A stretch of DNA of 64,000 nt from the IMG/VR virus record IMGVR_UViG_3300042147_000020, positions 1 through 64,000 of that record. One strand, given 5' to 3'. Below the pieces are notes generated by a model. That model was not told the origin of the DNA and ran no database searches. It was given only the letters and a program-made list of their open reading frames with translations. Shown one piece after another: positions 1-64,000 of the stretch. The position numbers were made by a program, and so were the translations under genes. Positions within the stretch are counted from its first letter, which is position 1. Each line of letters begins with the position of its first letter.

Positions 1-569
1 TGTACAGCAACGAAGTCTTCCGGCGAACCAGTCAACTTGGCCCAGTGTTCCAGAACACGACGGTACTCGTAAGCGATGGTGGCGTTGGTGACCATTTTCC
101 AGATCAGGTTCGACATCGACGTTTCGAGGTAGTTCGTGAACCAGAAGAAATCCGGGTCGGTGTTGTAGATCACGTACAGCGGCACGTTCATGTTGACACG
201 TGAGCCTTCTGGCAGACCTAGGACTTGGATCGGCAGGTAGCCCAGATCGTGTAGACGTTCCATGCCATCGGTAGGAACTTTACCGACACCCATGTAGTTG
301 TCCATGCGACGCTTGTAACGACGGATCACAGCTTCTTTAGGCTGGGAGAAGAACGACTTGTCCCACAGCTCTTTCAGCTCTTGTAGGATGCCCTGTAGAC
401 CGAACCAAGCAACCTTGTGGTCCCAGAACTTGGACGCCGACACCGACTTCAGGAACAAACGATCAGCACGAGCTGTCAGGTTCCCGTAAGTGTAGTTGGT
501 GTGCAGAGGGAACATCTGACGGTGTGGGATTTTGTAACCGTCAGCAACGTGAGGGGCGAACAGGTTCAT
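1..569 (-). CDS. Nicotinamide phosphoribosyltransferase-family protein (likely Namat of NARP1); runs off the left edge of the window
   Basis: Not in the ORF track; translated by hand from ATG at 569: MNLFAPHVADGYKIPHRQMFP...WFGLQG...LHDLGYLPIQVLGLPEGSRV...FFWFTNYLET...WKMVTNATIAYEYR. These are NAMPT/NadV motifs (DxYKxxH, FGLQ, GYLPI, PEG, WxTNYLET). ATGA overlap with the stop of the upstream Prs-like gene. Confidence 0.9.
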   Translation of the reverse strand, partial: MNLFAPHVADGYKIPHRQMFPLHTNYTYGNLTARADRLFLKSVSASKFWDHKVAWFGLQGILQELKELWDKSFFSQPKEAVIRRYKRRMDNYMGVGKVPTDGMERLHDLGYLPIQVLGLPEGSRVNMNVPLYVIYNTDPDFFWFTNYLETSMSNLIWKMVTNATIAYEYRRVLEHWAKLTGSPEDFVAV

Positions 570-1495
570 GCAAAAATTCCTTGTACGGAGTGCCAGTAGA
601 TTGCTTGATCAGTAACGCCATCAGGACGTTGGCTGTATTGCGCTTCAGGGTGCCACGAGTTGGTGGTCTCGATGCGGCTGTAGTGACGCTTCAGCTCATC
701 GTAACCTTTGGTGAACAGGCCGTGCGTAACCCACAGTTCCAGAGTGTACGCAGGTTTCGCCGTCAGTGGATCACCGAGGCCGAGAATTGGGTCGAGCTTC
801 TCACGCAGAGCCTTCGCCAGTTCCACGAAGGTGTAACCGCCGTCACAGATGTCGTCGACTACCAACCAGTTCATGTCTGCACGCGGTTCGAAGTTGAAGT
901 CCACGCGAGTACCAGTGATCTTGCCGGTAGCAGTGTCACGGTCTTTAAAGCCACAGACCACGTGAGGACAGCCAACCATGCGAGCCAGCTCGAGGGTCTT
1001 CTTCATAGCGCCAGCATCGGGAGCTACGAGTACGGTGTTGGTCCACGCACCAGTGTTCGCTTCGTTACGACGAGTCATGGCCTTCGCCACCACTTGTGGG
1101 AGCGAGATGTGACGAACACGATCCAACAGCGCCAGACCGGTGTCACTGTGAACGTCCAGCACCGACACGGTAGCGTATTGCTGGGAGTTGATCAGGTCAC
1201 AGAACGGCTTGATGGTCAGCGACTCACCGGGACGCGGTACACGGTCTTGACGAGCGTACGGTAAGTACGGCATCCATAGGTGAATCTGGATGGCCGGGTT
1301 CAGACGACGGATGGCGTCAGTGACCATCAACAGGTCCATGATGTCCGTGCCGTTCTTCAGGTGTGCGGTCAGGTTGACAGCAGTCCATGTAGCGACGGTA
1401 GGGTCGACGTATGGGTGCACTTCACCACCCGGCAACACTTTGGAGTCAGCAGGAAACGAGACAGACGTGTTCCCACGGTTGCTAATCAGAATCAT
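566..1495 (-). CDS. Ribose-phosphate pyrophosphokinase-like protein (likely ADPR-PP synthetase Adps of NARP1)
   Basis: Motifs MPYLPYARQDR, LDVHS, VAPDAGA, KxRD, VVDDICDGGxTF, VTHGLF. Start moved to ATG 1495 (RBS AAGGAAG). Confidence 0.9.
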   Translation of the reverse strand: MILISNRGNTSVSFPADSKVLPGGEVHPYVDPTVATWTAVNLTAHLKNGTDIMDLLMVTDAIRRLNPAIQIHLWMPYLPYARQDRVPRPGESLTIKPFCDLINSQQYATVSVLDVHSDTGLALLDRVRHISLPQVVAKAMTRRNEANTGAWTNTVLVAPDAGAMKKTLELARMVGCPHVVCGFKDRDTATGKITGTRVDFNFEPRADMNWLVVDDICDGGYTFVELAKALREKLDPILGLGDPLTAKPAYTLELWVTHGLFTKGYDELKRHYSRIETTNSWHPEAQYSQRPDGVTDQAIYWHSVQGIFA

Positions 1496-1557
1496 TGGAA
1501 CTTCCTTTTCTTTTTTTACAAAACGGGTTACTCTCACATGATCTTGAGTGTATGTAG

Positions 1558-1583
1558 AAAAAAAAACAAGGGGCCGAAGCCCC
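1558..1583 (-). terminator. Rho-independent terminator
   Basis: GGGGC-CGAA-GCCCC hairpin followed by a T-tract on the minus strand. Confidence 0.7.
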
Positions 1584-1621
1584 GAGTTTTATTCTTCGTC
1601 TGGCGAACTACCCAGTTGCTT

Positions 1622-2668
1622 TTACTGCTCGCATATTTCTACATCCAACGAACGACGGTTAAGGATGGTGGCGAGTGGGGTGTAATCGGAATCGAAAGTT
1701 ACTTCAACCCCGATAGACTCGTTCTCAACCAGAGGTACCTGCACCAAGAGCGCTTGGTACACCTGTGGAACCTGAGTCCACTCAAGATCGCCACTCGATA
1801 AACCGAGCACACACTGCATCTCACGAGAGAACGAAACGCAGTAACCACACGGCTGCCACGCGATAGGCTTGAGGGTGATAACCCCGTCCACGAAGCGCAC
1901 ACCGTATTCATCTTCCACCATGAGGAATTCATGGAGACGCACTTCGATCGGATCACGGTACTCTTTGTCCGTCAGCACCACACCTCGGAACAGCCCCGGT
2001 TTGTACTCGCGATCTTTCAAGAACGTAGCGGTGGTGTAGTGGTGGTCCCAGAATTTATCGTACTGGAAGTTGAATGCCACCTGACCGATTTGTCCGTAGG
2101 CGGCGTCTTGCTTCAGTGAAGGCAGTTCCTCCAACGTACTGCTGATGCGAAAGTCACGGAATTGCATCGACGGCACACTGTACTCCAGACTCACCAAGCC
2201 TGTGTCATTGGCTTGACTGAGCGCTATCTGGCGCTTCAGACACAACAGCTTAACCATCCCACAGGTCACTGGTACCGTGATGTAAGCCATGTCATGGTAA
2301 CCCACGGAGTCATCGCCAGCTCGCCGTTTGTTCACGTAACGGACGTACTCCGTGAACGCATGGTTCTGTACCCAGAGGGGCTTCACACAACTGTGAGCGA
2401 TCGGTTCCAGCCTGATCAAGTCCCAGTAGTACGAACGTTGAGCATGAGGTTCGACCATACGTTTGATCTTGGCCATAGGGCCGTTTCCACCCAGGACAGC
2501 ACCGAGGAAACGAGTGCGTTGGTCACCGAAGAACATCGCGGCGTGAGAAGACAACATACCCACAGCCTGAGCTACTTGCGGGACAGCCATACACTGAGTA
2601 CTGGCTGACTGAATACCGCTAACCAGTTTGTTGACGCTTTCTTCAAGAGCAGGATCGAACGGATTCAT
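1622..2668 (-). CDS. Hypothetical protein
   Basis: Long ORF in the minus-strand operon; probable start MNPFD at 2668. Confidence 0.75.
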   Translation of the reverse strand: MNPFDPALEESVNKLVSGIQSASTQCMAVPQVAQAVGMLSSHAAMFFGDQRTRFLGAVLGGNGPMAKIKRMVEPHAQRSYYWDLIRLEPIAHSCVKPLWVQNHAFTEYVRYVNKRRAGDDSVGYHDMAYITVPVTCGMVKLLCLKRQIALSQANDTGLVSLEYSVPSMQFRDFRISSTLEELPSLKQDAAYGQIGQVAFNFQYDKFWDHHYTTATFLKDREYKPGLFRGVVLTDKEYRDPIEVRLHEFLMVEDEYGVRFVDGVITLKPIAWQPCGYCVSFSREMQCVLGLSSGDLEWTQVPQVYQALLVQVPLVENESIGVEVTFDSDYTPLATILNRRSLDVEICEQ

Positions 2669-2834
2669 GTAAGTACGCCCACCAATTACCAAAGGTTACG
2701 AAAGAGACCATGAAGGGGAGGCAGAGCCATCCCCAAATCGCTGGACCGAAGTGATCTACTGCTCTGATCAAACAGTAGAAGAAGCCAAGTCCACTGAGGA
2801 TCGCCAGCGTTGCGACGATCTGTAGCGCTAGCAT
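2643..2834 (-). CDS. Small membrane protein (2 TM)
   Basis: 63 aa with two hydrophobic segments; fills the gap between flanking genes. Confidence 0.6.
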   Translation of the reverse strand: MLALQIVATLAILSGLGFFYCLIRAVDHFGPAIWGWLCLPFMVSFVTFGNWWAYLHESVRSCS

Positions 2835-3553
2835 TCCACCACCGGTGAGTCACAGGTGTAGCAGTGTTCGCCGAGGTTCATGTTACCTTTCAAATCACCA
2901 GCAGCGCAGGAGGGTTCATCGAAAGGACTGAGCTTAGGGCCCTGATAATCCGCCGGATATACTGGACGCTCTTCACCACCCAGTACATCAGACATGAACT
3001 GAGTGGACTCAGCTACTGTGGACGTACCACGAGGACCGATGTCAGACATGATGTCTCGTTGTGGAGACTGCACCACAGTGATCAGGTCTTGTCGGTAACG
3101 CGTGTCGTAGTCAGGCTCACCCGGCAACACGTTCGCCATGTCAGGGTACATTACCTGAGCAACCTGCAAACCTTTACCAGCGCGTTGTTTCAGCTCAACG
3201 CAGTACTTGGTCACGGCTTCTTCCCCGTGGAGCAAACGAGTGTTACTGCGCATCACCTTGTCGGGTTCAGTCGATTTCACGATGTCAGTCCGCACTTCGT
3301 AAGACGCTACCTTCTCACGCAACCAAGCGTTAGCCTGGTTCTTGAGGATCGCACCCATGACGCTGTTGGGGATGGGTCCACAGATAAACAATTCTGGGAG
3401 TCCCTTGTGTGACAGGCCGACGGTGTACGAGTAGTTCACCGGGTTAGCACCAAACACGGGTGGTGGATTGACCGACAGGATAGCAAAGCCATTCGAGGCG
3501 ATCGAACGTTTGATGTGACGCTTGAGTTGTTTACGGTTGTCAGCAACTTTCAT
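2828..3553 (-). CDS. DUF4262-like protein
   Basis: Motifs YSYTVGLSHKGLPELFICG and QVMYPDxxxVLPGEPDY; GGAG RBS. Confidence 0.7.
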   Translation of the reverse strand: MKVADNRKQLKRHIKRSIASNGFAILSVNPPPVFGANPVNYSYTVGLSHKGLPELFICGPIPNSVMGAILKNQANAWLREKVASYEVRTDIVKSTEPDKVMRSNTRLLHGEEAVTKYCVELKQRAGKGLQVAQVMYPDMANVLPGEPDYDTRYRQDLITVVQSPQRDIMSDIGPRGTSTVAESTQFMSDVLGGEERPVYPADYQGPKLSPFDEPSCAAGDLKGNMNLGEHCYTCDSPVVEC

Positions 3554-3568
3554 TTTAAGCTCCTTAGC

Positions 3569-4030
3569 TTACAGGCGGTATTCGATTGGACCCGTGCCTT
3601 TTGGCAGAGGTTTGATGCGGGTACGGCGACGAGGCTTCTTCACGGCCTCAGGTACGTACATGAACAGGGCTGGCGCAGAGAAATCAGGTAGCCCTTTACG
3701 GACTTGAACCAGTATCGCCATCATCGGGACTTTGGGTGGATTAGACCAATCCATCTCGATGGTGTTTCCGTCACTCCAGCGGATGGTAGAGTCATGGTGC
3801 CGGGCGGCGAACTGAGTGATACCGATGTCTTTGATCTCGCGCTTGATGTCGGTAGCCTTGCCCTTGATCGTGACGTGGTAATAGTAGTTGTCCAGATCCG
3901 TCCCTGAGGCAATTTCAAAGTACGTCAGGTTTGGGTTGACCGGTGCAGTCAGGAGGAAACAACGAGTACCCCCGAATGCCGCAGAACGGTTAGTGGAGTA
4001 CTCTTTCAGTTGTCGAACGATCAAACTCAT
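3569..4030 (-). CDS. Hypothetical protein
   Basis: 153-aa ORF with ATGA overlap to the upstream gene. Confidence 0.75.
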   Translation of the reverse strand: MSLIVRQLKEYSTNRSAAFGGTRCFLLTAPVNPNLTYFEIASGTDLDNYYYHVTIKGKATDIKREIKDIGITQFAARHHDSTIRWSDGNTIEMDWSNPPKVPMMAILVQVRKGLPDFSAPALFMYVPEAVKKPRRRTRIKPLPKGTGPIEYRL

Positions 4031-4434
4031 ACAGCAACTTCCTTAGGTGCGTAGTGGTTGAGGATCACACGGCACTCTGCTTCGGTTGGTGGACGTGGGG
4101 GAGTGTTCTCGAACATCAACCAGATTGCTTCCGTACGACCACGGGATTTGTACCAACCCACCCACAGGCAAACGGGTTGGGAAACCATGTGTCCTTTTTC
4201 GTTCCTCGGAAGTACGTCGATGTCGAGCAGGCTGATCGTAGCGAAGTGTTGGTTCTCTTCGCACTGGTGATTGATACGACGGTTGTCCTCCATTTCAGCC
4301 AGATCACGGATCTCGTTGCAGGTAGCGCAGTTCCAGTTCTCACCGGAGAAAGGGCCCTTCAAGAAACCACACTTCGGGTCAGCCCCGTTCCACGTTTTAC
4401 CACGGGCTAGACAGGCTTGGCATTCAGTAGTCAT
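4027..4434 (-). CDS. Cys-rich hypothetical protein (possible Zn-binding)
   Basis: CxxC...C...CxxC pattern and WYKSRGRT motif; coupled to both neighbours. Confidence 0.7.
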   Translation of the reverse strand: MTTECQACLARGKTWNGADPKCGFLKGPFSGENWNCATCNEIRDLAEMEDNRRINHQCEENQHFATISLLDIDVLPRNEKGHMVSQPVCLWVGWYKSRGRTEAIWLMFENTPPRPPTEAECRVILNHYAPKEVAV

Positions 4435-5033
4435 TACGCAGCTCTCTTGAGTTCGTTCCCACGGTGGTCAAGGAATTTGGTTGCACGCTCCATACCCTCC
4501 TCCGTGTAGAGATTAATTCGATTCTTAACGCCACACTTGATGGCGAGTTGTAGTGCGGTGTTCGTACCACCTTTGACTTTCTCAGTCTTACCCACGGGTT
4601 TGCCCCAGTAGACAATCGAGCGAACAGGATCAGTAAGACACGCCCCCATGATCTGGAATACGTTTCGAGTGTGCATCGCAATGCCACCACGACCCATACC
4701 TTCCCAACTCCCGCGAGCTTCCAGCGCAATACTGTTAGCAGTTTCCCATGTTGCGAACTTGCTCGCATCGAAGAAGTAGTTCTTTGGATCATGGTAACGG
4801 TTACGTACGCCGTTCCAAGCCAAATAAATACGGGCACCCAACGTGTGGAAGTGAGGAGAGAGTAACGCCCCCTCGTAAAAGGCGGTGTCAGCTCCCTCAG
4901 CGTCGCCAGAGGAGAGTGCGAACCCTTGGGCATACAAAGCCACACTGATTCGCCGCATAAGCTCCAAGATCTCCTCAGGCGTTTCTCGACTACCTACCCC
5001 AGCGTACCAACCTTTGAATGGAATCGGCAACAT
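4434..5033 (-). CDS. SLOG-superfamily / DprA-like nucleotide-binding protein
   Basis: Motifs YAGVGSRETP, LSSGDAEGADTAF, HTRNVFQIMG, KGGTNTA. Confidence 0.8.
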   Translation of the reverse strand: MLPIPFKGWYAGVGSRETPEEILELMRRISVALYAQGFALSSGDAEGADTAFYEGALLSPHFHTLGARIYLAWNGVRNRYHDPKNYFFDASKFATWETANSIALEARGSWEGMGRGGIAMHTRNVFQIMGACLTDPVRSIVYWGKPVGKTEKVKGGTNTALQLAIKCGVKNRINLYTEEGMERATKFLDHRGNELKRAA

Positions 5034-5045
5034 AAGTCCGGTACC

Positions 5046-5378
5046 TCACCCATTGAAAGACAGGTACCACTCGTCGACCGACAGATCCGGCAAAGGACCT
5101 CGCACCTTAAAGGAAGTGACCTTCATTTGGTCGCCGTTCAAGTCGCGGGTGTAAACCATAGAACCAACCAGTTCAGTGGTACTACGATCCACACGACCAA
5201 AACCCACACCTACCCGAGTGTGATCAACCAAGTTGAAGTCTGGGTGGGTCTGGAGGTGGTTGACCAGTAACGCGAACGTATCAAAGCCAACACGTTCTAC
5301 GTTACTGGCTACTGGGACCTCTACCCCTTGCTGGTCTATATAGACGAGTTCAAAGGGGGCAAGTTGGCTAGGGAGCAT
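5046..5378 (-). CDS. Hypothetical protein
   Basis: 110-aa ORF with GAGG RBS. Confidence 0.6.
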   Translation of the reverse strand: MLPSQLAPFELVYIDQQGVEVPVASNVERVGFDTFALLVNHLQTHPDFNLVDHTRVGVGFGRVDRSTTELVGSMVYTRDLNGDQMKVTSFKVRGPLPDLSVDEWYLSFNG

Positions 5379-5770
5379 ATCGGTTCCTCGTCTCCGTCCA
5401 ACTCAAGTTGAACAAAGAGGTTGTTGTTGATGATTTGGAAATGGTTCATCGTGTAGACGTACCACTCTGCCTTCTTGAGAATTGGCGCTAGGTACGGATA
5501 CATAGCGTTATAGAGTAGCCAGATAAATTCGTAGAACTCTTGGGACTTCAAGTCCTCAAGGTAATTACAATCTTCTTCCTCATCTTCATTCTCGATCAAC
5601 ATATCCAAATACATGTGGAACAGGTGTCCAACAACCTCTCGTTCTTTGTATTCCTTGTCTTGAAGCATGAAACTGGCGACAAAGTCTACGCAGTAGTACA
5701 TGTGTTTCTCGACACGCCCAGACGCATTGCGATAAATGTGACCGAGTGGTATCAATAGGTTCTGTTCCAC
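5336..5770 (-). CDS. Acidic hypothetical protein
   Basis: 144 aa, GTG start with GGAGG RBS, acidic run ENEDEEED. Confidence 0.7.
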   Translation of the reverse strand: MEQNLLIPLGHIYRNASGRVEKHMYYCVDFVASFMLQDKEYKEREVVGHLFHMYLDMLIENEDEEEDCNYLEDLKSQEFYEFIWLLYNAMYPYLAPILKKAEWYVYTMNHFQIINNNLFVQLELDGDEEPICSLANLPPLNSSI

Positions 5771-5778
5771 GGTGCCTC

Positions 5779-6009
5779 CTAGAACGGATAGATCTTAAAC
5801 GTCCAGAGGGCGACCGCCAGCATCTGACCGAGGAAAAGAAAACACAGTCCTTGCCAGACCATCCATTTCTCGATACGACCTTCCCACGAGATCCGTAGCG
5901 CATGTGCCCAGTCCCGAGGACGCAGTCCCAACCAACGCACGCAGATATACAACAAAGCCAAAGCCCAGATGACCAGACCCAACACCAACCCAGCTATGAA
6001 TACATTCAT
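5779..6009 (-). CDS. Small membrane protein
   Basis: 76 aa, two TM segments, AGGAAG RBS. Confidence 0.7.
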   Translation of the reverse strand: MNVFIAGLVLGLVIWALALLYICVRWLGLRPRDWAHALRISWEGRIEKWMVWQGLCFLFLGQMLAVALWTFKIYPF

Positions 6010-6034
6010 AATCTTGCTTCCTTAAGCCAGAGGG

Positions 6035-6062
6035 TATAAAAGGCTCTCCCGAAGGAGAGCCT
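6035..6062 (-). terminator. Rho-independent terminator
   Basis: AGGCTCTCC-CGAA-GGAGAGCCT with TTTTATAC on the minus strand. Confidence 0.75.
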
Positions 6063-6067
6063 CAGTT

Positions 6068-6532
6068 TCAACCGTACACGCCTTGCACGGCCAACCACGT
6101 GGTCAGCACAGCACTAATCACAACGATCGCAAAGGAGATCTTCTGATCAGCCGCACGATGTACGTTGCCTTTTGTCCGGGTGAGTTTCCAGACGTTGTTC
6201 CACTTCTTGACATCCGTCCCCACTTCACTCATCGCCCACAATACGCGGTAGACCGTGAAGGTAAAGAAGAACATCCCAACACCCCAGAACACTGCCGCAC
6301 GAGCCACACCACCAGACCCGACACCCCAGTTAGCCAGACTGCCCACAACACTCAGCGTGATGACGAACGCCACCATGTACCAGAGTGGAGTGTCTTTGGA
6401 TACTACGACGAACACCATCGTTGGGATGTAGCTTTTGAAGTTGAACTTGTGGGTCATGAACATCGCTACGAACAACAACGCCACCGAGATCCCAATGCCC
6501 ACCACCAAACCTGTTAAGATTGCATTAAACAT
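6068..6532 (-). CDS. Multi-pass membrane protein
   Basis: 154 aa, 4-5 hydrophobic segments. Confidence 0.75.
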   Translation of the reverse strand: MFNAILTGLVVGIGISVALLFVAMFMTHKFNFKSYIPTMVFVVVSKDTPLWYMVAFVITLSVVGSLANWGVGSGGVARAAVFWGVGMFFFTFTVYRVLWAMSEVGTDVKKWNNVWKLTRTKGNVHRAADQKISFAIVVISAVLTTWLAVQGVYG

Positions 6533-6773
6533 TGTGTAGCTTCCCCAGTGCGTAAAGAATCAACACAATGAAAGCAGCGATCAGCGCTGCGTTGATCACC
6601 ATGTGCCAAAAGTCATCGCGAGTCTTGCTGTCGCGGAACGCTACGAAGAACGCAGCTTCGGGCCACTGCCAGATCTTCCAGCGACTATTAATGTAGCCAA
6701 TGTGGATGAACAGACACACCAACAGTAGCACCCAGATTGCCAGAAACGGTTTCAGATACATCCAGTACATCAC
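6525..6773 (-). CDS. Small membrane protein
   Basis: 82 aa, two TM segments. Confidence 0.7.
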   Translation of the reverse strand: MMYWMYLKPFLAIWVLLLVCLFIHIGYINSRWKIWQWPEAAFFVAFRDSKTRDDFWHMVINAALIAAFIVLILYALGKLHNV

Positions 6774-6785
6774 ATCACCCCTTTG

Positions 6786-7676
6786 TTAACGATTGCCAAT
6801 GTTGTCGCCCGGTTCTTCGTCTTCGTCTTCGAAGGCTACTTCGTCGTACTCTAAGTCGACTTCCTGTGTAGTGTTTTTGTCAAGCATTGCTGCAACGTGT
6901 AGATGTCGATACAGTCTCGGTAAGAACCGCGCATGACGGTAGATCACTTGACCATCAATGTAACGACGGAAGTTCCACGTGAAGAGATACATCGCTAGGC
7001 GACGGATAGACTTGAGTCCTGGTTCAGAGAAGTCAAACTGTTCCATCGTGTTCAGACGACTTACCTTACGCCAGAATTCTTCAAAGCTGTAGTGGTATTG
7101 AATCCACTCCATCTTGTCCTGCGGGTAAGCATCAACAGCGAGTTGCAGATACTCGTCGGTGTGTACCTTGAGCATGCCTTCGATCAGGTGTAAGTACTGG
7201 GTCTTCTCTTCAAAGAAGTAACGCATCCCAAACTCAGCACCCATCATCCCGTAGTTACCTTCGCCCGTGCGGGCTAACGGGTTGCTTTGTCTCTTACGTT
7301 CCTTCATCCACTGTTGGTCTTCCATCAACTTCTGATGTTGTCGCTGTTGGAAGACTTTCTCTTTATAGATCTTCTCATCTTTAAGCGACTTTAGGAAACC
7401 CTTGTAAGTCGGATACTCCATACGTTGAGCCACTAACAACTGTGCCATATCGAGCGGTACGCCAAGGTCCTGAAACAGATGCGTGATGACCCGTTGAGTG
7501 AACAGGATGGAGACGTACGACTTGTCGTCCAACTGTTCCAACCCCAACTCTACAGCGATGAAGTCCACTGCGTCAGGTAACACCGGGGCTAACTTCGCCC
7601 GTTGTGCTGGTGTCAGTGCTACACCACGGCGACCGTAACAGTAGATTCTTTTTGGCTTCTTAGTTGGCTCTGTCAT
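6786..7676 (-). CDS. Hypothetical protein with acidic C-terminal tail
   Basis: Start moved to MTEPTKK at 7676 (GAGG RBS); the longer ORF overlaps the upstream gene and its hairpin. Confidence 0.75.
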   Translation of the reverse strand: MTEPTKKPKRIYCYGRRGVALTPAQRAKLAPVLPDAVDFIAVELGLEQLDDKSYVSILFTQRVITHLFQDLGVPLDMAQLLVAQRMEYPTYKGFLKSLKDEKIYKEKVFQQRQHQKLMEDQQWMKERKRQSNPLARTGEGNYGMMGAEFGMRYFFEEKTQYLHLIEGMLKVHTDEYLQLAVDAYPQDKMEWIQYHYSFEEFWRKVSRLNTMEQFDFSEPGLKSIRRLAMYLFTWNFRRYIDGQVIYRHARFLPRLYRHLHVAAMLDKNTTQEVDLEYDEVAFEDEDEEPGDNIGNR

Positions 7677-7737
7677 CAGAGTACCTCTAGTTAGTAATGA
7701 TCGTGTGTAGGACGGGGCTCCGAGAAGCCCCTGTGTT

Positions 7738-7986
7738 TCAGTAACCCCGATAAGGTCGAGGTACTTCGTGTTGCGTTGGTTCTGGACCCCAATCTTCACG
7801 AGGAGGATCGGGAATACCTTTAGCCCGGCGTGCGTTACGGATACGATCAGAACGAGCAGCATGGTAACCGCTCAGATACGATTCCTTTACGGCACGCTTG
7901 ACCGTCTTACGGATTGGCAGACCACCCATCCCGTCCTTACAACCCAGTTCGAATGCTGCCGACTTACGCTGCGTTGTTTTAGACAT
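7738..7986 (-). CDS. Small basic protein, possible Rmf-fold
   Basis: AAFELGCKDGMGG...ESYLSGYHAARSDR resembles the pattern of ribosome modulation factor; starts 1 nt after the dcd stop. Confidence 0.55.
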   Translation of the reverse strand: MSKTTQRKSAAFELGCKDGMGGLPIRKTVKRAVKESYLSGYHAARSDRIRNARRAKGIPDPPREDWGPEPTQHEVPRPYRGY

Positions 7987-7987
7987 G

Positions 7988-8782
7988 TCAGATCCTCGGC
8001 ACTACGACACCGGTTTGACCTTGATACTTGCCATCACGATCTTTGTAGGAGGTTTCGCACTCTTCGTCGGACTCGAAGAACAACATCTGTGCAACACCTT
8101 CGTTCGCGTAGATCTTGGCCGGGAGGTTGGTGGTGTTGGAGAACTCCAACGTTACATGACCCTCCCACTCAGGTTCCAGCGGGGTGACGTTCACGATGAT
8201 GCCACAGCGAGCGTAAGTGGACTTACCCAAGCAGATGGTCAACACGTTACGTGGGATACGGAAGTACTCCACGGTACGGGCCAACACGAACGAGTTCGGT
8301 GGAATAATGCAGACCGGACCTTTGAAATCAACGAAGCATTTATCGTCGAAGTTCTTGGGGTCAATGACCGAGGAGTTGATGTTGGTGAAGATCTTGAACT
8401 CGTCAGCACACCGTACGTCGTAACCATACGACGAAGTGCCGTAGGAAATGAGTTTGTCGGCATTCGGGTTCTGAAGTTGGTGCATCGTAGCTTCAGCGTC
8501 ACACATCTCATCCAACATGCTGTTGAACTTGTCAGGAGCCATGCGGCGGACTTGACCGGCTTCGAACGGCTCGATCATTGGTTTGAAGTCACGGACCAAG
8601 GGGTGCTCCGGCTTCAGTCGCCCAGCCCAGAAACGGTTTTCCAGATCTTGCAACTGATCGACGGTGTGGGTGTTACCTTCCCACGCCAGACTGGCGATGT
8701 CGCTCGAACCAGAGCGGGCAGCGATGGAGTGGGTTGGTGGCATGGATTTACGACGAATCCAGCGATCGGGCTTGATGCTCAT
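7988..8782 (-). CDS. dcd: dCTP deaminase with two N-terminal insertions
   Basis: [59 protein letters not shown] closely match proteobacterial Dcd. Confidence 0.95.
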
Positions 8783-9084
8783 TGCGTTTCCTTGGAGAGA
8801 TGGATATTGCGATACGTGTAGTCGTCTACGACCAAGAAGTGATCTGGTATAATTTCAATCACCCAGTCACCGGGGTTAACCAACAACTTACCTTGGCGGG
8901 TAGCAATTACCCCCATGACAGACCACTGATACATGTGGGCGTCTTTGGAACAACCTGAGGTACCAATCAGCTTGTGTACCTCCATATAACAGGTACCTGT
9001 GACCAGAGGGTGATCCAGACACTCGTAACCGTTGGTAGCCTCAGCATTCCAACGTACTGCATTGTGGATCTTTATATGGGTCAT
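8779..9084 (-). CDS. Small phage protein of the 'TLEG...PGDWI' family (divergent)
   Basis: AVRWN...[19 protein letters not shown]; start moved to ATG 9084 (AGGGAG RBS); ATGA overlap with dcd. Confidence 0.6.
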
Positions 9085-9097
9085 TGGTTTACTCCCT

Positions 9098-9478
9098 CTA
9101 TTTAGGAACCGGTACAGCGTCACCCCACAAGGTGGCCCACTTCTCGTTCTCAGTCACAACAACGTAGAACAGTGGGAGGAAACGGGTGGCGTCATAGTTG
9201 AGACTGTTGGCCAACCAAGCCTTCGCACTATCCGGGGAATAGTAAGCCATCCCCAGATTCAGAGTCTCTGGGTCCCAACCGTGTTTCACGTAGATCTCTT
9301 TAGCACGGTCTTTCATCTGGAAAGCAGACTCGCTATCCGACAGAAACTTACCACGGACTTTGGAGTTGTCGTGGATCAGTACCAGTAGTTCTTCCAGAGT
9401 TCCTTTATAGATACTCAGGGTTTTAACCTTCTCAGGTACCGGCTTTTCTTTATCAAACATGGGAAGCATCGTATTCAC
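9098..9478 (-). CDS. Hypothetical protein
   Basis: 126-aa ORF in the operon. Confidence 0.7.
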   Translation of the reverse strand: MNTMLPMFDKEKPVPEKVKTLSIYKGTLEELLVLIHDNSKVRGKFLSDSESAFQMKDRAKEIYVKHGWDPETLNLGMAYYSPDSAKAWLANSLNYDATRFLPLFYVVVTENEKWATLWGDAVPVPK

Positions 9479-9530
9479 CTTCTAAGGTAGTGACGTTCAT
9501 ATATGGGTAAAGGCCGTAATTTTAAATGGG

Positions 9531-9557
9531 GGCATAAAAAAGAGGGCCGAAGCCCTC
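9531..9557 (-). terminator. Rho-independent terminator
   Basis: GAGGGC-CGAA-GCCCTC with TTTTTTATGCC on the minus strand. Confidence 0.75.
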
Positions 9558-9561
9558 CCCT

Positions 9562-9843
9562 TTAAACGTTGTGATACTCTGGGCTCAAAGCCACCCAAGC
9601 ACCATTGCTCCGTGCACAGGACAACTGTTGCTGAACCGCCAAACACTGGTAATGAGTACCAGCGAACAGTGTACCAGTCGCAGTATGCGGACGGACATGC
9701 CAGCGCTTCCAGAACCAACGTCCCGTACGTTCAACTACATACTGGAGGTGGTGCTGACTTGCGCGGTACCCAGGACTTTCTAGAACAGATACCCCAGTCT
9801 TCAGCTCACTACCAACGGCGAGATCGCAGTCGAGCTGACTCAC
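9562..9843 (-). CDS. Hypothetical protein
   Basis: 93 aa, GTGA overlap with the TAXI gene stop. Confidence 0.55.
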   Translation of the reverse strand: MSQLDCDLAVGSELKTGVSVLESPGYRASQHHLQYVVERTGRWFWKRWHVRPHTATGTLFAGTHYQCLAVQQQLSCARSNGAWVALSPEYHNV

Positions 9844-10724
9844 TGACGCACAGCCTTCACGTTAGCGGTGATGGCCTTGGTGATCGCACGCTTGACGTCA
9901 CGAGCTTCCTTGGTGTCCATGCTGGCGTGGTAGGCGTTGTTGTACACCACTTGGGCCGCCATGGCGTAGGTGTCAATCGAGAACATTTTGTTGTCGGTAG
10001 GAATGCCGGAGTCACCTTTGCTGGTCAGAGAGAAAGGAGTGTAAAGAGGGTTCTCGTTACGATCCTTGGCCTTACCGAAAGAGGACTCACCGATCTCACC
10101 GATCCACAGGCTGTCTTTGTAGTCGTCAGTGATGTCGCTACTGATCAGACCCGAACGTCCCACGTACAGAATGCCACCGACTTCCACCCGCACGCCGGAC
10201 TTCATGGTGAAGCCCTGCGAAGCTGCTTCTGCCGCTTCCAGCCAGCTATCGAACTCGACAGTTTTGATGTTGGCGTAATCAGGGTCGACTGCCGCGAAGT
10301 TCTTGACAGTTACTTCGGCACCAGAGCCGGAAACATAACCCACCGCACGGATCAGGTTTTCGTCCTTGATCATGTCGGCGAAGGACTTCACGCCAGTAGC
10401 ACCGTGGAGCCAGAAGATGACCTCGGTGTGGGCATTGGTCACGGTGATGTCACGTGGTAGACCCAAGCTGGACACCGCGTCAGCTTGCATGATCGCCATG
10501 ACGCAATCACCCTCTTTGAGCAGGTGGGCGTTCTCGACCGAACCACCGGTGTTCAGGACTTCGAGTTTGGCGCCGATCTTCTTGGCAATGTCCTTGCCGA
10601 TACCTGTACCCAACGACTCGTACGCGCCGGTAGGACCACCGGTGCAGAAGGTCAGGTCAGCAGGTGCCGCCACTGCTACAACGGATGCCAAGGCGAGAGC
10701 CAGGCCAATGAACAGCTTTTTCAT
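9840..10724 (-). CDS. TAXI-family TRAP transporter solute-binding protein (secreted)
   Basis: Signal peptide MKKLFIGLALALASVVAVA; motifs TGGPTGAY, NTGGSVENxxLL, AIMQAD, GSGA. Start moved to 10724 (GGAG RBS). Confidence 0.8.
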   Translation of the reverse strand: MKKLFIGLALALASVVAVAAPADLTFCTGGPTGAYESLGTGIGKDIAKKIGAKLEVLNTGGSVENAHLLKEGDCVMAIMQADAVSSLGLPRDITVTNAHTEVIFWLHGATGVKSFADMIKDENLIRAVGYVSGSGAEVTVKNFAAVDPDYANIKTVEFDSWLEAAEAASQGFTMKSGVRVEVGGILYVGRSGLISSDITDDYKDSLWIGEIGESSFGKAKDRNENPLYTPFSLTSKGDSGIPTDNKMFSIDTYAMAAQVVYNNAYHASMDTKEARDVKRAITKAITANVKAVRQ

Positions 10725-10753
10725 GTGTTTACTCCAACGGGTTTTGGTTTGCG

Positions 10754-11491
10754 TTATTGTGGGGTGGATACTTTCAACTCGCCATGCCACTGTCCGTTGT
10801 AGAACTGTAGCAAGATGAGCATCATGTGATCCAGTAAAAGGGTTGGCACATGTCCAGTCTTCCACTGAATGCCTTCGAACCACTCGAGTTTGAAAGCGTC
10901 TTCGTAGACCCGGAGTAGTACTGAGTTGACTCGAGTGCGGTCTAAATCACCCTCGAGCAACTTTAGGGTGTAGCCGCCACGGAGGGTCAAGTCCAAGGCG
11001 TGATGTTGGTGATCAATCGAGATGACTTTGTAGGGTTCTGACACCACATCGAAAGTCACCAACGTCTGGATGGTAAACTCTGGGGCTTCACGGCAACCAT
11101 TGAAACCAACACTACGTATACCGAAGCACAGGTCATTCTCAGGTTCCGCTAGCAATCTGTGAACACGATCGCCCATGGGTCCGGTAGGCTTGAAACGACC
11201 AACCAACCGATCGTCCTCTACACTCCCTGAAGCAATCACACCACAGACACGCTCCAAGTGCACTTGTGCAGCACGATGAACCACTTCACCGCAAGTCAGG
11301 TGATCGACAGTGGGTGTACCGAACTCCACATAAATCGGAGCACGAGTGAGCATTTCCTCAAACTTGTAGCCCACCTGCTTCGGATCGTACTTACGACCGC
11401 TGGGGGCGACTTTACTGGGGATCGCCAGAGTGACGTGGTAGTAACCGTCAGCATCGGGCTTGAGGTCTTTCACTGGGTTGTGTCCAATCAT
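10754..11491 (-). CDS. Prohead-protease-like (phiKZ gp175 / T4 gp21 type) paralog lacking the canonical catalytic residues
   Basis: GYYxVxL, SGRxY, YVEFGTP (cf. GExGHP), KPTGPMG, ENxxFGIRS (cf. FSxRS), LVTFDVVSEP. Start at 11491 by ATGA overlap. Confidence 0.6.
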   Translation of the reverse strand: MIGHNPVKDLKPDADGYYHVTLAIPSKVAPSGRKYDPKQVGYKFEEMLTRAPIYVEFGTPTVDHLTCGEVVHRAAQVHLERVCGVIASGSVEDDRLVGRFKPTGPMGDRVHRLLAEPENDLCFGIRSVGFNGCREAPEFTIQTLVTFDVVSEPYKVISIDHQHHALDLTLRGGYTLKLLEGDLDRTRVNSVLLRVYEDAFKLEWFEGIQWKTGHVPTLLLDHMMLILLQFYNGQWHGELKVSTPQ

Positions 11492-11655
11492 ACTGGAACT
11501 CCCCGAGCACGACATTCAGCCTTGTATTCCTCGATCATCGTAAAGAGGTTGTTCTTGTGGCGCAGACCTAAACGTACACAACGTTTGATCTTGGCCTCTT
11601 CTTTCTTAATCGCACGTTCCATCTTGGCGAGCACTTCATCTTGATCGTCTGGCAC
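11488..11655 (-). CDS. Small protein (55 aa), not in the ORF track
   Basis: GTG start with AGGA RBS: MPDDQDEVLAKMERAIKKEEAKIKRCVRLGLRHKNNLFTMIEEYKAECRARGVPV; stop overlaps the next ATG. Confidence 0.65.
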   Translation of the reverse strand: MPDDQDEVLAKMERAIKKEEAKIKRCVRLGLRHKNNLFTMIEEYKAECRARGVPV

Positions 11656-11695
11656 GGGAAATTCCTATTAAAGATCAACTACGTGATACCCTTAC

Positions 11696-11723
11696 ATAAT
11701 TTGTACTTGAGATATTTTTGAAT
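11696..11723 (-). promoter_or_regulatory. Variant phage promoter
   Basis: ATTCAAAAATATCTCAAGTACAAATTATG aligns with the TATATTAC promoters at 32.4, 51.1 and 53.5 kb (shared A-tract and TCTCAAGTA) but has a divergent core. Confidence 0.55.
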
Positions 11724-11732
11724 ACACATCGC

Positions 11733-11762
11733 GGCATAAAGCCTGGGAGTCACCTCCCAGGC
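11733..11762 (-). terminator. Rho-independent terminator
   Basis: GCCTGGGAG-TCAC-CTCCCAGGC with TTTATGCC on the minus strand. Confidence 0.75.
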
Positions 11763-11772
11763 CCTAAGCTTG

Positions 11773-13905
11773 TTATGCTGGAAGACTGAACTCAAATGAA
11801 TCAGTCTGACCAGTACCACTTTTGATACCTGCAAAGTAGAACATGCGAGTACCAAGGATACCAGAACCACCGAAGCCACGTGCTGCACCAGCGTTAGCCG
11901 CCAGAGCTTGCCATGTGTTCGAGAATGGATCGTAAACGTTCGACCCACTATACGGAGCACCGCCGTTAACCGACCCCCACAAGGAGATCACACGACCTTT
12001 GAAGGAGTGGAACGTTCGACGACACCCGTAAGCAGCAGGCATGTTAGCCTTCTCAGTCATTACGCCTGTCACAGTATCGTAGCAGAACGTTTTGTTGATG
12101 TAGACGCTGTTGTTACGACCACCGATCAGATAGATCTTAGTGCCAATAGCGGCGACGCCCAGATCGAGTCGAGGAGTTTGTCCAGTGATAGTCAACTCAG
12201 TCCAAGTGTTGTTGAGAGTATCGTATTTGTACTGGTTAAACTTAGTCGGTACTTCAGGAGAAACAGTACTGCTGGTCATCCCACCGAACATGTAGATGTT
12301 CGTACCCACTACACAACCGTCACCGAAGGTCATCGGTCCAGGGAGCGCTGCTTTAGTAGACCACGTACCTAGAGTAAAGTCGTAACACTCGACCAAGGTA
12401 GTAGCCGCACCGCCGTTAGCGGTTAGGCCGCCGCAGACGTACAACTTACTTCCCACTACGGCTGAAGTGTGTCCAGCTCGAGCAGTAGGTAAGGCAGGCA
12501 GATCGACCCACGCAGTACCGTCGAAGCGACGGAACCAAGCTTGTGGTGTACCACTGAAACCACCAATCCAGTACAACTTCCCATCGTAACTAACGACGTC
12601 GTGGTGGAAGCTATATCCAGGTGACGCTGTGGACTTCCAAGTCATCCCGGAGAAGTTGAACAACTCTTCCAGCACTGGCCGCCACCCGTAAGCTACGTTT
12701 GGCGTATCGTTAGGTTCATACCAGACACCAGCGAACCCAGGGTAACCGCGTAGGAGAGTACCTCCCTGCGTACTACCTTCCTTACAGATGATCATCTCAC
12801 CGGACGAGATACCGCCAAGCCAACCCATGTCAGCAGGAGTGTTATACGCCCACGCAGCGCCAGCGCCGGTGTAAGCATTAGTTACCCTCATGAAGTAGTT
12901 GTTGTACTCACCACCAGGCGAATTGGTTGGATCGTTTCCATCACCACCCGTCATCACCCGCACACGGTACGTCAGGCCACCAATTACAACAGTCTTGGTA
13001 CCCATGATCATACCCAAAGCGTTAAGCTGAGCCCATGACAAAGTCATGCGGATGATCTTCTTCGGCATGTAGAAAGTACTACCGTTGTCAACGAACTTCA
13101 ACCACGGAGTAGTGTCGTTAACCAGAGTACCATCAGTCAAACCAACTGCCGCCGCCAAGGCAGAACCGGTAATGAAGTTAGCAGCAAGTATTTCGCCAAT
13201 GAATGGAATTGGTGGCATGGTGGATTTCTTAACCAGCACTGGACGCCATCCGTACCAATTTTGGGGTGTATCGGGGGAGATGTACCAAATACCTTTAACC
13301 TGTGCTGCGGTTTCCTGTCCACCAGAGTCACTTCCTCGAGTGAAGTGACCGAAGGCAGCACCGTCAGAACAAATAGTCCCCACACCTAGTTCAGCCGAAC
13401 CGTCCATGGTTGCAACGCCCAACATTGGACCAGTGTAGTCGCCCCAGTGTTGGGCGTCTCCTGGGAAGGTTGCACGGTCTGTCATGGTGTAGATGTTGTA
13501 CATGTAGCGGTTCCACTCACCGCCAGCGTTAGACGGACCGGCTGACCCAGCCGGATTTATAGCTCCTGACAACAGCCGGACAACGAAGACTTCACCACCA
13601 ATAGTGACTTCTGCGCCGCCGAGCGACAGACCACGTGCATTGAGCTGTTCCCAACTTACGTTGTAGCGGATTGGCTTCTTGGCGATGTACAGTTCAAGGC
13701 CAGTGTCTTCGATGTAATGTAGCCAGCCCCCGTCTCTGTTCATTAGGGTCCCAGCAGTCAATCCTACCGCTGTGGCTAGGGAATCCCCGTAGATGAAGCT
13801 CACAGAAGAGACTACTCCTTTGAAGGGAGTCCCCGCTGGGAAAGCTAGATCGGAGTTGTCAATAGCCACCGCAACTTGAGTCTTAGACAATAGAGTCTCG
13901 ATCAC
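11773..13905 (-). CDS. Virion protein: two tandem 'WRPVL' domains plus a C-terminal Kelch beta-propeller
   Basis: Two ~200-aa repeats each ending YGWRPVL, then about six Kelch repeats (LYWIGG, LYVCGG, IYMFGG, IYLIGG ... YDxxxxxW). Confidence 0.8.
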   Translation of the reverse strand: MIETLLSKTQVAVAIDNSDLAFPAGTPFKGVVSSVSFIYGDSLATAVGLTAGTLMNRDGGWLHYIEDTGLELYIAKKPIRYNVSWEQLNARGLSLGGAEVTIGGEVFVVRLLSGAINPAGSAGPSNAGGEWNRYMYNIYTMTDRATFPGDAQHWGDYTGPMLGVATMDGSAELGVGTICSDGAAFGHFTRGSDSGGQETAAQVKGIWYISPDTPQNWYGWRPVLVKKSTMPPIPFIGEILAANFITGSALAAAVGLTDGTLVNDTTPWLKFVDNGSTFYMPKKIIRMTLSWAQLNALGMIMGTKTVVIGGLTYRVRVMTGGDGNDPTNSPGGEYNNYFMRVTNAYTGAGAAWAYNTPADMGWLGGISSGEMIICKEGSTQGGTLLRGYPGFAGVWYEPNDTPNVAYGWRPVLEELFNFSGMTWKSTASPGYSFHHDVVSYDGKLYWIGGFSGTPQAWFRRFDGTAWVDLPALPTARAGHTSAVVGSKLYVCGGLTANGGAATTLVECYDFTLGTWSTKAALPGPMTFGDGCVVGTNIYMFGGMTSSTVSPEVPTKFNQYKYDTLNNTWTELTITGQTPRLDLGVAAIGTKIYLIGGRNNSVYINKTFCYDTVTGVMTEKANMPAAYGCRRTFHSFKGRVISLWGSVNGGAPYSGSNVYDPFSNTWQALAANAGAARGFGGSGILGTRMFYFAGIKSGTGQTDSFEFSLPA

Positions 13906-13935
13906 GATTCATTCCCCCTAAGAGGAGTTAAGTTA

Positions 13936-14592
13936 TTACGGGGCTGTGAACAACGTAGCTTCGGCTGGAAGTGTCGGGAGTTCCGCTAGGGTCGTAGCAG
14001 CAGTGACGGCATCTTTGAAGTCCCAGATCTTTTGGTAGCCGACTGACACTGCGTAGAAAGCAGCATCCGTCATAGCAATCAGCTCAGCAGCCGTCAGTAT
14101 CACACAGATGTTCTCGTACACGCGGAACGAGAAATCCATCGCACCACCAGCCACCACAACTTCCTTAGCGATAATACGCAGGGAGGTCAAGTTGGAACGG
14201 TCGGCGTTACGGATCTGGACGTGGTACGTGCCCTCGTTGAAGGCGTAAGCGAAGCCGCGCTCGAATTGGGAAATCCGCAGATCTTCAGCCTCGCGCTGGA
14301 GTTCAGCTTTGCGGGTGGTCAACTGGTCGTTGAGTTCGGCTTGACTGTAAGTGCGTTCGATCCAGCTTTGGTACCACTTACCATCGAGTAATTGTGGCGG
14401 GCCCGCGACAACAACGTCATTCTCCGGGATCGGGGTGTCATAAACGGGTTGGTATCCGAGGGCGATCATTTCCTCTACCTCGGGTGTTGCTGTGAAGCTG
14501 GTAGTGGCTTTGAGTTTGTCGCGGATCTGGTCCAAAGTGATTGGATAGTTACCTGTGGCAACTTCGATGAAGCGAGTGTATAAGATTGACAT
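13936..14592 (-). CDS. Tail-fibre-assembly-like protein (DUF4376-like C-terminus)
   Basis: LGYxPV...GKWYQSW N-terminus; QIRNADRSNL...FRVYEN...KDAVTAATTLAEL C-terminus; lies in the fibre locus. Confidence 0.6.
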   Translation of the reverse strand: MSILYTRFIEVATGNYPITLDQIRDKLKATTSFTATPEVEEMIALGYQPVYDTPIPENDVVVAGPPQLLDGKWYQSWIERTYSQAELNDQLTTRKAELQREAEDLRISQFERGFAYAFNEGTYHVQIRNADRSNLTSLRIIAKEVVVAGGAMDFSFRVYENICVILTAAELIAMTDAAFYAVSVGYQKIWDFKDAVTAATTLAELPTLPAEATLFTAP

Positions 14593-14604
14593 GGTCAGAA
14601 TTCC

Positions 14605-15540
14605 TTACATTACAAGTTCGAGAACGGGACGCCAGTAAGTGTAGACCGCGTTATAGTTACCTATCACGTTAGTGGACACCTTGTCAGGGGCAGTAGTACC
14701 ATCACCGCCTCGCAGAATAATGGTACCACCAGCAGTTGTGGTCACATCTTTGGTATATACGTTCAGGTTGATACCGGCTAGAACCAGGTCGTCTAACGCA
14801 GGCACGCCAAAGTTTTGAATGCGACCTTGGAAATTCGGAGCCATGATGTAATCATACTCACCCCCAATTTGGTTTGCGGGCACAGCCGAAGCAGTCAGGG
14901 TACCTACCCGTGTCCCCGGTAAACGTACCACAAAATTGTCAGTACCTTTAGCCATGACGTAATTTTGAGGGATTGTACCGTAGGTACTTTTCGCCGCAGC
15001 ACTCCAAGTGCTGGGGTCGTCGGTTCCATAGACCAATCCCGCTTTGTACAGTTCGGCCCAAGATAGACCCGAACTATAGGCGAAACACACCCCTTGGTCT
15101 GGAACAAAGAGGATCTTACCGTTATAGACCATTTTGATCCAGCAGGTAATTCCTAGTCCAGCGGCGTTGTTGGTAATGAGCGGGTTGTTGATGTATGCAA
15201 CCAATTCACTGGAAGCGAATAGGTCCTCTGGACTCATGCGACCAAAAGTACCGCAACTCCAGTCACCACGTAGTAATTTCTGAGGCCCAGGGCCCGTGTA
15301 AGGCATGTAGGCCAAAGGCATGTTCGAAGACAACGTTTCTTCAGTACCCACTACTGCACTAACTCGGTAGTGGTAGACTTGGTTACGCACAGCGGTGGTG
15401 TCGGTGTAGGTGAAAATACCCGCAGCAACTTCCGCCAACACCGCAGGTAAAGCATCGTCGAGTATCACACTGTCGGCTCGGTAGACCCGGAACTTGTCAA
15501 CAGTGATGTTTCTGTCGATCCAGTTAAGTGTTAAAGACAT
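14605..15540 (-). CDS. Virion protein: FN3-like N-domain plus 'WRPVLEL' domain
   Basis: LxW...VYR...YTDTT...YHYRV, then TGPGPQxLLRGDWxCGxFG...YWRPVLEL. Confidence 0.8.
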   Translation of the reverse strand: MSLTLNWIDRNITVDKFRVYRADSVILDDALPAVLAEVAAGIFTYTDTTAVRNQVYHYRVSAVVGTEETLSSNMPLAYMPYTGPGPQKLLRGDWSCGTFGRMSPEDLFASSELVAYINNPLITNNAAGLGITCWIKMVYNGKILFVPDQGVCFAYSSGLSWAELYKAGLVYGTDDPSTWSAAAKSTYGTIPQNYVMAKGTDNFVVRLPGTRVGTLTASAVPANQIGGEYDYIMAPNFQGRIQNFGVPALDDLVLAGINLNVYTKDVTTTAGGTIILRGGDGTTAPDKVSTNVIGNYNAVYTYWRPVLELVM

Positions 15541-15550
15541 GGTTAGACCC

Positions 15551-16477
15551 TTATGTCAGAATAAGTTCGAGAACGGGGCGCCAGTTAGCATAACCGCTTG
15601 CATAATCTGCATCAGTGGGAACGTTGTAATCGAACCCTGTACTGTTGCTCACAGATATTGCGAGCTTACCCGAGGAAAAATGCTGGGTTGCAGAACCAAC
15701 GCCTCCTGGTGGAACCTCGTCGTTCCATTTATCTTGGGGTGATGTAGAATATAAGGTTAGTCCTTGTCGCCCCATCAAGCTCCCCCATTCGGATGCGTCT
15801 GTGGCGATAACACCTGGTGCATACACGTTGGTTGCCGCATCAGTGACCGACGGTGCCCGCACCAAAAAGTTATACGTGGCGTAAGGAACGACCACTTTTT
15901 GGTTAGTCAAAGTGATACCAGCAATGGTTGTTAGTACGAAGGGGGCTGAACCAGTGTCGTCCGTTCCGTATATTAATCCATTGTTATAAATGTCCCTCCA
16001 GCGGCAGGTCCCTGCGGCAAACACATTGTTAGGAATAAAAAGAACCTTACCCTTACGGATAAACTTATACCACCCAGTCACGGTGCCGTCGGCTGGAGTG
16101 GAGTTTCCGAGATTTGGGTTATTAAGGAGAGCCCTTAACTGAGAGATGCTGAGGAAGTTGGCTGTGGGAACCAACCCAAAATATCCGCAGTCCCAATTTC
16201 CTCGTAAGAGCGTCTGGGGACCTGGACCTGTGTCAGGGTAATGTCCCATGATCAGTACTGGACTTAGTAGTTCCTGTCCTGCCCGGACGTGACCCACCGC
16301 GTAGTAGTACGTAGTGTTGCGTACGGCAGTTGCGTCACTGTAAGACGTGGCTGATCCAGCAGCGGTTGCCAAAGCGGCAGGAAGGTTATTTACGTCGAGT
16401 GGTGTAGTAGACCGATAGATGTTAATGCTTTCTGCGAGCGCCGCGTTAGCAGCACCCCATGTCAAGGTAACAGACAT
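15551..16477 (-). CDS. Virion protein: FN3-like N-domain plus 'WRPVLEL' domain
   Basis: Paralog of 14605-15540 (TGPGPQTLLRGNWDCGYFG...NWRPVLEL). Confidence 0.8.
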   Translation of the reverse strand: MSVTLTWGAANAALAESINIYRSTTPLDVNNLPAALATAAGSATSYSDATAVRNTTYYYAVGHVRAGQELLSPVLIMGHYPDTGPGPQTLLRGNWDCGYFGLVPTANFLSISQLRALLNNPNLGNSTPADGTVTGWYKFIRKGKVLFIPNNVFAAGTCRWRDIYNNGLIYGTDDTGSAPFVLTTIAGITLTNQKVVVPYATYNFLVRAPSVTDAATNVYAPGVIATDASEWGSLMGRQGLTLYSTSPQDKWNDEVPPGGVGSATQHFSSGKLAISVSNSTGFDYNVPTDADYASGYANWRPVLELILT

Positions 16478-16487
16478 AACTCACTCC

Positions 16488-17450
16488 TTATACCGCAGCC
16501 GGTTCGATGAGTTCCAACACGGGCCACCAGCATGAGATAGATTGGGTTATGGTGATAGCCCCGATGTTTCTTCGAGTAAGGCCGTCGCGGGTACCAGTGA
16601 CGTTAGAACCACGAACCAACGACTGGGTTGCCGCACCCGAAGTAACCTTCTCTTGTGTCAGAATACCGTACGCCATAGACGCCGCGCTATATCCCATGGT
16701 CGTCAAGGTATTGTTTGCTTGGTTAGCCATGCGTTGGACGGTAGGTACCCATACTGAGATAGGGTACATGAGATCATCGTACTCACAAGTAAAGGTTTCA
16801 ACCGGCTCTGCTACGTTACCGGTTGGTGGAAAGACGCCGTAGTCATCGTTATAACCGCGCATTAAGCGAACGCGGTAGGTATCGGCGCCAATAGTTACCT
16901 GTGCGTTCTGGTTAACGTTGGCACCGGCGTTGTACGGACCATTGTCGTTGGAGCCGAATACCAGCCCAGCGTTGTACAGTGCCGTCCAACCAACCCCGGA
17001 AACAGGTAGTTGTTCGGGCACGTAGATCACTTTGCCGTTACGAGCGAACTTGTGCCATTTGGGAGACACGTTCTGCACCGTACCTGAAAGGAAGTTCACC
17101 GCTGTACGCAGTGCGTTGATGTTAATGAAGGACGCCGATGCGATACTACCGAAGTATCCGTAGTTGTAGTCACCGGCTTTCAAGGTGTTAGGACCAGCAC
17201 CACGACGAGGAACAGTTACGATCTGATAGTTTGGTGATACCGTCCGGTCTGTCGCCGAAATGGTCTCGAATACGTAGTAGTACGTGGTACCACGCAACAC
17301 CGTGGAGTCAGTGTAAGTAGTTTCACCTGCCGTTAGAGAAACCAACAAACCAGTCAGGTTAGCTCGGTCAATTGCCGAAGTACCACGGTAGATGTTTACC
17401 GTGATGGGAGTGGCCCCATTGGGGTTTGTCCAAGTCAATTTGTTATACAT
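16488..17450 (-). CDS. Virion protein: FN3-like N-domain plus 'WWPVLEL' domain
   Basis: Paralog (GAGPNTLKAGDYNYGYFG...WHKFARNGK...WWPVLEL). Confidence 0.8.
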   Translation of the reverse strand: MYNKLTWTNPNGATPITVNIYRGTSAIDRANLTGLLVSLTAGETTYTDSTVLRGTTYYYVFETISATDRTVSPNYQIVTVPRRGAGPNTLKAGDYNYGYFGSIASASFININALRTAVNFLSGTVQNVSPKWHKFARNGKVIYVPEQLPVSGVGWTALYNAGLVFGSNDNGPYNAGANVNQNAQVTIGADTYRVRLMRGYNDDYGVFPPTGNVAEPVETFTCEYDDLMYPISVWVPTVQRMANQANNTLTTMGYSAASMAYGILTQEKVTSGAATQSLVRGSNVTGTRDGLTRRNIGAITITQSISCWWPVLELIEPAAV

Positions 17451-17459
17451 GAAAATTCC

Positions 17460-18503
17460 TTACGCGACGTTCGCGCCACTAACAGTGAAAGGGTTCAAGT
17501 CTGCTAAGCTGTACACCAAGTTAGCTGGGTCACTTGCCAATTGAGTACCGATCGCGCTAATTGTAAAAGCGTTTAAGTCAGGTGCTGCACTTGATGTGAC
17601 GTTAACTGGGTTTAGCGCGCAACCTGGGAAGGTAGCTCCAGTGACCACAGGTTGTTTGGTGGGCCACAGAGTAATCACGTTGACTGGGTTAAACAAGGCT
17701 TCGTTAAACCCAGAACCTAGTTGGGCTTGGCGTGAGTCTAGAATCGAGGGTGCTTGAAGCCCCGTCGAAGTTCCGATGACTGTGTACGGATCTAGTAGCG
17801 TTTCATCTGGGATCAATTCCAGTACTGGATACCAATTTGAGTTCGGTGAAGCCTTACTGTAACTCCATTTTGGGGTAAGACCCGTTGCATCGCCCCTAGC
17901 CCAAAATAATGCTATATTAGACGAGCTGGTCTCCTGCACCGACATGTTTAAATTGCTACCCACGTAGCTCAGTGCGTTACTAACCCATTTATCGGATGGT
18001 GTGTTAGCACCCACTAGGACTCGCCCAAACAACTGGTCGAATTCATTGTTAGCCGCTACCACCGAGGCTGGATCAGAACCCATACCAGTCGGCAACCGTG
18101 GGAGTAGATACCAGTTACGAGTGCCGTCGAATTTCTGAATAGGGTTCCACTGATCGACCCCAGCACCTACTGGGTACAACCCATTACCCTTAACGCCGTA
18201 CACTAACCCAGAGTTATATAGGTCGTTCCACACAATGGCACTGAGGGCCATTTGTCTGGAAATGTAAATCACTTTGTTATTGCGGAAGAATTTAAACCAC
18301 TGGGCCCCTGTCCAAGAGTTGAGGGTGCCCGTAGGAATATTGAACTTTAAAACCAAGTCTTTTCCGTAGAACAGTTCAGTTCCAGACACCTCTCCGAAGT
18401 AACCCAGCGTGCTGTTACCGAACTGTAAAGTTTTGGTTCCAGGGCCTGAGTTGGGGTAAAGGTTCGAACCACTTGGAGATTTACCTAACATCATTTCTAA
18501 CAT
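17460..18503 (-). CDS. Virion protein: 'WYPVLEL' domain plus C-terminal NPVNV repeats
   Basis: Start moved to MLEMML at 18503 (GGAGG RBS); SGPGTKTLQFG...GYFGEV...WYPVLEL. Confidence 0.8.
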   Translation of the reverse strand: MLEMMLGKSPSGSNLYPNSGPGTKTLQFGNSTLGYFGEVSGTELFYGKDLVLKFNIPTGTLNSWTGAQWFKFFRNNKVIYISRQMALSAIVWNDLYNSGLVYGVKGNGLYPVGAGVDQWNPIQKFDGTRNWYLLPRLPTGMGSDPASVVAANNEFDQLFGRVLVGANTPSDKWVSNALSYVGSNLNMSVQETSSSNIALFWARGDATGLTPKWSYSKASPNSNWYPVLELIPDETLLDPYTVIGTSTGLQAPSILDSRQAQLGSGFNEALFNPVNVITLWPTKQPVVTGATFPGCALNPVNVTSSAAPDLNAFTISAIGTQLASDPANLVYSLADLNPFTVSGANVA

Positions 18504-18553
18504 TTTGTCACCTCCGATGGGGGGACACGTGCTACCAAAAGATAGACTGAGAC

Positions 18554-18594
18554 ACCACCACACAAGGGGTCAGTAACTCCCCTTGTGTGGTGGT
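18554..18594. repeat. Perfect 16-bp inverted repeat (hairpin without a U-tract in the operon direction)
   Basis: ACCACCACACAAGGGG-TCAGTAACT-CCCCTTGTGTGGTGGT. Confidence 0.8.
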
Positions 18595-18600
18595 TATGCG

Positions 18601-21600
18601 TTAAACAGAAGCACCGACGGTACCAATCCACTTCGTACCATCCCACAACAAAGTGACAATGGTGGTGGAAGCACCGAGTACAGGAGCAGCACCACCGTTC
18701 CACGTGATGGTTGGCCACGTGATCGTTGCAGCACCTTGGATGACCAACACCACGGACATGGTACGAGTTGCACCCGGCACCGTACCGGCTTTGAACGAGA
18801 TGGTAGTCGCAGTGGAGTTAGCCACCGACCACACGTTACCGATGGCCAAGTCGAGGACACCAGCCGCAGCAGCGTTCATCTTCAGGTCGTAGACGTCCAA
18901 GGACACCCAAGCACCGTTCTTACGCAGGTACTGTTTACCGTCAGAGGCAGCGTCCGCGAGGGAAGCCGGAACGATCACCCACGCTGCACCTTTACGCATG
19001 TAGCCGTTGGCATCGTTCGGAGCATCTTGCAGAACAGAGACCCACGCTGCACCTTTACGACCGTAAGCCAAGGCGTCGTTAGGTGCTTCAGGGAGACCGG
19101 CAGGAACAGTAACTTCCGCCCATGCTCCATTCTTACGAGCGTATTGTTTACCGTCGTTAGGAGCTTCTGCTACTGCGAAGACCACCTCAGTCCAAGCACC
19201 GTTCTTACGAACGTATTGCTTGCCATCACTCAGAGCTTCAGCCACAGGGACTGCTACCCAAGCGCCGTTCTTCCGGGTGTAGAAACCACCATCAGACGGA
19301 GCTTCGGAGATACCAGCCGCAGGGATCACGACTTCAAGCCAAGAACCGTTCTTACGGATGTACTGCTTACCGTCGAGCGGTGCTTCGATGACAGGGATCT
19401 CGAACCAGACACCATCTTCACGACCATACAGCTTGCCGTCTTGTGGTGCTTCCAGTACGTCGACCTTAACCCACGCACCGTCTTTACGAGCGTAGTACTG
19501 ACCATCCGACAGGGCTTCCAGTACAGTGATCTCAACCCACTGATCGTATTGACGAGCGTAGACCTTACCATCGTCAGACGGACTGTAGACGTTACCACCA
19601 CCCATGTAACCGAGTGACACCCACAGAACGTCCGTAGACTTTCTGAAGTACTGCATGGTACCGGTGTTCAGGTAGTAGTCGGCACGACGACCGTCCAGTG
19701 GACCCGGATCACGACCCAGGGAAATCCAAGCAGTGCCTGGTTCACCTTTGTCGCCAGTGAAACCGATCGGACCTTTCGGACCAACGACCGTATCACCCTT
19801 ATCACCTTTGTCGCCCTTAGGACCTTGGATAGACCCCAAGTCATCATAGGCTGCACCAGTCCAACCCCAGAAGTTCAGCCCGATCATGTAACCCTGACCG
19901 AGAGTACCAGTACCCGGCAGGTCAGCAGTGCTAGCGAGTTTCCCGAGGATTGTGATACCCGGACCCATTGGACCGTCTTCACCTTGTGGTCCTACGATGT
20001 TGCCGAGGAATACCCAAGCGGTACCATCGTAGGAGTAAACGTCGCCATCACCGACGATGTAGCCGTCGCCTTGAACCATTCCAGTAACGGCGTTCAGAGC
20101 AGCGAGATCGACGAGGTTACCCTTCGGTTTGAAGTTGTTACCTTGATCACCTTTAGGACCTTCCGGACCAATCAAGCGAGCCAAGAAGTCGTTGATGCTG
20201 GTGATAGACGGATCGACGATCTGTGCCATCTCCAGAGCAGACTTACCAGTAGGACCAGTCAGGTCGCCGAGGTTAATCCAACCTGCACCGTTGTACACCC
20301 ATAAGTGACCAGTGACCATGTAGGTCCAGCCGATCTGCGGGTCAGCAACACCGTTGAGTAGGGACGGGTTAGACAGGATGCCTTTAGCGACCATGGAGTT
20401 ACCAGTGTCACCTTTGTCGCCTTTCACCCCGTCTTCACCTTGAGGACCTTGAATGACACCGAGGTCAAGCCACTCGTCACCATCCCAACCCCAGAAGTGA
20501 CCTTGGATCAGGTAGCCATCACCCAACTCACCCGTAGCAGGCAAACCGGCAGTGGTATCGAACTTACCTTTCAGTGTCAGACCGGCACCGAGGTCGCCCT
20601 TATCACCTTTGTCACCTTTGATGCTGTCACCTTGGTCGCCCTTAGGGCCAACGTAAGTACCACAGTCAACCCACGCACCACTGATGGTGACGTAGAGGTT
20701 CTGACCAGCGATCCAAGCAGCGAAAGCAGGAGCAACGGTAGGGTCTGGCAAGTTCTCGAAGGCGGCTACTTTACCAGCGATAACCAAGTTCTGACCCGGA
20801 TCACCTTTAGGACCGGTAACCGAATCACCTTTGTCCCCTTTAGGACCGGCCACAGCAATCAACCAATCTTCGACTGTCCCGGTGTAACCCGCTTCTACAG
20901 CCAGTGCGTAGTTCGACTTACCTTTGATACTCTCCAGCCATTCAGCCAGAGTACCCACATAGCCGTCTTCTTCAACGGCCAGTTGGTAAGCAGAGAGACC
21001 TTGAACAACACCGAGGTCTTCCCATTCAGTACCCGACCACACCCACAAGTGACCTTGGATGTAGTAACCGTCACCACCGGCGTTACCGGAAGGAGGGAGG
21101 TCGCCCGGATCTTCAAACTTACCCAACACCGAGATGGCGTTGGCAGGATCGCCTTTAACACCTTGAGGACCGATGTCGCCCTCGTCACCCTTAGGACCAA
21201 CCAAGCTTTCCAAGTACTGGAGCAACGTACCACTGAAACCGGTAGAGATCGCCAGTTCGTAGTTGTTCTTACCCACCAAGGAAGCCAACCATTGGGCTTC
21301 AGTGCCACTATAACCACGGGAAGCAGCCAGCTCGTAAGCCGACTTACCAGTAGGGCCGACTTGACCAACCTTGGCCCAGCCCACTGTATCCCAAACATAC
21401 ATGGACTCGTCGATGATCCAAGAGTCGCCGGAGACGTTATCCCCGTTAGGCAACTCGGAGATGTCTGACAGAGAACCCATGATCCGTAGACCGATACCAT
21501 CATGACCTTTGAGGGACTCGATCCACTCCTCGAACGTACCTGGGAACCCGCCTTCGATTACCGCAACGTCATACGCTGAGTAACCCTGAATACCGCGGAC

Positions 21601-21864
21601 CACACCAACGTTACGCCATTCGCCTTCTACCAACGTGTGGAGATCGTAGCCGATGATCCAAGAATCACCAGGCTGAGAGTCACCCACGTTCGGAAGGTTG
21701 ACCACGTCCGCCAAGGTACCCAAGATGCGAATCGAGTCGCCGTCTCTGCCCGCAGAGACGATCTCTGACAATGGGGCTTTCTTGCTGAACCCATTTTGAA
21801 CTACTTCGATTAACTCAGCGCCCGTGATGGGGCCCGCTGGGTCCATTTCTGAGATTTTACCCAT
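18601..21864 (-). CDS. Collagen-like fibre protein with ten tandem foldon-like repeats
   Basis: Gly-X-Y blocks (GPKGDKGD), SAYELA...WLxSLxG repeats, LPxxGxxGDxYxI...VWxGxxW repeats, and EAPxDGKQYxRKNGAW x10. Confidence 0.9.
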   Translation of the reverse strand: MGKISEMDPAGPITGAELIEVVQNGFSKKAPLSEIVSAGRDGDSIRILGTLADVVNLPNVGDSQPGDSWIIGYDLHTLVEGEWRNVGVVRGIQGYSAYDVAVIEGGFPGTFEEWIESLKGHDGIGLRIMGSLSDISELPNGDNVSGDSWIIDESMYVWDTVGWAKVGQVGPTGKSAYELAASRGYSGTEAQWLASLVGKNNYELAISTGFSGTLLQYLESLVGPKGDEGDIGPQGVKGDPANAISVLGKFEDPGDLPPSGNAGGDGYYIQGHLWVWSGTEWEDLGVVQGLSAYQLAVEEDGYVGTLAEWLESIKGKSNYALAVEAGYTGTVEDWLIAVAGPKGDKGDSVTGPKGDPGQNLVIAGKVAAFENLPDPTVAPAFAAWIAGQNLYVTISGAWVDCGTYVGPKGDQGDSIKGDKGDKGDLGAGLTLKGKFDTTAGLPATGELGDGYLIQGHFWGWDGDEWLDLGVIQGPQGEDGVKGDKGDTGNSMVAKGILSNPSLLNGVADPQIGWTYMVTGHLWVYNGAGWINLGDLTGPTGKSALEMAQIVDPSITSINDFLARLIGPEGPKGDQGNNFKPKGNLVDLAALNAVTGMVQGDGYIVGDGDVYSYDGTAWVFLGNIVGPQGEDGPMGPGITILGKLASTADLPGTGTLGQGYMIGLNFWGWTGAAYDDLGSIQGPKGDKGDKGDTVVGPKGPIGFTGDKGEPGTAWISLGRDPGPLDGRRADYYLNTGTMQYFRKSTDVLWVSLGYMGGGNVYSPSDDGKVYARQYDQWVEITVLEALSDGQYYARKDGAWVKVDVLEAPQDGKLYGREDGVWFEIPVIEAPLDGKQYIRKNGSWLEVVIPAAGISEAPSDGGFYTRKNGAWVAVPVAEALSDGKQYVRKNGAWTEVVFAVAEAPNDGKQYARKNGAWAEVTVPAGLPEAPNDALAYGRKGAAWVSVLQDAPNDANGYMRKGAAWVIVPASLADAASDGKQYLRKNGAWVSLDVYDLKMNAAAAGVLDLAIGNVWSVANSTATTISFKAGTVPGATRTMSVVLVIQGAATITWPTITWNGGAAPVLGASTTIVTLLWDGTKWIGTVGASV

Positions 21865-21898
21865 TGCAAAATACCTTTGTTAAAAATGGGGTTCCTAA

Positions 21899-22450
21899 TT
21901 AAGCTGCGTCCTCAAGACGAATGGTACCGTCTTCCTGCAACCTCACACTACCGTCTTCTTCCAGACGCGCATTACCTTCGACTGGACTAACAAGAGTAAT
22001 CGGTAAAGAACCAGTATAAAGCAACGAGCTAGCTTTAGCTCTTAGCTGAATTGTTACTTCATTAGTACCCGGTGCCGGTGTCGGTAATTCGGTGACAGTA
22101 AACTCAACGTCACTTGCCACCAACTGTAATTGTTGAACCACATAGCTCAACGTTAGGGCCAAATCAGCCGCTGGAGGACAGGAGAACCCTGAACCCAGTA
22201 CGAGGAGTGCGTCGCGGTGATAGTGGACTTCTACTGACCCGGTGAGTACCTGACCGGCCTTGGCAGTTATGACAACTTTCGTGTTATACCACGCGTCAGT
22301 TGGTGAATCCCACGCGACTGGCGCCGAGTGAGTTACCTGAGAAGCTAGGAGGGGTTTATTTGGACTGGTTCCATTGATGGCCGCGAAAAAGTTCTCTTCG
22401 GCGGTTTTCACCGGATCAATCTGTAATCGGTTAGTCACTACGCCTGACAT
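21899..22450 (-). CDS. Virion structural protein (paralog family, 1 of 5)
   Basis: NTKVxIT...GSVEVHYHR...AKASSLLYTG; C-terminal RLxEDG repeats. Confidence 0.7.
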   Translation of the reverse strand: MSGVVTNRLQIDPVKTAEENFFAAINGTSPNKPLLASQVTHSAPVAWDSPTDAWYNTKVVITAKAGQVLTGSVEVHYHRDALLVLGSGFSCPPAADLALTLSYVVQQLQLVASDVEFTVTELPTPAPGTNEVTIQLRAKASSLLYTGSLPITLVSPVEGNARLEEDGSVRLQEDGTIRLEDAA

Positions 22451-22514
22451 GATAATCATCCTCTAGATAGAGCACGGTCTCTGGATTAACGACCCGCTAT
22501 TAATAGACACTCGA

Positions 22515-22545
22515 CATAAAGTCCGGGCCGTCCCCGGCTTTTATG
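22515..22545. terminator. Terminator-like hairpin
   Basis: CATAAAGTCCGGG...CCCGGCTTTTATG. Confidence 0.6.
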
Positions 22546-22560
22546 TTGTTACCGAACCAC

Positions 22561-23142
22561 TTAAGCTTCTGGATCGAAGCCGTCGAGGTCAGTAACCGGG
22601 GTAGCGATAGCCAAGCTCAGCGGTACGATAGTCAGGCCGACGAGTTCTGGGTTTACGATGATCTGACTGAGCTGAACCGAACTAGGTTCGATTATTAAAG
22701 TCAGACTACCCCGATACGCCAAAGAGCCAACAGAAGCTTTCAGCTCTACCACGTCGGCATCGACAAAATCGGTGGGGAGTGCTGTGGTTAGATCAATGTC
22801 CGTCAGCTCCAAAGCTGATCTGTAGTAGGCATTAAATCCGTCCAACAGGGTGGCGTGGGTAGGGGGAACTTCAACCACGATTCCTTGTGGGTCAGCCAGA
22901 GTTTCGAACTCCGCCAAATCAATCCGATCGTACGCGAGTTCTACTTCACCTACGAGACGACGGTTAGGTTTGGGTGTGATGATGATTTTGGTATTGGCAG
23001 GGTTTTCTGCCCCAGGTTGTTGTTCTGGTGTGAGGACTGACGGCGCGCTAAATTGGACGTCGTCAAGCGTCAAGTCCAACGAGTCTGTCTCGTTGATCAG
23101 AGCCAGGAGCTGCTCTGCGGATGTCATTCCAATGTGATACAT
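22561..23142 (-). CDS. Virion structural protein (paralog 2 of 5)
   Basis: LLALINE...NTKIIIT...YDR...SLAYRG; ends ATPVTDLDGFDPEA. Confidence 0.75.
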   Translation of the reverse strand: MYHIGMTSAEQLLALINETDSLDLTLDDVQFSAPSVLTPEQQPGAENPANTKIIITPKPNRRLVGEVELAYDRIDLAEFETLADPQGIVVEVPPTHATLLDGFNAYYRSALELTDIDLTTALPTDFVDADVVELKASVGSLAYRGSLTLIIEPSSVQLSQIIVNPELVGLTIVPLSLAIATPVTDLDGFDPEA

Positions 23143-23235
23143 GACGTGTACGCCTGCATGATTGAATGGAGTTTGCCGAAGTTCTCGACCCCGTCAAAAG
23201 ATAAGTCGCCCTAAACAGCAAACCCCCGGAGACCG

Positions 23236-23679
23236 TTACACCAAACGCAGGGCTACAGTAATTGAACCACCTACGTACAGCAAGTTACCGACGATAGGGG
23301 TTACAGTCACAGTGCCGTCAGTTGCGTCGACTGGGATAGTGAGCGCTGTGAACTCAACAGCCGATTCGATGATTCGCAGAGCAGCCGCTACTTTGGTTTT
23401 GACGTCAGCTTCAGTGTCAGTTGCCGTAACGTCTACAGCCGCAGGGGTAGGGATCTCTTGGGAGGCCAGCGTAGCACGGTCGTAGGTGTACGTCAGGCTA
23501 CCGGTGTAACCATGGCCAACAATACCCGTCAGCGTCACCTCAGTGTTGTCTGTGGTCTCGCCAGTAGGTTCCACAGCAGGACCAGCCGTCACACGACCTT
23601 CAGCCAGCAACGTACCGTTCTTCTCGTTTACCAACGCCAACACGTTTGTCAGAGGACTCACGCTCAAGTTGATTTTCAT
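23236..23679 (-). CDS. Virion structural protein (paralog 3 of 5)
   Basis: NVLALVNEKN...NTEVTLT...YTYDR...LLYVG. Confidence 0.75.
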   Translation of the reverse strand: MKINLSVSPLTNVLALVNEKNGTLLAEGRVTAGPAVEPTGETTDNTEVTLTGIVGHGYTGSLTYTYDRATLASQEIPTPAAVDVTATDTEADVKTKVAAALRIIESAVEFTALTIPVDATDGTVTVTPIVGNLLYVGGSITVALRLV

Positions 23680-23703
23680 ACATAATTCCTCTACTAGAAG
23701 ATG

Positions 23704-23736
23704 GCATAAAAGCCGGGAGTGACCCCGGCTTTTATG
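23704..23736. terminator. Terminator hairpin (possibly bidirectional)
   Basis: CATAAAAGCCGGG-AGTGAC-CCCGGCTTTTATG. Confidence 0.75.
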
Positions 23737-23749
23737 TTGTAACTAAACC

Positions 23750-24256
23750 TTAGGCTTCAGCTTCGAAGCCGTCCAGGTCAGTTACTGGGGTAGCGCTGGA
23801 CAGGCTGACATCAGCCAAGCTCAGCGGTACGACGCGAACGCCGGTGTACAGCAGGCTGGTAGCCTTGGCGGTCAGGGTGACCGAACCGTCGGTGTCCATA
23901 TCAACAGGAGCGCTGAAAGCGCTGTAGTCGAATTCGCCAGCGACCAGACCCAGAGCAGCCAGAACCTTAACAACGGACTCAGCCTGATCGTCGTCAACCA
24001 GGGTATCAACCTTGGCTGGGGCGGTGGACGCAACAGCGTCGGTAGCGATGCTACGACGGGTGTAAGCGTAGGTCTGAGTGCCGGTGTAGTCGGCGATTGC
24101 AGTCAGGGTAACTTCGGTGTTACGACCGCCAGTGCCAGCAACAACGCTTGGGTTACCAACGGTAACTTGTGCTTCGGTGATCACTTGACCAACGTTGACA
24201 CCGTTGATCAGGTCCAGAATGTTCTGGATGGCGCTTTTAGCAGCATTAACTTTCAT
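23750..24256 (-). CDS. Virion structural protein (paralog 4 of 5)
   Basis: NILDLING...NTEVTLT...YAYTR...SLLYTG; ends ATPVTDLDGFEAEA. Confidence 0.75.
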   Translation of the reverse strand: MKVNAAKSAIQNILDLINGVNVGQVITEAQVTVGNPSVVAGTGGRNTEVTLTAIADYTGTQTYAYTRRSIATDAVASTAPAKVDTLVDDDQAESVVKVLAALGLVAGEFDYSAFSAPVDMDTDGSVTLTAKATSLLYTGVRVVPLSLADVSLSSATPVTDLDGFEAEA

Positions 24257-24389
24257 GGCGTACTCCAGCTATCCATAAGTAGACACAATGTCTACTCATA
24301 GTATTGTTAAGTAAAAGAATACATAAGTCGGCAATTCACTTATGGTTATAGGTGCACCCTTCTCATTGGCCGTTTATAGGAGCCTCAAC

Positions 24390-24836
24390 GTGATTGTTGA
24401 TCATACCCTAACCCCGCTACAAAACATCATTGCCCTGATCAACGAAACCAACGATACGGCTTTCACCGCCGACGATTTCGTTCTTTCGGGTCTGGTGCAA
24501 ACCGACCTCACCGGTGACGTAACGGTGAAGAACTCCACCATTGTTGTGACATGTACTCTGAACAACGAGTTCTACGGCAACCAGACTTTGACTTTCCGTC
24601 GCCTCTACGTTCAAGAGATCGTCAAGTCCGACGACTACGTTATTCAGTCCGGTGACACTCTGGACTCGATCCGCCTGATGATCGCTGATCGTTACTTGAT
24701 GATCCCAGGTGAACTGGAGTGGGACAAGCCTGAGCTGGACGTACCAGTTGGTGAAACCTCTCCGTATGTACTGCGTGCCAAAGACGGTAGCCTGTGCTAC
24801 GTGGGTGAACTGACAATTACCTTCATCCAAAACTAA
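24390..24836 (+). CDS. Virion structural protein (paralog 5 of 5, inverted)
   Basis: NIIALINETN...NSTIVVT...TFRR...AKDGSLCYVG; start moved to GTG 24390 (AGGAG RBS). Confidence 0.75.
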   Translation: MIVDHTLTPLQNIIALINETNDTAFTADDFVLSGLVQTDLTGDVTVKNSTIVVTCTLNNEFYGNQTLTFRRLYVQEIVKSDDYVIQSGDTLDSIRLMIADRYLMIPGELEWDKPELDVPVGETSPYVLRAKDGSLCYVGELTITFIQN

Positions 24837-24838
24837 GC

Positions 24839-24876
24839 GCATAAAGAGGGAGGCCTTCGGGCCTCCCTCTATGCCG
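24839..24876. terminator. Bidirectional terminator between convergent genes
   Basis: GCATAAAGAGGGAGGCC-TTCG-GGCCTCCCTCTATGC. Confidence 0.8.
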
Positions 24877-24878
24877 TC

Positions 24879-25517
24879 TTACAGAAAACGCTCTTCCAAA
24901 CACGCGATGACTTTTGGTAAGTTCTCGATGATTGGGAGTTCACCATCCAGTATCAATGTCGAGTCAGGCATCGACTGGAACCGCTTCAGGAAGCCCTCAC
25001 GGACGTCGTGATGGTAATCAATACCTTTCTTCTCGATGCGGTCCTTGCGACGCTCTTCGTCGGTCTGGCGCTTGAATGACACCGTCGGACAGATGTCGAG
25101 GTAGATCACCAAGTCAGGCCGGAAGCCTTTCAAGGTCATCTCTTCGATTGTAAGGAAGTCTTGTTCAGAAACGTCACCCGCGTAGTACTGCATTGCGTAA
25201 GACGAATCGACAAAACGATCCATCAGTACAATGTGACCCAGTTCCAAATTCGGCAGGATCAGGTTATGTACGTTCTGATAACGCAATGCCATCAACGTAA
25301 ACAACTCGGCCATCGGGTGATACGTCTCTTCACGGACTTTTAACAGCGTGTGTCGCAACTCTACACCCACCTCAGTGCCGCCGGGCTCGTTGGAGTTGAT
25401 AATGAAGTTACTCACACGCTCTTGGAGCCATGCTTTAACAGCCCGCAACATCGACGACTTACCACTGAAGTCGATACCTTCGAAGGCAATAAAGAACGGT
25501 TTAACTTTGGTCGTCAT
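24879..25517 (-). CDS. tmk: Thymidylate kinase
   Basis: FIAFEGIDFSGKSS P-loop, EPGGT, DRFVDSSYAMQ, PDLVIYLD, DRIE. Confidence 0.93.
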   Translation of the reverse strand: MTTKVKPFFIAFEGIDFSGKSSMLRAVKAWLQERVSNFIINSNEPGGTEVGVELRHTLLKVREETYHPMAELFTLMALRYQNVHNLILPNLELGHIVLMDRFVDSSYAMQYYAGDVSEQDFLTIEEMTLKGFRPDLVIYLDICPTVSFKRQTDEERRKDRIEKKGIDYHHDVREGFLKRFQSMPDSTLILDGELPIIENLPKVIACLEERFL

Positions 25518-26859
25518 GGTCGGTTTCCAAAAACAGAGTGATGGATGAGTTGGAGGTATAACGCCTCGCAGCCATCCCTTCCCCTTTCAAGTGGATAAAG
25601 TCTTGTACTTGGGTAACAACACCAAAAAGAATCTTCGTGGTGTTATCGTTTTCATAGAGGTACTGAACCGGCATCCCAGGATAGATCAATGAACCCTTGG
25701 AATGTTCCCACACCGCTTGAACAACCTGTCCCTTACGAGACGAGATCTTTGACAGTGCGGACATCAAGTTTCCAGAGACTTGCTTGGCTGCTTGTACAAC
25801 GTGATTCAGTCCACTCCCGGCTTCCTCGAACAACACTTCCGTAATGTTCTTACCGCGAGACAAAGTCGTGATGTTGTCAACAGTCTTACCAAAGCTTTCG
25901 AAGATAGACTTGGCATCCGTAAAACGGAGACCGTTACCTTCATCCACTTGACGAGACGACGACGTGTCAATCGACCGAGTGCCACCAGTGGTGATGATGA
26001 TTAACTGGTTGGCTGTTTCACGGTAAGTCCGTTCGATACCCGGCATTCGGTTCTCAGGGATGTTGATCACCGTCAAACCTTTAGGCGAGTCCTCGAAGCG
26101 TTTGGTGTTAAACAAGGGCCATACATACCAAGAGCCTTTGTGTAGATAAAAACCGATCTCGCTGTTGTAGATGCCACCACACTTGTCTTGCAAGTAGTTG
26201 GGTAGCGCCATCAAAGGAGTACCGTGAGGCACGACGATGTGAGCACGCTTCTCAGTGTTGTCTGCTGGAACACAATCAATCACGTCAATCGCAATGCCCC
26301 GTTCAGTTGGCATCTCTTTGGCTTCTTTGGTCAGGATCGTTCGCAAGACGTCCATTGGGGTACAACCTTTAAACACCCCACCGGTTGCTACTGAACGTAA
26401 CCACTCTGCCGCCGCATCGACTAACTGGAACTGAACCTTCGTTACATCACCCAAGTCGCCCAGCTCTGCCGTATCCAACAGGGGAGAACTGGATTCCTTA
26501 GCGTGACCACGAGGGTCCATCAACACTGCCGTGTAGGTAATGGTTTCTACCGCACCGTCTGGGTTGACAGCGTCTTCCACTTCACCGATGTACTGGCGCT
26601 GGACGATGGCTTGGATTTTGGTTTTGAAAGGATAGACTTTCTTGGTCAACGTACCCATACCGAAGACCACCTCCATGACCACAACGTCTGACACGTTAGT
26701 CCCGAAGTCACGCACGATGTCAATCGACAGCAACTTCAAAGGATCAACCTCAGAGCCATCAGGCATCCTGAGTTTCACGCTGTAGTCATAGTGAACGAGG
26801 TTCGCACCTTGTTGGGTGATCTTGGTCACCTCGTTCATTATAGTACTGGTTTCTAACAT
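25501..26859 (-). CDS. Virion structural protein (possibly baseplate hub-like)
   Basis: 452-aa ORF in the structural cluster; specific role inferred from context and weak motifs only. Confidence 0.6.
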   Translation of the reverse strand: MLETSTIMNEVTKITQQGANLVHYDYSVKLRMPDGSEVDPLKLLSIDIVRDFGTNVSDVVVMEVVFGMGTLTKKVYPFKTKIQAIVQRQYIGEVEDAVNPDGAVETITYTAVLMDPRGHAKESSSPLLDTAELGDLGDVTKVQFQLVDAAAEWLRSVATGGVFKGCTPMDVLRTILTKEAKEMPTERGIAIDVIDCVPADNTEKRAHIVVPHGTPLMALPNYLQDKCGGIYNSEIGFYLHKGSWYVWPLFNTKRFEDSPKGLTVINIPENRMPGIERTYRETANQLIIITTGGTRSIDTSSSRQVDEGNGLRFTDAKSIFESFGKTVDNITTLSRGKNITEVLFEEAGSGLNHVVQAAKQVSGNLMSALSKISSRKGQVVQAVWEHSKGSLIYPGMPVQYLYENDNTTKILFGVVTQVQDFIHLKGEGMAARRYTSNSSITLFLETDHDDQS

Positions 26860-27434
26860 TAGACAGCCCCTCCACGACGGTTAACTTCACGAGCAATGAC
26901 CTGAGCCATTGGACTGTGTTCTGTAGGGACTTCACTCTGCACTTCTTCTGCCGTCTTGAGATTACGAGACACTGTAGCTCGGCGGTTGAGGCGATCCAGA
27001 CTACGGAACAAACGAGAGCCACTGACCTGAGTCGTCATGTGCTGACGCGCCATTGGGTAGATCTCTTTGGCAAACTGATCCAGCAGCCTCAAGTCTTCCA
27101 CGGGTACGTCGTCACGGCGGTTAGGGTCTTTGGTCACCTCGTCTGTCCAGTCGTTGATGTGCTCAACAATCCACTGGTAGATCTGTTTGGACTCCTCAGG
27201 ATGTACCAGAGACAGCGCAGCCCCGTCAGCCATGTGCTGGGCCATCTGAGCAACAGTCAGGTTGGCTTTCACAGTGGACTGAAAGGTCTGGGCGTCTACG
27301 TCCGCATCACCAGAGGTGTACAACCCAAACTTCTTAACGTACTCTTGGGAGTACAGGTACATCGCAGGAATCATGCACTCCACAAAGTAGTTGAAGATTT
27401 TGTAGGCGGCTGTGTGATGCGGCTGTTCCATCAT
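26859..27434 (-). CDS. Hypothetical protein in the structural operon
   Basis: 191 aa, coupled to both neighbours. Confidence 0.75.
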   Translation of the reverse strand: MMEQPHHTAAYKIFNYFVECMIPAMYLYSQEYVKKFGLYTSGDADVDAQTFQSTVKANLTVAQMAQHMADGAALSLVHPEESKQIYQWIVEHINDWTDEVTKDPNRRDDVPVEDLRLLDQFAKEIYPMARQHMTTQVSGSRLFRSLDRLNRRATVSRNLKTAEEVQSEVPTEHSPMAQVIAREVNRRGGAV

Positions 27435-27436
27435 GA

Positions 27437-28828
27437 TTAGTAATCTCGTAAGGCAGTTTTGATGAGGATGAACAGAATTGGAATGTAGTAGAACCGTTCC
27501 AAGTTGTTCCAGCGTTTAGCAGTCTGAACCAAGTTCAGCAACGTAGGCTTGTGCATCGACTCGCCATTCAGTGCACACAGGGTCAAGTGCTCCAGCTTGG
27601 ACTGTAGCAGGGGCTGGTTCTCGTAAAACGCCTGTGACAGCACGTAGAAGTCGCCCTTGTTCACCGGATGGATGTCTGGCAGTGCCTCGAGGCCCACAGG
27701 AGCCTCTGGAGGCGCGTAGTGGAAGCCGTTCAGCTCTTTGCTGACCAACACACGGCGTAGCTCTCTATTGCGCGCTATGCCCGGCAGGAGACGTCCTGGG
27801 ACAAGGGGGTCTTGAACCGAGTACTGGGTATCTACCACGGTGAGGGTAGAACGATCGAGTGGGTACACGACGTCCTGAATCCCACTGTAATAGATGCCGT
27901 CAAACATTGCGGCTTCTTTAAACAACGACGACGGTGAGAGACCGGCTGTTTGGAAGCACAGCTCACGGATGTCAGAGTTCAAGTGAGTCAGACACGTCCA
28001 CAGGTTGTTTTCCCGGTACCGGACGTTACCATCAACGTTCAGCGCACGGATACGCATGATCGTGTTGCTATCGCTGTTGTTCAGAATCGACAGCAGACCA
28101 ATCACCATGAAGGGATCGTAAGTCACGTTCACTTGGTTGGGAACGATCATCGTCTGGTATTCGACGTTGAAGAAGTCAGCGAGGTACTGGAACAGCAAGT
28201 TGGAGTAACCAGCGTTCAGTTGGGAGATCTGATCGAAGTCACTCGACGCCATGACCGGGTTCTGACCGTGGTGAATAAAGTCACGTACAAAGACGGACTC
28301 CTTCACTACTTTCTTAGCCAAGTCATTCTTATACTCGGACGTCAGGTAGTCACGCAGGGTGTAGTCGATCTGGTAACAGGTGTCTTTGAAGATCGCTTTC
28401 TTTTCAGTCCGCGTGATCGTAAACACACCCACACGACCATCGCCAATGTCAGCGAGGAACACGTCCCCGTTGTTTGGCTTGACCCCTGGGTAGAGCGTGG
28501 CTGAACCGGTCACGATGGCGTTGCGGTTGTTCTCGTCTTGTTGGTAGCCCAACTCGGTTTGAACTTTCAGCTCTAAGTGACGAATCAACTTGTACTGTTG
28601 ATAGACCGCTTGCTGGTTCAGTTGCAGGTCGGATGTTTCGTCATCTACGTCCAACACTTGGTTGTAATAGTCAACGGTCCAACTGGCGCCTTCAATGTGA
28701 GTCAACAAACTCGACATCGGAATGTAACGACTGTCCACTACGGCGTTGCGAACCTCAGCGGCAATGGCTACTGGTTCGACAGTGGTTTCCTTCGGTGGGG
28801 CCGAAGGTTTAGCATCCAAGATAGGCAT
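27437..28828 (-). CDS. Virion structural protein (possibly neck/head-closure-like)
   Basis: 463 aa; WTVDYY...ATLYPGVKPNNGDVFLADIGDG. Confidence 0.6.
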   Translation of the reverse strand: MPILDAKPSAPPKETTVEPVAIAAEVRNAVVDSRYIPMSSLLTHIEGASWTVDYYNQVLDVDDETSDLQLNQQAVYQQYKLIRHLELKVQTELGYQQDENNRNAIVTGSATLYPGVKPNNGDVFLADIGDGRVGVFTITRTEKKAIFKDTCYQIDYTLRDYLTSEYKNDLAKKVVKESVFVRDFIHHGQNPVMASSDFDQISQLNAGYSNLLFQYLADFFNVEYQTMIVPNQVNVTYDPFMVIGLLSILNNSDSNTIMRIRALNVDGNVRYRENNLWTCLTHLNSDIRELCFQTAGLSPSSLFKEAAMFDGIYYSGIQDVVYPLDRSTLTVVDTQYSVQDPLVPGRLLPGIARNRELRRVLVSKELNGFHYAPPEAPVGLEALPDIHPVNKGDFYVLSQAFYENQPLLQSKLEHLTLCALNGESMHKPTLLNLVQTAKRWNNLERFYYIPILFILIKTALRDY

Positions 28829-30337
28829 TTACTTGTCCCTTCTGGCAATGATGCCCGTGGCACCGACGGTGAACATACGGCGTGTTTGATCACGCTTACC
28901 TTTGTTAATCATGTCCCAGAACCAATCCTTGGGAATCAACACCCCACCAATGATTGGAATCTTGCTGGTGTCTACTCGAGGGTAGAGGGTCTTGATCAAC
29001 TCGATGGCAAACTCGGGGTCTTTACGGATGCGATCAAGGGCTTCTCGAGTCAAGATGCTCAAGTCCGTCACCAAGCACAGACGTAAGTGTTGCACGTCCC
29101 GCAAGGTCAGTTCGTACGAACTGCGAACATTCAAAGCCGCATCCATCAACACCGTTTCGTCAGGCATCGGTTTGTCCCAACGGTAAAGCTGGAAGTTGAA
29201 CACCGACTGAGTGTACTTGCTGATAAAGGGTGCTTCTTTAATCAGGAACCGCAACGCCGCAGCAGAGAACGCAAAGTCACCGAGGTTATTCAGGTTGACT
29301 AGGTCGTGAGGGTCGTTTTCATCCACACCCAGCAACAGTTCTAGGACAGGACTGGTGCGAGGTACTAGCCAGTTAGGCATCCAATCGTCGAACGAAGGAA
29401 TGCGGTTACGGGCTAGCGGTTGCAACCGTTCTTTATACAGTCGAGTGTAGTAGTCGTACAGGAACCGTTCATTAGAAGGACGGCGGGCACGTTTAACCAA
29501 CTCGTAGACTGGAACGTTAGGACGGAACTTCTCATCGACCATCTGGTTGTGAATGACCACAGGGTAGTGAGCCATCACAGCAACCACCTTGTCGTACATA
29601 AAGGTGTAGTCGAATCCAGTTTCCCACGGTGCACCTTCAGCAGCCTTCTGACCCTTCTCAGGTTGGGCTACGAAGTTAAAGCCTCCTACGATGCTTGCCT
29701 GACGTTCTGCGATTGCCAACAGGGGTTGGGTTCCCGCTTGCGTCCGAAGCGTTGTAGCGCGTCCTGAGATGTGTTCCTGTACCCATTGCTCCAGTGTCTC
29801 GCCGTAACCTGCCACCGTCTCACGCATTGTGAAGATTTGGTGGAGGATCAGGGCGATTGAATCTGGAATTGGGTAGTGGTAGTCAATCTCGTGTAGCAGT
29901 TCAGCACGCCCTTGTGAGGAACGTACACGGAACTCGTCACGCCACTTCTCTGCTTGGGTTCTATCCTGAGCACGGTAACGGAACGAGATGGTTACTTCAC
30001 AAGAAACGTAGACGGGCTTAACGAACACATCAAGGCGTTGATCGTAGAAGACGAACTGAACGTTGTCTTTCTTTACTGCTGAGGTCAGCGTACGGTCTTC
30101 GATGTATTGTTCGTCAGCTTCGATATTGATGCGACCATTGAACGGGAACTTGTTCTGGATGCCAGTATCGGTCAGTGTGGTTTGAGGTTGGAATTGAGAC
30201 TCAGCCATGCCGAAGAACTCAAAGCCAGTATCAGGAGGGAGCCTCATGATCTCAATCAACTGCTTCGCTACCTGAGTAATGGCTGGTCGCGTAATCGAGC
30301 TATACGTTTCTGGAAGTTCAACAACGATGTTAGGCAT
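28829..30337 (-). CDS. Virion structural protein
   Basis: Start moved to MPNIVV at 30337 (GGAG RBS); first gene of the structural operon. Confidence 0.65.
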   Translation of the reverse strand: MPNIVVELPETYSSITRPAITQVAKQLIEIMRLPPDTGFEFFGMAESQFQPQTTLTDTGIQNKFPFNGRINIEADEQYIEDRTLTSAVKKDNVQFVFYDQRLDVFVKPVYVSCEVTISFRYRAQDRTQAEKWRDEFRVRSSQGRAELLHEIDYHYPIPDSIALILHQIFTMRETVAGYGETLEQWVQEHISGRATTLRTQAGTQPLLAIAERQASIVGGFNFVAQPEKGQKAAEGAPWETGFDYTFMYDKVVAVMAHYPVVIHNQMVDEKFRPNVPVYELVKRARRPSNERFLYDYYTRLYKERLQPLARNRIPSFDDWMPNWLVPRTSPVLELLLGVDENDPHDLVNLNNLGDFAFSAAALRFLIKEAPFISKYTQSVFNFQLYRWDKPMPDETVLMDAALNVRSSYELTLRDVQHLRLCLVTDLSILTREALDRIRKDPEFAIELIKTLYPRVDTSKIPIIGGVLIPKDWFWDMINKGKRDQTRRMFTVGATGIIARRDK

Positions 30338-30406
30338 GTCAAAGCTCCAGTAAATGATCATAAGATAAACGGCATAAAGCCCGAGGCGTAAACCTCGGAC
30401 TCTAGC

Positions 30407-30526
30407 CTATTTCTTTTCGTCGAGTGCTTTAAACAGTTTCTTGATCGCGTTGCTGGTATTCTTGGTCCGATAAGCCGAGAGAGTTCTGTTCAGAGCTTCG
30501 GCTGCTTCTTTAGGGGACAGGTTCAT
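30407..30526 (-). CDS. 39-aa basic microprotein coupled to the Tad1-like gene (not in the ORF track)
   Basis: MNLSPKEAAEALNRTLSAYRTKNTSNAIKKLFKALDEKK; ATGA overlap with the upstream stop; ends just before a hairpin. Confidence 0.55.
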   Translation of the reverse strand: MNLSPKEAAEALNRTLSAYRTKNTSNAIKKLFKALDEKK

Positions 30527-30957
30527 GACAGACTGATCCGTCCAGCTTCCAAGTCTTCCATCGCCTGCTTTATCATTGTGGCCTTACGCAGACGATCGGT
30601 ACGGCTGTGTAGTGTATTGATAGCTTTGGTGATGTGTTCCAGAGCTTCACCGTTCTCAGCACACGCGAATGGACCAGACTGACAACCCACCAAGCGGTGT
30701 TCACAGATGGCCAGTAACGATTCCAGTGTGACACCGTTGAAGCCTTCTGCTGGATTACCTTGCTGGAAGAAGATCTCTACCTCTTCCAAAGAATCCACAT
30801 ACATGCGATCGCTGTAGCTGGGGTTCGTACGTAGATCGAAGTTAGTGATCTCGTAATGGTGACAATCCCCTCCAGGACCTGGTTGGTCCTTTGCGGTAAT
30901 GACAAGTGCTTTAGGATCAAGATCAGAGGAGGACACTACGTGTCTGCTTAATTGCAT
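30523..30957 (-). CDS. tad1: Tad1-like anti-Thoeris / anti-CBASS nucleotide sponge
   Basis: GPGGxxHxY, IxFQxG, NGVxxExLLxIxxxRLxxxQxGPFxxxENxxALxHIxxA match the Tad1 signature. Confidence 0.8.
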   Translation of the reverse strand: MQLSRHVVSSSDLDPKALVITAKDQPGPGGDCHHYEITNFDLRTNPSYSDRMYVDSLEEVEIFFQQGNPAEGFNGVTLESLLAICEHRLVGCQSGPFACAENGEALEHITKAINTLHSRTDRLRKATMIKQAMEDLEAGRISLS

Positions 30958-31073
30958 ATAAAAACCCTTAGACGGAATGGGAGAGCTTTAAAGACATTAG
31001 ATACACCCAAGTAGTAAGAAAAAACCAAAAAAAAAAAACACTACTGAACAAGCTAGTGTTTTTCTTGTGTTAC

Positions 31074-31571
31074 TTATTCAGCAACGAAGCCGCGATTAAC
31101 GGCTGGGTTGTCGCCGAGGATTTCATCGAGCACAGCGCCGAACTGAACGGCTGCCAGTTGAGAAGGGTTCAGAGGGTTGATCTGGTTCAGGTTCATGTCA
31201 GCAGTCAATGCCGAACCGCTCAGGACCAACACCCGATCGTGACCATTCGGAATGATACCGAAGTTCATTGGAGGGACGCCGCCAAAAGCGTAGTAGCCAC
31301 CCATCGACGTGTGCGGTTGACGTTGGTATTGCGGTTGAGCTTGTGGTTGTTGGAACTGCTCTTGCTGAGCTTTAACCATGGCCAGAGTGACCGGGTCGAT
31401 CAGCAAGGTGTACCCTTTACCTGCGTCCAGCAATGCGCCGAACTCAGGGTCGATCTCATTGACCGCCGACACTACACGTTCGAACGGAACCTGAATGGAA
31501 CGCTTGTCGAAGATCTGACCGTGTACGAGGTTGGCCATAGGAACGATAGTTACTTTCTTTGCGTCAGTCAT
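31074..31571 (-). CDS. Hypothetical protein with Gln-rich linker
   Basis: Start moved to MTDAKK at 31571. Confidence 0.7.
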   Translation of the reverse strand: MTDAKKVTIVPMANLVHGQIFDKRSIQVPFERVVSAVNEIDPEFGALLDAGKGYTLLIDPVTLAMVKAQQEQFQQPQAQPQYQRQPHTSMGGYYAFGGVPPMNFGIIPNGHDRVLVLSGSALTADMNLNQINPLNPSQLAAVQFGAVLDEILGDNPAVNRGFVAE

Positions 31572-31606
31572 TGCATACTCTCTTGAGTGTGGGTTGTTAC
31601 GAAGGG

Positions 31607-31915
31607 TTAGTTTTTGTAGCCAGGCGGAACACCCAGCTTGTGTTGACGAATCCAACGGTTCACGAAAGCCCGTTGAACCCAACCAAACACGTAGTTAACA
31701 GCAAACAGCGGAACCAGTGCCATAGCACCGAAGTAACCTGCGACTAACATAAACAGCGCAGTACCTATTGTAAACTTGTAGCGATTCGGACAGGTGGTTA
31801 AGAGCAGCTTCAGGGGACGTTGGTCGCCTTTACGCTCGAAGAGGTAGATGCCTCTGGAGACTGTGATGAAGCCCACGATGAACCAGAGGTAGATGAAACC
31901 TTCGAATAAAGACAT
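31607..31915 (-). CDS. Small membrane protein
   Basis: Start MSLFEG at 31915 (AAGGAG RBS); 2-3 TM segments. Confidence 0.7.
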   Translation of the reverse strand: MSLFEGFIYLWFIVGFITVSRGIYLFERKGDQRPLKLLLTTCPNRYKFTIGTALFMLVAGYFGAMALVPLFAVNYVFGWVQRAFVNRWIRQHKLGVPPGYKN

Positions 31916-31925
31916 GGTGTGCTCC

Positions 31926-32195
31926 TTAGCACTTGCCGTTATAGATAGCGTCCAGTTGTGGGTAGAACTTTTCAGCAACGTTGAACTCAACGCGGTTCAT
32001 CGCAGCAGGACCCATCTTTTGCAGACGTTTGGTCAGGGCTTCCAGACCACGTACCAGCTCAGCATTCAGTTCACGGGTAGCGAAGTACTCGTTGAATGGA
32101 ACGCCTTCAATGTGGATCACGTCATTCACGATGTCGTGTGCTACAGCAACTACAGTGTTCAGGGATTCAGTGCGGATCGAAGTATTGAAGTTCAT
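31926..32195 (-). CDS. Hypothetical early protein
   Basis: 89 aa, AAGGA RBS. Confidence 0.7.
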   Translation of the reverse strand: MNFNTSIRTESLNTVVAVAHDIVNDVIHIEGVPFNEYFATRELNAELVRGLEALTKRLQKMGPAAMNRVEFNVAEKFYPQLDAIYNGKC

Positions 32196-32238
32196 GGTGC
32201 GTTTCCTTCTAAGGATTTAAGATTAGGGTATTGCGGTC

Positions 32239-32400
32239 TTACTTCAACAGCGCCATTGCGTCGGCCAGTTTCTGGTCAGCGCTACGGTTGTCTTTCTCTT
32301 GAGCCTTTAATAGGTCTTCGGATTGCTTCAGAGTTTCACGACCTTTCGCCAAGTGTTGAGCGAGGTTAGGGTTGTGTACACCGTATTGAACATTGTTCAT
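32239..32400 (-). CDS. 53-aa helical early protein (not in the ORF track)
   Basis: MNNVQYGVHNPNLAQHLAKGRETLKQSEDLLKAQEKDNRSADQKLADAMALLK; GGAG RBS; first ORF after a TATATTAC promoter. Confidence 0.7.
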   Translation of the reverse strand: MNNVQYGVHNPNLAQHLAKGRETLKQSEDLLKAQEKDNRSADQKLADAMALLK

Positions 32401-32421
32401 TGCGATCACTCCAGAGTTAAG

Positions 32422-32468
32422 TCTAGTCTATTCACTGAAGTAATATATACTTGAGATTTTTTTGATTC
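32422..32468 (-). promoter_or_regulatory. phiKZ-type early (virion RNAP) promoter
   Basis: AAAAAAATCTCAAGTATATATTACTTCAGTGAATAGACTAGA; TATATTAC core; near-identical copy at 51.1 kb. Confidence 0.75.
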
Positions 32469-32479
32469 AGATTACACGG

Positions 32480-32514
32480 GGCATAAAAGCCCACCCCGAA
32501 GAGTGGGCTTTTAT
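32480..32514. terminator. Terminator hairpin
   Basis: ATAAAAGCCCAC...GTGGGCTTTTAT. Confidence 0.8.
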
Positions 32515-32543
32515 TAAGTCGACTGTTTAGTCAGACGGAAGAA

Positions 32544-33845
32544 TCACTTCTTGTCGTCTTTCTTTTTGTCGTCTTTCTTGTCAACGGCCTTGGCGCCGAG
32601 CGAACGCTCAACCAGGGTCAGAGCAGCACGAACGGCGCTGAAGCCAGCGTTGTTCACTTGCAACAGAGGACGGGTGAGGTCCTTGGTCGCACGACGCATG
32701 CCCATGTTGACTTTGGCCTGGGACCAAGCTTTACCCAGCTTGCCGGTTTCAGCAGCTTTCACGAAGGTCTCGGTTTGAGCCAGAGCCTTGTCGCGAGCGC
32801 CTTCCAGCTTGGTCAGGTAAGTACCTTTGGCCATCAGGGTGGTGACGATGCTGTCGCAGTAGTCCAGAGTCTTCTTCAGATCCTGGCCGCTTGGAGCGTC
32901 GATTTCGGTGCCTTCAGCAGCATTGTGCTTCTTGCGACCCAGGCTCAGGGTAGCCTTGGTGGCGTCGTCACCGGCAGCAGTTTGCGAACCGCTATCCATA
33001 GTGAAGTACCAGCCGCCCAGAGCTTCTTTCGAACGCTGGGTAACTTTGGTAGCCACGGTAGCGAACTCGGACTCGGCCTTTTCGACGGCGCTGTTGATAG
33101 CGCTTTCTTCCAGGGCGTTCTGGGTTTTCGGGTCAGCCAGCAGTGCACCCCAGTGGGCGTAGTACTTCTCGGCACCGTTGACAACTTCGGACCAGGAGTC
33201 TTCAACCATGGTGACCAACTGGGCGAAGCCGTTGTTGATCGACGCGATGTCGGACTTGCCCTGATAGTTCAGGACGTCAGGGCTTGGAACCTTGATTTTG
33301 CCTTCGCCGGTGTGGCCGTTTTTCAGGCGGGACTTCAGACCTTCAATGCGGCCTTTCAGTTTCTTGGCACCGCCGATCAGTTTGGCGAAGAAGTTCTTGA
33401 CCGCAGCGATGGCTTTCATCACGGCGTTCTTGATTGCTTGCCAGATTTTCTTGACGGTTTCCTTGATGCCTTCCATCGAGATGGTGGTGGCAGCAGCTTG
33501 GCCGCTCGCGCCGCCGAAGGATTCCAGCGAAGGAGTGATCGAGGAAACAGACAGACCCAGGCGACGGGTGTAGCCGTTGACGGCGTGTTGCATGAACAGA
33601 GCGGCTTGAGGGTTCAGGCCACCGTCTTCCATGCAGCTTTCCATCGAGGCGCAGATGCTTTCCAGGCCTTCGGAGATGTCGCCCAGTTCGGCAACGTCGT
33701 CGGAACCCTGCTCGGATTCGGCAAAGGCTTCAGCGGTTTCAGCGATTTCTTGCTCAACGGTGTCGTCTGGGGAAACAACCAGCTCGGTGTCGAACAGAGC
33801 GTCGTCTTCCATTGAGACGAACAGGGCTTTCAAAGAAGTAGACAT
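32544..33845 (-). CDS. Internal head protein (phiKZ gp93/gp162-like family)
   Basis: Acidic propeptide with many S/A/G-x-E protease sites (VSME, EGLE, ASME, PSLE, ISME) followed by IKETVKKIWQAIKNAV; strong codon bias; start 33845 (AGGAG-like RBS). Confidence 0.75.
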   Translation of the reverse strand: MSTSLKALFVSMEDDALFDTELVVSPDDTVEQEIAETAEAFAESEQGSDDVAELGDISEGLESICASMESCMEDGGLNPQAALFMQHAVNGYTRRLGLSVSSITPSLESFGGASGQAAATTISMEGIKETVKKIWQAIKNAVMKAIAAVKNFFAKLIGGAKKLKGRIEGLKSRLKNGHTGEGKIKVPSPDVLNYQGKSDIASINNGFAQLVTMVEDSWSEVVNGAEKYYAHWGALLADPKTQNALEESAINSAVEKAESEFATVATKVTQRSKEALGGWYFTMDSGSQTAAGDDATKATLSLGRKKHNAAEGTEIDAPSGQDLKKTLDYCDSIVTTLMAKGTYLTKLEGARDKALAQTETFVKAAETGKLGKAWSQAKVNMGMRRATKDLTRPLLQVNNAGFSAVRAALTLVERSLGAKAVDKKDDKKKDDKK

Positions 33846-33921
33846 CAGGAGAACTCCATAAACAATTGTTTGATGCAATGATTGCACATGTGCATAACAT
33901 ACACACAGTCAGGGGTAAAGC

Positions 33922-34491
33922 TTACACGAACTTACCGGCGAGCGCTCTGACGTCAATAGTGGCGTCAGCTTTGGACCGTTTGTCGCGCACTTCACCAAAC
34001 ATAATGTAAAGCGAAACTACGAGATCATTCAGACCACCAGGACGGGAAACCCAAGTCGACACTACGCTGCTGTCGGACGAACCAACTGCTTGCAGGAAGT
34101 CTTGAATGTCTTTGCTCGAGCCGCGATCACGATAATCGTTATTCGGAGAGTGGTTCTCCAGAAGCAGCGCTAACCAGTTCTGGACAGATACCCGGCGCCG
34201 ACCCGTTTGGATAAAGCGCAGTGTGTCGATCAGAAACTCATAGTTATATCCGTACAAAAACGGATTGTTCTTTTGAGTGTTGATAAACAACGGGAAATTG
34301 TTGAAGCAGTTCATTGCTACTTGCAGCACACGCTTCTGATAAGACCAACCGTTATGGTTGACCGTACGTTGCATCATCTGGTCGTAGAGAGCGGTGATGT
34401 CACCGCTACCTGTTACACGAATGATGTCGCTGCGTACTGATGGAGCAATGAATCCACGGGGATACAGATCACCGAAGACTCGATTAATCAT
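33922..34491 (-). CDS. Virion structural protein
   Basis: 189 aa in the head-protein operon. Confidence 0.65.
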   Translation of the reverse strand: MINRVFGDLYPRGFIAPSVRSDIIRVTGSGDITALYDQMMQRTVNHNGWSYQKRVLQVAMNCFNNFPLFINTQKNNPFLYGYNYEFLIDTLRFIQTGRRRVSVQNWLALLLENHSPNNDYRDRGSSKDIQDFLQAVGSSDSSVVSTWVSRPGGLNDLVVSLYIMFGEVRDKRSKADATIDVRALAGKFV

Positions 34492-35380
34492 TGTAGCCCT
34501 CCTCCATCTCCGCGATCTTCTTGTTCAGCTTCTGGACACGACCCTCAGTGTAAGCGATCTCCTGCTCCAGCTTAGCGTCACCAGAGCCACCGTCTTTCAA
34601 AGCCAACAGACGGTATTCCAAAGCACGCTTCTCTTCGATAGCGGCCTTGTAGCGGTTTACCTGCCACTCTGCAATGGACATGCGGATGTAGTAGATAGGG
34701 TTCAGACGCACCGGGATGATGCCGAAGTGGAACGGATCGGTCTTGGTAGACCCGATAGTCGCTTCAACAGCAGGGATGTCGTCCGGAGCCACAACCATGT
34801 CTGGTACGGACTGGAACGAGCTTTGCATCTTGCGGGTGTCGATAGCCAGGATCGCCAAGCACTTGGCGTAGTTATCGCGGTTGTCCCAGATCCAACGCTC
34901 TTCAGCTTTGGACATGGCTTTCGGCAGACGGAAAGGACTGTTGTCGCTGTCCTGTTCTTCGCTGAGAGTCCACAGCAACACCCGACGAGCGTAGCGGCTA
35001 GAGAAGCTAGCGACTTCGAGGTACTGGAGAATGTTGGCCCGCAGGAACGAGATAGACGAACTACCCACGTCTTTGGCAAAAGCTTTGTCGATCAGCTTGC
35101 CCAAGACTTCGAGTTTCTCTTCCATGGTGTTCAGCACTTGCCAACTTACAGTCAGGTAGTTGCCGGACGCTTTCTCGATCGTAGCGATCTTGAGGAAGTT
35201 CTTGTCGTAGTTCAGAGCTTGTTGGCTCTTCAGCTTACCAACGCGATAGAACTCGGAAGCCTCACGCAGAGGAGGCAACGTGATCTCTTTGATCTCGTTA
35301 CGCACCACTTGGAGTTCCTCAGTCAGACGACCCTTCTCGAAAGTCGGCAACATGAGGGAGATGAATTTTTGCAACTTCAT
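34484..35380 (-). CDS. Virion (inner head) structural protein
   Basis: 298 aa with a C-terminal coiled coil; position matches the phiKZ head-protein block. Confidence 0.65.
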   Translation of the reverse strand: MKLQKFISLMLPTFEKGRLTEELQVVRNEIKEITLPPLREASEFYRVGKLKSQQALNYDKNFLKIATIEKASGNYLTVSWQVLNTMEEKLEVLGKLIDKAFAKDVGSSSISFLRANILQYLEVASFSSRYARRVLLWTLSEEQDSDNSPFRLPKAMSKAEERWIWDNRDNYAKCLAILAIDTRKMQSSFQSVPDMVVAPDDIPAVEATIGSTKTDPFHFGIIPVRLNPIYYIRMSIAEWQVNRYKAAIEEKRALEYRLLALKDGGSGDAKLEQEIAYTEGRVQKLNKKIAEMEEGYND

Positions 35381-35395
35381 AGCGCACCCCTGGGG

Positions 35396-36574
35396 TTAGA
35401 TTGACGGGCTGTTGCCCAGTTGGTAGGCCTTGAGGATCTCGGCGACGTCTGGACCTTTGCCTTTGTTAGACACGGCCAGTTCTTTCACGCTGAGTTCGGT
35501 AGGGATGGCCAGGCTGCGGTGATAGAACGTGACGACTTCCCAATCAGGATCGACCACGGCCAGGATCATGCAGTAGGTTTCTTTGAAGATCTTCTCACGG
35601 GTGCGGAAGTCCTTCAGACGGCCACCGACGGTACGTTCCAGTTCTTTCGCGCTGGAGGCGGCCATGACGATGATGTTCGACGCGGTAGCAACCGATGGCT
35701 GACCCGAGAAGATGGCAGAGATGCTGTTGCCTTTACGACGTTCACGGATCTCGGCGTACAGACCGGTTGGGTCTTTGGCCAGAGTCTTCTTGTGGGAGTC
35801 GATCAGATCTTGGCACAGCAACAGGTCACGAACGAATTCGAGTTGCCCAGCACGCCATGCGTGGAAGCGTTCTTTGACAGAGATGTTCTTACTGCCAACG
35901 CTTAAGATATGAACCAGCTCCTTAGAGCCAATGCCGCTACAGATGAGGCGGACATTGATTGGGAAGGTTGCACGGCTGCCCTCGGACTCGATTTGTACTT
36001 CGAGCATTTTACCGACGGAGAGGTTAGTCAACTCACCCAACATCTTGACGGTATCACGACCCGGTGACATGCCAATGCCTGCGCCGAACGGAGCTTCCTT
36101 GTTCTCGGCATCACCGCCAGTTGCAGCACGGGCATAATCGAGAGCACTAGCACTTTCCAGGCTAGCGTTGAGGGCACCAAGACCATCAGGGCGACCAGGC
36201 ACCGGCAGACGGAAACGATAAGCTTCTACCGACTCCATACTTACGACTGTGGCCACACCGTTGCTGACGCCGTTAACGACGTTATCAGCTACATTTCGTT
36301 TTGGGTTGAGCTTGTCCAACAGCTTAACCACGTCCACACGACCAACGTTCACCGAGAGGGCGACCGCTTGCAGGTAGTAACCACTGAACAGCGAAGTCAG
36401 AGATTGCATCAGGTCACCGGCATACGGCAGACTGGTAATCTTCTCGTCCATCAGAACAATGGGTTCGACACGAGTCGGTTGGGTGTACTCGATCAACGAG
36501 CCGGACTTAGCAGCCCGAATCGTATCCGTCAGTTTGCTGGCCATATTAAGGCCAGTCACAATGTCATTCATCAT
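35396..36574 (-). CDS. Virion (inner head) structural protein
   Basis: 392 aa with internal VSME/ASLE cleavage-type motifs; strong codon bias. Confidence 0.65.
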   Translation of the reverse strand: MMNDIVTGLNMASKLTDTIRAAKSGSLIEYTQPTRVEPIVLMDEKITSLPYAGDLMQSLTSLFSGYYLQAVALSVNVGRVDVVKLLDKLNPKRNVADNVVNGVSNGVATVVSMESVEAYRFRLPVPGRPDGLGALNASLESASALDYARAATGGDAENKEAPFGAGIGMSPGRDTVKMLGELTNLSVGKMLEVQIESEGSRATFPINVRLICSGIGSKELVHILSVGSKNISVKERFHAWRAGQLEFVRDLLLCQDLIDSHKKTLAKDPTGLYAEIRERRKGNSISAIFSGQPSVATASNIIVMAASSAKELERTVGGRLKDFRTREKIFKETYCMILAVVDPDWEVVTFYHRSLAIPTELSVKELAVSNKGKGPDVAEILKAYQLGNSPSI

Positions 36575-36600
36575 TTCTGATAATCCCTCGAAGGTGACTT

Positions 36601-37722
36601 ATGGCTAAAACTATCAAAGACGTGTTAAGCGTCATTCAAAAATCAGGTGGGTTCGGAGCACTGGACCAAGCTGCCATCAACAACATGAAGGGCATCAACC
36701 ACCGAGGTTACGGAAGTCCGTTACCGGGCAACAAAGATAACTACGGTCTGACGTTCTTTACACGCCCTAACCTGAACTTGTCATACGATAATATCGCAAG
36801 TCGCCGTATTCTCACGCCTTTGCTCGACGGTGATGGCTTAGCGTCCAACACTTATCAGCGAGCAATTCGCATGACACTTGATCCGTATCTCGGAGACCCG
36901 GCGATGTACAAAACCGGTGACCCCAATCGGGCACTCAAGATGTTGACGACAGAGCTGATTGATCAGAAGAATGCGTTCATCCCTCTGTTGACAAACAACC
37001 TACTTTCGATCAGTGGTTGGCCAGACTTGCAGGTTGAAACATTCACCTCCACTCCAGGCAACTACCAAGAATCATGGGCAATGGTTGACAGTGGCTCACG
37101 CTTCTTCGAGTCGTACGAAATCCAAGCCAACTTCAGAAACATTGAAGGTGATCCGATCTCGGCGTTGTTCTCTACTTGGTTACACTATATGTCAGGGGTT
37201 TATGAGGGATCTATGGTTCCTTACCCGATCAATCTGGCTGAGCGACGCATTGATTACCAGACCCGGATCTACCGGCTCGTACTCGATACATCCCGTCGTT
37301 ACGTTCAAAAGATTGCGGCCTGTGGTGCAGCCTTCCCAGTGAACTCTCCGTTGGGCAACTCGTTCAACTATTCGATCGAAGGGCTCCCTTACAACCAAGA
37401 CAATGATCAGATCTCTATCCGCTTTAAAGCGTTGGGTGCTGACTACTTGGACCCGATCACCATTCAAGAGTTCAACGCTGTGGTGCAGATCTTCAACCCA
37501 CAGATGAAAGGGGATGACTCTGACCGTAGCAAGACGTATCGCAAAGCTTCGTACGAAGAACTCAAAGCCTACAACTACCAAGGCTATCCACGCATCGACC
37601 CTGAGTCACATGAACTCCAGTGGTGGATTGACAAGAACCAAGGCGACAAGACGGCTGTCGGCGTGAAGAATGCTATCTCAGGTATCGACTACTCCCAAAT
37701 GACCGCCCTACTGAAAGGCTAA
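36601..37722 (+). CDS. Virion structural protein (possibly tail-tube-fold / baseplate)
   Basis: 373 aa; FFTRPNLNL...IDYQTRIYRLVLD...GAAFP. Confidence 0.6.
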   Translation: MAKTIKDVLSVIQKSGGFGALDQAAINNMKGINHRGYGSPLPGNKDNYGLTFFTRPNLNLSYDNIASRRILTPLLDGDGLASNTYQRAIRMTLDPYLGDPAMYKTGDPNRALKMLTTELIDQKNAFIPLLTNNLLSISGWPDLQVETFTSTPGNYQESWAMVDSGSRFFESYEIQANFRNIEGDPISALFSTWLHYMSGVYEGSMVPYPINLAERRIDYQTRIYRLVLDTSRRYVQKIAACGAAFPVNSPLGNSFNYSIEGLPYNQDNDQISIRFKALGADYLDPITIQEFNAVVQIFNPQMKGDDSDRSKTYRKASYEELKAYNYQGYPRIDPESHELQWWIDKNQGDKTAVGVKNAISGIDYSQMTALLKG

Positions 37723-40644
37723 ATGATGGCTACTACCTCAGTCACAGACTTGATGGCGCAGATTGACGCCGTCCGCTTCAACCCTTCGGCTATCCATCAG
37801 CTCTCGCTGAAGTTGCTGGAGGAAGTCCGTAATGGAGAACGAGTGGTAGTTGATCCGACTAACCCGTTCATGTTCCTCCTCGAAACCAGTGCTGTAAACG
37901 TGGCGGCTGCGATGGCTGCTAACGAAGCTAACACCCGGAAACAATACGGTGTGATGGCGCTGACTGAAGACGAGATCTACCACCACATGTCCGACAAGGA
38001 CTATTTGGATCGGTTCGCTAAACCGTCCCGTACTACTATTACGATTCTGGTGAGTCGTGAAGAGATTATGGCCCGTGCTGTAGCGACTGGTCAGGGTGGG
38101 ATGCGTAAGTTGGTGATTCCTCGACACAGTGAGTTTACTGTCGCAGGTTATCAGTTCACGATGCAATACCCGATTGAAATGCGGGTCATGGCAAACGGTG
38201 GCTTGCAGATCATCCATGACGTATCACGTCAGTCTCCTTTAATGAGCCTGCCGTCTAACGTGGTGGATTACTCGTTGGCGAACATTGATGGTACGATCTA
38301 CCTGATGATCAAGGCTCCGGTCTTGCAGATGAAGATCGACGTCAAGTATCCGAAGATGACTTCTGCTTCGGTATTCGATACCCGTTACGACTTCAACAAT
38401 AAGTATCACTTTGCTCGCGTTTATCAAGCGAGTGCAACCGGTGAATGGGTGGAGATGAAGACCACTCACTCAGACCAAGTCTTCGACCCCCTCACACCCA
38501 CTGCGGTACTGCGGGTGTACGACGGTAAGTTGCGGGTCAGTATCCCATTGATCTATCAGTCAGCAGGCTTGATTGACTCTGAGCTGCGTGTGGAGATCTA
38601 TTCCACCGTTGGTCCACTGAACCTGATCCTGAACAACTACGAACCCGGTGCGTACACCGCTCGTTGGGTCGATCTGGATGCTGATGACAGTGGTATGTAC
38701 TCTGCCCCTCTGGCTCAGTTGAACGCGATCTCTGTGTTCTCTGACTCGGTCGTAGCCGGTGGTGAAGAAGCCTTGTCGTTTGATGCCTTGCGTGAACGTG
38801 TTCTGATGAACAGCTTGGGGGCTCAACAGCTTCCAATCACCAACGCTCAAGCGACTTCGAAGTTGGCGAACTTGGGTTACAACCTGACTGTCAACTTGGA
38901 TACCGTGACCAACCGTCAGTTCTTGGCGACACGTATCCTGCCTCCGCCGACTGATGGTTCTGTGATCTCTGGCGTGGCTTCCACGATTGCTACGTATCAG
39001 GCCTCGTTCGACGACCTCAAGCAGCACCCTGACATCCGCAACAACGGGCAACGACTGACGATCACCCCTAAGGTACTCTTCGAGGGTAACAACGGTCTGT
39101 ATCACGTTGTACCGAAGCCTACGGTCGATGGACTACTGGCTCTGCGGGGTAGCGATGCCTTTATCTCCACGATTGAGGAATCGAAGTATCTGGCGTCACC
39201 ATTCTACTACGTGTGGGACATCAATGACGACCTGTTTGATTGCCGGATGTATCACCTCGACTCACCTGAGATCGAGTCCAAAGTGTTTGTTCAAGAGAAC
39301 GATACGACTGGACTCGTGGTAGCCACGGCGATGCAAGGCTTGGAGAAAACTGATGACGGCTACCGTCTGGTGATCAAGACCAAGTCGAGTGAAGAATGGA
39401 AAGCTTTGCGGGACGATCAAGTCTTCGTACAGCTCGCCTTCCAAGCTCAAGGGGAGAGCACTCGGGCGTATCTGAACGGTACACTGCTCGGTCGTGACGT
39501 GGACACTCAGGAACGGATCTACGAGTTCTTGATCAACACTAACTACGACGTGAGTGCGTCCGATGGTTTGATGATCACCAACTTCAACATCTTCGGTATC
39601 AATCAGAACTGCCCAATTGATCTGACGGCTACCTTCGACCTGATGTACTGCGTGACTGACTACTACTACCTCGACATGCGCAGTTCGGACATCGACAACA
39701 TTGTCGGTACGGCACTGCTCCCTGACGGTTTCGTGGGGATGATTCACGAGCAATTGAACATTCAATTGGGTCACACCCTGTCGACCTTCTGGATGAACAA
39801 CCGGTCAGTGGTCGGTACGGCTGAGTATCTGGTTCACCCGGTGGACGTCTACGCTACCTACGAGCAGAACGTTTACGAGCGTGATCCAATCACCAACACT
39901 ATTAAGGTGGAGATGGTTGAGGGGGCTGCGGTCTTTAACATCCTCCATAACGCTGGTGATTTCATTCTGGACGTGAATGGGGAGAAGACCTTCAAACACC
40001 GTAAAGATGAAGTGGTGTTGGACAACAACGGCAGTCCGGTGATTGCAAACCCTCGTGGAATGCTACGTCAGACGGATCTGTTCTTGATGGACGGCCTGTA
40101 CTACTTCGCTACTGACCCAGTGGCTCGTGCTTACGCCGCTTCTGTTCCGGACACGATCGTGGATTGGTTGGAGGAAGACATTGCTCCGATCGCTAAAGGA
40201 CTGTTGGAACAGTCTGAGTTGTTCTTCCACCCTCAGGTCACTTCCGGTAACACGAATGCCCTAGTGTTGGAAGGCTTCGAGGTCGAGATCGAAACCGAAC
40301 AAGCCCTGACTGTGAAGTACTACATGACGGACGCTGGCTACAAGAACGCCGAGCTACGCACCAGCTTGACGACCACTGCTATTGAAGTCATCAACAATGC
40401 CTTTGCCAACTCTTCTGTGGTGGTTAAAGACATTGCCAGTAAGATTCAGTTGGCTGCGGGTGATGACGTTATCACCGTGTCCGTACAGGGTCTGGGTGGC
40501 GGTGTTCCTGGCTACGACATTGTTACCCTCACGAATCAATCTGCACGACTGGGTGTCAAGAAGAAACTCTTGAACTTGGCCGATGGTTCGTACACCGTGG
40601 AAGACGATGTTGAAGTGTTGTTCCTGAAGCACCGCGAAAGCTGA
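37723..40644 (+). CDS. Large virion structural protein (possibly baseplate wedge-like)
   Basis: 973-aa ORF directly following the previous gene. Confidence 0.6.
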   Translation: MMATTSVTDLMAQIDAVRFNPSAIHQLSLKLLEEVRNGERVVVDPTNPFMFLLETSAVNVAAAMAANEANTRKQYGVMALTEDEIYHHMSDKDYLDRFAKPSRTTITILVSREEIMARAVATGQGGMRKLVIPRHSEFTVAGYQFTMQYPIEMRVMANGGLQIIHDVSRQSPLMSLPSNVVDYSLANIDGTIYLMIKAPVLQMKIDVKYPKMTSASVFDTRYDFNNKYHFARVYQASATGEWVEMKTTHSDQVFDPLTPTAVLRVYDGKLRVSIPLIYQSAGLIDSELRVEIYSTVGPLNLILNNYEPGAYTARWVDLDADDSGMYSAPLAQLNAISVFSDSVVAGGEEALSFDALRERVLMNSLGAQQLPITNAQATSKLANLGYNLTVNLDTVTNRQFLATRILPPPTDGSVISGVASTIATYQASFDDLKQHPDIRNNGQRLTITPKVLFEGNNGLYHVVPKPTVDGLLALRGSDAFISTIEESKYLASPFYYVWDINDDLFDCRMYHLDSPEIESKVFVQENDTTGLVVATAMQGLEKTDDGYRLVIKTKSSEEWKALRDDQVFVQLAFQAQGESTRAYLNGTLLGRDVDTQERIYEFLINTNYDVSASDGLMITNFNIFGINQNCPIDLTATFDLMYCVTDYYYLDMRSSDIDNIVGTALLPDGFVGMIHEQLNIQLGHTLSTFWMNNRSVVGTAEYLVHPVDVYATYEQNVYERDPITNTIKVEMVEGAAVFNILHNAGDFILDVNGEKTFKHRKDEVVLDNNGSPVIANPRGMLRQTDLFLMDGLYYFATDPVARAYAASVPDTIVDWLEEDIAPIAKGLLEQSELFFHPQVTSGNTNALVLEGFEVEIETEQALTVKYYMTDAGYKNAELRTSLTTTAIEVINNAFANSSVVVKDIASKIQLAAGDDVITVSVQGLGGGVPGYDIVTLTNQSARLGVKKKLLNLADGSYTVEDDVEVLFLKHRES

Positions 40645-40645
40645 C

Positions 40646-40685
40646 GGCATAGAGAGGCTCCCGCAAAGGAGCCTCTCTTTATGCC
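40646..40685. terminator. Bidirectional terminator
   Basis: GGCATAGAGAGGCTCC-CGCAAA-GGAGCCTCTCTTTATGCC between convergent genes. Confidence 0.8.
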
Positions 40686-40686
40686 C

Positions 40687-41919
40687 TTACTTCTTGTTCA
40701 GCTCACGCAGCTTGTTCTTAACGTCAGAGTCGCTAGAACTTACAATCGCTGCAACCATCGCCGAATTGGTAGTGCCTGCTGCACGGTTAGCCAATTCAAC
40801 AATCTTGTTACGCTGAGCAATGATGCGACCCGTCAGTCCGTAGAACATCCGAACCACATCCATCATCCGACGCATGGAAGTGATGCACTGGCGCAAGGCC
40901 TTGTCCACATCCACACCGACGTTCTTGTTGAAGGTCATCCCGTCCAAGCGTTTGATTTCCTTCTCGAGGGTTTCCAGATGCTTCTCTGGTTTAACCTTAC
41001 CGAGTGGACAGCTTTCCACCTTGAAGCCTGCGATGTCTTTCACGGTTTTGTCACCGTTGAAACCCGCATGTGCCGCTTGACCCATCTGACTGACGATATG
41101 ATCGTTGATCTCACGCATGTCAGCTTGGTAGTTCACCGGTGACGAGGTTACTCGAAGGATCGGAATGAACAGGCTACGGATCGCAGGATCGTCATCGTGG
41201 ATTTCGATACTGTTGAGGGTCGTCATGACACGAGCAGCAGCCATGTGGTCGCCACCGTTGTCCTTACGACCTTCTTTCTCGATCAGACCAGCCATCAAGT
41301 GCATCTTTTTGATGATGTCCGCGAAGGTTTTATCAGCACCACCGATCGTGCGTGTGATCGCACCACCGTCCATGACGTCACGCAGAATTGGATTCCACAT
41401 GCCAGCCATTTCGGTGTAGATCGGTTCAACCCGCTCAGACTTGCGACGCTCGAAGTCAGACTTCATTTCCGAAGTCATCAAACGAGAGATCTGCTCGTTC
41501 TTCTTCACCGTCTCAGACAGTGTAGCGCCAGCCTTGATCGCGGAGTCAGTTGCTTTGTCCCCACCTTTAAAGATAGAGATCAACCAAGCGATGATCTTGG
41601 CGAACAGGGCCGTACACGCCACCACCGCAGCAGCAATCAGAGCAACAGCGCCGAGTTTAATCGACTCCATGGCAATCTGATAGTTGGTGTGCGTTGGGTT
41701 CTTGGTGAACGAGTTGAGCTTCACGTCAGCAGGCAGCAAGTGCATGGCTGGGCGAATCATCTTCTGCGAAACACCTTGAGCGGTTGTCATGTCGTTGATA
41801 ACCATCTCGATGTCGAGAGCTACCGATTCCAACGAGGCAATCTTCTCTTCTTCATCGAGCGTGTCTGGGGCCTCGGGGAACCCCTTAGAAGTATCTCCGA
41901 AAGTCATGGCGAACTCCAT
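40687..41919 (-). CDS. Internal head protein with a hydrophobic segment after the propeptide
   Basis: ASLE and IAME sites, then AVALIAAAVVACTALFAKIIAWLISIF. Confidence 0.65.
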   Translation of the reverse strand: MEFAMTFGDTSKGFPEAPDTLDEEEKIASLESVALDIEMVINDMTTAQGVSQKMIRPAMHLLPADVKLNSFTKNPTHTNYQIAMESIKLGAVALIAAAVVACTALFAKIIAWLISIFKGGDKATDSAIKAGATLSETVKKNEQISRLMTSEMKSDFERRKSERVEPIYTEMAGMWNPILRDVMDGGAITRTIGGADKTFADIIKKMHLMAGLIEKEGRKDNGGDHMAAARVMTTLNSIEIHDDDPAIRSLFIPILRVTSSPVNYQADMREINDHIVSQMGQAAHAGFNGDKTVKDIAGFKVESCPLGKVKPEKHLETLEKEIKRLDGMTFNKNVGVDVDKALRQCITSMRRMMDVVRMFYGLTGRIIAQRNKIVELANRAAGTTNSAMVAAIVSSSDSDVKNKLRELNKK

Positions 41920-42365
41920 TAGAACACGCTGTTAGCTTTGAACGCTTCCACGAGGTCCTGGTTTTCGTACACGACACGATACTGCTGACCGAGCTGGCAA
42001 GACGCCGGGTCGGTGATCTCACCACACAGGACGAGGTTCTTCAGCAGGCTGGAGACCGCAGGGTGGGTCGATTCGTGAACCAGACGGTAACGGGCGATCC
42101 ACAGTTTGAAGATCAGCTCTTCAACCACGTCCATCTCGATCACGTGTTCTTCGTTGACGCAGTTCAGTGCTTTGCCGATGTTGGCACGCAGGGTGTTACG
42201 GTACCAGCTTTCTGGGGAGTCCAGACGGCTAGTAGGCAACGGCAACTGAGTAGCCAGAGCGTCAGCTACCATCAGGCTGGTAACTTTGCTACGGTCAGCA
42301 AACTGCACCTTACCCCAGTCCAGTTGGTTCTGGATGACGGTAGCGATGGGTTTAATGTCAAGCAT
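41919..42365 (-). CDS. Hypothetical / virion protein
   Basis: 148 aa, coupled to the downstream gene. Confidence 0.7.
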   Translation of the reverse strand: MLDIKPIATVIQNQLDWGKVQFADRSKVTSLMVADALATQLPLPTSRLDSPESWYRNTLRANIGKALNCVNEEHVIEMDVVEELIFKLWIARYRLVHESTHPAVSSLLKNLVLCGEITDPASCQLGQQYRVVYENQDLVEAFKANSVF

Positions 42366-42377
42366 GGGTGGCCCCTA

Positions 42378-43643
42378 TTAAAATTTGAGGTTGGTGAGTT
42401 TTTCAGCGGTCACGAACAGTTGGTTGTTCACCATCTTCTCGAGTTCAACTTGGAACTGGAGTTGCTGGTACTGACGACGACCACCTGGCAGGACGGAGGT
42501 GTAGAACATCTCCATCAGAGTGCGCTTGTCGTCAATGTTCTTGAGCAAGGCGTCAATCGCTTCGATGTCGTCCACCCAGGCCTTACGTTGCGGGGCTGGG
42601 ACTGTCTGATCTTTGAGACCAGCAACCAACTCACGCTTCATACGGGACAGACGAGCACCCGGTTCATCGTAGAGCTTCATGGCTGGGTTGATCAGCAACA
42701 CGAGGAAGATCAGGCCGAAGGTTGGCAGGATCAGTGCGAAGAACAACAGAACACGAATGAGCGTTGCGAACAGGTGAACCGCTGTCGATTGATACGAAGG
42801 GCCACCACCGTAGTGACGATGGATGCGATCCAGACCAGTGGCGAGGTGACGACCAGCACCTTGACGAATGGCGTATTGATCCGCCAGTGCTTCAGTAGCA
42901 GTGATGTCGTACACAGCCGAACCAGTCGAGGACTTGGCTTGCAGGATAGCCTTACGCAACACAACAGTCTGGAATACTTCCTTACTGTTGCAACGAACCA
43001 AGGCCTCTGGGTCTTCGAGGTCGATCTCCAACGCTTTGCACGTTTCGTCCACGATCTGCGTACGTTTGATCAGGTCGTCAGACTTGAAGAACGCTTGGGT
43101 GGCTGCGTGTAAAATTACGTTGGTCGTTAAGGTATGACCGAGGAACTCGTAATAGGTGAACAGGTGACCAATCTCGTGGAGGAAGATCGCAGCACGTTCT
43201 TCGTCGGACATCAGCTTGGTATCAACCAGCCCTCTGTGGACGTAGACTTGATGCTCGATTTCCGAGAACACACCACCGACCTTACCGTGCTGGAGATCAA
43301 CCCAACCCTTAATAATGTCGCTACGTTTGGTCTTGATGAATTTCTTCACATCGGTATTGTCGATGTGGGGCTTCCACCAGTCGTAGATCAACGGATTGTT
43401 CTTATCCACCATCGGCGGAATGACGTAAGCGTTGATGTCGCTAGACTTGTCGAGGTTGAACTTGATCTTCAAACCGGTGTGTTGTTTGACGATTGCTTCA
43501 AACCCAACCCCGGCGACAGCCTTCGGATCAATGCTGGTGAGTCCTCGCAAACGTGCGAAAGCCAACACCAGATCCTTGAAGAACATCTCGTTTTGTACTT
43601 GAATGGCCTCTAGGCCAATGGATAGTCGTTTACTGGATAACAT
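42378..43643 (-). CDS. Zincin-like (HExxH) membrane-associated protein, probably virion-borne
   Basis: AAIFLHEIGH, EALADQYA, LATGL (M48-like pattern); C-terminal hydrophobic hairpin; N-terminal GLE site. Confidence 0.7.
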   Translation of the reverse strand: MLSSKRLSIGLEAIQVQNEMFFKDLVLAFARLRGLTSIDPKAVAGVGFEAIVKQHTGLKIKFNLDKSSDINAYVIPPMVDKNNPLIYDWWKPHIDNTDVKKFIKTKRSDIIKGWVDLQHGKVGGVFSEIEHQVYVHRGLVDTKLMSDEERAAIFLHEIGHLFTYYEFLGHTLTTNVILHAATQAFFKSDDLIKRTQIVDETCKALEIDLEDPEALVRCNSKEVFQTVVLRKAILQAKSSTGSAVYDITATEALADQYAIRQGAGRHLATGLDRIHRHYGGGPSYQSTAVHLFATLIRVLLFFALILPTFGLIFLVLLINPAMKLYDEPGARLSRMKRELVAGLKDQTVPAPQRKAWVDDIEAIDALLKNIDDKRTLMEMFYTSVLPGGRRQYQQLQFQVELEKMVNNQLFVTAEKLTNLKF

Positions 43644-43728
43644 GTCAGCTCCATGGGCGGCGGTTGGGCTGTTAAAAAAGATGACTCATAATGATAGTAT
43701 GGGCTAAACCGGACTAAAGGAAATCACG

Positions 43729-45423
43729 GTGACAGAGCAGAATTACAGCGAAGAAGACATTGTTGGCGTTGAGTGCAAACATGCGGTCTATTGCGTCCCT
43801 CGTGACCGTGATGACCGGGACGATGCCATCTTCGTTAAAGAGGTTGTACACCTCAAAGACGGGCGTCAAATCCCTCGCACCAAACTCGAGGAAAACTACA
43901 AGCGTACGTTTTATCTAGAGCGTAACCAGAACTATCAGGAGAAGAAGACTCAGCAGAAGCTCAGTCGTTTGCAACAGTTCTCCTGTACCCAACGTAACCT
44001 GATGCCTTCTATTGGTCGGGCTCTGGGTCGTGGGAAGCTCAACGGCGGTTTGCGGACGGTGGCTCGTAACCCCTATCTGTACGGTGCGGACATCACCACC
44101 CCAACGTTGCTCAAACAAGACTATCGTGAAAAGTTCCCCAACGGTATCAGTCCTAACAAGGTAGCGGTGTTCGACATCGAGACTGACGTTGTGAACGGTA
44201 CAGGTGACTTGCCGATCTGTATGTCCTTGACGTTTAAGGATCGGGTGTTCCTCGCTGCTACTAAAGAGTGGGTCGGTTCCAATCCACGTTACGTCGAAGA
44301 AGTTCAAGCGGCGGCCAAGAAGTACATTGGCGATCATATCGAAGCCCGTAACATCACGATCGAGATCCAAGTCTGTGAAACGGCTGGTCAGATGATCGTT
44401 GAGACCTTCAAGCGTGCTCACCTGTGGATGCCTGACTTCGTTACCATCTGGAACATCGACTTCGATATTCCAAAGTGCTTGAAGGTCTTGGAGCGTGAAG
44501 GTATTGATCCGGCTCAGGTGTTCTCTGATCCGTCGGTTCCTGAGAAGTACAAGTTCTTCAAGTACAAGCAAGGTTCGGCAACCAAGACCACAGCCACTGG
44601 TCGTATCGACTCGATTCACCCGGCTGAGCGTTGGCACACTGCGGAATGTCCTGCGAGCTTCTTCCTGATCGACTCCATGTGCGTCTACAAGCGCATTCGG
44701 ATGGCGAAACAGAACGAGTCCTCGTACAGCCTTGATGCGGTCATGAAGAAGAACCTGAAGTCCCTAGGGAAGCTCAAGTTCGCTGAGGCAGACGCTTACA
44801 CCGGTTTGCAATGGCACATCTTCATGCAGGAGAACTTCAAGATCGAGTATTCGGTCTACTGTATCTTCGACTGTATCGGTGTTGAGTTGCTGGACGAGAA
44901 GATCAAAGACTTGCAGTTGGTTATTACCACGCAGTCCAAAGCTTCTGAGTACACCATCTACAACTCCCAACCACGCCGTCTGGTAGACGACTACTATTTC
45001 TTCTGTCGTGATCGTGGCTTCATTGTAGCGTCTTGCTCGGATGAGATGGTTCATGAGTTGGACCAGTACGTTACGGACATGAAGGGCTGGATCGTTACCC
45101 TACCGTCTCACCAGTGTGTGGATAATGGGTTGGACATTATTGAAGAGATGCCTAACGTCAGGACGTACATTCGTTCTCACGTAGCCGACTTGGACATTGT
45201 GTCGACGTATCCAAACGTACAGGTGATCCTGAACATCTCGCGTGAGACCACTCGGCGCGAGCTGTACAAGATTGCGGGTTGCCCTGAGCGTATTCAGCGG
45301 ATGGCCGGTATCAACATGACTGGTGGCCACGTGAACGCTGTGGAAATCGTCTGTGCTGTGATGAAGGCTCCTAACTTCGATACGTTGTTGGAAGACTTCA
45401 TGGAAGAGCAAAAAGCGGCATAA
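43729..45423 (+). CDS. Split family-B DNA polymerase subunit (exonuclease plus motif A; phiKZ gp82-like)
   Basis: ExoI FDIETD, ExoII WNIDFDIP, YSLD, ExoIII YCIFD, PolB motif A DLDIVSTYP; motifs B and C absent. Confidence 0.85.
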   Translation: MTEQNYSEEDIVGVECKHAVYCVPRDRDDRDDAIFVKEVVHLKDGRQIPRTKLEENYKRTFYLERNQNYQEKKTQQKLSRLQQFSCTQRNLMPSIGRALGRGKLNGGLRTVARNPYLYGADITTPTLLKQDYREKFPNGISPNKVAVFDIETDVVNGTGDLPICMSLTFKDRVFLAATKEWVGSNPRYVEEVQAAAKKYIGDHIEARNITIEIQVCETAGQMIVETFKRAHLWMPDFVTIWNIDFDIPKCLKVLEREGIDPAQVFSDPSVPEKYKFFKYKQGSATKTTATGRIDSIHPAERWHTAECPASFFLIDSMCVYKRIRMAKQNESSYSLDAVMKKNLKSLGKLKFAEADAYTGLQWHIFMQENFKIEYSVYCIFDCIGVELLDEKIKDLQLVITTQSKASEYTIYNSQPRRLVDDYYFFCRDRGFIVASCSDEMVHELDQYVTDMKGWIVTLPSHQCVDNGLDIIEEMPNVRTYIRSHVADLDIVSTYPNVQVILNISRETTRRELYKIAGCPERIQRMAGINMTGGHVNAVEIVCAVMKAPNFDTLLEDFMEEQKAA

Positions 45424-45427
45424 AAGG

Positions 45428-45468
45428 CAAAAAAAAAAAGAAGGGGGCGTGAGCCTCCTTCTTTATGC
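45428..45468. terminator. Bidirectional terminator
   Basis: A-tract, AAGAAGGGGGC-GTGA-GCCTCCTTCTT, TATGC. Confidence 0.8.
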
Positions 45469-45472
45469 GGTC

Positions 45473-46282
45473 TTAACGCAGGATTGGAAACGGGATCATT
45501 GGACGTTCCATGAGTGCGTCGTAGATGTGCTCGATCTCGTCGAAGGCATCAGAACCATAAGGAATTTCCTGGAGACCACGTAGGAACCCACGGGTGAATA
45601 CAATGTAGTTGTCTTTGCCGAACTGCACCATGATGTAGTGGTCACCTTGGTAGTTGAACACGCGATAACCGAATGGTGGTTCTTCTGGACCCAGTTGAAC
45701 GACGAACTTCAAGAACCGAGGGACGTCACCTTTAGGAGCCATCTCTGGTAACAAGTCCACTTCGTCTGGGGCACCGTAGACCTGTAGGTCGAAGTTAGGT
45801 TGACCGAACCCCTCATCCCAAGTCACCTTCAGTTCCAACTGGATCTCGGTGTTCGGAACTAGGTACTGCCAGATTGCGCAGGTAGGACCGTGACTAACCA
45901 TCTCCAACATGAAGTTCTCGTAGTCGGCGAACTTGCTGATGTCGTGGTCGGGGTATTCGCGGGACTTGCTGGTAGCGAACTTCTTCAGGCCATCCTTACT
46001 CAACCGCCGAGGCATGAACACCACTTCACCGGAAGGGAGGTCATCAGCAAGGCTGGCGATTACGTGGACAGCGTAGTCAGCCGTGGTGATGTAGAACCAA
46101 CGCATACAGTCATGTACAGACTCGAGCGTGGTGCACTTCCATTCCGCTGCCGGATCAGCAGCTTTACTGGACCACAGATTGACGCAGAAGCGGTCTTCGA
46201 AAGCTTTGGCTTGTTCTGGGGTTACGTTGTCCACTACACCTTGGTGGAAGATTTCTGTGAAGTAAGTGGCTGCGTTGTGCAT
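45473..46282 (-). CDS. Hypothetical protein
   Basis: 269 aa, AGGAG RBS. Confidence 0.75.
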   Translation of the reverse strand: MHNAATYFTEIFHQGVVDNVTPEQAKAFEDRFCVNLWSSKAADPAAEWKCTTLESVHDCMRWFYITTADYAVHVIASLADDLPSGEVVFMPRRLSKDGLKKFATSKSREYPDHDISKFADYENFMLEMVSHGPTCAIWQYLVPNTEIQLELKVTWDEGFGQPNFDLQVYGAPDEVDLLPEMAPKGDVPRFLKFVVQLGPEEPPFGYRVFNYQGDHYIMVQFGKDNYIVFTRGFLRGLQEIPYGSDAFDEIEHIYDALMERPMIPFPILR

Positions 46283-46344
46283 GTAGTTCTCCTAAGAACG
46301 AAAGGTTAAGGCATAGCAGGGTGAGTTACCTCACCCTTCTTTAT

Positions 46345-46524
46345 GTTGTCACTCGTATACCCACCGTCCCTCGCAGTTGGGGATGGAGATATGTGGAGCG
46401 TGTGGTGGATAATACACTCGATACCGATAACACCCGTCGAGTGGGGACCGAAGTCGCTCTAAGGGTGGTAGCGGTCGACTACTGGAGACTAGGGCTACTG
46501 TTATTAATAACAGCCCGAGTTGTC
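46345..46524. ncRNA. Candidate structured RNA in an intergenic gap
   Basis: About 180 nt without a credible ORF; ends ACTCG/CGAGT can pair; four internal stems. Confidence 0.4.
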
Positions 46525-47454
46525 TCATTTCGGCCCACGGGCGTCTTTCAGTTGTAGCAGTACCGGCTGTTCAACACTCTCCGAATCGTAGCCTTCTTCT
46601 GTCGGGAGGATATTGAACTGGTCGGCGATCAGTACTTGTAACACACGTCCTACGCGACCGCGTGTATTGGCTACCAGCTCTAAGGTCTTGGCCACCACAA
46701 CGTCGGTGACTTGAAAGCGTAAAGGTTGTCCTGCTTTAGTGGACATCCACCCTTCGTAGTAACCGGGTTCAATGCGAGGGAACTCACTAATGTAGCTGTC
46801 AGCCACTTTAGACACCATCCCCGAGAGTATATCGACGGGGAGAGCAGCAATGGCAATGACTTCCAGTCCAGCTTGAGCAGTCAACCCCACGGTGTAGACG
46901 AAGTTGACACCTGAGTCGTGGTCTTCAACCTGTTGTAACGCATACCCGTTCTCTGCGATCAACTCGTCTTCCTTAGCATGGAAGTAAGCCCGCATGATAG
47001 TAGTCTGTAGCTGAGTAACAGCCAGCGGGGAATCACACTTCTCACGCATGAAGCAGAAGTAGTCATCACGACTGAACTGTGCCACCATGAATGGGGAAGT
47101 GCGCCAACCGCTCGCCAACTGCTCCAGCAGGTGTTGTGTCATCACCGTGGGACACTTATGAATGATGTCGAACGTGTCACCGAAGTCCTTAGCCGTGGGA
47201 ATCAGGTCCCATGTCAGGAACCGACTAACGTTTTCAGGAATCAGTTCTGGTTCGATGTAGTCACCCAGTCCTTTATCTATCATCCAAGTACAGAAGTTCT
47301 CAGGAGAGTGCTGGACTTCAGCAACCTCCTTCGCAAACTCTTCGAACTCGGCGTAAGGACTGAAGACGCGATTGGGCATAAAACCAATATTCCAGATCGT
47401 CACAGGACGACCCTCGATGGTAAAGATCAACACGGGTGGATGGGTATTCGACAT
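46525..47454 (-). CDS. Protein with C-terminal DUF4262-like domain
   Basis: FVYTVGLT...LEVI...QVLIADQFNILPTEEGYD; paralogous motifs to 2828-3553. Confidence 0.65.
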   Translation of the reverse strand: MSNTHPPVLIFTIEGRPVTIWNIGFMPNRVFSPYAEFEEFAKEVAEVQHSPENFCTWMIDKGLGDYIEPELIPENVSRFLTWDLIPTAKDFGDTFDIIHKCPTVMTQHLLEQLASGWRTSPFMVAQFSRDDYFCFMREKCDSPLAVTQLQTTIMRAYFHAKEDELIAENGYALQQVEDHDSGVNFVYTVGLTAQAGLEVIAIAALPVDILSGMVSKVADSYISEFPRIEPGYYEGWMSTKAGQPLRFQVTDVVVAKTLELVANTRGRVGRVLQVLIADQFNILPTEEGYDSESVEQPVLLQLKDARGPK

Positions 47455-48215
47455 TACTTGTCCTCCTGAGGACTGTCAACAAATTCGATGTCTACGTGTT
47501 GCAGCATCCGACAGATGTCTTGAAGCGTGTCTAGCAAAGGTGCTCGGACATACTGAAGCTCTGGGTAGAACTTAGCAGTCGTACCACCCGGACGTAGCGA
47601 ACCCACACACTTGATCGCTTCCCATGTAGCCACAGGTCGGTTACCGTGCATGTAAGTAGCTATCCCACAACCAAACCACATCGAGAGACCTTCAAAGGTT
47701 GGGGCCACTTCCTTTAGTTCGTGCATCCACACTCGGATACAACCATCTGCATCAATGTTCGGTGGACGCATATCCCACTCGATAGCAGCAACGTTCAACT
47801 CAATATAGAACAAACCCTTGAGCTTACGTTCGTGCAACCAGAACTTCTTGTAACGCTCACGCATCTCTACGCCAGCCCAACGCTGTAGCTTGCAGATCGA
47901 AGCGAGGTCTTTACAGATGTCGCGGTCACGTTCAATCTCTGCTTCAGTTGGATTCGGTGCAGCAGGGACGTAGAGCCTCCAGCCTTGCTCCTCCAGTTCG
48001 ACCAAACGACGCAACCCAGCATCCAGAGTTTTCGGTAACGAGGCTTGGAACAACTCACGACCGTTGAACCACACTACACATGGATACTCACGCGGAGTTT
48101 CTTTTGGTGGGAGGGTAGTGTAAAAGTGTTCGTTGATGACACGTTTCCAGACGTGACTGTTGCGAACTACGTAACCACCCCACGGGAGTTTCTGGTACTT
48201 CAGATGCTTGCTCAT
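47454..48215 (-). CDS. Hypothetical protein (N-terminal PxxYPCVV domain)
   Basis: 253 aa, GAGGAG RBS. Confidence 0.7.
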   Translation of the reverse strand: MSKHLKYQKLPWGGYVVRNSHVWKRVINEHFYTTLPPKETPREYPCVVWFNGRELFQASLPKTLDAGLRRLVELEEQGWRLYVPAAPNPTEAEIERDRDICKDLASICKLQRWAGVEMRERYKKFWLHERKLKGLFYIELNVAAIEWDMRPPNIDADGCIRVWMHELKEVAPTFEGLSMWFGCGIATYMHGNRPVATWEAIKCVGSLRPGGTTAKFYPELQYVRAPLLDTLQDICRMLQHVDIEFVDSPQEDK

Positions 48216-48244
48216 CTCTGTTCTCCTCAGAACACTTTCTATTA

Positions 48245-48547
48245 TTAGTCGCCTTGGACTTCACGGAACTGAGCCAAGAGTTTATCTTTGTAGTCATCCA
48301 GCGACAGCCACGAACAACTGACACCAGCACCCCAGCTACGGCTGAACAGGTACACCACGCAAGGGTAAGCCTTGGGGTAGTTCGTCGGGTACTCAAGGTC
48401 AACATCATCGCTGGCACAGAAACGCTTAACAGCATCTCGGTAAGCAGCTTGGGTACGACACAGGTGACCACCGTCACTCAGGCGTTTGTAATTCGAGCGT
48501 GGTTCTTCTTGTTCCGTAAACTTGTTCAATTGCAGTAATTTCATCAC
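48245..48547 (-). CDS. Hypothetical protein (PxxYPCVV domain)
   Basis: 100 aa. Confidence 0.7.
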   Translation of the reverse strand: MMKLLQLNKFTEQEEPRSNYKRLSDGGHLCRTQAAYRDAVKRFCASDDVDLEYPTNYPKAYPCVVYLFSRSWGAGVSCSWLSLDDYKDKLLAQFREVQGD

Positions 48548-48592
48548 AACCCCTTAAAAAAAGAAAAGGGACCCGAAGGCCCCTACTTACTA

Positions 48593-48994
48593 TTAGCTAG
48601 GAAACTGTAGCAGGTAATCAGCCATCTTCTTACGCGTGCGGCGAATCCACCGAGCACAAGGAACCTGAGTACCCGTCCGCTTCCCTTGGATCACCCGCTC
48701 AGCCAACGTACTGAACACCAATGGTAAGGGGTAGTAAACCCACTGGTCATCAATAGTCCGGCGAACTAACGTGAATTGAAACTCCCGAGACGTCTCCTTA
48801 TGGTGAACGCCCCGGTATGCTGCCACCAACTCATGGTCACGCAGGCGGTCGTAGATGATGACATTCGTTCCAGAGTCCTCGTGTTCACGAGTTTTCTTCC
48901 TGAACAGAGTGCCTTCAATTACGTGTTCGTATTTCTGCCCGCGAACCTCCACACAGATGCGTGGGGTTTGGATGTGTGTGTTGATGGCATTCAT
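48593..48994 (-). CDS. Hypothetical protein
   Basis: Start moved to MNAIN at 48994 (TAATG overlap). Confidence 0.65.
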   Translation of the reverse strand: MNAINTHIQTPRICVEVRGQKYEHVIEGTLFRKKTREHEDSGTNVIIYDRLRDHELVAAYRGVHHKETSREFQFTLVRRTIDDQWVYYPLPLVFSTLAERVIQGKRTGTQVPCARWIRRTRKKMADYLLQFPS

Positions 48995-49293
48995 TATTGC
49001 TTTTCCCACGGACGTGGAATACCGTGGACTTTGATCCACTGTACAACTTCCGGGGAGATCTCTTTGAGCTTCGCCTCACTATAAGAAGGAGGGAAGACTA
49101 CGGTAACGCCATCGGGGGCTGTGTTGTCGTCCCAGATTTCGTTAGTGTTCCAGTTCTTGCACACATCAAACTTGCAGCTCACAGTCTGCATGTCTTTCAA
49201 CCAGCTCGGCTCGAAGCTTGGCGGTTGAGTAGTAGCGTTCGCTTGAGCGGTTGCGCAAGTGACCAGCATCAGTGCAGCGAAAAGAGTTTTCAT
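48994..49293 (-). CDS. Small secreted protein
   Basis: Signal peptide MKTLFAALMLVTCATAQA; Cys pair CKFDVC. Confidence 0.7.
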   Translation of the reverse strand: MKTLFAALMLVTCATAQANATTQPPSFEPSWLKDMQTVSCKFDVCKNWNTNEIWDDNTAPDGVTVVFPPSYSEAKLKEISPEVVQWIKVHGIPRPWEKQ

Positions 49294-49345
49294 GGCTTGT
49301 CTTCCTTAAGACCAATTTTTTGGTAGTGCTTGTTATGGAGGTTTG

Positions 49346-49621
49346 TTATACGTCGACTACGACGAGTTCTTGATTGTCGAAAACCATTGGCAGACTATTG
49401 CTAGCCTTACGGGCTTCGAATTCTTCAACAGGGATTACCATGTCGAGGTTGCTGTACGTCACGTAGCGGAACCCGCCTTCCACTTCGATGATCTCAGGCT
49501 CAACCGGAGAGCCTGTCACCCCACGATGGAGGTTGTCGCGAATCCAGTTCAGAATGACCTGAGCTTCGTCTACACTGGGGAACACTTTGACGCTGGTTGT
49601 TTTGCAGAGTACTCGCTTCAC
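49346..49621 (-). CDS. Hypothetical protein
   Basis: 91 aa, GTGA overlap, AGGAG RBS. Confidence 0.65.
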   Translation of the reverse strand: MKRVLCKTTSVKVFPSVDEAQVILNWIRDNLHRGVTGSPVEPEIIEVEGGFRYVTYSNLDMVIPVEEFEARKASNSLPMVFDNQELVVVDV

Positions 49622-49890
49622 AGATCCACTCCTTTTTCTTTTTCGGATTGGGATTTACGAATTGCTACGTAGACCAACCACATGACTACGATAGCGAATG
49701 CCAAGAACCACAACTTGGCGAAAATCATTACTGCCAACAAAATGGTGAGGCTGAGATTGCTGTAATGGCGAATCCCGTACGTCACCAGATTGATGAACCA
49801 ACCTGTGCGACCGTCAAACGTACCTTTCTTATGCTGCATCCACATGATGCCAGTGAACGCCAACAAGATCAGAGCAATTAGAATCGACAT
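49618..49890 (-). CDS. Small membrane protein
   Basis: 90 aa, about 3 TM segments, GAGG RBS. Confidence 0.7.
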   Translation of the reverse strand: MSILIALILLAFTGIMWMQHKKGTFDGRTGWFINLVTYGIRHYSNLSLTILLAVMIFAKLWFLAFAIVVMWLVYVAIRKSQSEKEKGVDL

Positions 49891-49913
49891 CAGGCACCCT
49901 CCTCAGGGTAAAG

Positions 49914-50267
49914 TTATTTCTTCCAGAGTGCGTACTCTGGATTCAGTCCTATAACGTCGTCAGTGACGTTGTAGCAGAACTCTAGCGAACAATAGTCAGA
50001 CTGCTCTGCCATTGGGATGTGTGCTCTCAGACGTTCTCTGGCGAGCTTACGGATACCGCTGGCAGTCGTCGTCAGGTAACAGTCGTCACCTTTAGGGTCA
50101 CACCAGATCCGGTAGACCTTCTTACTAACCTGAACCTCAGAAGGTCCAAGTCGACCCAGTGGACCGTCCACTGACAATGTTGGAGATTGTCCGGGCATCG
50201 GGCTGGCTTGTGTCGCGCTCCCCAACAGAGCTAGAGTAATCGCGCAGCACACCTGTATCAGTTTCAT
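49914..50267 (-). CDS. Small secreted Cys-pair protein
   Basis: Signal-like MKLIQVCCAITLALLGSATQA; CDPKGDDC and CSLEFC. Confidence 0.6.
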   Translation of the reverse strand: MKLIQVCCAITLALLGSATQASPMPGQSPTLSVDGPLGRLGPSEVQVSKKVYRIWCDPKGDDCYLTTTASGIRKLARERLRAHIPMAEQSDYCSLEFCYNVTDDVIGLNPEYALWKK

Positions 50268-50436
50268 TTGTTGGTACCATATCACTGGGATTGAAGATTA
50301 CTGTTAAGACCAAAGCTACAGCAAAGGCAACACACAACCAACGGAGAAACCTGTTCTCCCAAGCCAACCGTTTCTGGTCGACTTTGTTGTTCAGGTTGTC
50401 GATCGCTTGCTTACTACGATTGTTCACTTCAGTCAT
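50137..50436 (-). CDS. Small single-pass membrane protein
   Basis: 99 aa, one TM; the 3' half overlaps the next gene by about 130 nt. Confidence 0.55.
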   Translation of the reverse strand: MTEVNNRSKQAIDNLNNKVDQKRLAWENRFLRWLCVAFAVALVLTVIFNPSDMVPTNETDTGVLRDYSSSVGERDTSQPDARTISNIVSGRSTGSTWTF

Positions 50437-50437
50437 G

Positions 50438-50638
50438 TTATTTCCCCACCCATACTTTCATGGTGGTTTGCTTCAGGACACCCTCACGGGTCATTACGGT
50501 TTGTTCCACGTTGCACCAGCCGTCTTTGCAGTCAGCAGGTTTGCCGGTCTCAGCAGGCAGCAGGTAGAATGCATAAGCCGAGGAGCAGATCGAAGCCAAG
50601 GCGATTACAGCGAGGATTGCTTTTACGAATTTGTTCAT
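50438..50638 (-). CDS. Small secreted or anchored protein
   Basis: Signal peptide MNKFVKAILAVIALASICSSAYA; CKDGWC. Confidence 0.65.
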   Translation of the reverse strand: MNKFVKAILAVIALASICSSAYAFYLLPAETGKPADCKDGWCNVEQTVMTREGVLKQTTMKVWVGK

Positions 50639-50716
50639 GAGTCATTTTCCTACTAAGGATAAGAGATTGGTGTAATGTTGTACGAGTGGGTCACAGGACC
50701 CACTCGCTGGGGAAGC

Positions 50717-51058
50717 TTAAGCGAATTGCAGGGGTTGTTTAGCCACGACTGCGTTGTTGCGTTCCAACGACTCGGTGTTAGCCGGAGCGGTAGGGGTGTT
50801 GTAGCGAGACAGTTCAGCTTCGTCGAAGTTGATAGCCACTTCTTCAATAGCTTCAAAGCCAACCAACACTTCAGCAGTGGTGGTAACAAAGGTAGCGATG
50901 TAGATGCGGTGGAAGTCACCATTCAGATCTTTAACAGCTACAACTTCACGACCTTCGTGTTGACCTACAGTAACAGTCTTGGCGATGAAGAAGCTTTGAT
51001 CGTCTTTAACTTTCACCAGGCCTTTGCAGGAATTCAGGACTACGATTACTTTGTTCAT
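50717..51058 (-). CDS. Hypothetical early protein
   Basis: 113 aa, GGAG RBS, first gene after the early promoter. Confidence 0.75.
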   Translation of the reverse strand: MNKVIVVLNSCKGLVKVKDDQSFFIAKTVTVGQHEGREVVAVKDLNGDFHRIYIATFVTTTAEVLVGFEAIEEVAINFDEAELSRYNTPTAPANTESLERNNAVVAKQPLQFA

Positions 51059-51099
51059 GTTGTGTTCTCCATAGAACGAAAGATTAATGACCAGATTAT

Positions 51100-51143
51100 T
51101 CTAGTCTATTCACCAGAGTAATATAGATCTGAGATTTTTTTAA
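51100..51143 (-). promoter_or_regulatory. phiKZ-type early promoter
   Basis: AAAAAAATCTCAGATCTATATTACTCTGGTGAATAGACTAGA. Confidence 0.75.
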
Positions 51144-51161
51144 TTGGAATGTTTACACTAT

Positions 51162-51308
51162 GTTGTGAATACAGGCAATGTCAACATTGTCCGCAAGGGG
51201 GTGATCCAGCCTTAGTGTGTTCTCCGAATCCTTGGATCGCTGGGAAGCAGTTCTAAAAGGGATTCACGGCTGCCTGTGTTCGGACCGTCCTTCGGGGCGG
51301 TCCTTTAT
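51162..51308 (+). ncRNA. Candidate structured ncRNA with its own terminator
   Basis: TATG at 51159; closing stem GAATACAGGCA/TGCCTGTGTTC; inner stem GTGATCCA/TGGATCGC; terminator GGACCGTCC-TTCG-GGGCGGTCC-TTT; G-U pairs favour the + strand. Confidence 0.55.
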
Positions 51309-51353
51309 GCCCAAAAAAAAGAGGGGGCGCAAGCTCCCTCTTTTTGTTACTAC

Positions 51354-51713
51354 TTACGAGTGGCCACCATGTTTCTTCAAAGCCGCCGTCACCAAGGCGT
51401 TCTGACGAGTGGTGTCTTCGGTCATGAGCTTAAGTAGGGACGGACTGGCTTTAACCAACGGGCTCATCTCCATCTCAAACCGACCGCCCTTACGGATATG
51501 TAACACCCCGAGCTGATAGCCGAATTCACTACTGGTGAACTCAATGAAGTCCCCTTCGTTACAGTAGGTGATGGCTAACTGCAACATCCGTGGCATCGCA
51601 GTATCGAAGTAACTGTAATGTCGCGCCATGATGACTTCTTTGGATTTACCACGCATCATGATAGCAACAACCCGACGCGGGGCAGGATCTTTCTTTTGTT
51701 TCAAGCTGGCCAT
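51354..51713 (-). CDS. Hypothetical protein
   Basis: 119 aa, AAGGA RBS, followed by a terminator. Confidence 0.75.
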   Translation of the reverse strand: MASLKQKKDPAPRRVVAIMMRGKSKEVIMARHYSYFDTAMPRMLQLAITYCNEGDFIEFTSSEFGYQLGVLHIRKGGRFEMEMSPLVKASPSLLKLMTEDTTRQNALVTAALKKHGGHS

Positions 51714-51775
51714 TCTACTTTCCTTCTAAGGACTTAAGTTTAGTGGGGTTCCTGAGGGAACCCCCTTTATGTCGC

Positions 51776-52855
51776 TTACTTCACGGTCGGGAAGACCTGA
51801 CGATAGCGCTTGATGAAGTGTTCGATCAGACCACCTTTGATCTCGGCGCGCTTCTTCGAACCCACGCCATCACAGATGATCATGTACTCGTCGATGGCCG
51901 CTGTCAGGATGTCGAGGTACTTGGACATCGAATCAATCGGTGCTGGGTCCAGATGCTTCTTGTAACCGGCTTCGAGCAGGCTCAGTGAGGCATCGTCTAC
52001 TTGACCGACTGGTTTGTTCACCAGAGTTTCCAGAACCTTCAGGAAGAACACCGCCTGATCTACTTCAGGCTTGTCTTCTTTAGGACTGACCTTCGGTAAG
52101 TGGTACGGCATCGGGAGAATCGTGTTGATTTCCCAACCGTGTGGTCTGAACTGGCGAGTGAAACGCAGCAACTCACTGTAGTCTTCCACTTTACCCACGG
52201 AACCGAGGCTAACTGCTACGCCCTTCTTGCGAGTCACCCAGTGAATGCAGTTATCGCTACCCGACCAGATCAACACATTACCGAACTCCAACTGAGTAGG
52301 TGTGTCACGCCCACGGTCGCGGTGTTCAGGACCACGCCAGTTCAGACCCAGCAACATGCGTGGGTGATGAATGCCGGAGTTGACGTCGATGAAGCTAGTG
52401 ATGCCATCAAAGGCATCTCGCAGTTTGTCGTAACCGTAGTAGCACGGATAGACCGGACGGGTTGGAATAAACTCGAGCATGCGGACGTTACCGCCACGTG
52501 CAGCACCCATCAAGTAGGAGAACAGGACCGCAGGGTCTTCGCTACCGTAATCGTGGTCGGTGCTCGAACCAGACTCCCGTACGGTACGCATGCGCAAGTA
52601 GTTGCGAGCGATGTCGGATTCCTTCACCGTACGCAACAACTGAGGGTCACGGCTTTCAGGGTCCATCATCGTGTCATCGCCGATTTCCAGCGGGTAGTCG
52701 AAGTTCTTGCAGAAAGCCAGTTGCACAGGCTCATCGTCAAACGTGAACAGCGCCAACCCTGTGACTTCGAATACCGCACGATGCCCTGCGGGATCAAAGA
52801 TCACACGGTTCTTTTCGGTGAACAGTTTGTCTACAGCGGATTGAAGAATCGACAT
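51776..52855 (-). CDS. Hypothetical protein
   Basis: 359-aa ORF with phage-like codon bias. Confidence 0.75.
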   Translation of the reverse strand: MSILQSAVDKLFTEKNRVIFDPAGHRAVFEVTGLALFTFDDEPVQLAFCKNFDYPLEIGDDTMMDPESRDPQLLRTVKESDIARNYLRMRTVRESGSSTDHDYGSEDPAVLFSYLMGAARGGNVRMLEFIPTRPVYPCYYGYDKLRDAFDGITSFIDVNSGIHHPRMLLGLNWRGPEHRDRGRDTPTQLEFGNVLIWSGSDNCIHWVTRKKGVAVSLGSVGKVEDYSELLRFTRQFRPHGWEINTILPMPYHLPKVSPKEDKPEVDQAVFFLKVLETLVNKPVGQVDDASLSLLEAGYKKHLDPAPIDSMSKYLDILTAAIDEYMIICDGVGSKKRAEIKGGLIEHFIKRYRQVFPTVK

Positions 52856-52902
52856 TTCTTACGCCTTCTAAGGGTTACTAGATAATTGAGGTGTGTCAGG
52901 TT

Positions 52903-53289
52903 TTACAAATCGTTACTTCTGGGTCGTTTAGCTTGTCGTTGGAAAAACGGTAAATCAAAGAAGCTGTCAACGCCTTCTGGGCATTCGGCATCGTAGTGAC
53001 GGTAATCTAGCGTTAACCAGAGATGTCCACCAAGCTCTAGGTTATCTACGTCTTCTTCAGTCATTCCAGTGGGAGGAGACATCCGCCACTTCTTTAGTAA
53101 AGTCCAGTCAAACCTACCGTCAGAAGTTTGAAAGTTCTCCGCGCCGATAGTAAACGATCCAGGGAAGGCTTTAGTAAGCTCTTCTGAAAAGTTCTCGCAC
53201 TGCCCAGAGTTGATCTGACTGAAGTCAGTAAACTGGTTCTCCGCTAAGTATTTCAACCGGAGTTCTTTTATTACATCGGCTAAGATCAT
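52903..53289 (-). CDS. Small protein with a putative Cys-His-Asp (papain/transglutaminase-like) triad
   Basis: INSGQCENF...GHLWL...HYDAECPEGV. Confidence 0.55.
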   Translation of the reverse strand: MILADVIKELRLKYLAENQFTDFSQINSGQCENFSEELTKAFPGSFTIGAENFQTSDGRFDWTLLKKWRMSPPTGMTEEDVDNLELGGHLWLTLDYRHYDAECPEGVDSFFDLPFFQRQAKRPRSNDL

Positions 53290-53498
53290 ACGTAGAACAC
53301 TCTGCTGTGGTTGTTGCTGGAAGCGTAACGAGCTACCGAGCGTGCACTCAACCCAGTGGCCTTAGCCGCTTGCGTAAGGTTGTTGTACACTTGCCCATTA
53401 ACACTGACCTTCTTGCGAATCGTGGCTTCACGGAGGAATGACGCTTGCCTTAAGTTCTCTCGTTGTTCACTGGTGAACACGTACCCTTCAACACACAT
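53286..53498 (-). CDS. Small DNA-binding protein resembling a NUMOD/HTH homing-endonuclease tail
   Basis: SEQRENLRQA...KKVSVNGQVYNNLTQAAKATGLS; no nuclease domain; GGAG RBS. Confidence 0.55.
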   Translation of the reverse strand: MCVEGYVFTSEQRENLRQASFLREATIRKKVSVNGQVYNNLTQAAKATGLSARSVARYASSNNHSRVFYV

Positions 53499-53510
53499 TG
53501 GTTTTCTCCA

Positions 53511-53552
53511 TCTAATTCACCTAAGTAATATAGGTTTGTAATATGTTTGAAT
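53511..53552 (-). promoter_or_regulatory. phiKZ-type early promoter
   Basis: ATTCAAACATATTACAAACCTATATTACTTAGGTGAA. Confidence 0.7.
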
Positions 53553-53581
53553 GCGGCATAGAAGGGCCGAAGCCCTTTCTA

Positions 53582-54028
53582 TTAATAGAGGATGATGCTC
53601 ACAGGTAATTCGGTTTCAGTCAAGTACTTCTCCACCAATGGCTTGAAGTTCTTGAAGTAATCGAGTTGACCCTGACCACACCCCAGTGCCGGGATACCCA
53701 GTTCAGTAATTCCCAACTCTTTGTAGCGTGCCACTAAGTCCTCGAAGCCTGCAATCAGGTACTCTTCTTTACTAGGATTGACGAAGTGTTCTTTCGTCGG
53801 AAACAGTAGGACTTGTTGACAGGAATCTGGAATGGGGTAAACCACAAGCTTACCCACATCCAACTGACCAGTTTTCAGAGCAACCTGATAGAACGCAAGA
53901 AGGCCAGGAGTCCTGAACTTGAAAGCTGCGGCCAACCCGTTCCCGAGTGTGCCCCAGGTATTGACTGGACAGGCTACCGTTTGCAGCCCGCAACTAAAGA
54001 GGGAACCTTCACCTTCAAATGCTATCAT
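53582..54028 (-). CDS. Macrodomain protein (DarG/TARG1-like ADP-ribose glycohydrolase)
   Basis: PVNTxGxLGxGLAxAFK, FPTK (Lys equivalent to the DarG catalytic residue), IPALGCGxGxL. Confidence 0.85.
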   Translation of the reverse strand: MIAFEGEGSLFSCGLQTVACPVNTWGTLGNGLAAAFKFRTPGLLAFYQVALKTGQLDVGKLVVYPIPDSCQQVLLFPTKEHFVNPSKEEYLIAGFEDLVARYKELGITELGIPALGCGQGQLDYFKNFKPLVEKYLTETELPVSIILY

Positions 54029-54450
54029 CTCTTGTTACCCTGTTTGTTTTGTTCAAGCTGTTTGATCTGCCGTTCCGTAGGGATCAGCGACCGTGCAGCG
54101 TCTTCTGAGCAAATGCGCAAGACCAGACGATGGATCTCACGAGGGAGGTCTAGGAACTCCGTCAATGTGAAACCCCAATTCTTGTGCACCTCATTAACAT
54201 TGAACTGGTAAATAGCGCGATACAGAGAACCGTATTCGTGGTAGTCCTCTTTCACGTGCTTACCCACCAAAGCCAACGGACGTCCTTGCTCAGCAGAGTG
54301 GTCAAAGATCCCGTAGTCTTCGTCGTACGCCTCACGCAAAACCAGTTGGGCTGTCATGGCATCCAAGTTGCTGGCGCTTTCAAGCAGCCCTTCTAGCCGT
54401 CCTTTCTGACCTATCCGAGACAAACCGAAGCCGGGGAGTGCTGTGTGCAT
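54025..54450 (-). CDS. Putative frameshift-extension (GT-like) part of a tail assembly chaperone
   Basis: HKNWGFTLTEFLDLP motif; its frame is open back to the T9 run of the upstream gene; no well-spaced RBS. Confidence 0.6.
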   Translation of the reverse strand: MHTALPGFGLSRIGQKGRLEGLLESASNLDAMTAQLVLREAYDEDYGIFDHSAEQGRPLALVGKHVKEDYHEYGSLYRAIYQFNVNEVHKNWGFTLTEFLDLPREIHRLVLRICSEDAARSLIPTERQIKQLEQNKQGNKR

Positions 54451-54473
54451 GTCCCCGTTTCGTGGGTCGATCT

Positions 54474-56012
54474 CTAGAGGTAAGTTCTTGTAAGGACTTT
54501 GTTGGTGCGTTGGTAGAGAAGGGAAAAAAAAACTCTCGCAACGTCCAGAGGGATGAGGTGAGGGTGTCGTTTCTCTGACTCAGGAGCCTGCGGCCACTGA
54601 CAGGCTGGGCAGTTGTGCTTCGGCAGCGCGATCAGGGAAACAGTCGCGTTGTCGATGAACTTGCCGATTTCTTCGATGAAGCGGTTACGAATCTCTTCGT
54701 CACCGGAGAACAGAGCCGCCAGACTTTCGATGGTGTCTCGATCGTCAGAGATCTCGGTGTCCGGTACCAGCACTTCACCCACCCAGTGGCCATACTGACG
54801 CATGGTGGTCAGACGACCTTGGTTGGTGATGTACTCGTCGCGTTCCTGACCTTTCAACGGAACCTGGAATGCGTTCTCCATCATCTGGACGATCGAGTCG
54901 ATCCAGCTAAAGCCGGAGTTCTCGTAGTCCTGCAACACTGGGGTACGCAGGTTCATCGAAACGGTAGGAGTCAGCTCGACCAGCTTCACGCCACCACGGG
55001 TGTGTTCCTGCTCGTAACGCTTGATGTCTTCCGGCGTCATCCGTTGTTTGCGCTGAGTCATGCGCTTACGTTGCCACTCGGTCAGCGAACGGTTGTCGGT
55101 GAACACCAGCTTACCGAGGTCCAGCAGCTCTTTGATCAGATGCTGGCACGAACCTTCGGTGTTGGCGCAGGCTTGTACGTACGGGTAGCCACCCGGATAG
55201 ATCGCCAAAGCCAGGCCCCACAAGATCGACGGAATGTCCGTAACCTTGATGATCGACTTGAGGTAGTCGACGTTCAGTTCTTGGGCGTTGGTGTCGAACA
55301 CGTACTGGAACGCGAAGTTCAACAGGTAGCTGGTCTGGTAGACCGACGTGTTGGAGAAGATCATGCCGTTGGTCAAACGACCCAGCGTGGTCTTGTCGTT
55401 GGCGATACGACGTTCCAGTTCGAGGATAGCCGACTCAGGTGGAGTTTTAAAGCTCAACCAGATACCGGTGTGCCACAGTGGAACTTGTACCAGAGAACCC
55501 AAGCCAGTAGCCGCAGCCACACGCAGGACAGCACGTTCACCAGTCAGGACAGCACCGCCGTCACCGAACTTAGGACGGGACGCACCGATCTTCTCGCCTT
55601 CGTAGTCCACGAACTGTTGCCAGTCCGAGTCAGCACGTTCCAACGACGCCATCAGCGGGTTACCGCGCAGCAGAGTCGCTTGAGCCAGTTTCAGCTCTTG
55701 GGCCCAGACACGCATCTTGGTATCGCCGGAAGCATTGATGTTCGGGTAAGCGTCGATCAACTCGTTCAAGTCGAAAGCGTCACCACCGAGCAACGACAAG
55801 TGTTCGTTGTCCGCTTCGAAGTCGTACTTGGCAACGTCTTTCTCCGGCACTGGTTTAGAGTGCGGGAACGTTTGCGTGACGTTCGCATTGGTGCGCTTGG
55901 TTTCGAAGCCAGTGGGAGGAGCTGGCTCTTCAGGCTTTTGCGCAGGCTTCGGTTCAGGAACAGGAAAACACTGCTCTGCTGTACCTTCTTTGTTATGGTC
56001 TTCAGTGGACAT
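54474..56012 (-). CDS. Putative tail/baseplate assembly chaperone (Zn-binding)
   Basis: 512 aa; CxxxxxxC and CPAC; slippery GTT TTT TTT TCC 16 codons before the stop. Confidence 0.6.
   Translation of the reverse strand: MSTEDHNKEGTAEQCFPVPEPKPAQKPEEPAPPTGFETKRTNANVTQTFPHSKPVPEKDVAKYDFEADNEHLSLLGGDAFDLNELIDAYPNINASGDTKMRVWAQELKLAQATLLRGNPLMASLERADSDWQQFVDYEGEKIGASRPKFGDGGAVLTGERAVLRVAAATGLGSLVQVPLWHTGIWLSFKTPPESAILELERRIANDKTTLGRLTNGMIFSNTSVYQTSYLLNFAFQYVFDTNAQELNVDYLKSIIKVTDIPSILWGLALAIYPGGYPYVQACANTEGSCQHLIKELLDLGKLVFTDNRSLTEWQRKRMTQRKQRMTPEDIKRYEQEHTRGGVKLVELTPTVSMNLRTPVLQDYENSGFSWIDSIVQMMENAFQVPLKGQERDEYITNQGRLTTMRQYGHWVGEVLVPDTEISDDRDTIESLAALFSGDEEIRNRFIEEIGKFIDNATVSLIALPKHNCPACQWPQAPESEKRHPHLIPLDVARVFFSLLYQRTNKVLTRTYL
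54521..54533 (-). other. Putative -1 programmed ribosomal frameshift site (U UUU UUU)
   Basis: Nine T on the coding strand, correctly phased; the -1 frame reads 25 sense codons into ATG 54450. Confidence 0.6.
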
Positions 56013-56021
56013 CTACAACTC

Positions 56022-56504
56022 CTAGATGCTGGCGGCTGGGGCATCAGGCAGTGGCTGGATCTGACCCAGTGCTGGCTGTGCGACTTGTGAGAAAAACGCG
56101 GTGACTTGGAACGCCGACGGAATCACGACCAATTGATATGACGTGATCCAATTGCTGTACTCTTCACCGATGGCCATCAGATTGGCCAGTACGTCCGGAT
56201 CGAGCGTCGGGTCGCCTTTGCGATCTTTCGCGATCTGTTCGTGCTTGACGTGAATGGCAGCAAGCTTGTCGCTGTACTCTTTGACGTCTTTGGCCAGCAC
56301 GCGTGCGCTGTCGAGCAGACCTTGTTTGTCGACCACTGCACGATCAACCAGTTCTTGGTTCTTGATCAACAGCAGAGCGTGAGACGGGCTGGTGCGCAGT
56401 GCATTGCACTCGAGCAACAGAGTGTCCATACTGTCCCACATCTCCATGGAGCGTTGGGATTGAACCATCTGTGCAACGTTATTGAAGGTGCGACGCTTTG
56501 ACAT
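56022..56504 (-). CDS. Hypothetical protein
   Basis: 160 aa, AAGGA RBS. Confidence 0.75.
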   Translation of the reverse strand: MSKRRTFNNVAQMVQSQRSMEMWDSMDTLLLECNALRTSPSHALLLIKNQELVDRAVVDKQGLLDSARVLAKDVKEYSDKLAAIHVKHEQIAKDRKGDPTLDPDVLANLMAIGEEYSNWITSYQLVVIPSAFQVTAFFSQVAQPALGQIQPLPDAPAASI

Positions 56505-56611
56505 GATTGGATTCCTTAAAGCCGAAATAGGTTGCGTGCCGGGAAATTAGTAATGAAAAGGGCACTTTTCCTATAATGAGAAAGTTGTGTATTTATTAAC
56601 AGGGCGGTACT

Positions 56612-57466
56612 ATGACTATTGATGACCTGGAGAATTACCTCCAACAGCGGGTCTCCCCCGAAGCAACAGAGTTAATGGTTGATACCGCTCGAGTGTTGTG
56701 CGAGTCGGGTTTAACCAGTCACCTCGATGACTTGGAAGACATGGTTGCCTCCGAAGACCAAATCGGTCGGGACATCACCGTCTTGCAGATGCGTCAGTAC
56801 CTCACCTCCACTTTGGAAGCGTGTGTGAATCAGTTCGGCATTGAATTGCTGGAAGATGGTGAGATCAACTTGCGACACCTGACCGGGTTGCAACGTGGCA
56901 TCAACATGATCACCAACTACGAAGACGTAGAAGCCATTGAAGCACTGTGTCTGGCTGAGACTGATCCAGAAGAGCGCCTCATTGATATTCTGGAGATACT
57001 GACCGAATATACATGGGCTGATTACAGTTTGCTGATTGACACCGTGAGTACTTCACTGTTCGATCGTATTCTGGAACAGTTGGTTAAGCCTGACCAGTTG
57101 GAAAAATCCAACAACATCGGTAACGCGGTTCTGATCCGTGTCAAGTCTTTGATCAACCACGTAGAAAGCCCGTGGCTGCTCGATGAGATCCAAGACGGGT
57201 GTGAGTTAGGGTTGCCGGTAGAAGCGATGGTAGAGCGCTTCAAGACCCGTTACGATCGAGTTCTGACGGTCTCCAATGAACTGCACCGCAAGCCTACACT
57301 GTTGGCTGAGCAATTCCTTCTATATATACTCGCTTCGAGTTGCCCTGACGACAAACTGTTGGCTACAGCCCAAGATCAATTGGAAGCTGTGGTGATGCAC
57401 GTTCCTACATTGTCGGCTGCCTCTCGTCACATCCAAGAACTGTTGAGTCAGGTGACGTCCTCATGA
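56612..57466 (+). CDS. Acidic hypothetical protein
   Basis: 284 aa; ATGA overlap with the RNAP subunit gene. Confidence 0.75.
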   Translation: MTIDDLENYLQQRVSPEATELMVDTARVLCESGLTSHLDDLEDMVASEDQIGRDITVLQMRQYLTSTLEACVNQFGIELLEDGEINLRHLTGLQRGINMITNYEDVEAIEALCLAETDPEERLIDILEILTEYTWADYSLLIDTVSTSLFDRILEQLVKPDQLEKSNNIGNAVLIRVKSLINHVESPWLLDEIQDGCELGLPVEAMVERFKTRYDRVLTVSNELHRKPTLLAEQFLLYILASSCPDDKLLATAQDQLEAVVMHVPTLSAASRHIQELLSQVTSS

Positions 57467-58776
57467 AAACTGCTGACTACTACTTGATGGCACTGAACGG
57501 CGGCGCTTATAAAAAGAAGCGTTGGGTTCTGTCCATCTTCAGCGTACTGATCGACTCCAAGCCTCAAGGTTGGCCGTTTGAGATCGTGCGTACGGATAAG
57601 AACGTGTTCTTCCGTGACCCTACGGACTTGAACATCTTGATCTCCCTCGATGACGCTGACGTGAACAAGCCGGTCTTGAGTTTCAAAGACAAGATCGCTG
57701 TGACGCCTGAACAGGTTCTGAACCTCGACAAACCGATCACCACGACCGCAGGCAACCTGCTCTTCAACTACTACGCATTGATCTATGCGTTGGGTAAGAA
57801 GATTCCATACATGGAAGGGCGTATCTCGGCGACTCAAGTAGAGAAGATCATTGAACCCCGGTTGACGTCTAACCCGGTGGAGAATGGGGCGAACTATGAC
57901 CCTAATGATCTGAACCCGATCTACGTGAGTGAGTACAAGAAATTCAACAAGGCTATGTTTGGCCTGATGGGTTTCACTCAGCTCTGTGTGCCGTCCGCTA
58001 CGCCACGTACGATGTCAACCGACCCACGTATCCCAGCGATCCGTGAAAAGCTCTTAGAGAAGTACGCAGGCCGTCTGAATGACCCTGCTATTATCTCCCT
58101 GATCGACCAAGAACTCATTAAGGTTGATAAAGAGTGGATGGCCAACGATCCGGATGGTGGTGCTGGTTTCTATGTGAACGAAACCAAGTCTTACGACGTT
58201 GTGCGTAAGAAAGTGTTCCTGATGCACGGTGCTGAATCGGGCTTCATGGAAGGCACTGAGGTCGACTTCATCAAGAACTCCTTGAACGAAGGTTGGGACA
58301 TCGAGAAACTCCCTAGCATGGTTAACTCCTTGCGGGAAGGTTCGTACAACCGTGGTCGAGACACTGCACTCGGTGGTGAAGCTGTGAAGTTCTTGGGTCG
58401 AGTGTTCCAGAACACTGTGATCGCTGAGAAGGACTGTGGGTCTACTCTCGGGTGGATGAAGGACTTTACTGAGGCCAACTATCAGAAGTTCGTTGGTTTC
58501 TACCGCATCACCCCTCAGGGCCCTGTAGTGATGGATGAGGCTTACACCAAGTCTCAGATCGGTAAACAAGTTCACGTTCGTTCACCAATGTTGTGTAGGA
58601 CTCCGAAAACGGCATTCTGTGAATGCTGTATGGGTGCCAAGAACGCATTGAATCCAACCTCGTTGGGTCTGATGGCGGCTGACGTAGGATCGCAGATCAT
58701 GGGCATTTTCATGGGTGCGATGCACGGTAAGTCTCTGAAGACTGAACGGTACGATTTCAAGAAGTCTATCTTCTAA
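57463..58776 (+). CDS. Virion RNA polymerase beta-prime subunit fragment (phiKZ gp80-like)
   Basis: Bridge-helix-like SLREGSYNRGRDTALGG; DCGS; RSPMLC...FCECCMG Zn site; trigger-loop-like MGAMHG. Confidence 0.85.
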   Translation: MKTADYYLMALNGGAYKKKRWVLSIFSVLIDSKPQGWPFEIVRTDKNVFFRDPTDLNILISLDDADVNKPVLSFKDKIAVTPEQVLNLDKPITTTAGNLLFNYYALIYALGKKIPYMEGRISATQVEKIIEPRLTSNPVENGANYDPNDLNPIYVSEYKKFNKAMFGLMGFTQLCVPSATPRTMSTDPRIPAIREKLLEKYAGRLNDPAIISLIDQELIKVDKEWMANDPDGGAGFYVNETKSYDVVRKKVFLMHGAESGFMEGTEVDFIKNSLNEGWDIEKLPSMVNSLREGSYNRGRDTALGGEAVKFLGRVFQNTVIAEKDCGSTLGWMKDFTEANYQKFVGFYRITPQGPVVMDEAYTKSQIGKQVHVRSPMLCRTPKTAFCECCMGAKNALNPTSLGLMAADVGSQIMGIFMGAMHGKSLKTERYDFKKSIF

Positions 58777-58797
58777 CCATTGTAAGGAACGCTCCAC

Positions 58798-59721
58798 ATG
58801 GCTAAGCAACAACGTACTCAAGCTGCACCAGCCGCAGCTCCAGCTCCAGTGCAAGAGCAGCCGAAAGAAGAACTGGCTCTTGACCAAGCCAACCTTGAAG
58901 AAGGCAAAACCGATGAGAATGAGTCGGGGAATGAATCTGCTGGCGCTGATGCTCCAGCACGCGACGGCGCAGGGGACGAAGCCTCGGAAACGGGCGAAGC
59001 GGACACTGGAACTGGATCGGACTCCGAGTCATCCAACGAAGACCTGGGGGAAGGCGAGGGCCAAGATCCCGATGGTACCGATGCCGATGCAAAACAACTG
59101 GCAGCAGCACTGGCGGCGGCAGTTGCCGCGCCACAACCGACGCTACAGGTAAACGATGCTCCTGAAGTCGTTGAACCGGTTGCTCCAGAAGGCTCCGACA
59201 TTCCGGACACCGCCCCTGTAGCCGCTCCTACCGAACGTGCTCCTTCGGTGTCCGTTCTCAAACCAGTTCCAGTACGGGTGGATGTGAAATTGCAACAAGC
59301 TGAAATCAAGTTCCAACTGATCGTTGACCGCCTGACCGCGTTCTCCACCGCCATGGCGCCTAACGCTGCCATCAACGAAACCGACGGCAAGGCCCAGCAA
59401 CTGGCCCTGTGGAAAGTGATCGAGCAAGTACTGAAGCTGGAAGGTCCAGAGTTCATCAAGGGCTTTGCAATGCTCTTGGACTTCATTGCTGAGCACCGCA
59501 CTACCCACTTCAGCGAGAAGTACGCCTACCGCTTCTTCGGCCCTCTGGCTCTGAGTGCCGGTGACAAGCGTAACTTCAACCGCCTGCTCAACCTGTTCAT
59601 CGCCACTGCTGACCGTGCTACTCGTCGCATGGGCCTGGAACAAGTTGGTCTGCAAGCTAGCCTGGCCGGTATTCGTGACAGCGGCATTCAGCAGCGTGTT
59701 ACCGAGTTCTACCAGATCTAA
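58798..59721 (+). CDS. Protein with long acidic, Ala/Pro-rich disordered N-terminus (probably virion)
   Basis: 307 aa; low-complexity first half, helical C-domain; strong codon bias. Confidence 0.7.
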   Translation: MAKQQRTQAAPAAAPAPVQEQPKEELALDQANLEEGKTDENESGNESAGADAPARDGAGDEASETGEADTGTGSDSESSNEDLGEGEGQDPDGTDADAKQLAAALAAAVAAPQPTLQVNDAPEVVEPVAPEGSDIPDTAPVAAPTERAPSVSVLKPVPVRVDVKLQQAEIKFQLIVDRLTAFSTAMAPNAAINETDGKAQQLALWKVIEQVLKLEGPEFIKGFAMLLDFIAEHRTTHFSEKYAYRFFGPLALSAGDKRNFNRLLNLFIATADRATRRMGLEQVGLQASLAGIRDSGIQQRVTEFYQI

Positions 59722-59723
59722 AC

Positions 59724-59773
59724 GGCATAACAGCAAAAAAAAAAGCAGGGGTGTGAGCCCCTGCTTTTATGCC
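59724..59773. terminator. Bidirectional terminator
   Basis: AAAAGCAGGGG-TGTGAG-CCCCTGCTTTT flanked by GGCATAA and TTATGCC. Confidence 0.8.
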
Positions 59774-59778
59774 GTGTA

Positions 59779-60393
59779 TCAATGGAAGGTAAAATCCATG
59801 GCAGGTCGACCAGTGACTTTACCCACCCGATTGGACAGAGCGGTTACTTCCTCCATGTCTAGCTTCAACCGTCGGCACAGCTCAGGAGCCATGACTTTGG
59901 AGAAGCTAGGTGGATAGTGGAGTTCTAACTGACCGATGAACACAGCCAAGTAGAAAGGCTTGAAGTCATACGGACGAGTAGGCTCAGCATCACGGTCGAC
60001 GAGGAACATCTTGCGATAGAACCCTACGTCGATCTGGTAGAACGTCTCAGCCATCAAGAACGTTCCAATCAACGAACCGAACAGATGGAAAACTTGGTAA
60101 ACGAACTCGTCACCATACGTGTGGTAGGCGAGGCTAACCCCTCTCAGGATTTGTTCACGCACCGCTTGGTCAGAGATCTGATCCACTGTGGTACTGTAAA
60201 CGTTGTGCTTGCCATCGGTGAGTACCCAACGTGGGGACAACATGGCTTTGGTGTAGCGACTAGCACAGGTTAACGTCAGGACTTCACGGTAATCAATAAG
60301 AGCACTCTTACGATTAGCGATGACGTCCAGAGGAGCATTGAAGATCTGTTGTATAGCACGGCGTGGGAGACTTTCGAAGTATTGCGTTGGCAT
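59779..60393 (-). CDS. Hypothetical protein
   Basis: 204 aa, AAGG RBS. Confidence 0.7.
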   Translation of the reverse strand: MPTQYFESLPRRAIQQIFNAPLDVIANRKSALIDYREVLTLTCASRYTKAMLSPRWVLTDGKHNVYSTTVDQISDQAVREQILRGVSLAYHTYGDEFVYQVFHLFGSLIGTFLMAETFYQIDVGFYRKMFLVDRDAEPTRPYDFKPFYLAVFIGQLELHYPPSFSKVMAPELCRRLKLDMEEVTALSNRVGKVTGRPAMDFTFH

Positions 60394-60447
60394 ACTGGAC
60401 CTTACTGAAGGCTGGCATAAAAAGTGGGGCCTTTCGACCCCACGAGA

Positions 60448-62019
60448 TTAGATTACATAATCAGTTGTCAGGTACTTGTGACCTACGACCCTACCTGCAA
60501 AGTTCTCGACCTTGCGTTCGTGATACTCGATATGCTTGTCGATGTCGATACACACGAAGTAGTAGAAGGTTGGCTTAGCATCAGGCCAAATCTTAATGAT
60601 CGTATCACGTAGACGACCCATCGCTTGCAAGTTACCTTGTTTGGAACCCAAGGCATCTGTCATCAACACGTGGAGCAACTTAGGAATGTCCTGAGCTGTC
60701 CCGAGGGATTTCAGTGTTGACACGATGAGATCAGCTTCGAGCATTTCGTCGAAGTCGTCTTCTGCCGTATACCGCATCACAGTGATGTCACTGTTCCGTG
60801 GTTTCAGGTAGTTCGTGACAATGGTACACATCTCAACCGTAGCACAATAGATCAACAGCTTCTGGTCATCCACGCGTATCTTGCGAAAGTTGTGGGTTAC
60901 AAAATCGGAGATCATCTCAAGGTAAGCCTTGAGGCACTGCTTGTTCTTCATCAACGATTGCTCGAAGATGACATGACTATACGACTTACGCGCCTTGTTC
61001 ATCCACTTAAGGACGTTCTGGTGACGCAAGCGGTACTGCAACGCTTCTACTGCGGTAAAGATCACACGCTCGCCGTTGTCAATCCGTTCGTCTCTCGGGA
61101 ACATGATTGCTGTACGGTTAATCAAGAACTCGTCATCGCCTTCCAATGTACCGGAGAGTGAGATGGTCTTGTGTACGTGTGAGTACAAGTCTTGTCGATA
61201 GTTGAGATGGATGTCTTGGTGGACTTCGTCAATCAACCGAATCCCAATTCCACACGTTTGGTAGAAGTTGGGAGGAGTGCAACCGTACCCGAGTTCCAAC
61301 AAGCCGTCTTTAAACTTCTCGTAGTCTTTCAGGTAGTTGAAGTACGTCATGTTCGAACAGATGATGATCTTGGCAGTCAGTTCACCCGCAAGGGCTAGCT
61401 GTGTCACGAGGGCCAGTTGTGCTGACCCCCGAACAACCATGATGTCACCCTTCTTGCACTTGAACGCTGCCTCAATGTCGCCAATCCATTTTTCAATGTA
61501 CATGGCCTTGATGCAGATGAAGACCCGACGCTTAAGCGCTGCTATACCACTCAGTGCCATGAACGTCTTACCGCGACCGGGGTCAACGGTGAGGATCTTC
61601 GTCTTACCCGGAGCAATCAGGTAAGCGATCTTTTCAACTTGGTCATCTCGCGGTGTTCGCTTGTCGATTACCTCGAACTCAACTTCAACTCCGAGGTTGT
61701 CAGGCAAGTACTCGAACACGATGGCGCTCTCATGAACGCCCCACATCTTTAAACACCGAAGCAACGCGTCCATTTCATTCCGATGGAAGTGAAAGTCTGA
61801 ACGGTCATTCGTAACGCCCACAAAGACCCGCAGCATGGCTTTTCTGAAACGACCATCAGGTCCCTTCTCGAACCCGTACTGAGCCAGTGACTTACAGAAG
61901 TCAAGCAACGCAGCTTTAACCCGAGGGGTGAACTGCGTTGCCCTTACGTGGTGACTGGCTACTCTAAGAGTCAGCTCTGGTGCTCTAGCGGTAGGTGACG
62001 GCTGGACTACACTAGACAC
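60448..62019 (-). CDS. SF2 DExH helicase (UvsW-like; phiKZ gp75-like)
   Basis: PGRGKT, IDEVH, SLSGT, QAMGRLR; GTG start with AGGAGG RBS. Confidence 0.9.
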   Translation of the reverse strand: MSSVVQPSPTARAPELTLRVASHHVRATQFTPRVKAALLDFCKSLAQYGFEKGPDGRFRKAMLRVFVGVTNDRSDFHFHRNEMDALLRCLKMWGVHESAIVFEYLPDNLGVEVEFEVIDKRTPRDDQVEKIAYLIAPGKTKILTVDPGRGKTFMALSGIAALKRRVFICIKAMYIEKWIGDIEAAFKCKKGDIMVVRGSAQLALVTQLALAGELTAKIIICSNMTYFNYLKDYEKFKDGLLELGYGCTPPNFYQTCGIGIRLIDEVHQDIHLNYRQDLYSHVHKTISLSGTLEGDDEFLINRTAIMFPRDERIDNGERVIFTAVEALQYRLRHQNVLKWMNKARKSYSHVIFEQSLMKNKQCLKAYLEMISDFVTHNFRKIRVDDQKLLIYCATVEMCTIVTNYLKPRNSDITVMRYTAEDDFDEMLEADLIVSTLKSLGTAQDIPKLLHVLMTDALGSKQGNLQAMGRLRDTIIKIWPDAKPTFYYFVCIDIDKHIEYHERKVENFAGRVVGHKYLTTDYVI

Positions 62020-62040
62020 AGACCTACCTCCTTGTTCCCC

Positions 62041-64000
62041 TTACTGTTTGGTAAGATCCCCCATCATCAGGGCATCTAGCGGATGGTCAGGACGCTTCTT
62101 CAAGATGAAGGTCTTAATGTCCTGCAACGTGGCTCCTTGACGCTCGTACGCCATACTGGCCGACAAGCTACGGAAGTCCATGTTGTCCTCGTAGTAACCC
62201 ACTTCCCCGTTCACTCGATCCAGCGGCAGCCGGTGATCGCGACCTTCCACACTCTCAACCATGGTCGAAAGGATGATGCCTTCCAAGTGAGCAATGTTCA
62301 CGCTCAGCTTAGAGCTGATCAGATCGTAGAAAGCAAACAACGCTTCCTCAGTGTTCGAGTAGGTGTTCGACGATTTAACCTTCGAACGTTTGCCACGTAC
62401 TTTCCCAGACTTTGTAGGGGCCGCTTTGATGAAACGCTCAATGTCACCCATGTACTCCACCATGTTGGTGTGCTTCATTGGCAACTTGAACATCGTATCA
62501 GAGTAATCCCACTGCGACAGATCAATGATGTAGTCGCCGCGAGAGTTGAGTTCCCAACCTACACGTTTAATGTAGATCAGGGCATCTTCGGTCAAGAAGC
62601 TCAACCGGCTACCCATGGACACCGACAGGTTGACTTTATCCAAGTTCCCGTCATCAGCGACAATCTCCAGCGTGATGTCAATGATCTCGGAGAGTTTCTC
62701 CAGAGGCAGGTTACGAATCGTGCGAACCCGATTGATGTCAGGCAAGCGCGGTGCGTATTCTGCTGAGATCACCATCTTCACGGAGGAACGCTCAGCCAAG
62801 TCAGCGCTGAGTTTGATTTCTGCCCCAGTATTCCCCTGTCTGAGATACACAGCATCGTGCTCACAGATATAGAAGTCATCTACTACCGAACTACCGTCCA
62901 AGTGTTTGGTCGACAGAACGTTCTGGGATACCAGCTCACATAGAGTGGTGGCACATACGTGACCCAATACAGTGTGTGGCGGAATCGAGAAGGAGATCTC
63001 ACCCAAGCAAACCGAGCAGACGCCGTAGCGATCTGGGTGACGACACTTCAGTACGGAACGCACTTCAATCTCTTCGCCAATCAGTTCACGTGACGACTTC
63101 AGGATTGGCTTCAAGCCTTCTGCCGTCTTGTAGTACTTACCTTCCAACGCTTGGAAGTTACCAGCCGTGACTTTCCACAGGATGGTGTCTTGAGTACCAC
63201 AGTCTTCGTAGTGCACATGCTGCAACGTCGCACAACCCAACTGCATCTTCCGGTTGAAGTACTCGGAGTCAGCCACTGGATCTTTAGCAGCCCAGAGAGC
63301 CTTGGAGGCCGAACGGGATTCTACCAGTGCGTCGTACAGGCTCACCAAGCCCTGGGTGTAGTTACGCATGACCGGATCGTGGAAGATCCGTGAGTCAATG
63401 TCAGTCAGGAAGCCCCGCAAGGAAACTACCTGCAACACCTGACCCAAGCTAACCAGTTTGGACTTTACCGCCTTACCGATAGGATTCCCTTGGAGTTCAT
63501 TGGGATCTTTCAGCACAGCAGACACACCACGATAGGTATCGTCGATGGAGTTCTGCGTAGGCTTAGCCGCAGCGTTCAACGCAGCGATCTTCGGGTGGCG
63601 GATTACGTCAACGAAGTCCGTGATGCAGATACTGGCCACTTCCTCTTCCAGTCCAGTCACGGTGTCGTTGTAGATGTCTTGCTCCACGTCGTAGATCCAA
63701 CCGGACCACTCAGTGTTGTCAAACGCCGTACGCGTGGTGTTGCAATAATCCATCGCTAGGCTACGACCAAACGCCAGCAGGTTGTTGAAGGTATCCTTCG
63801 TCAGGCGCTCATCACCCATGTGCGATTTCTTCAGACACGGAATCTGAGGATACGCACGGTTGAAGATGGCGCAGTACCAAGTAAAGATAGTGGCTTCACG
63901 CTCCACCACCATTTCACCATCGTCGAACACCATGATGAACTTCGCCTCTGGGGATTCCAAGTCCCAGATTTGTTTCTTCGTCAACTGGTAAATGTCACGG
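62041..64000 (-). CDS. Non-virion RNA polymerase beta-prime C-terminal subunit (phiKZ gp74-like); start lies beyond the window edge
   Basis: ESRSASKAL...SEYFNRKMQL, DCGT, RSVLKC...CSVCLG, VLSTKH; the frame stays open to base 64000 (...RDIYQLTKKQIW). Confidence 0.88.
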   Translation of the reverse strand, partial: RDIYQLTKKQIWDLESPEAKFIMVFDDGEMVVEREATIFTWYCAIFNRAYPQIPCLKKSHMGDERLTKDTFNNLLAFGRSLAMDYCNTTRTAFDNTEWSGWIYDVEQDIYNDTVTGLEEEVASICITDFVDVIRHPKIAALNAAAKPTQNSIDDTYRGVSAVLKDPNELQGNPIGKAVKSKLVSLGQVLQVVSLRGFLTDIDSRIFHDPVMRNYTQGLVSLYDALVESRSASKALWAAKDPVADSEYFNRKMQLGCATLQHVHYEDCGTQDTILWKVTAGNFQALEGKYYKTAEGLKPILKSSRELIGEEIEVRSVLKCRHPDRYGVCSVCLGEISFSIPPHTVLGHVCATTLCELVSQNVLSTKHLDGSSVVDDFYICEHDAVYLRQGNTGAEIKLSADLAERSSVKMVISAEYAPRLPDINRVRTIRNLPLEKLSEIIDITLEIVADDGNLDKVNLSVSMGSRLSFLTEDALIYIKRVGWELNSRGDYIIDLSQWDYSDTMFKLPMKHTNMVEYMGDIERFIKAAPTKSGKVRGKRSKVKSSNTYSNTEEALFAFYDLISSKLSVNIAHLEGIILSTMVESVEGRDHRLPLDRVNGEVGYYEDNMDFRSLSASMAYERQGATLQDIKTFILKKRPDHPLDALMMGDLTKQ

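Follow-up and report, generated by a model that had tools for sequence, protein, structure and literature searches.

There are several precedents in which one gene yields a short and a long protein. Phage lambda (G/GT) and P2 (E/E+E') make their tail assembly chaperones by a programmed -1 frameshift on a slippery heptamer, a few codons before the stop of the upstream gene, which gives a minor C-terminally extended product beside the major short one; as here, the downstream ORF lacks a proper start of its own, and the lambda signal lacks an obvious stimulatory RNA structure. Gene 10A/10B of T7 makes a -1 shift on a U-rich site decoded by Phe-tRNA (G_GUU_UUC) near the end of the capsid gene, giving a longer minor form at a fixed ratio. 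In mxiE of Shigella and dnaX of Thermus, which are cellular genes, it is RNA polymerase that shifts, on a T9 or A9 run, one added base fusing two overlapping frames. T4, on the other hand, uses two separate genes, and an internal start (gp26'), to make its baseplate-hub assembly chaperones: the short gp26, which ends right after FFELL, and its longer paralog gp51, which runs 48 residues past the end of its PF12322 match at residue 201, about where VFKLL lies. Both belong to Pfam PF12322 and are listed as hub assembly chaperones, gp51 being absent from particles (PMC3004832).

We examined a locus in a window of 64,000 nucleotides (positions 1 to 64,000 of IMG/VR record IMGVR_UViG_3300042147_000020) where an earlier note, made from the sequence alone, had proposed that a hidden -1 frameshift joins two genes of a phiKZ-like phage into a G/GT-style tail-chaperone pair. 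The features are the following, all on the minus strand.

56022..56504 (-), upstream gene of the probable operon, a 160-aa ortholog of phiKZ gp78, of unknown function.
54474..56012 (-), ORF A, the 0-frame product of 512 aa.
54524..54532 (-), slip site, a T9 run phased GTT TTT TTT TCC, the heptamer T_TTT_TTT occupying 54531-54525; after the shift the next codon is TTC at 54525-54523.
54474..54523 (-), dual-coding overlap, the 0 frame encoding the last 16 residues of A (SLLYQRTNKVLTRTYL, then the stop) and the -1 frame the first part of the linker.
54451..54525 (-), linker in the -1 frame, FPSLPTHQQSPYKNLPLEIDPRNGD, Pro-rich, predicted disordered, and upstream of the ATG that gene callers use for ORF B.
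54025..54450 (-), ORF B as an ATG-to-stop ORF of 141 aa, helical, with conserved HV..P.FG, AY...YGI and FG.S..EFL.LPR motifs.
53582..54028 (-), downstream macro-domain gene of 148 aa (PF01661, E 2.4e-8), whose ATG overlaps the TGA of B (ATGA); it is context and not part of the recoding unit.

The observation of the note is correct in this sequence. The run (V F F S) is exactly T9 and the heptamer is a correctly phased X_XXY_YYZ, although it starts 18 codons before the TAG of A and not 16, a small miscount. After a -1 slip the reading is F-PSLPTHQQSPYKNLPLEIDPRNGD-MHTALPGFG..., with no stop and in frame with ATG 54450; the predicted fusion is 496 + 166 = 662 aa and its junction peptide is VFFFPSLPTHQQSPYK, as the note wrote. 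GGGG ends 2 nt before the ATG, too close for a normal Shine-Dalgarno spacing, and WGFTLTEFLDLP, which the note had singled out, is present and is the best-conserved motif of B.

ORF A is the ortholog of phiKZ gp77, PhiPA3 gp074, Goslar gp081 and SPN3US gp39, and corresponds to core gene cg18 of the Chimalliviridae, the nucleus-forming jumbo phages, where it is listed as hypothetical. It matches phrog_4585 over the full profile length (E 2.4e-113), and tblastn found orthologs in 230 phage records. A nucleotide search of the phage collection with the locus found no match: the window is a new lineage, whose best isolate relative shares 38% protein identity. The gene order gp78, then gp77, then B is conserved in LucasX, PhiPA3, phiKZ, RTH11, FLC9, Xoo-sp14, SA002, Simmy50, Goslar, Aeromonas D6 and Kc263, and Goslar also has the downstream macro-domain gene (Goslar_00083). 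ORF B matches phrog_12109 (E 9e-24).

The note had named a lack of slippery site, or stops in the -1 linker, among orthologs as evidence that would go against the frameshift. We compared 89 related loci, from phiKZ, PhiPA3, Goslar, SPN3US and PCH45 to metagenomic phages, forming 40 clusters at 50% identity. All 89 have a T5-T9 run at the same invariant Phe-Phe, 9-46 codons before the stop of A, followed by an open -1 frame of 151-186 codons that encodes a homologous domain. The overlap contains 0 stops in 1,706 codons of the -1 frame, where about 124 would be expected from the density in the body of A (2,867 in 39,396, or 7.3%), while the +1 frame of the same stretch has 75; the pattern is thus far beyond chance. 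A canonical T_TTT_TTN heptamer is found in 77 of 89 loci; the other 12 have only T_TTT_N, which allows slippage of the P-site tRNA alone. Nucleotide identity in the overlap is about 10 points higher than in the body of A in six pairwise comparisons.

Codon usage indicates that selection at synonymous sites keeps the run. Phe codons at the site are TTT 143 to TTC 19, against 384 to 749 elsewhere in A, including genomes with 0 TTT and 19 TTC elsewhere. The preceding residue is variable, but its codon ends in T in 79 of 89 loci, using 7 different codons, and Kc263, which has lost FF (it reads NFLD), keeps T_TTT_TTA. By contrast usable starts for B are rare: 53 of 89 loci have no ATG, GTG or TTG ahead of its conserved N-terminal FG motif, 9 have none before the next conserved motif, and only 4 have any start codon with an SD-like element ahead of the N-terminal motif, so that the argument of the note on the poor ribosome-binding site also holds. 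phiKZ has no start for 87 codons, and three of the compared loci (L050, L061 and L068) have none for 138-154. In an alignment of 69 products of the -1 frame, amino-acid conservation (DP.GH...P.FG) extends upstream of the starts annotated in relatives. No in-frame A-B fusion appeared among 123 homologs or among the top 150 of 1,738 representative clusters at 50% identity, which fits a need for both forms.

A stimulatory element, common but not obligatory for programmed -1 frameshifting, was not found. The 70 nt after the run are no more stable than other windows of the same gene (mean z +0.68 over 75 loci), the region is even unusually unstructured in the clade of the window (z about +3), and no conserved downstream stem-loop or pseudoknot and no conserved SD-like sequence upstream is visible, so that the efficiency may be low.

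These data strongly support the central inference of the note, a -1 shift at the T-run joining the two ORFs, which turns out to be far more general than could be known from one sequence; its interpretation as a whole is however only partly supported, since the label of G/GT-style chaperone pair is right only as a mechanistic analogy. ORF A is 512 aa with an alpha/beta fold, not a protein of about 140 aa, and its slip site is U_UUU_UUU on Phe codons rather than G_GGA_AAG. A has no Pfam match, and neither A nor B matches a Phage_TAC or Phage_tail_T model, whereas lambda G itself matches PF06894 at E 9e-62 in the same test. By hhalign B is not significantly similar to lambda G or T (PF06223), and the motif compared by the note with those of known extensions aligns to lambda T GMSSTEYADWHR at a probability of 0.4%. 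The gene is not between the tail tube and tape measure genes but, as the note said, sits among RNA polymerase genes, its neighbours being virion RNA polymerase subunits, a helicase, the macro-domain protein and a DNA polymerase. In an ESM Atlas feature search 70 of the 100 clusters nearest to B carry PF21822 (Phage_TAC_15), with a score of 0.90 and 171 shared features, but this comes without alignment or E-value and was not confirmed by HMM or fold search, which leaves a TAC-like character of B undecided. As for T7 10A/10B, it concerns a capsid protein with a short extension, unrelated in sequence and role.

A role in tail or baseplate assembly gets independent but modest support from another direction, the comparison with tail and baseplate chaperones by structure prediction and profile alignment that the note had put forward as a check. 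The AlphaFold model of A is confident (pLDDT 88, pTM 0.87), and its best structural match outside its own family in BFVD, by Foldseek, is with proteins named “Baseplate hub assembly protein, bacteriophage T4-like” (E 1.2e-5 to 5e-5, probability 1.0, TM 0.46-0.58 by target); together with others named “Baseplate protein”, several proteins of 248-285 aa are found at E 1e-5 to 1e-3, probability 1.0 and TM 0.44-0.58 by target, both sides being predicted models. ESM Atlas neighbours of A carry PF12322. A has two Cys pairs, C282/C289 and C468/C471, conserved at 90% or more, and a C-terminal motif P..P.D....FF.LL with F495 invariant and F496 nearly so; in the gp26 family C82, C84, C187 and C190 are invariant and F204 and F205 nearly so. 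hhalign lines up ...P.x.CPxC..H.H.IP.D....FFxLL of A with the C-terminal ...PIKCPECGKTHAHVIRGLKEFFELL* of gp26, thus sharing CPxC...FFxLL.

Nevertheless the link to gp26/gp51 fails at the level of sequence. The hhalign probability is 6-29% over only 40-54 columns, the window protein has no hit to PF12322, and no member reaches its cut-off: two of 26 family members hit it at E 0.18, and two hit phrog_150 “baseplate hub” at E 0.0026, while T4 gp26 and gp51 score 215 and 177 bits. A is also 2.5 times larger. The A profile found nothing in PDB sequences, Foldseek found nothing in PDB structures for A or for B, NCBIfam gave nothing meaningful for A, and B (model pLDDT 76.5, below 50 for residues 1-20 of the -1 product) has no significant match to anything of known function. 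We also asked if T4 gene 26 undergoes the same shift: it does not, as its FF is TTC TTT and the -1 frame is closed. Nor does the C-terminal tail of gp51 show detectable similarity to B. A need for A in hub assembly and its absence from the finished particle were not assayed, and the support is indirect: the main text of the cryo-EM study of the Goslar virion, which assigns all hub and inner-baseplate density, never mentions gp81 or gp82, and SPN3US gp39 and gp40 are not mentioned in the main text of the virion proteome paper.

The explanation that we favor, with a probability of about 0.72, is that one mRNA yields two proteins. Most ribosomes would read A in frame and stop at 54474, giving the 512-aa protein, while a fraction would slip back one base on the U-run, the Phe-tRNAs on UUU UUU re-pairing with U_UUU_UU or, in relatives with shorter runs, the P-site Phe-tRNA slipping alone on U_UUU. 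These ribosomes would replace the last 16 residues of A by a Pro-rich flexible linker and a helical domain of ~140 aa, the ratio of short to long form being set by the slip frequency as in lambda, P2 and T7; in this view B is not an independent gene in most relatives. What our analysis establishes is the site, its phase, the open frame, the conservation at nucleotide level and the absence of usable starts; that ribosomes rather than RNA polymerase make the shift, and with which efficiency, is inferred. No frameshift product has been observed, which the note had counted as a point to be checked; there are no proteomic, ribosome-profiling or reporter data, and only assembled contigs of DNA runs were examined. 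The function is inferred more weakly: A would be the jumbo-phage counterpart of the gp26/gp51 chaperones, acting in tail and baseplate morphogenesis without staying in the virion, and the B extension would serve as a tethered docking or dimerisation module for a partner.

A further reading, which is doubtful but not excluded, is that nucleus-forming jumbo phages make the equivalents of both gp26 and gp51 from a single core gene by recoding, the short and long pair echoing that of T4. The frameshift-only B domain would then be a tethered chaperone or docking module bringing the tape measure, tube-initiator or spike proteins to the nascent hub, and the ratio of the two forms would be set, and possibly tuned during infection, by slippage of the host ribosome or of the phage RNA polymerase on the U-run.

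Among the alternatives, the one that survives best, though it appears unlikely, is that the same two products arise by transcriptional slippage, the phage RNA polymerase stuttering on the template A-run and adding one U, so that U9 becomes U10, which gives exactly the -1 frame, as in mxiE or dnaX. The window and its three closest relatives carry T9 and 25 other loci carry T8, lengths prone to slippage by bacterial RNA polymerases, so that part or all of the shift in the window could be transcriptional. Moreover no stimulatory RNA structure is conserved, and the Chimalliviridae transcribe with their own unusual multisubunit polymerases, whose slippage behaviour is unknown. No RNA reads of the locus were examined, the RNA runs holding only distant relatives. 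However, five loci have only T5 and thirteen have T6, which is short for efficient polymerase slippage; T5-T7 runs in most relatives and the strict phase point to the ribosome. The run is extended almost always on the 5' side, as the heptamer model requires, so that a T precedes an in-frame TTT in 79 of 89 loci, whereas transcriptional slippage would not care about phase.

That A and B are two ordinary genes, B starting at its own ATG perhaps by translational coupling to the stop of A, is very improbable. Certainly the window has this ATG 21 nt after the stop, its three closest relatives keep one nearby, all public records annotate two genes, and FF is a protein motif that gp26 also has without any slip site, so that the T-run and open frame might be by-products of it. 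At the opposite stand the scarcity of starts, the GGGG too close to the ATG, the conservation upstream of annotated starts, the absence of stops, the use of TTT against the own codon preference of the genomes, and the position of B in the -1 frame in 89 of 89 loci although the spacing varies from 9 to 46 codons. Finally a sequencing or assembly artefact, with T10 or T8 plus a compensating change in the real genome and a single fused gene or a pseudogene, a possibility raised by the note itself, can be dismissed despite the error-prone nature of homopolymers, since T9 without indel at 54524-54532 is the assembled consensus in contigs of four runs from four studies, T9 is also present in three further IMG/VR contigs at 96, 93 and 74% protein identity, and the two-frame arrangement is seen in all 89 loci, including many finished isolate genomes sequenced by different methods.

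We found no annotation of this event and no report of it in the literature on phiKZ gp77 or on frameshifting in the Chimalliviridae, the mentions of gp77 found referring to the numbering of other phages. It adds a deeply conserved case of recoding in a protein family not previously linked to it, useful for frameshift predictors and phage annotation pipelines, and directly testable in tractable systems (phiKZ, PhiPA3, Goslar, PCH45, SPN3US). It also changes the gene map of a much-studied phage family: the small “hypothetical gene” after phiKZ gp77 orthologs is mostly not a gene but the second half of a trans-frame protein, of which, in phiKZ, the 219-nt “intergenic” gap and PHIKZ076.4 are parts. 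For cg18 it gives a first functional handle, as a probable relative of the T4 hub-assembly chaperones, whose own mode of action is still unclear.

The relatives of 686 aa, such as that of phiEaH2, are not A-B fusions but are longer at the N-terminus, phrog_8054 matching A at profile positions 275-675 of 693. The RTH11 record at first looked like an exception, as B lies in the +1 frame, which is explained by a run of T7 where its sister phage LucasX has T8; this difference produces a spurious CDS of 627 aa, showing that the run is error-prone at least in sequencing and that homopolymer miscalls at this position already generate wrong CDSs.

The reading frames A and B and the features around them lie as follows.

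56012..54474, minus strand: ORF A, 512 aa
54532-54524, minus strand: a run of exactly nine T's, with the heptamer T_TTT_TTT at 54531-54525
54450..54025, minus strand: ORF B, 141 aa
53582-54028, minus strand: a macro-domain gene (PF01661, E 2.4e-8), whose ATG overlaps the TGA of B
57463-58776 and 62041-63984: RNA polymerase subunit genes
54615-56090, plus strand: an ORF of 491 aa, antisense to A over nearly its whole length

The sequence at the run reads ...GCG AGA GTT TTT TTT TCC CTT..., which is V-F-F-S in the frame of A, so that T_TTT_TTT is a correctly phased X_XXY_YYZ heptamer; it starts 18 codons before the TAG. After a -1 slip the next codon is TTC, and the reading continues PSLPTHQQSPYKNLPLEIDPRNGD and then MHTALPGFG... 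without a stop, for a product of 496 + 166 = 662 aa. What the earlier note had seen at this site holds: the junction peptide and the fusion length that it gave are both correct. The ATG of B is preceded by GGGG at a spacing of only 2 nt.

A belongs to phrog_4585 and B to phrog_12109, both of unknown function. By tblastn, A is found in 230 phage records, all below 60% identity, including phiKZ (PHIKZ077), PhiPA3 (gp074), 201phi2-1, Goslar, RAY, PCH45 and SPN3US. The supplementary tables of the Chimalliviridae core-genome paper list Goslar gp081 / PhiKZ gp077 / RAY gp267 as core gene cg18, "hypothetical protein" (PMC10299810). The gene order is conserved: the virion RNA polymerase beta subunit (phiKZ gp80) and gp79 lie on one strand, diverging from gp78, then gp77, then B on the other. 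In the window the neighbours are the RNA polymerase subunit genes, a helicase, a DNA polymerase and the macro-domain gene, and no tail gene is adjacent. Goslar has the same arrangement of B and the macro domain (Goslar_00083); no role is known in this operon for a domain that binds or hydrolyses ADP-ribose.

The loss of the slippery run, or stops in the -1 frame, among orthologous loci had been set in advance as what would count against recoding. We compared 89 loci: 77 usable of the 78 IMG/VR loci found with a profile of A, plus 12 isolate genomes. These loci are not phylogenetically independent, though they span 40 clusters at 50% identity and 11 at 40%. Every locus has a run of T5-T9 (42 with T7, 25 with T8, 13 with T6, 5 with T5 and 4 with T9), located at the same Phe-Phe of the C-terminal motif P..P.D....FF.LL, 9-46 codons before the stop of A. 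In every locus the -1 frame is open from the run for 151-186 codons (median 170) and encodes a homologous domain, while the +1 frame, in the first 82 loci, is typically open for only about a dozen codons. Summed over loci, the -1 frame has 2,867 stops in 39,396 codons within the body of A (7.3%) and none in the 1,706 codons between the run and the stop of A, where the +1 frame has 75.

The choice of codons points in the same direction. Elsewhere in A, Phe is encoded 384 times by TTT and 749 times by TTC; at the site it is TTT 143 and TTC 19, TTC appearing only as the last codon of the heptamer, and this holds in genomes that otherwise use TTC exclusively. The residue before FF varies (T, V, L, I, A, N, G), yet its codon ends in T in 79 of 89 loci. 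In the most distant relatives the protein motif is no longer FF.LL: Kosakonia phage Kc263 (locus L096 of our set, 3511-3516) reads N-F-L-D but its DNA is still AAT TTT TTA, that is T_TTT_TTA, and Aeromonas phage D6 (L095) reads TFFD with T_TTT_TTC; in both the open -1 frame of 162-173 codons persists. Selection is therefore on the nucleotides. Besides, the overlap is about 10 percentage points more conserved in nucleotides than the body of A in six pairwise comparisons, as expected for dual coding. The longest overlap is that of Serratia phage PCH45 (L094, 2239-2380), with 46 codons between the T7 run and the stop of A, and an annotated B gene that starts 55 codons into the -1 ORF; a genome-wide transposon essentiality data set exists for this phage.

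Whether the ribosome or the polymerase makes the shift is a distinct question. For the ribosome, 77 of 89 sites are canonical, correctly phased T_TTT_TTN heptamers, and the other 12 still have an in-frame TTT preceded by T, so that a P-site Phe-tRNA can re-pair in the -1 frame. The run is extended on the 5' side, as the heptamer rule demands, and five loci have only T5. We put ribosomal slippage at a probability of about 0.7; no measurement of the product, of its efficiency or at the RNA level is available, and no RNA reads could be examined. Transcriptional slippage is the less likely alternative, although both may contribute at T9. For the polymerase, T8-T9 runs, including that of the window, are long enough for stuttering, and these phages use their own polymerases. 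Moreover, no downstream RNA structure is conserved, the mean z being +0.68 against other windows of the same genes. In the clade of the window (54457-54523, and the equivalent stretch in loci L012-L018) the 70 nt after the slip site are G-poor, pyrimidine-rich and predicted to be much less structured than the rest of the gene (z +2 to +3.9, about +3), the opposite of the usual frameshift stimulator.

B is not a free-standing gene in most of these phages. Its first conserved motif (H-V-x-x-P-x-F-G) lies upstream of many annotated starts; in 53 of 89 loci there is no ATG, GTG or TTG between the run and that motif, in 74 of 89 there is no ATG, and only 4 loci have a start there with an SD-like tetramer. 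In phiKZ (L003, 4173-4676; AF399011.1, about 71442-71945) the 219-nt "intergenic" gap after PHIKZ077 is coding in the -1 frame, and the annotated PHIKZ076.4 (80 aa) is only the last part of the 167-codon -1 ORF that begins at the T7 run, with no ATG, GTG or TTG in its first 87 codons. In three other loci, L050, L061 and L068, the first possible start is at codon 138-154 of an ORF of 157-163 codons. No homolog of A examined carries B in the same frame: a set of 123 homologs are 351-578 aa long, and in the 150 best of 1,738 representative clusters the match to the profile ends within about 20 residues of the end of the protein. Both a short and a long form therefore seem to be required, which is the hallmark of programmed recoding.

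An assembly error at the homopolymer, the other objection raised beforehand, is dismissed: the window, taken from the 238.8-kb jumbo-phage contig UViG_3300042147_000020, shares its T9 and its two-frame layout with three other IMG/VR contigs (96, 93 and 74% identity in A), and Logan contigs of four rhizosphere or soil runs from four studies cover the run with no indel, although contigs show the consensus only, so that a minority variant cannot be excluded. One public record does seem affected: Xanthomonas phage RTH11 (L008, 3382-3388; OQ790161.1) has T7 where its sister phage LucasX has T8, so that its annotated 627-aa CDS runs on in the wrong frame after the run, with both the true C-terminus of A and B out of frame. 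This is probably a homopolymer miscall, or possibly real length variation at the run.

Structure prediction, which had also been suggested as a test of a chaperone role, gives for A a confident AlphaFold model (96-sequence alignment, pLDDT 88.4, pTM 0.87). It has no match in the PDB, by sequence profile or by fold. Against BFVD, it first finds orthologs (E 1e-36 to 1e-17), then several proteins of 226-312 aa named "Baseplate hub assembly protein, bacteriophage T4-like" or "Baseplate protein" (E 1.2e-5 to 9e-4, probability 1.0, TM 0.44-0.58 by target). Its ESM Atlas neighbours carry PF12322 T4_baseplate; two of 26 family members hit PF12322 at E 0.18 and two hit phrog_150 "baseplate hub" at E 0.0026. 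T4 gp26 and gp51 are both PF12322. Aligned by hhalign with gp26, or with a 22-sequence gp26 alignment, the profile of A matches only over the C-terminal 40-54 columns and at low probability (29% and 6%). The order of motifs is nevertheless the same, ...S-L-I-A-x-P-x-x-x-C-P-x-C...H-P-H-L-I-P-L-D...F-F-x-L-L in A and ...Y-L-A-V-P-I-K-C-P-E-C-G-K-T-H-A-H-V-I-R-G-L-K-E-F-F-E-L-L in gp26, which ends there, and both families keep two Cys pairs.

In T4, gp26 and gp51 are listed as hub assembly chaperones, and gp51 is not in the particle (PMC3004832); NCBI names the family "gp26 family baseplate hub assembly chaperone". The Goslar virion cryo-EM paper, which assigns all density of the hub and inner baseplate, never mentions gp81 or gp82, and SPN3US gp39 and gp40 are not mentioned in the main text of the virion proteome paper. 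We conclude that A is probably a distant, enlarged relative of the T4 hub-assembly chaperones. The run and its conservation are observed on the sequences themselves, whereas this assignment of function is an inference from predicted folds and weak sequence signals, and A does not belong to the family by Pfam's criterion.

The -1 product is modelled as a disordered linker of 20 residues followed by a helical domain (pLDDT 76.5), with no fold match in the PDB and no Pfam match. Its ESM Atlas neighbours are dominated by Phage_TAC_15 clusters (score 0.90), a lead that comes without alignment statistics and that we could not confirm. Alignment by hhalign with lambda G and T is not significant, the motif of B pointed out in the earlier note pairing with lambda T "GMSSTEYADWHR" at a probability of 0.4%. 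A profile search of PDB sequences gives one borderline hit (E 0.0058) to FAP385 (PDB chain 7jtk_u), apparently a small RIIa-like docking or dimerisation protein of cilia. The hit lies over the conserved FG.S..EFL.LPR helix pair (window 54040-54200, residues about 92-142 of the -1 product profile) and hints at a docking or dimerisation module.

The earlier note proposed a tail-chaperone pair of the G/GT style, and this is supported only in part. The way it works is that of lambda G/GT, P2 E/E+E' and T7 10A/10B: a -1 shift just before the stop of a morphogenesis gene, giving a fixed proportion of a longer form. However, it is not a member of the G/GT family, since size, fold, Pfam families and genomic position all argue against it. 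T4 offers an intriguing parallel with two paralogous genes (26 and 51; L092, the T4 sequence, 7803-9229): gp26 ends right after FFELL, whereas gp51 runs 48 residues past the end of its PF12322 match (residue 201), about where its VFKLL motif lies. T4 has no slip site; gene 25 starts in the -1 frame overlapping the stop of gene 26, but the -1 frame is closed between FF and that start. Whether the short and long pair of the jumbo phages is functionally equivalent is speculation, and the gp51 tail shows no similarity to B.

Programmed -1 recoding in a phage morphogenesis gene is already known; what differs here is the protein family and the genomic setting, and its conservation across a whole viral family. 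Full-text searches on phiKZ, Chimalliviridae and jumbo phages, for gp77, frameshifting and tail or baseplate-hub assembly, found no description of the event, but as subscription journals were incompletely covered a prior mention cannot be ruled out. None of the annotated records that we opened marks a joined or slipped CDS: they show two genes, a gap (phiKZ), a mis-extended CDS (RTH11) or an overlap. The latter is the case of Erwinia phage Simmy50 (L090, 3646-3781) and other Agricanvirus records, where the -1 ORF was called from a start inside A, giving two CDSs that overlap by 136 nt; several records list two hypothetical proteins under the match for the same reason. As for the 491-aa ORF antisense to A, similar long antisense ORFs occur opposite other genes here, for example at 52100-52885, and it is most likely a by-product of codon bias and not a gene.
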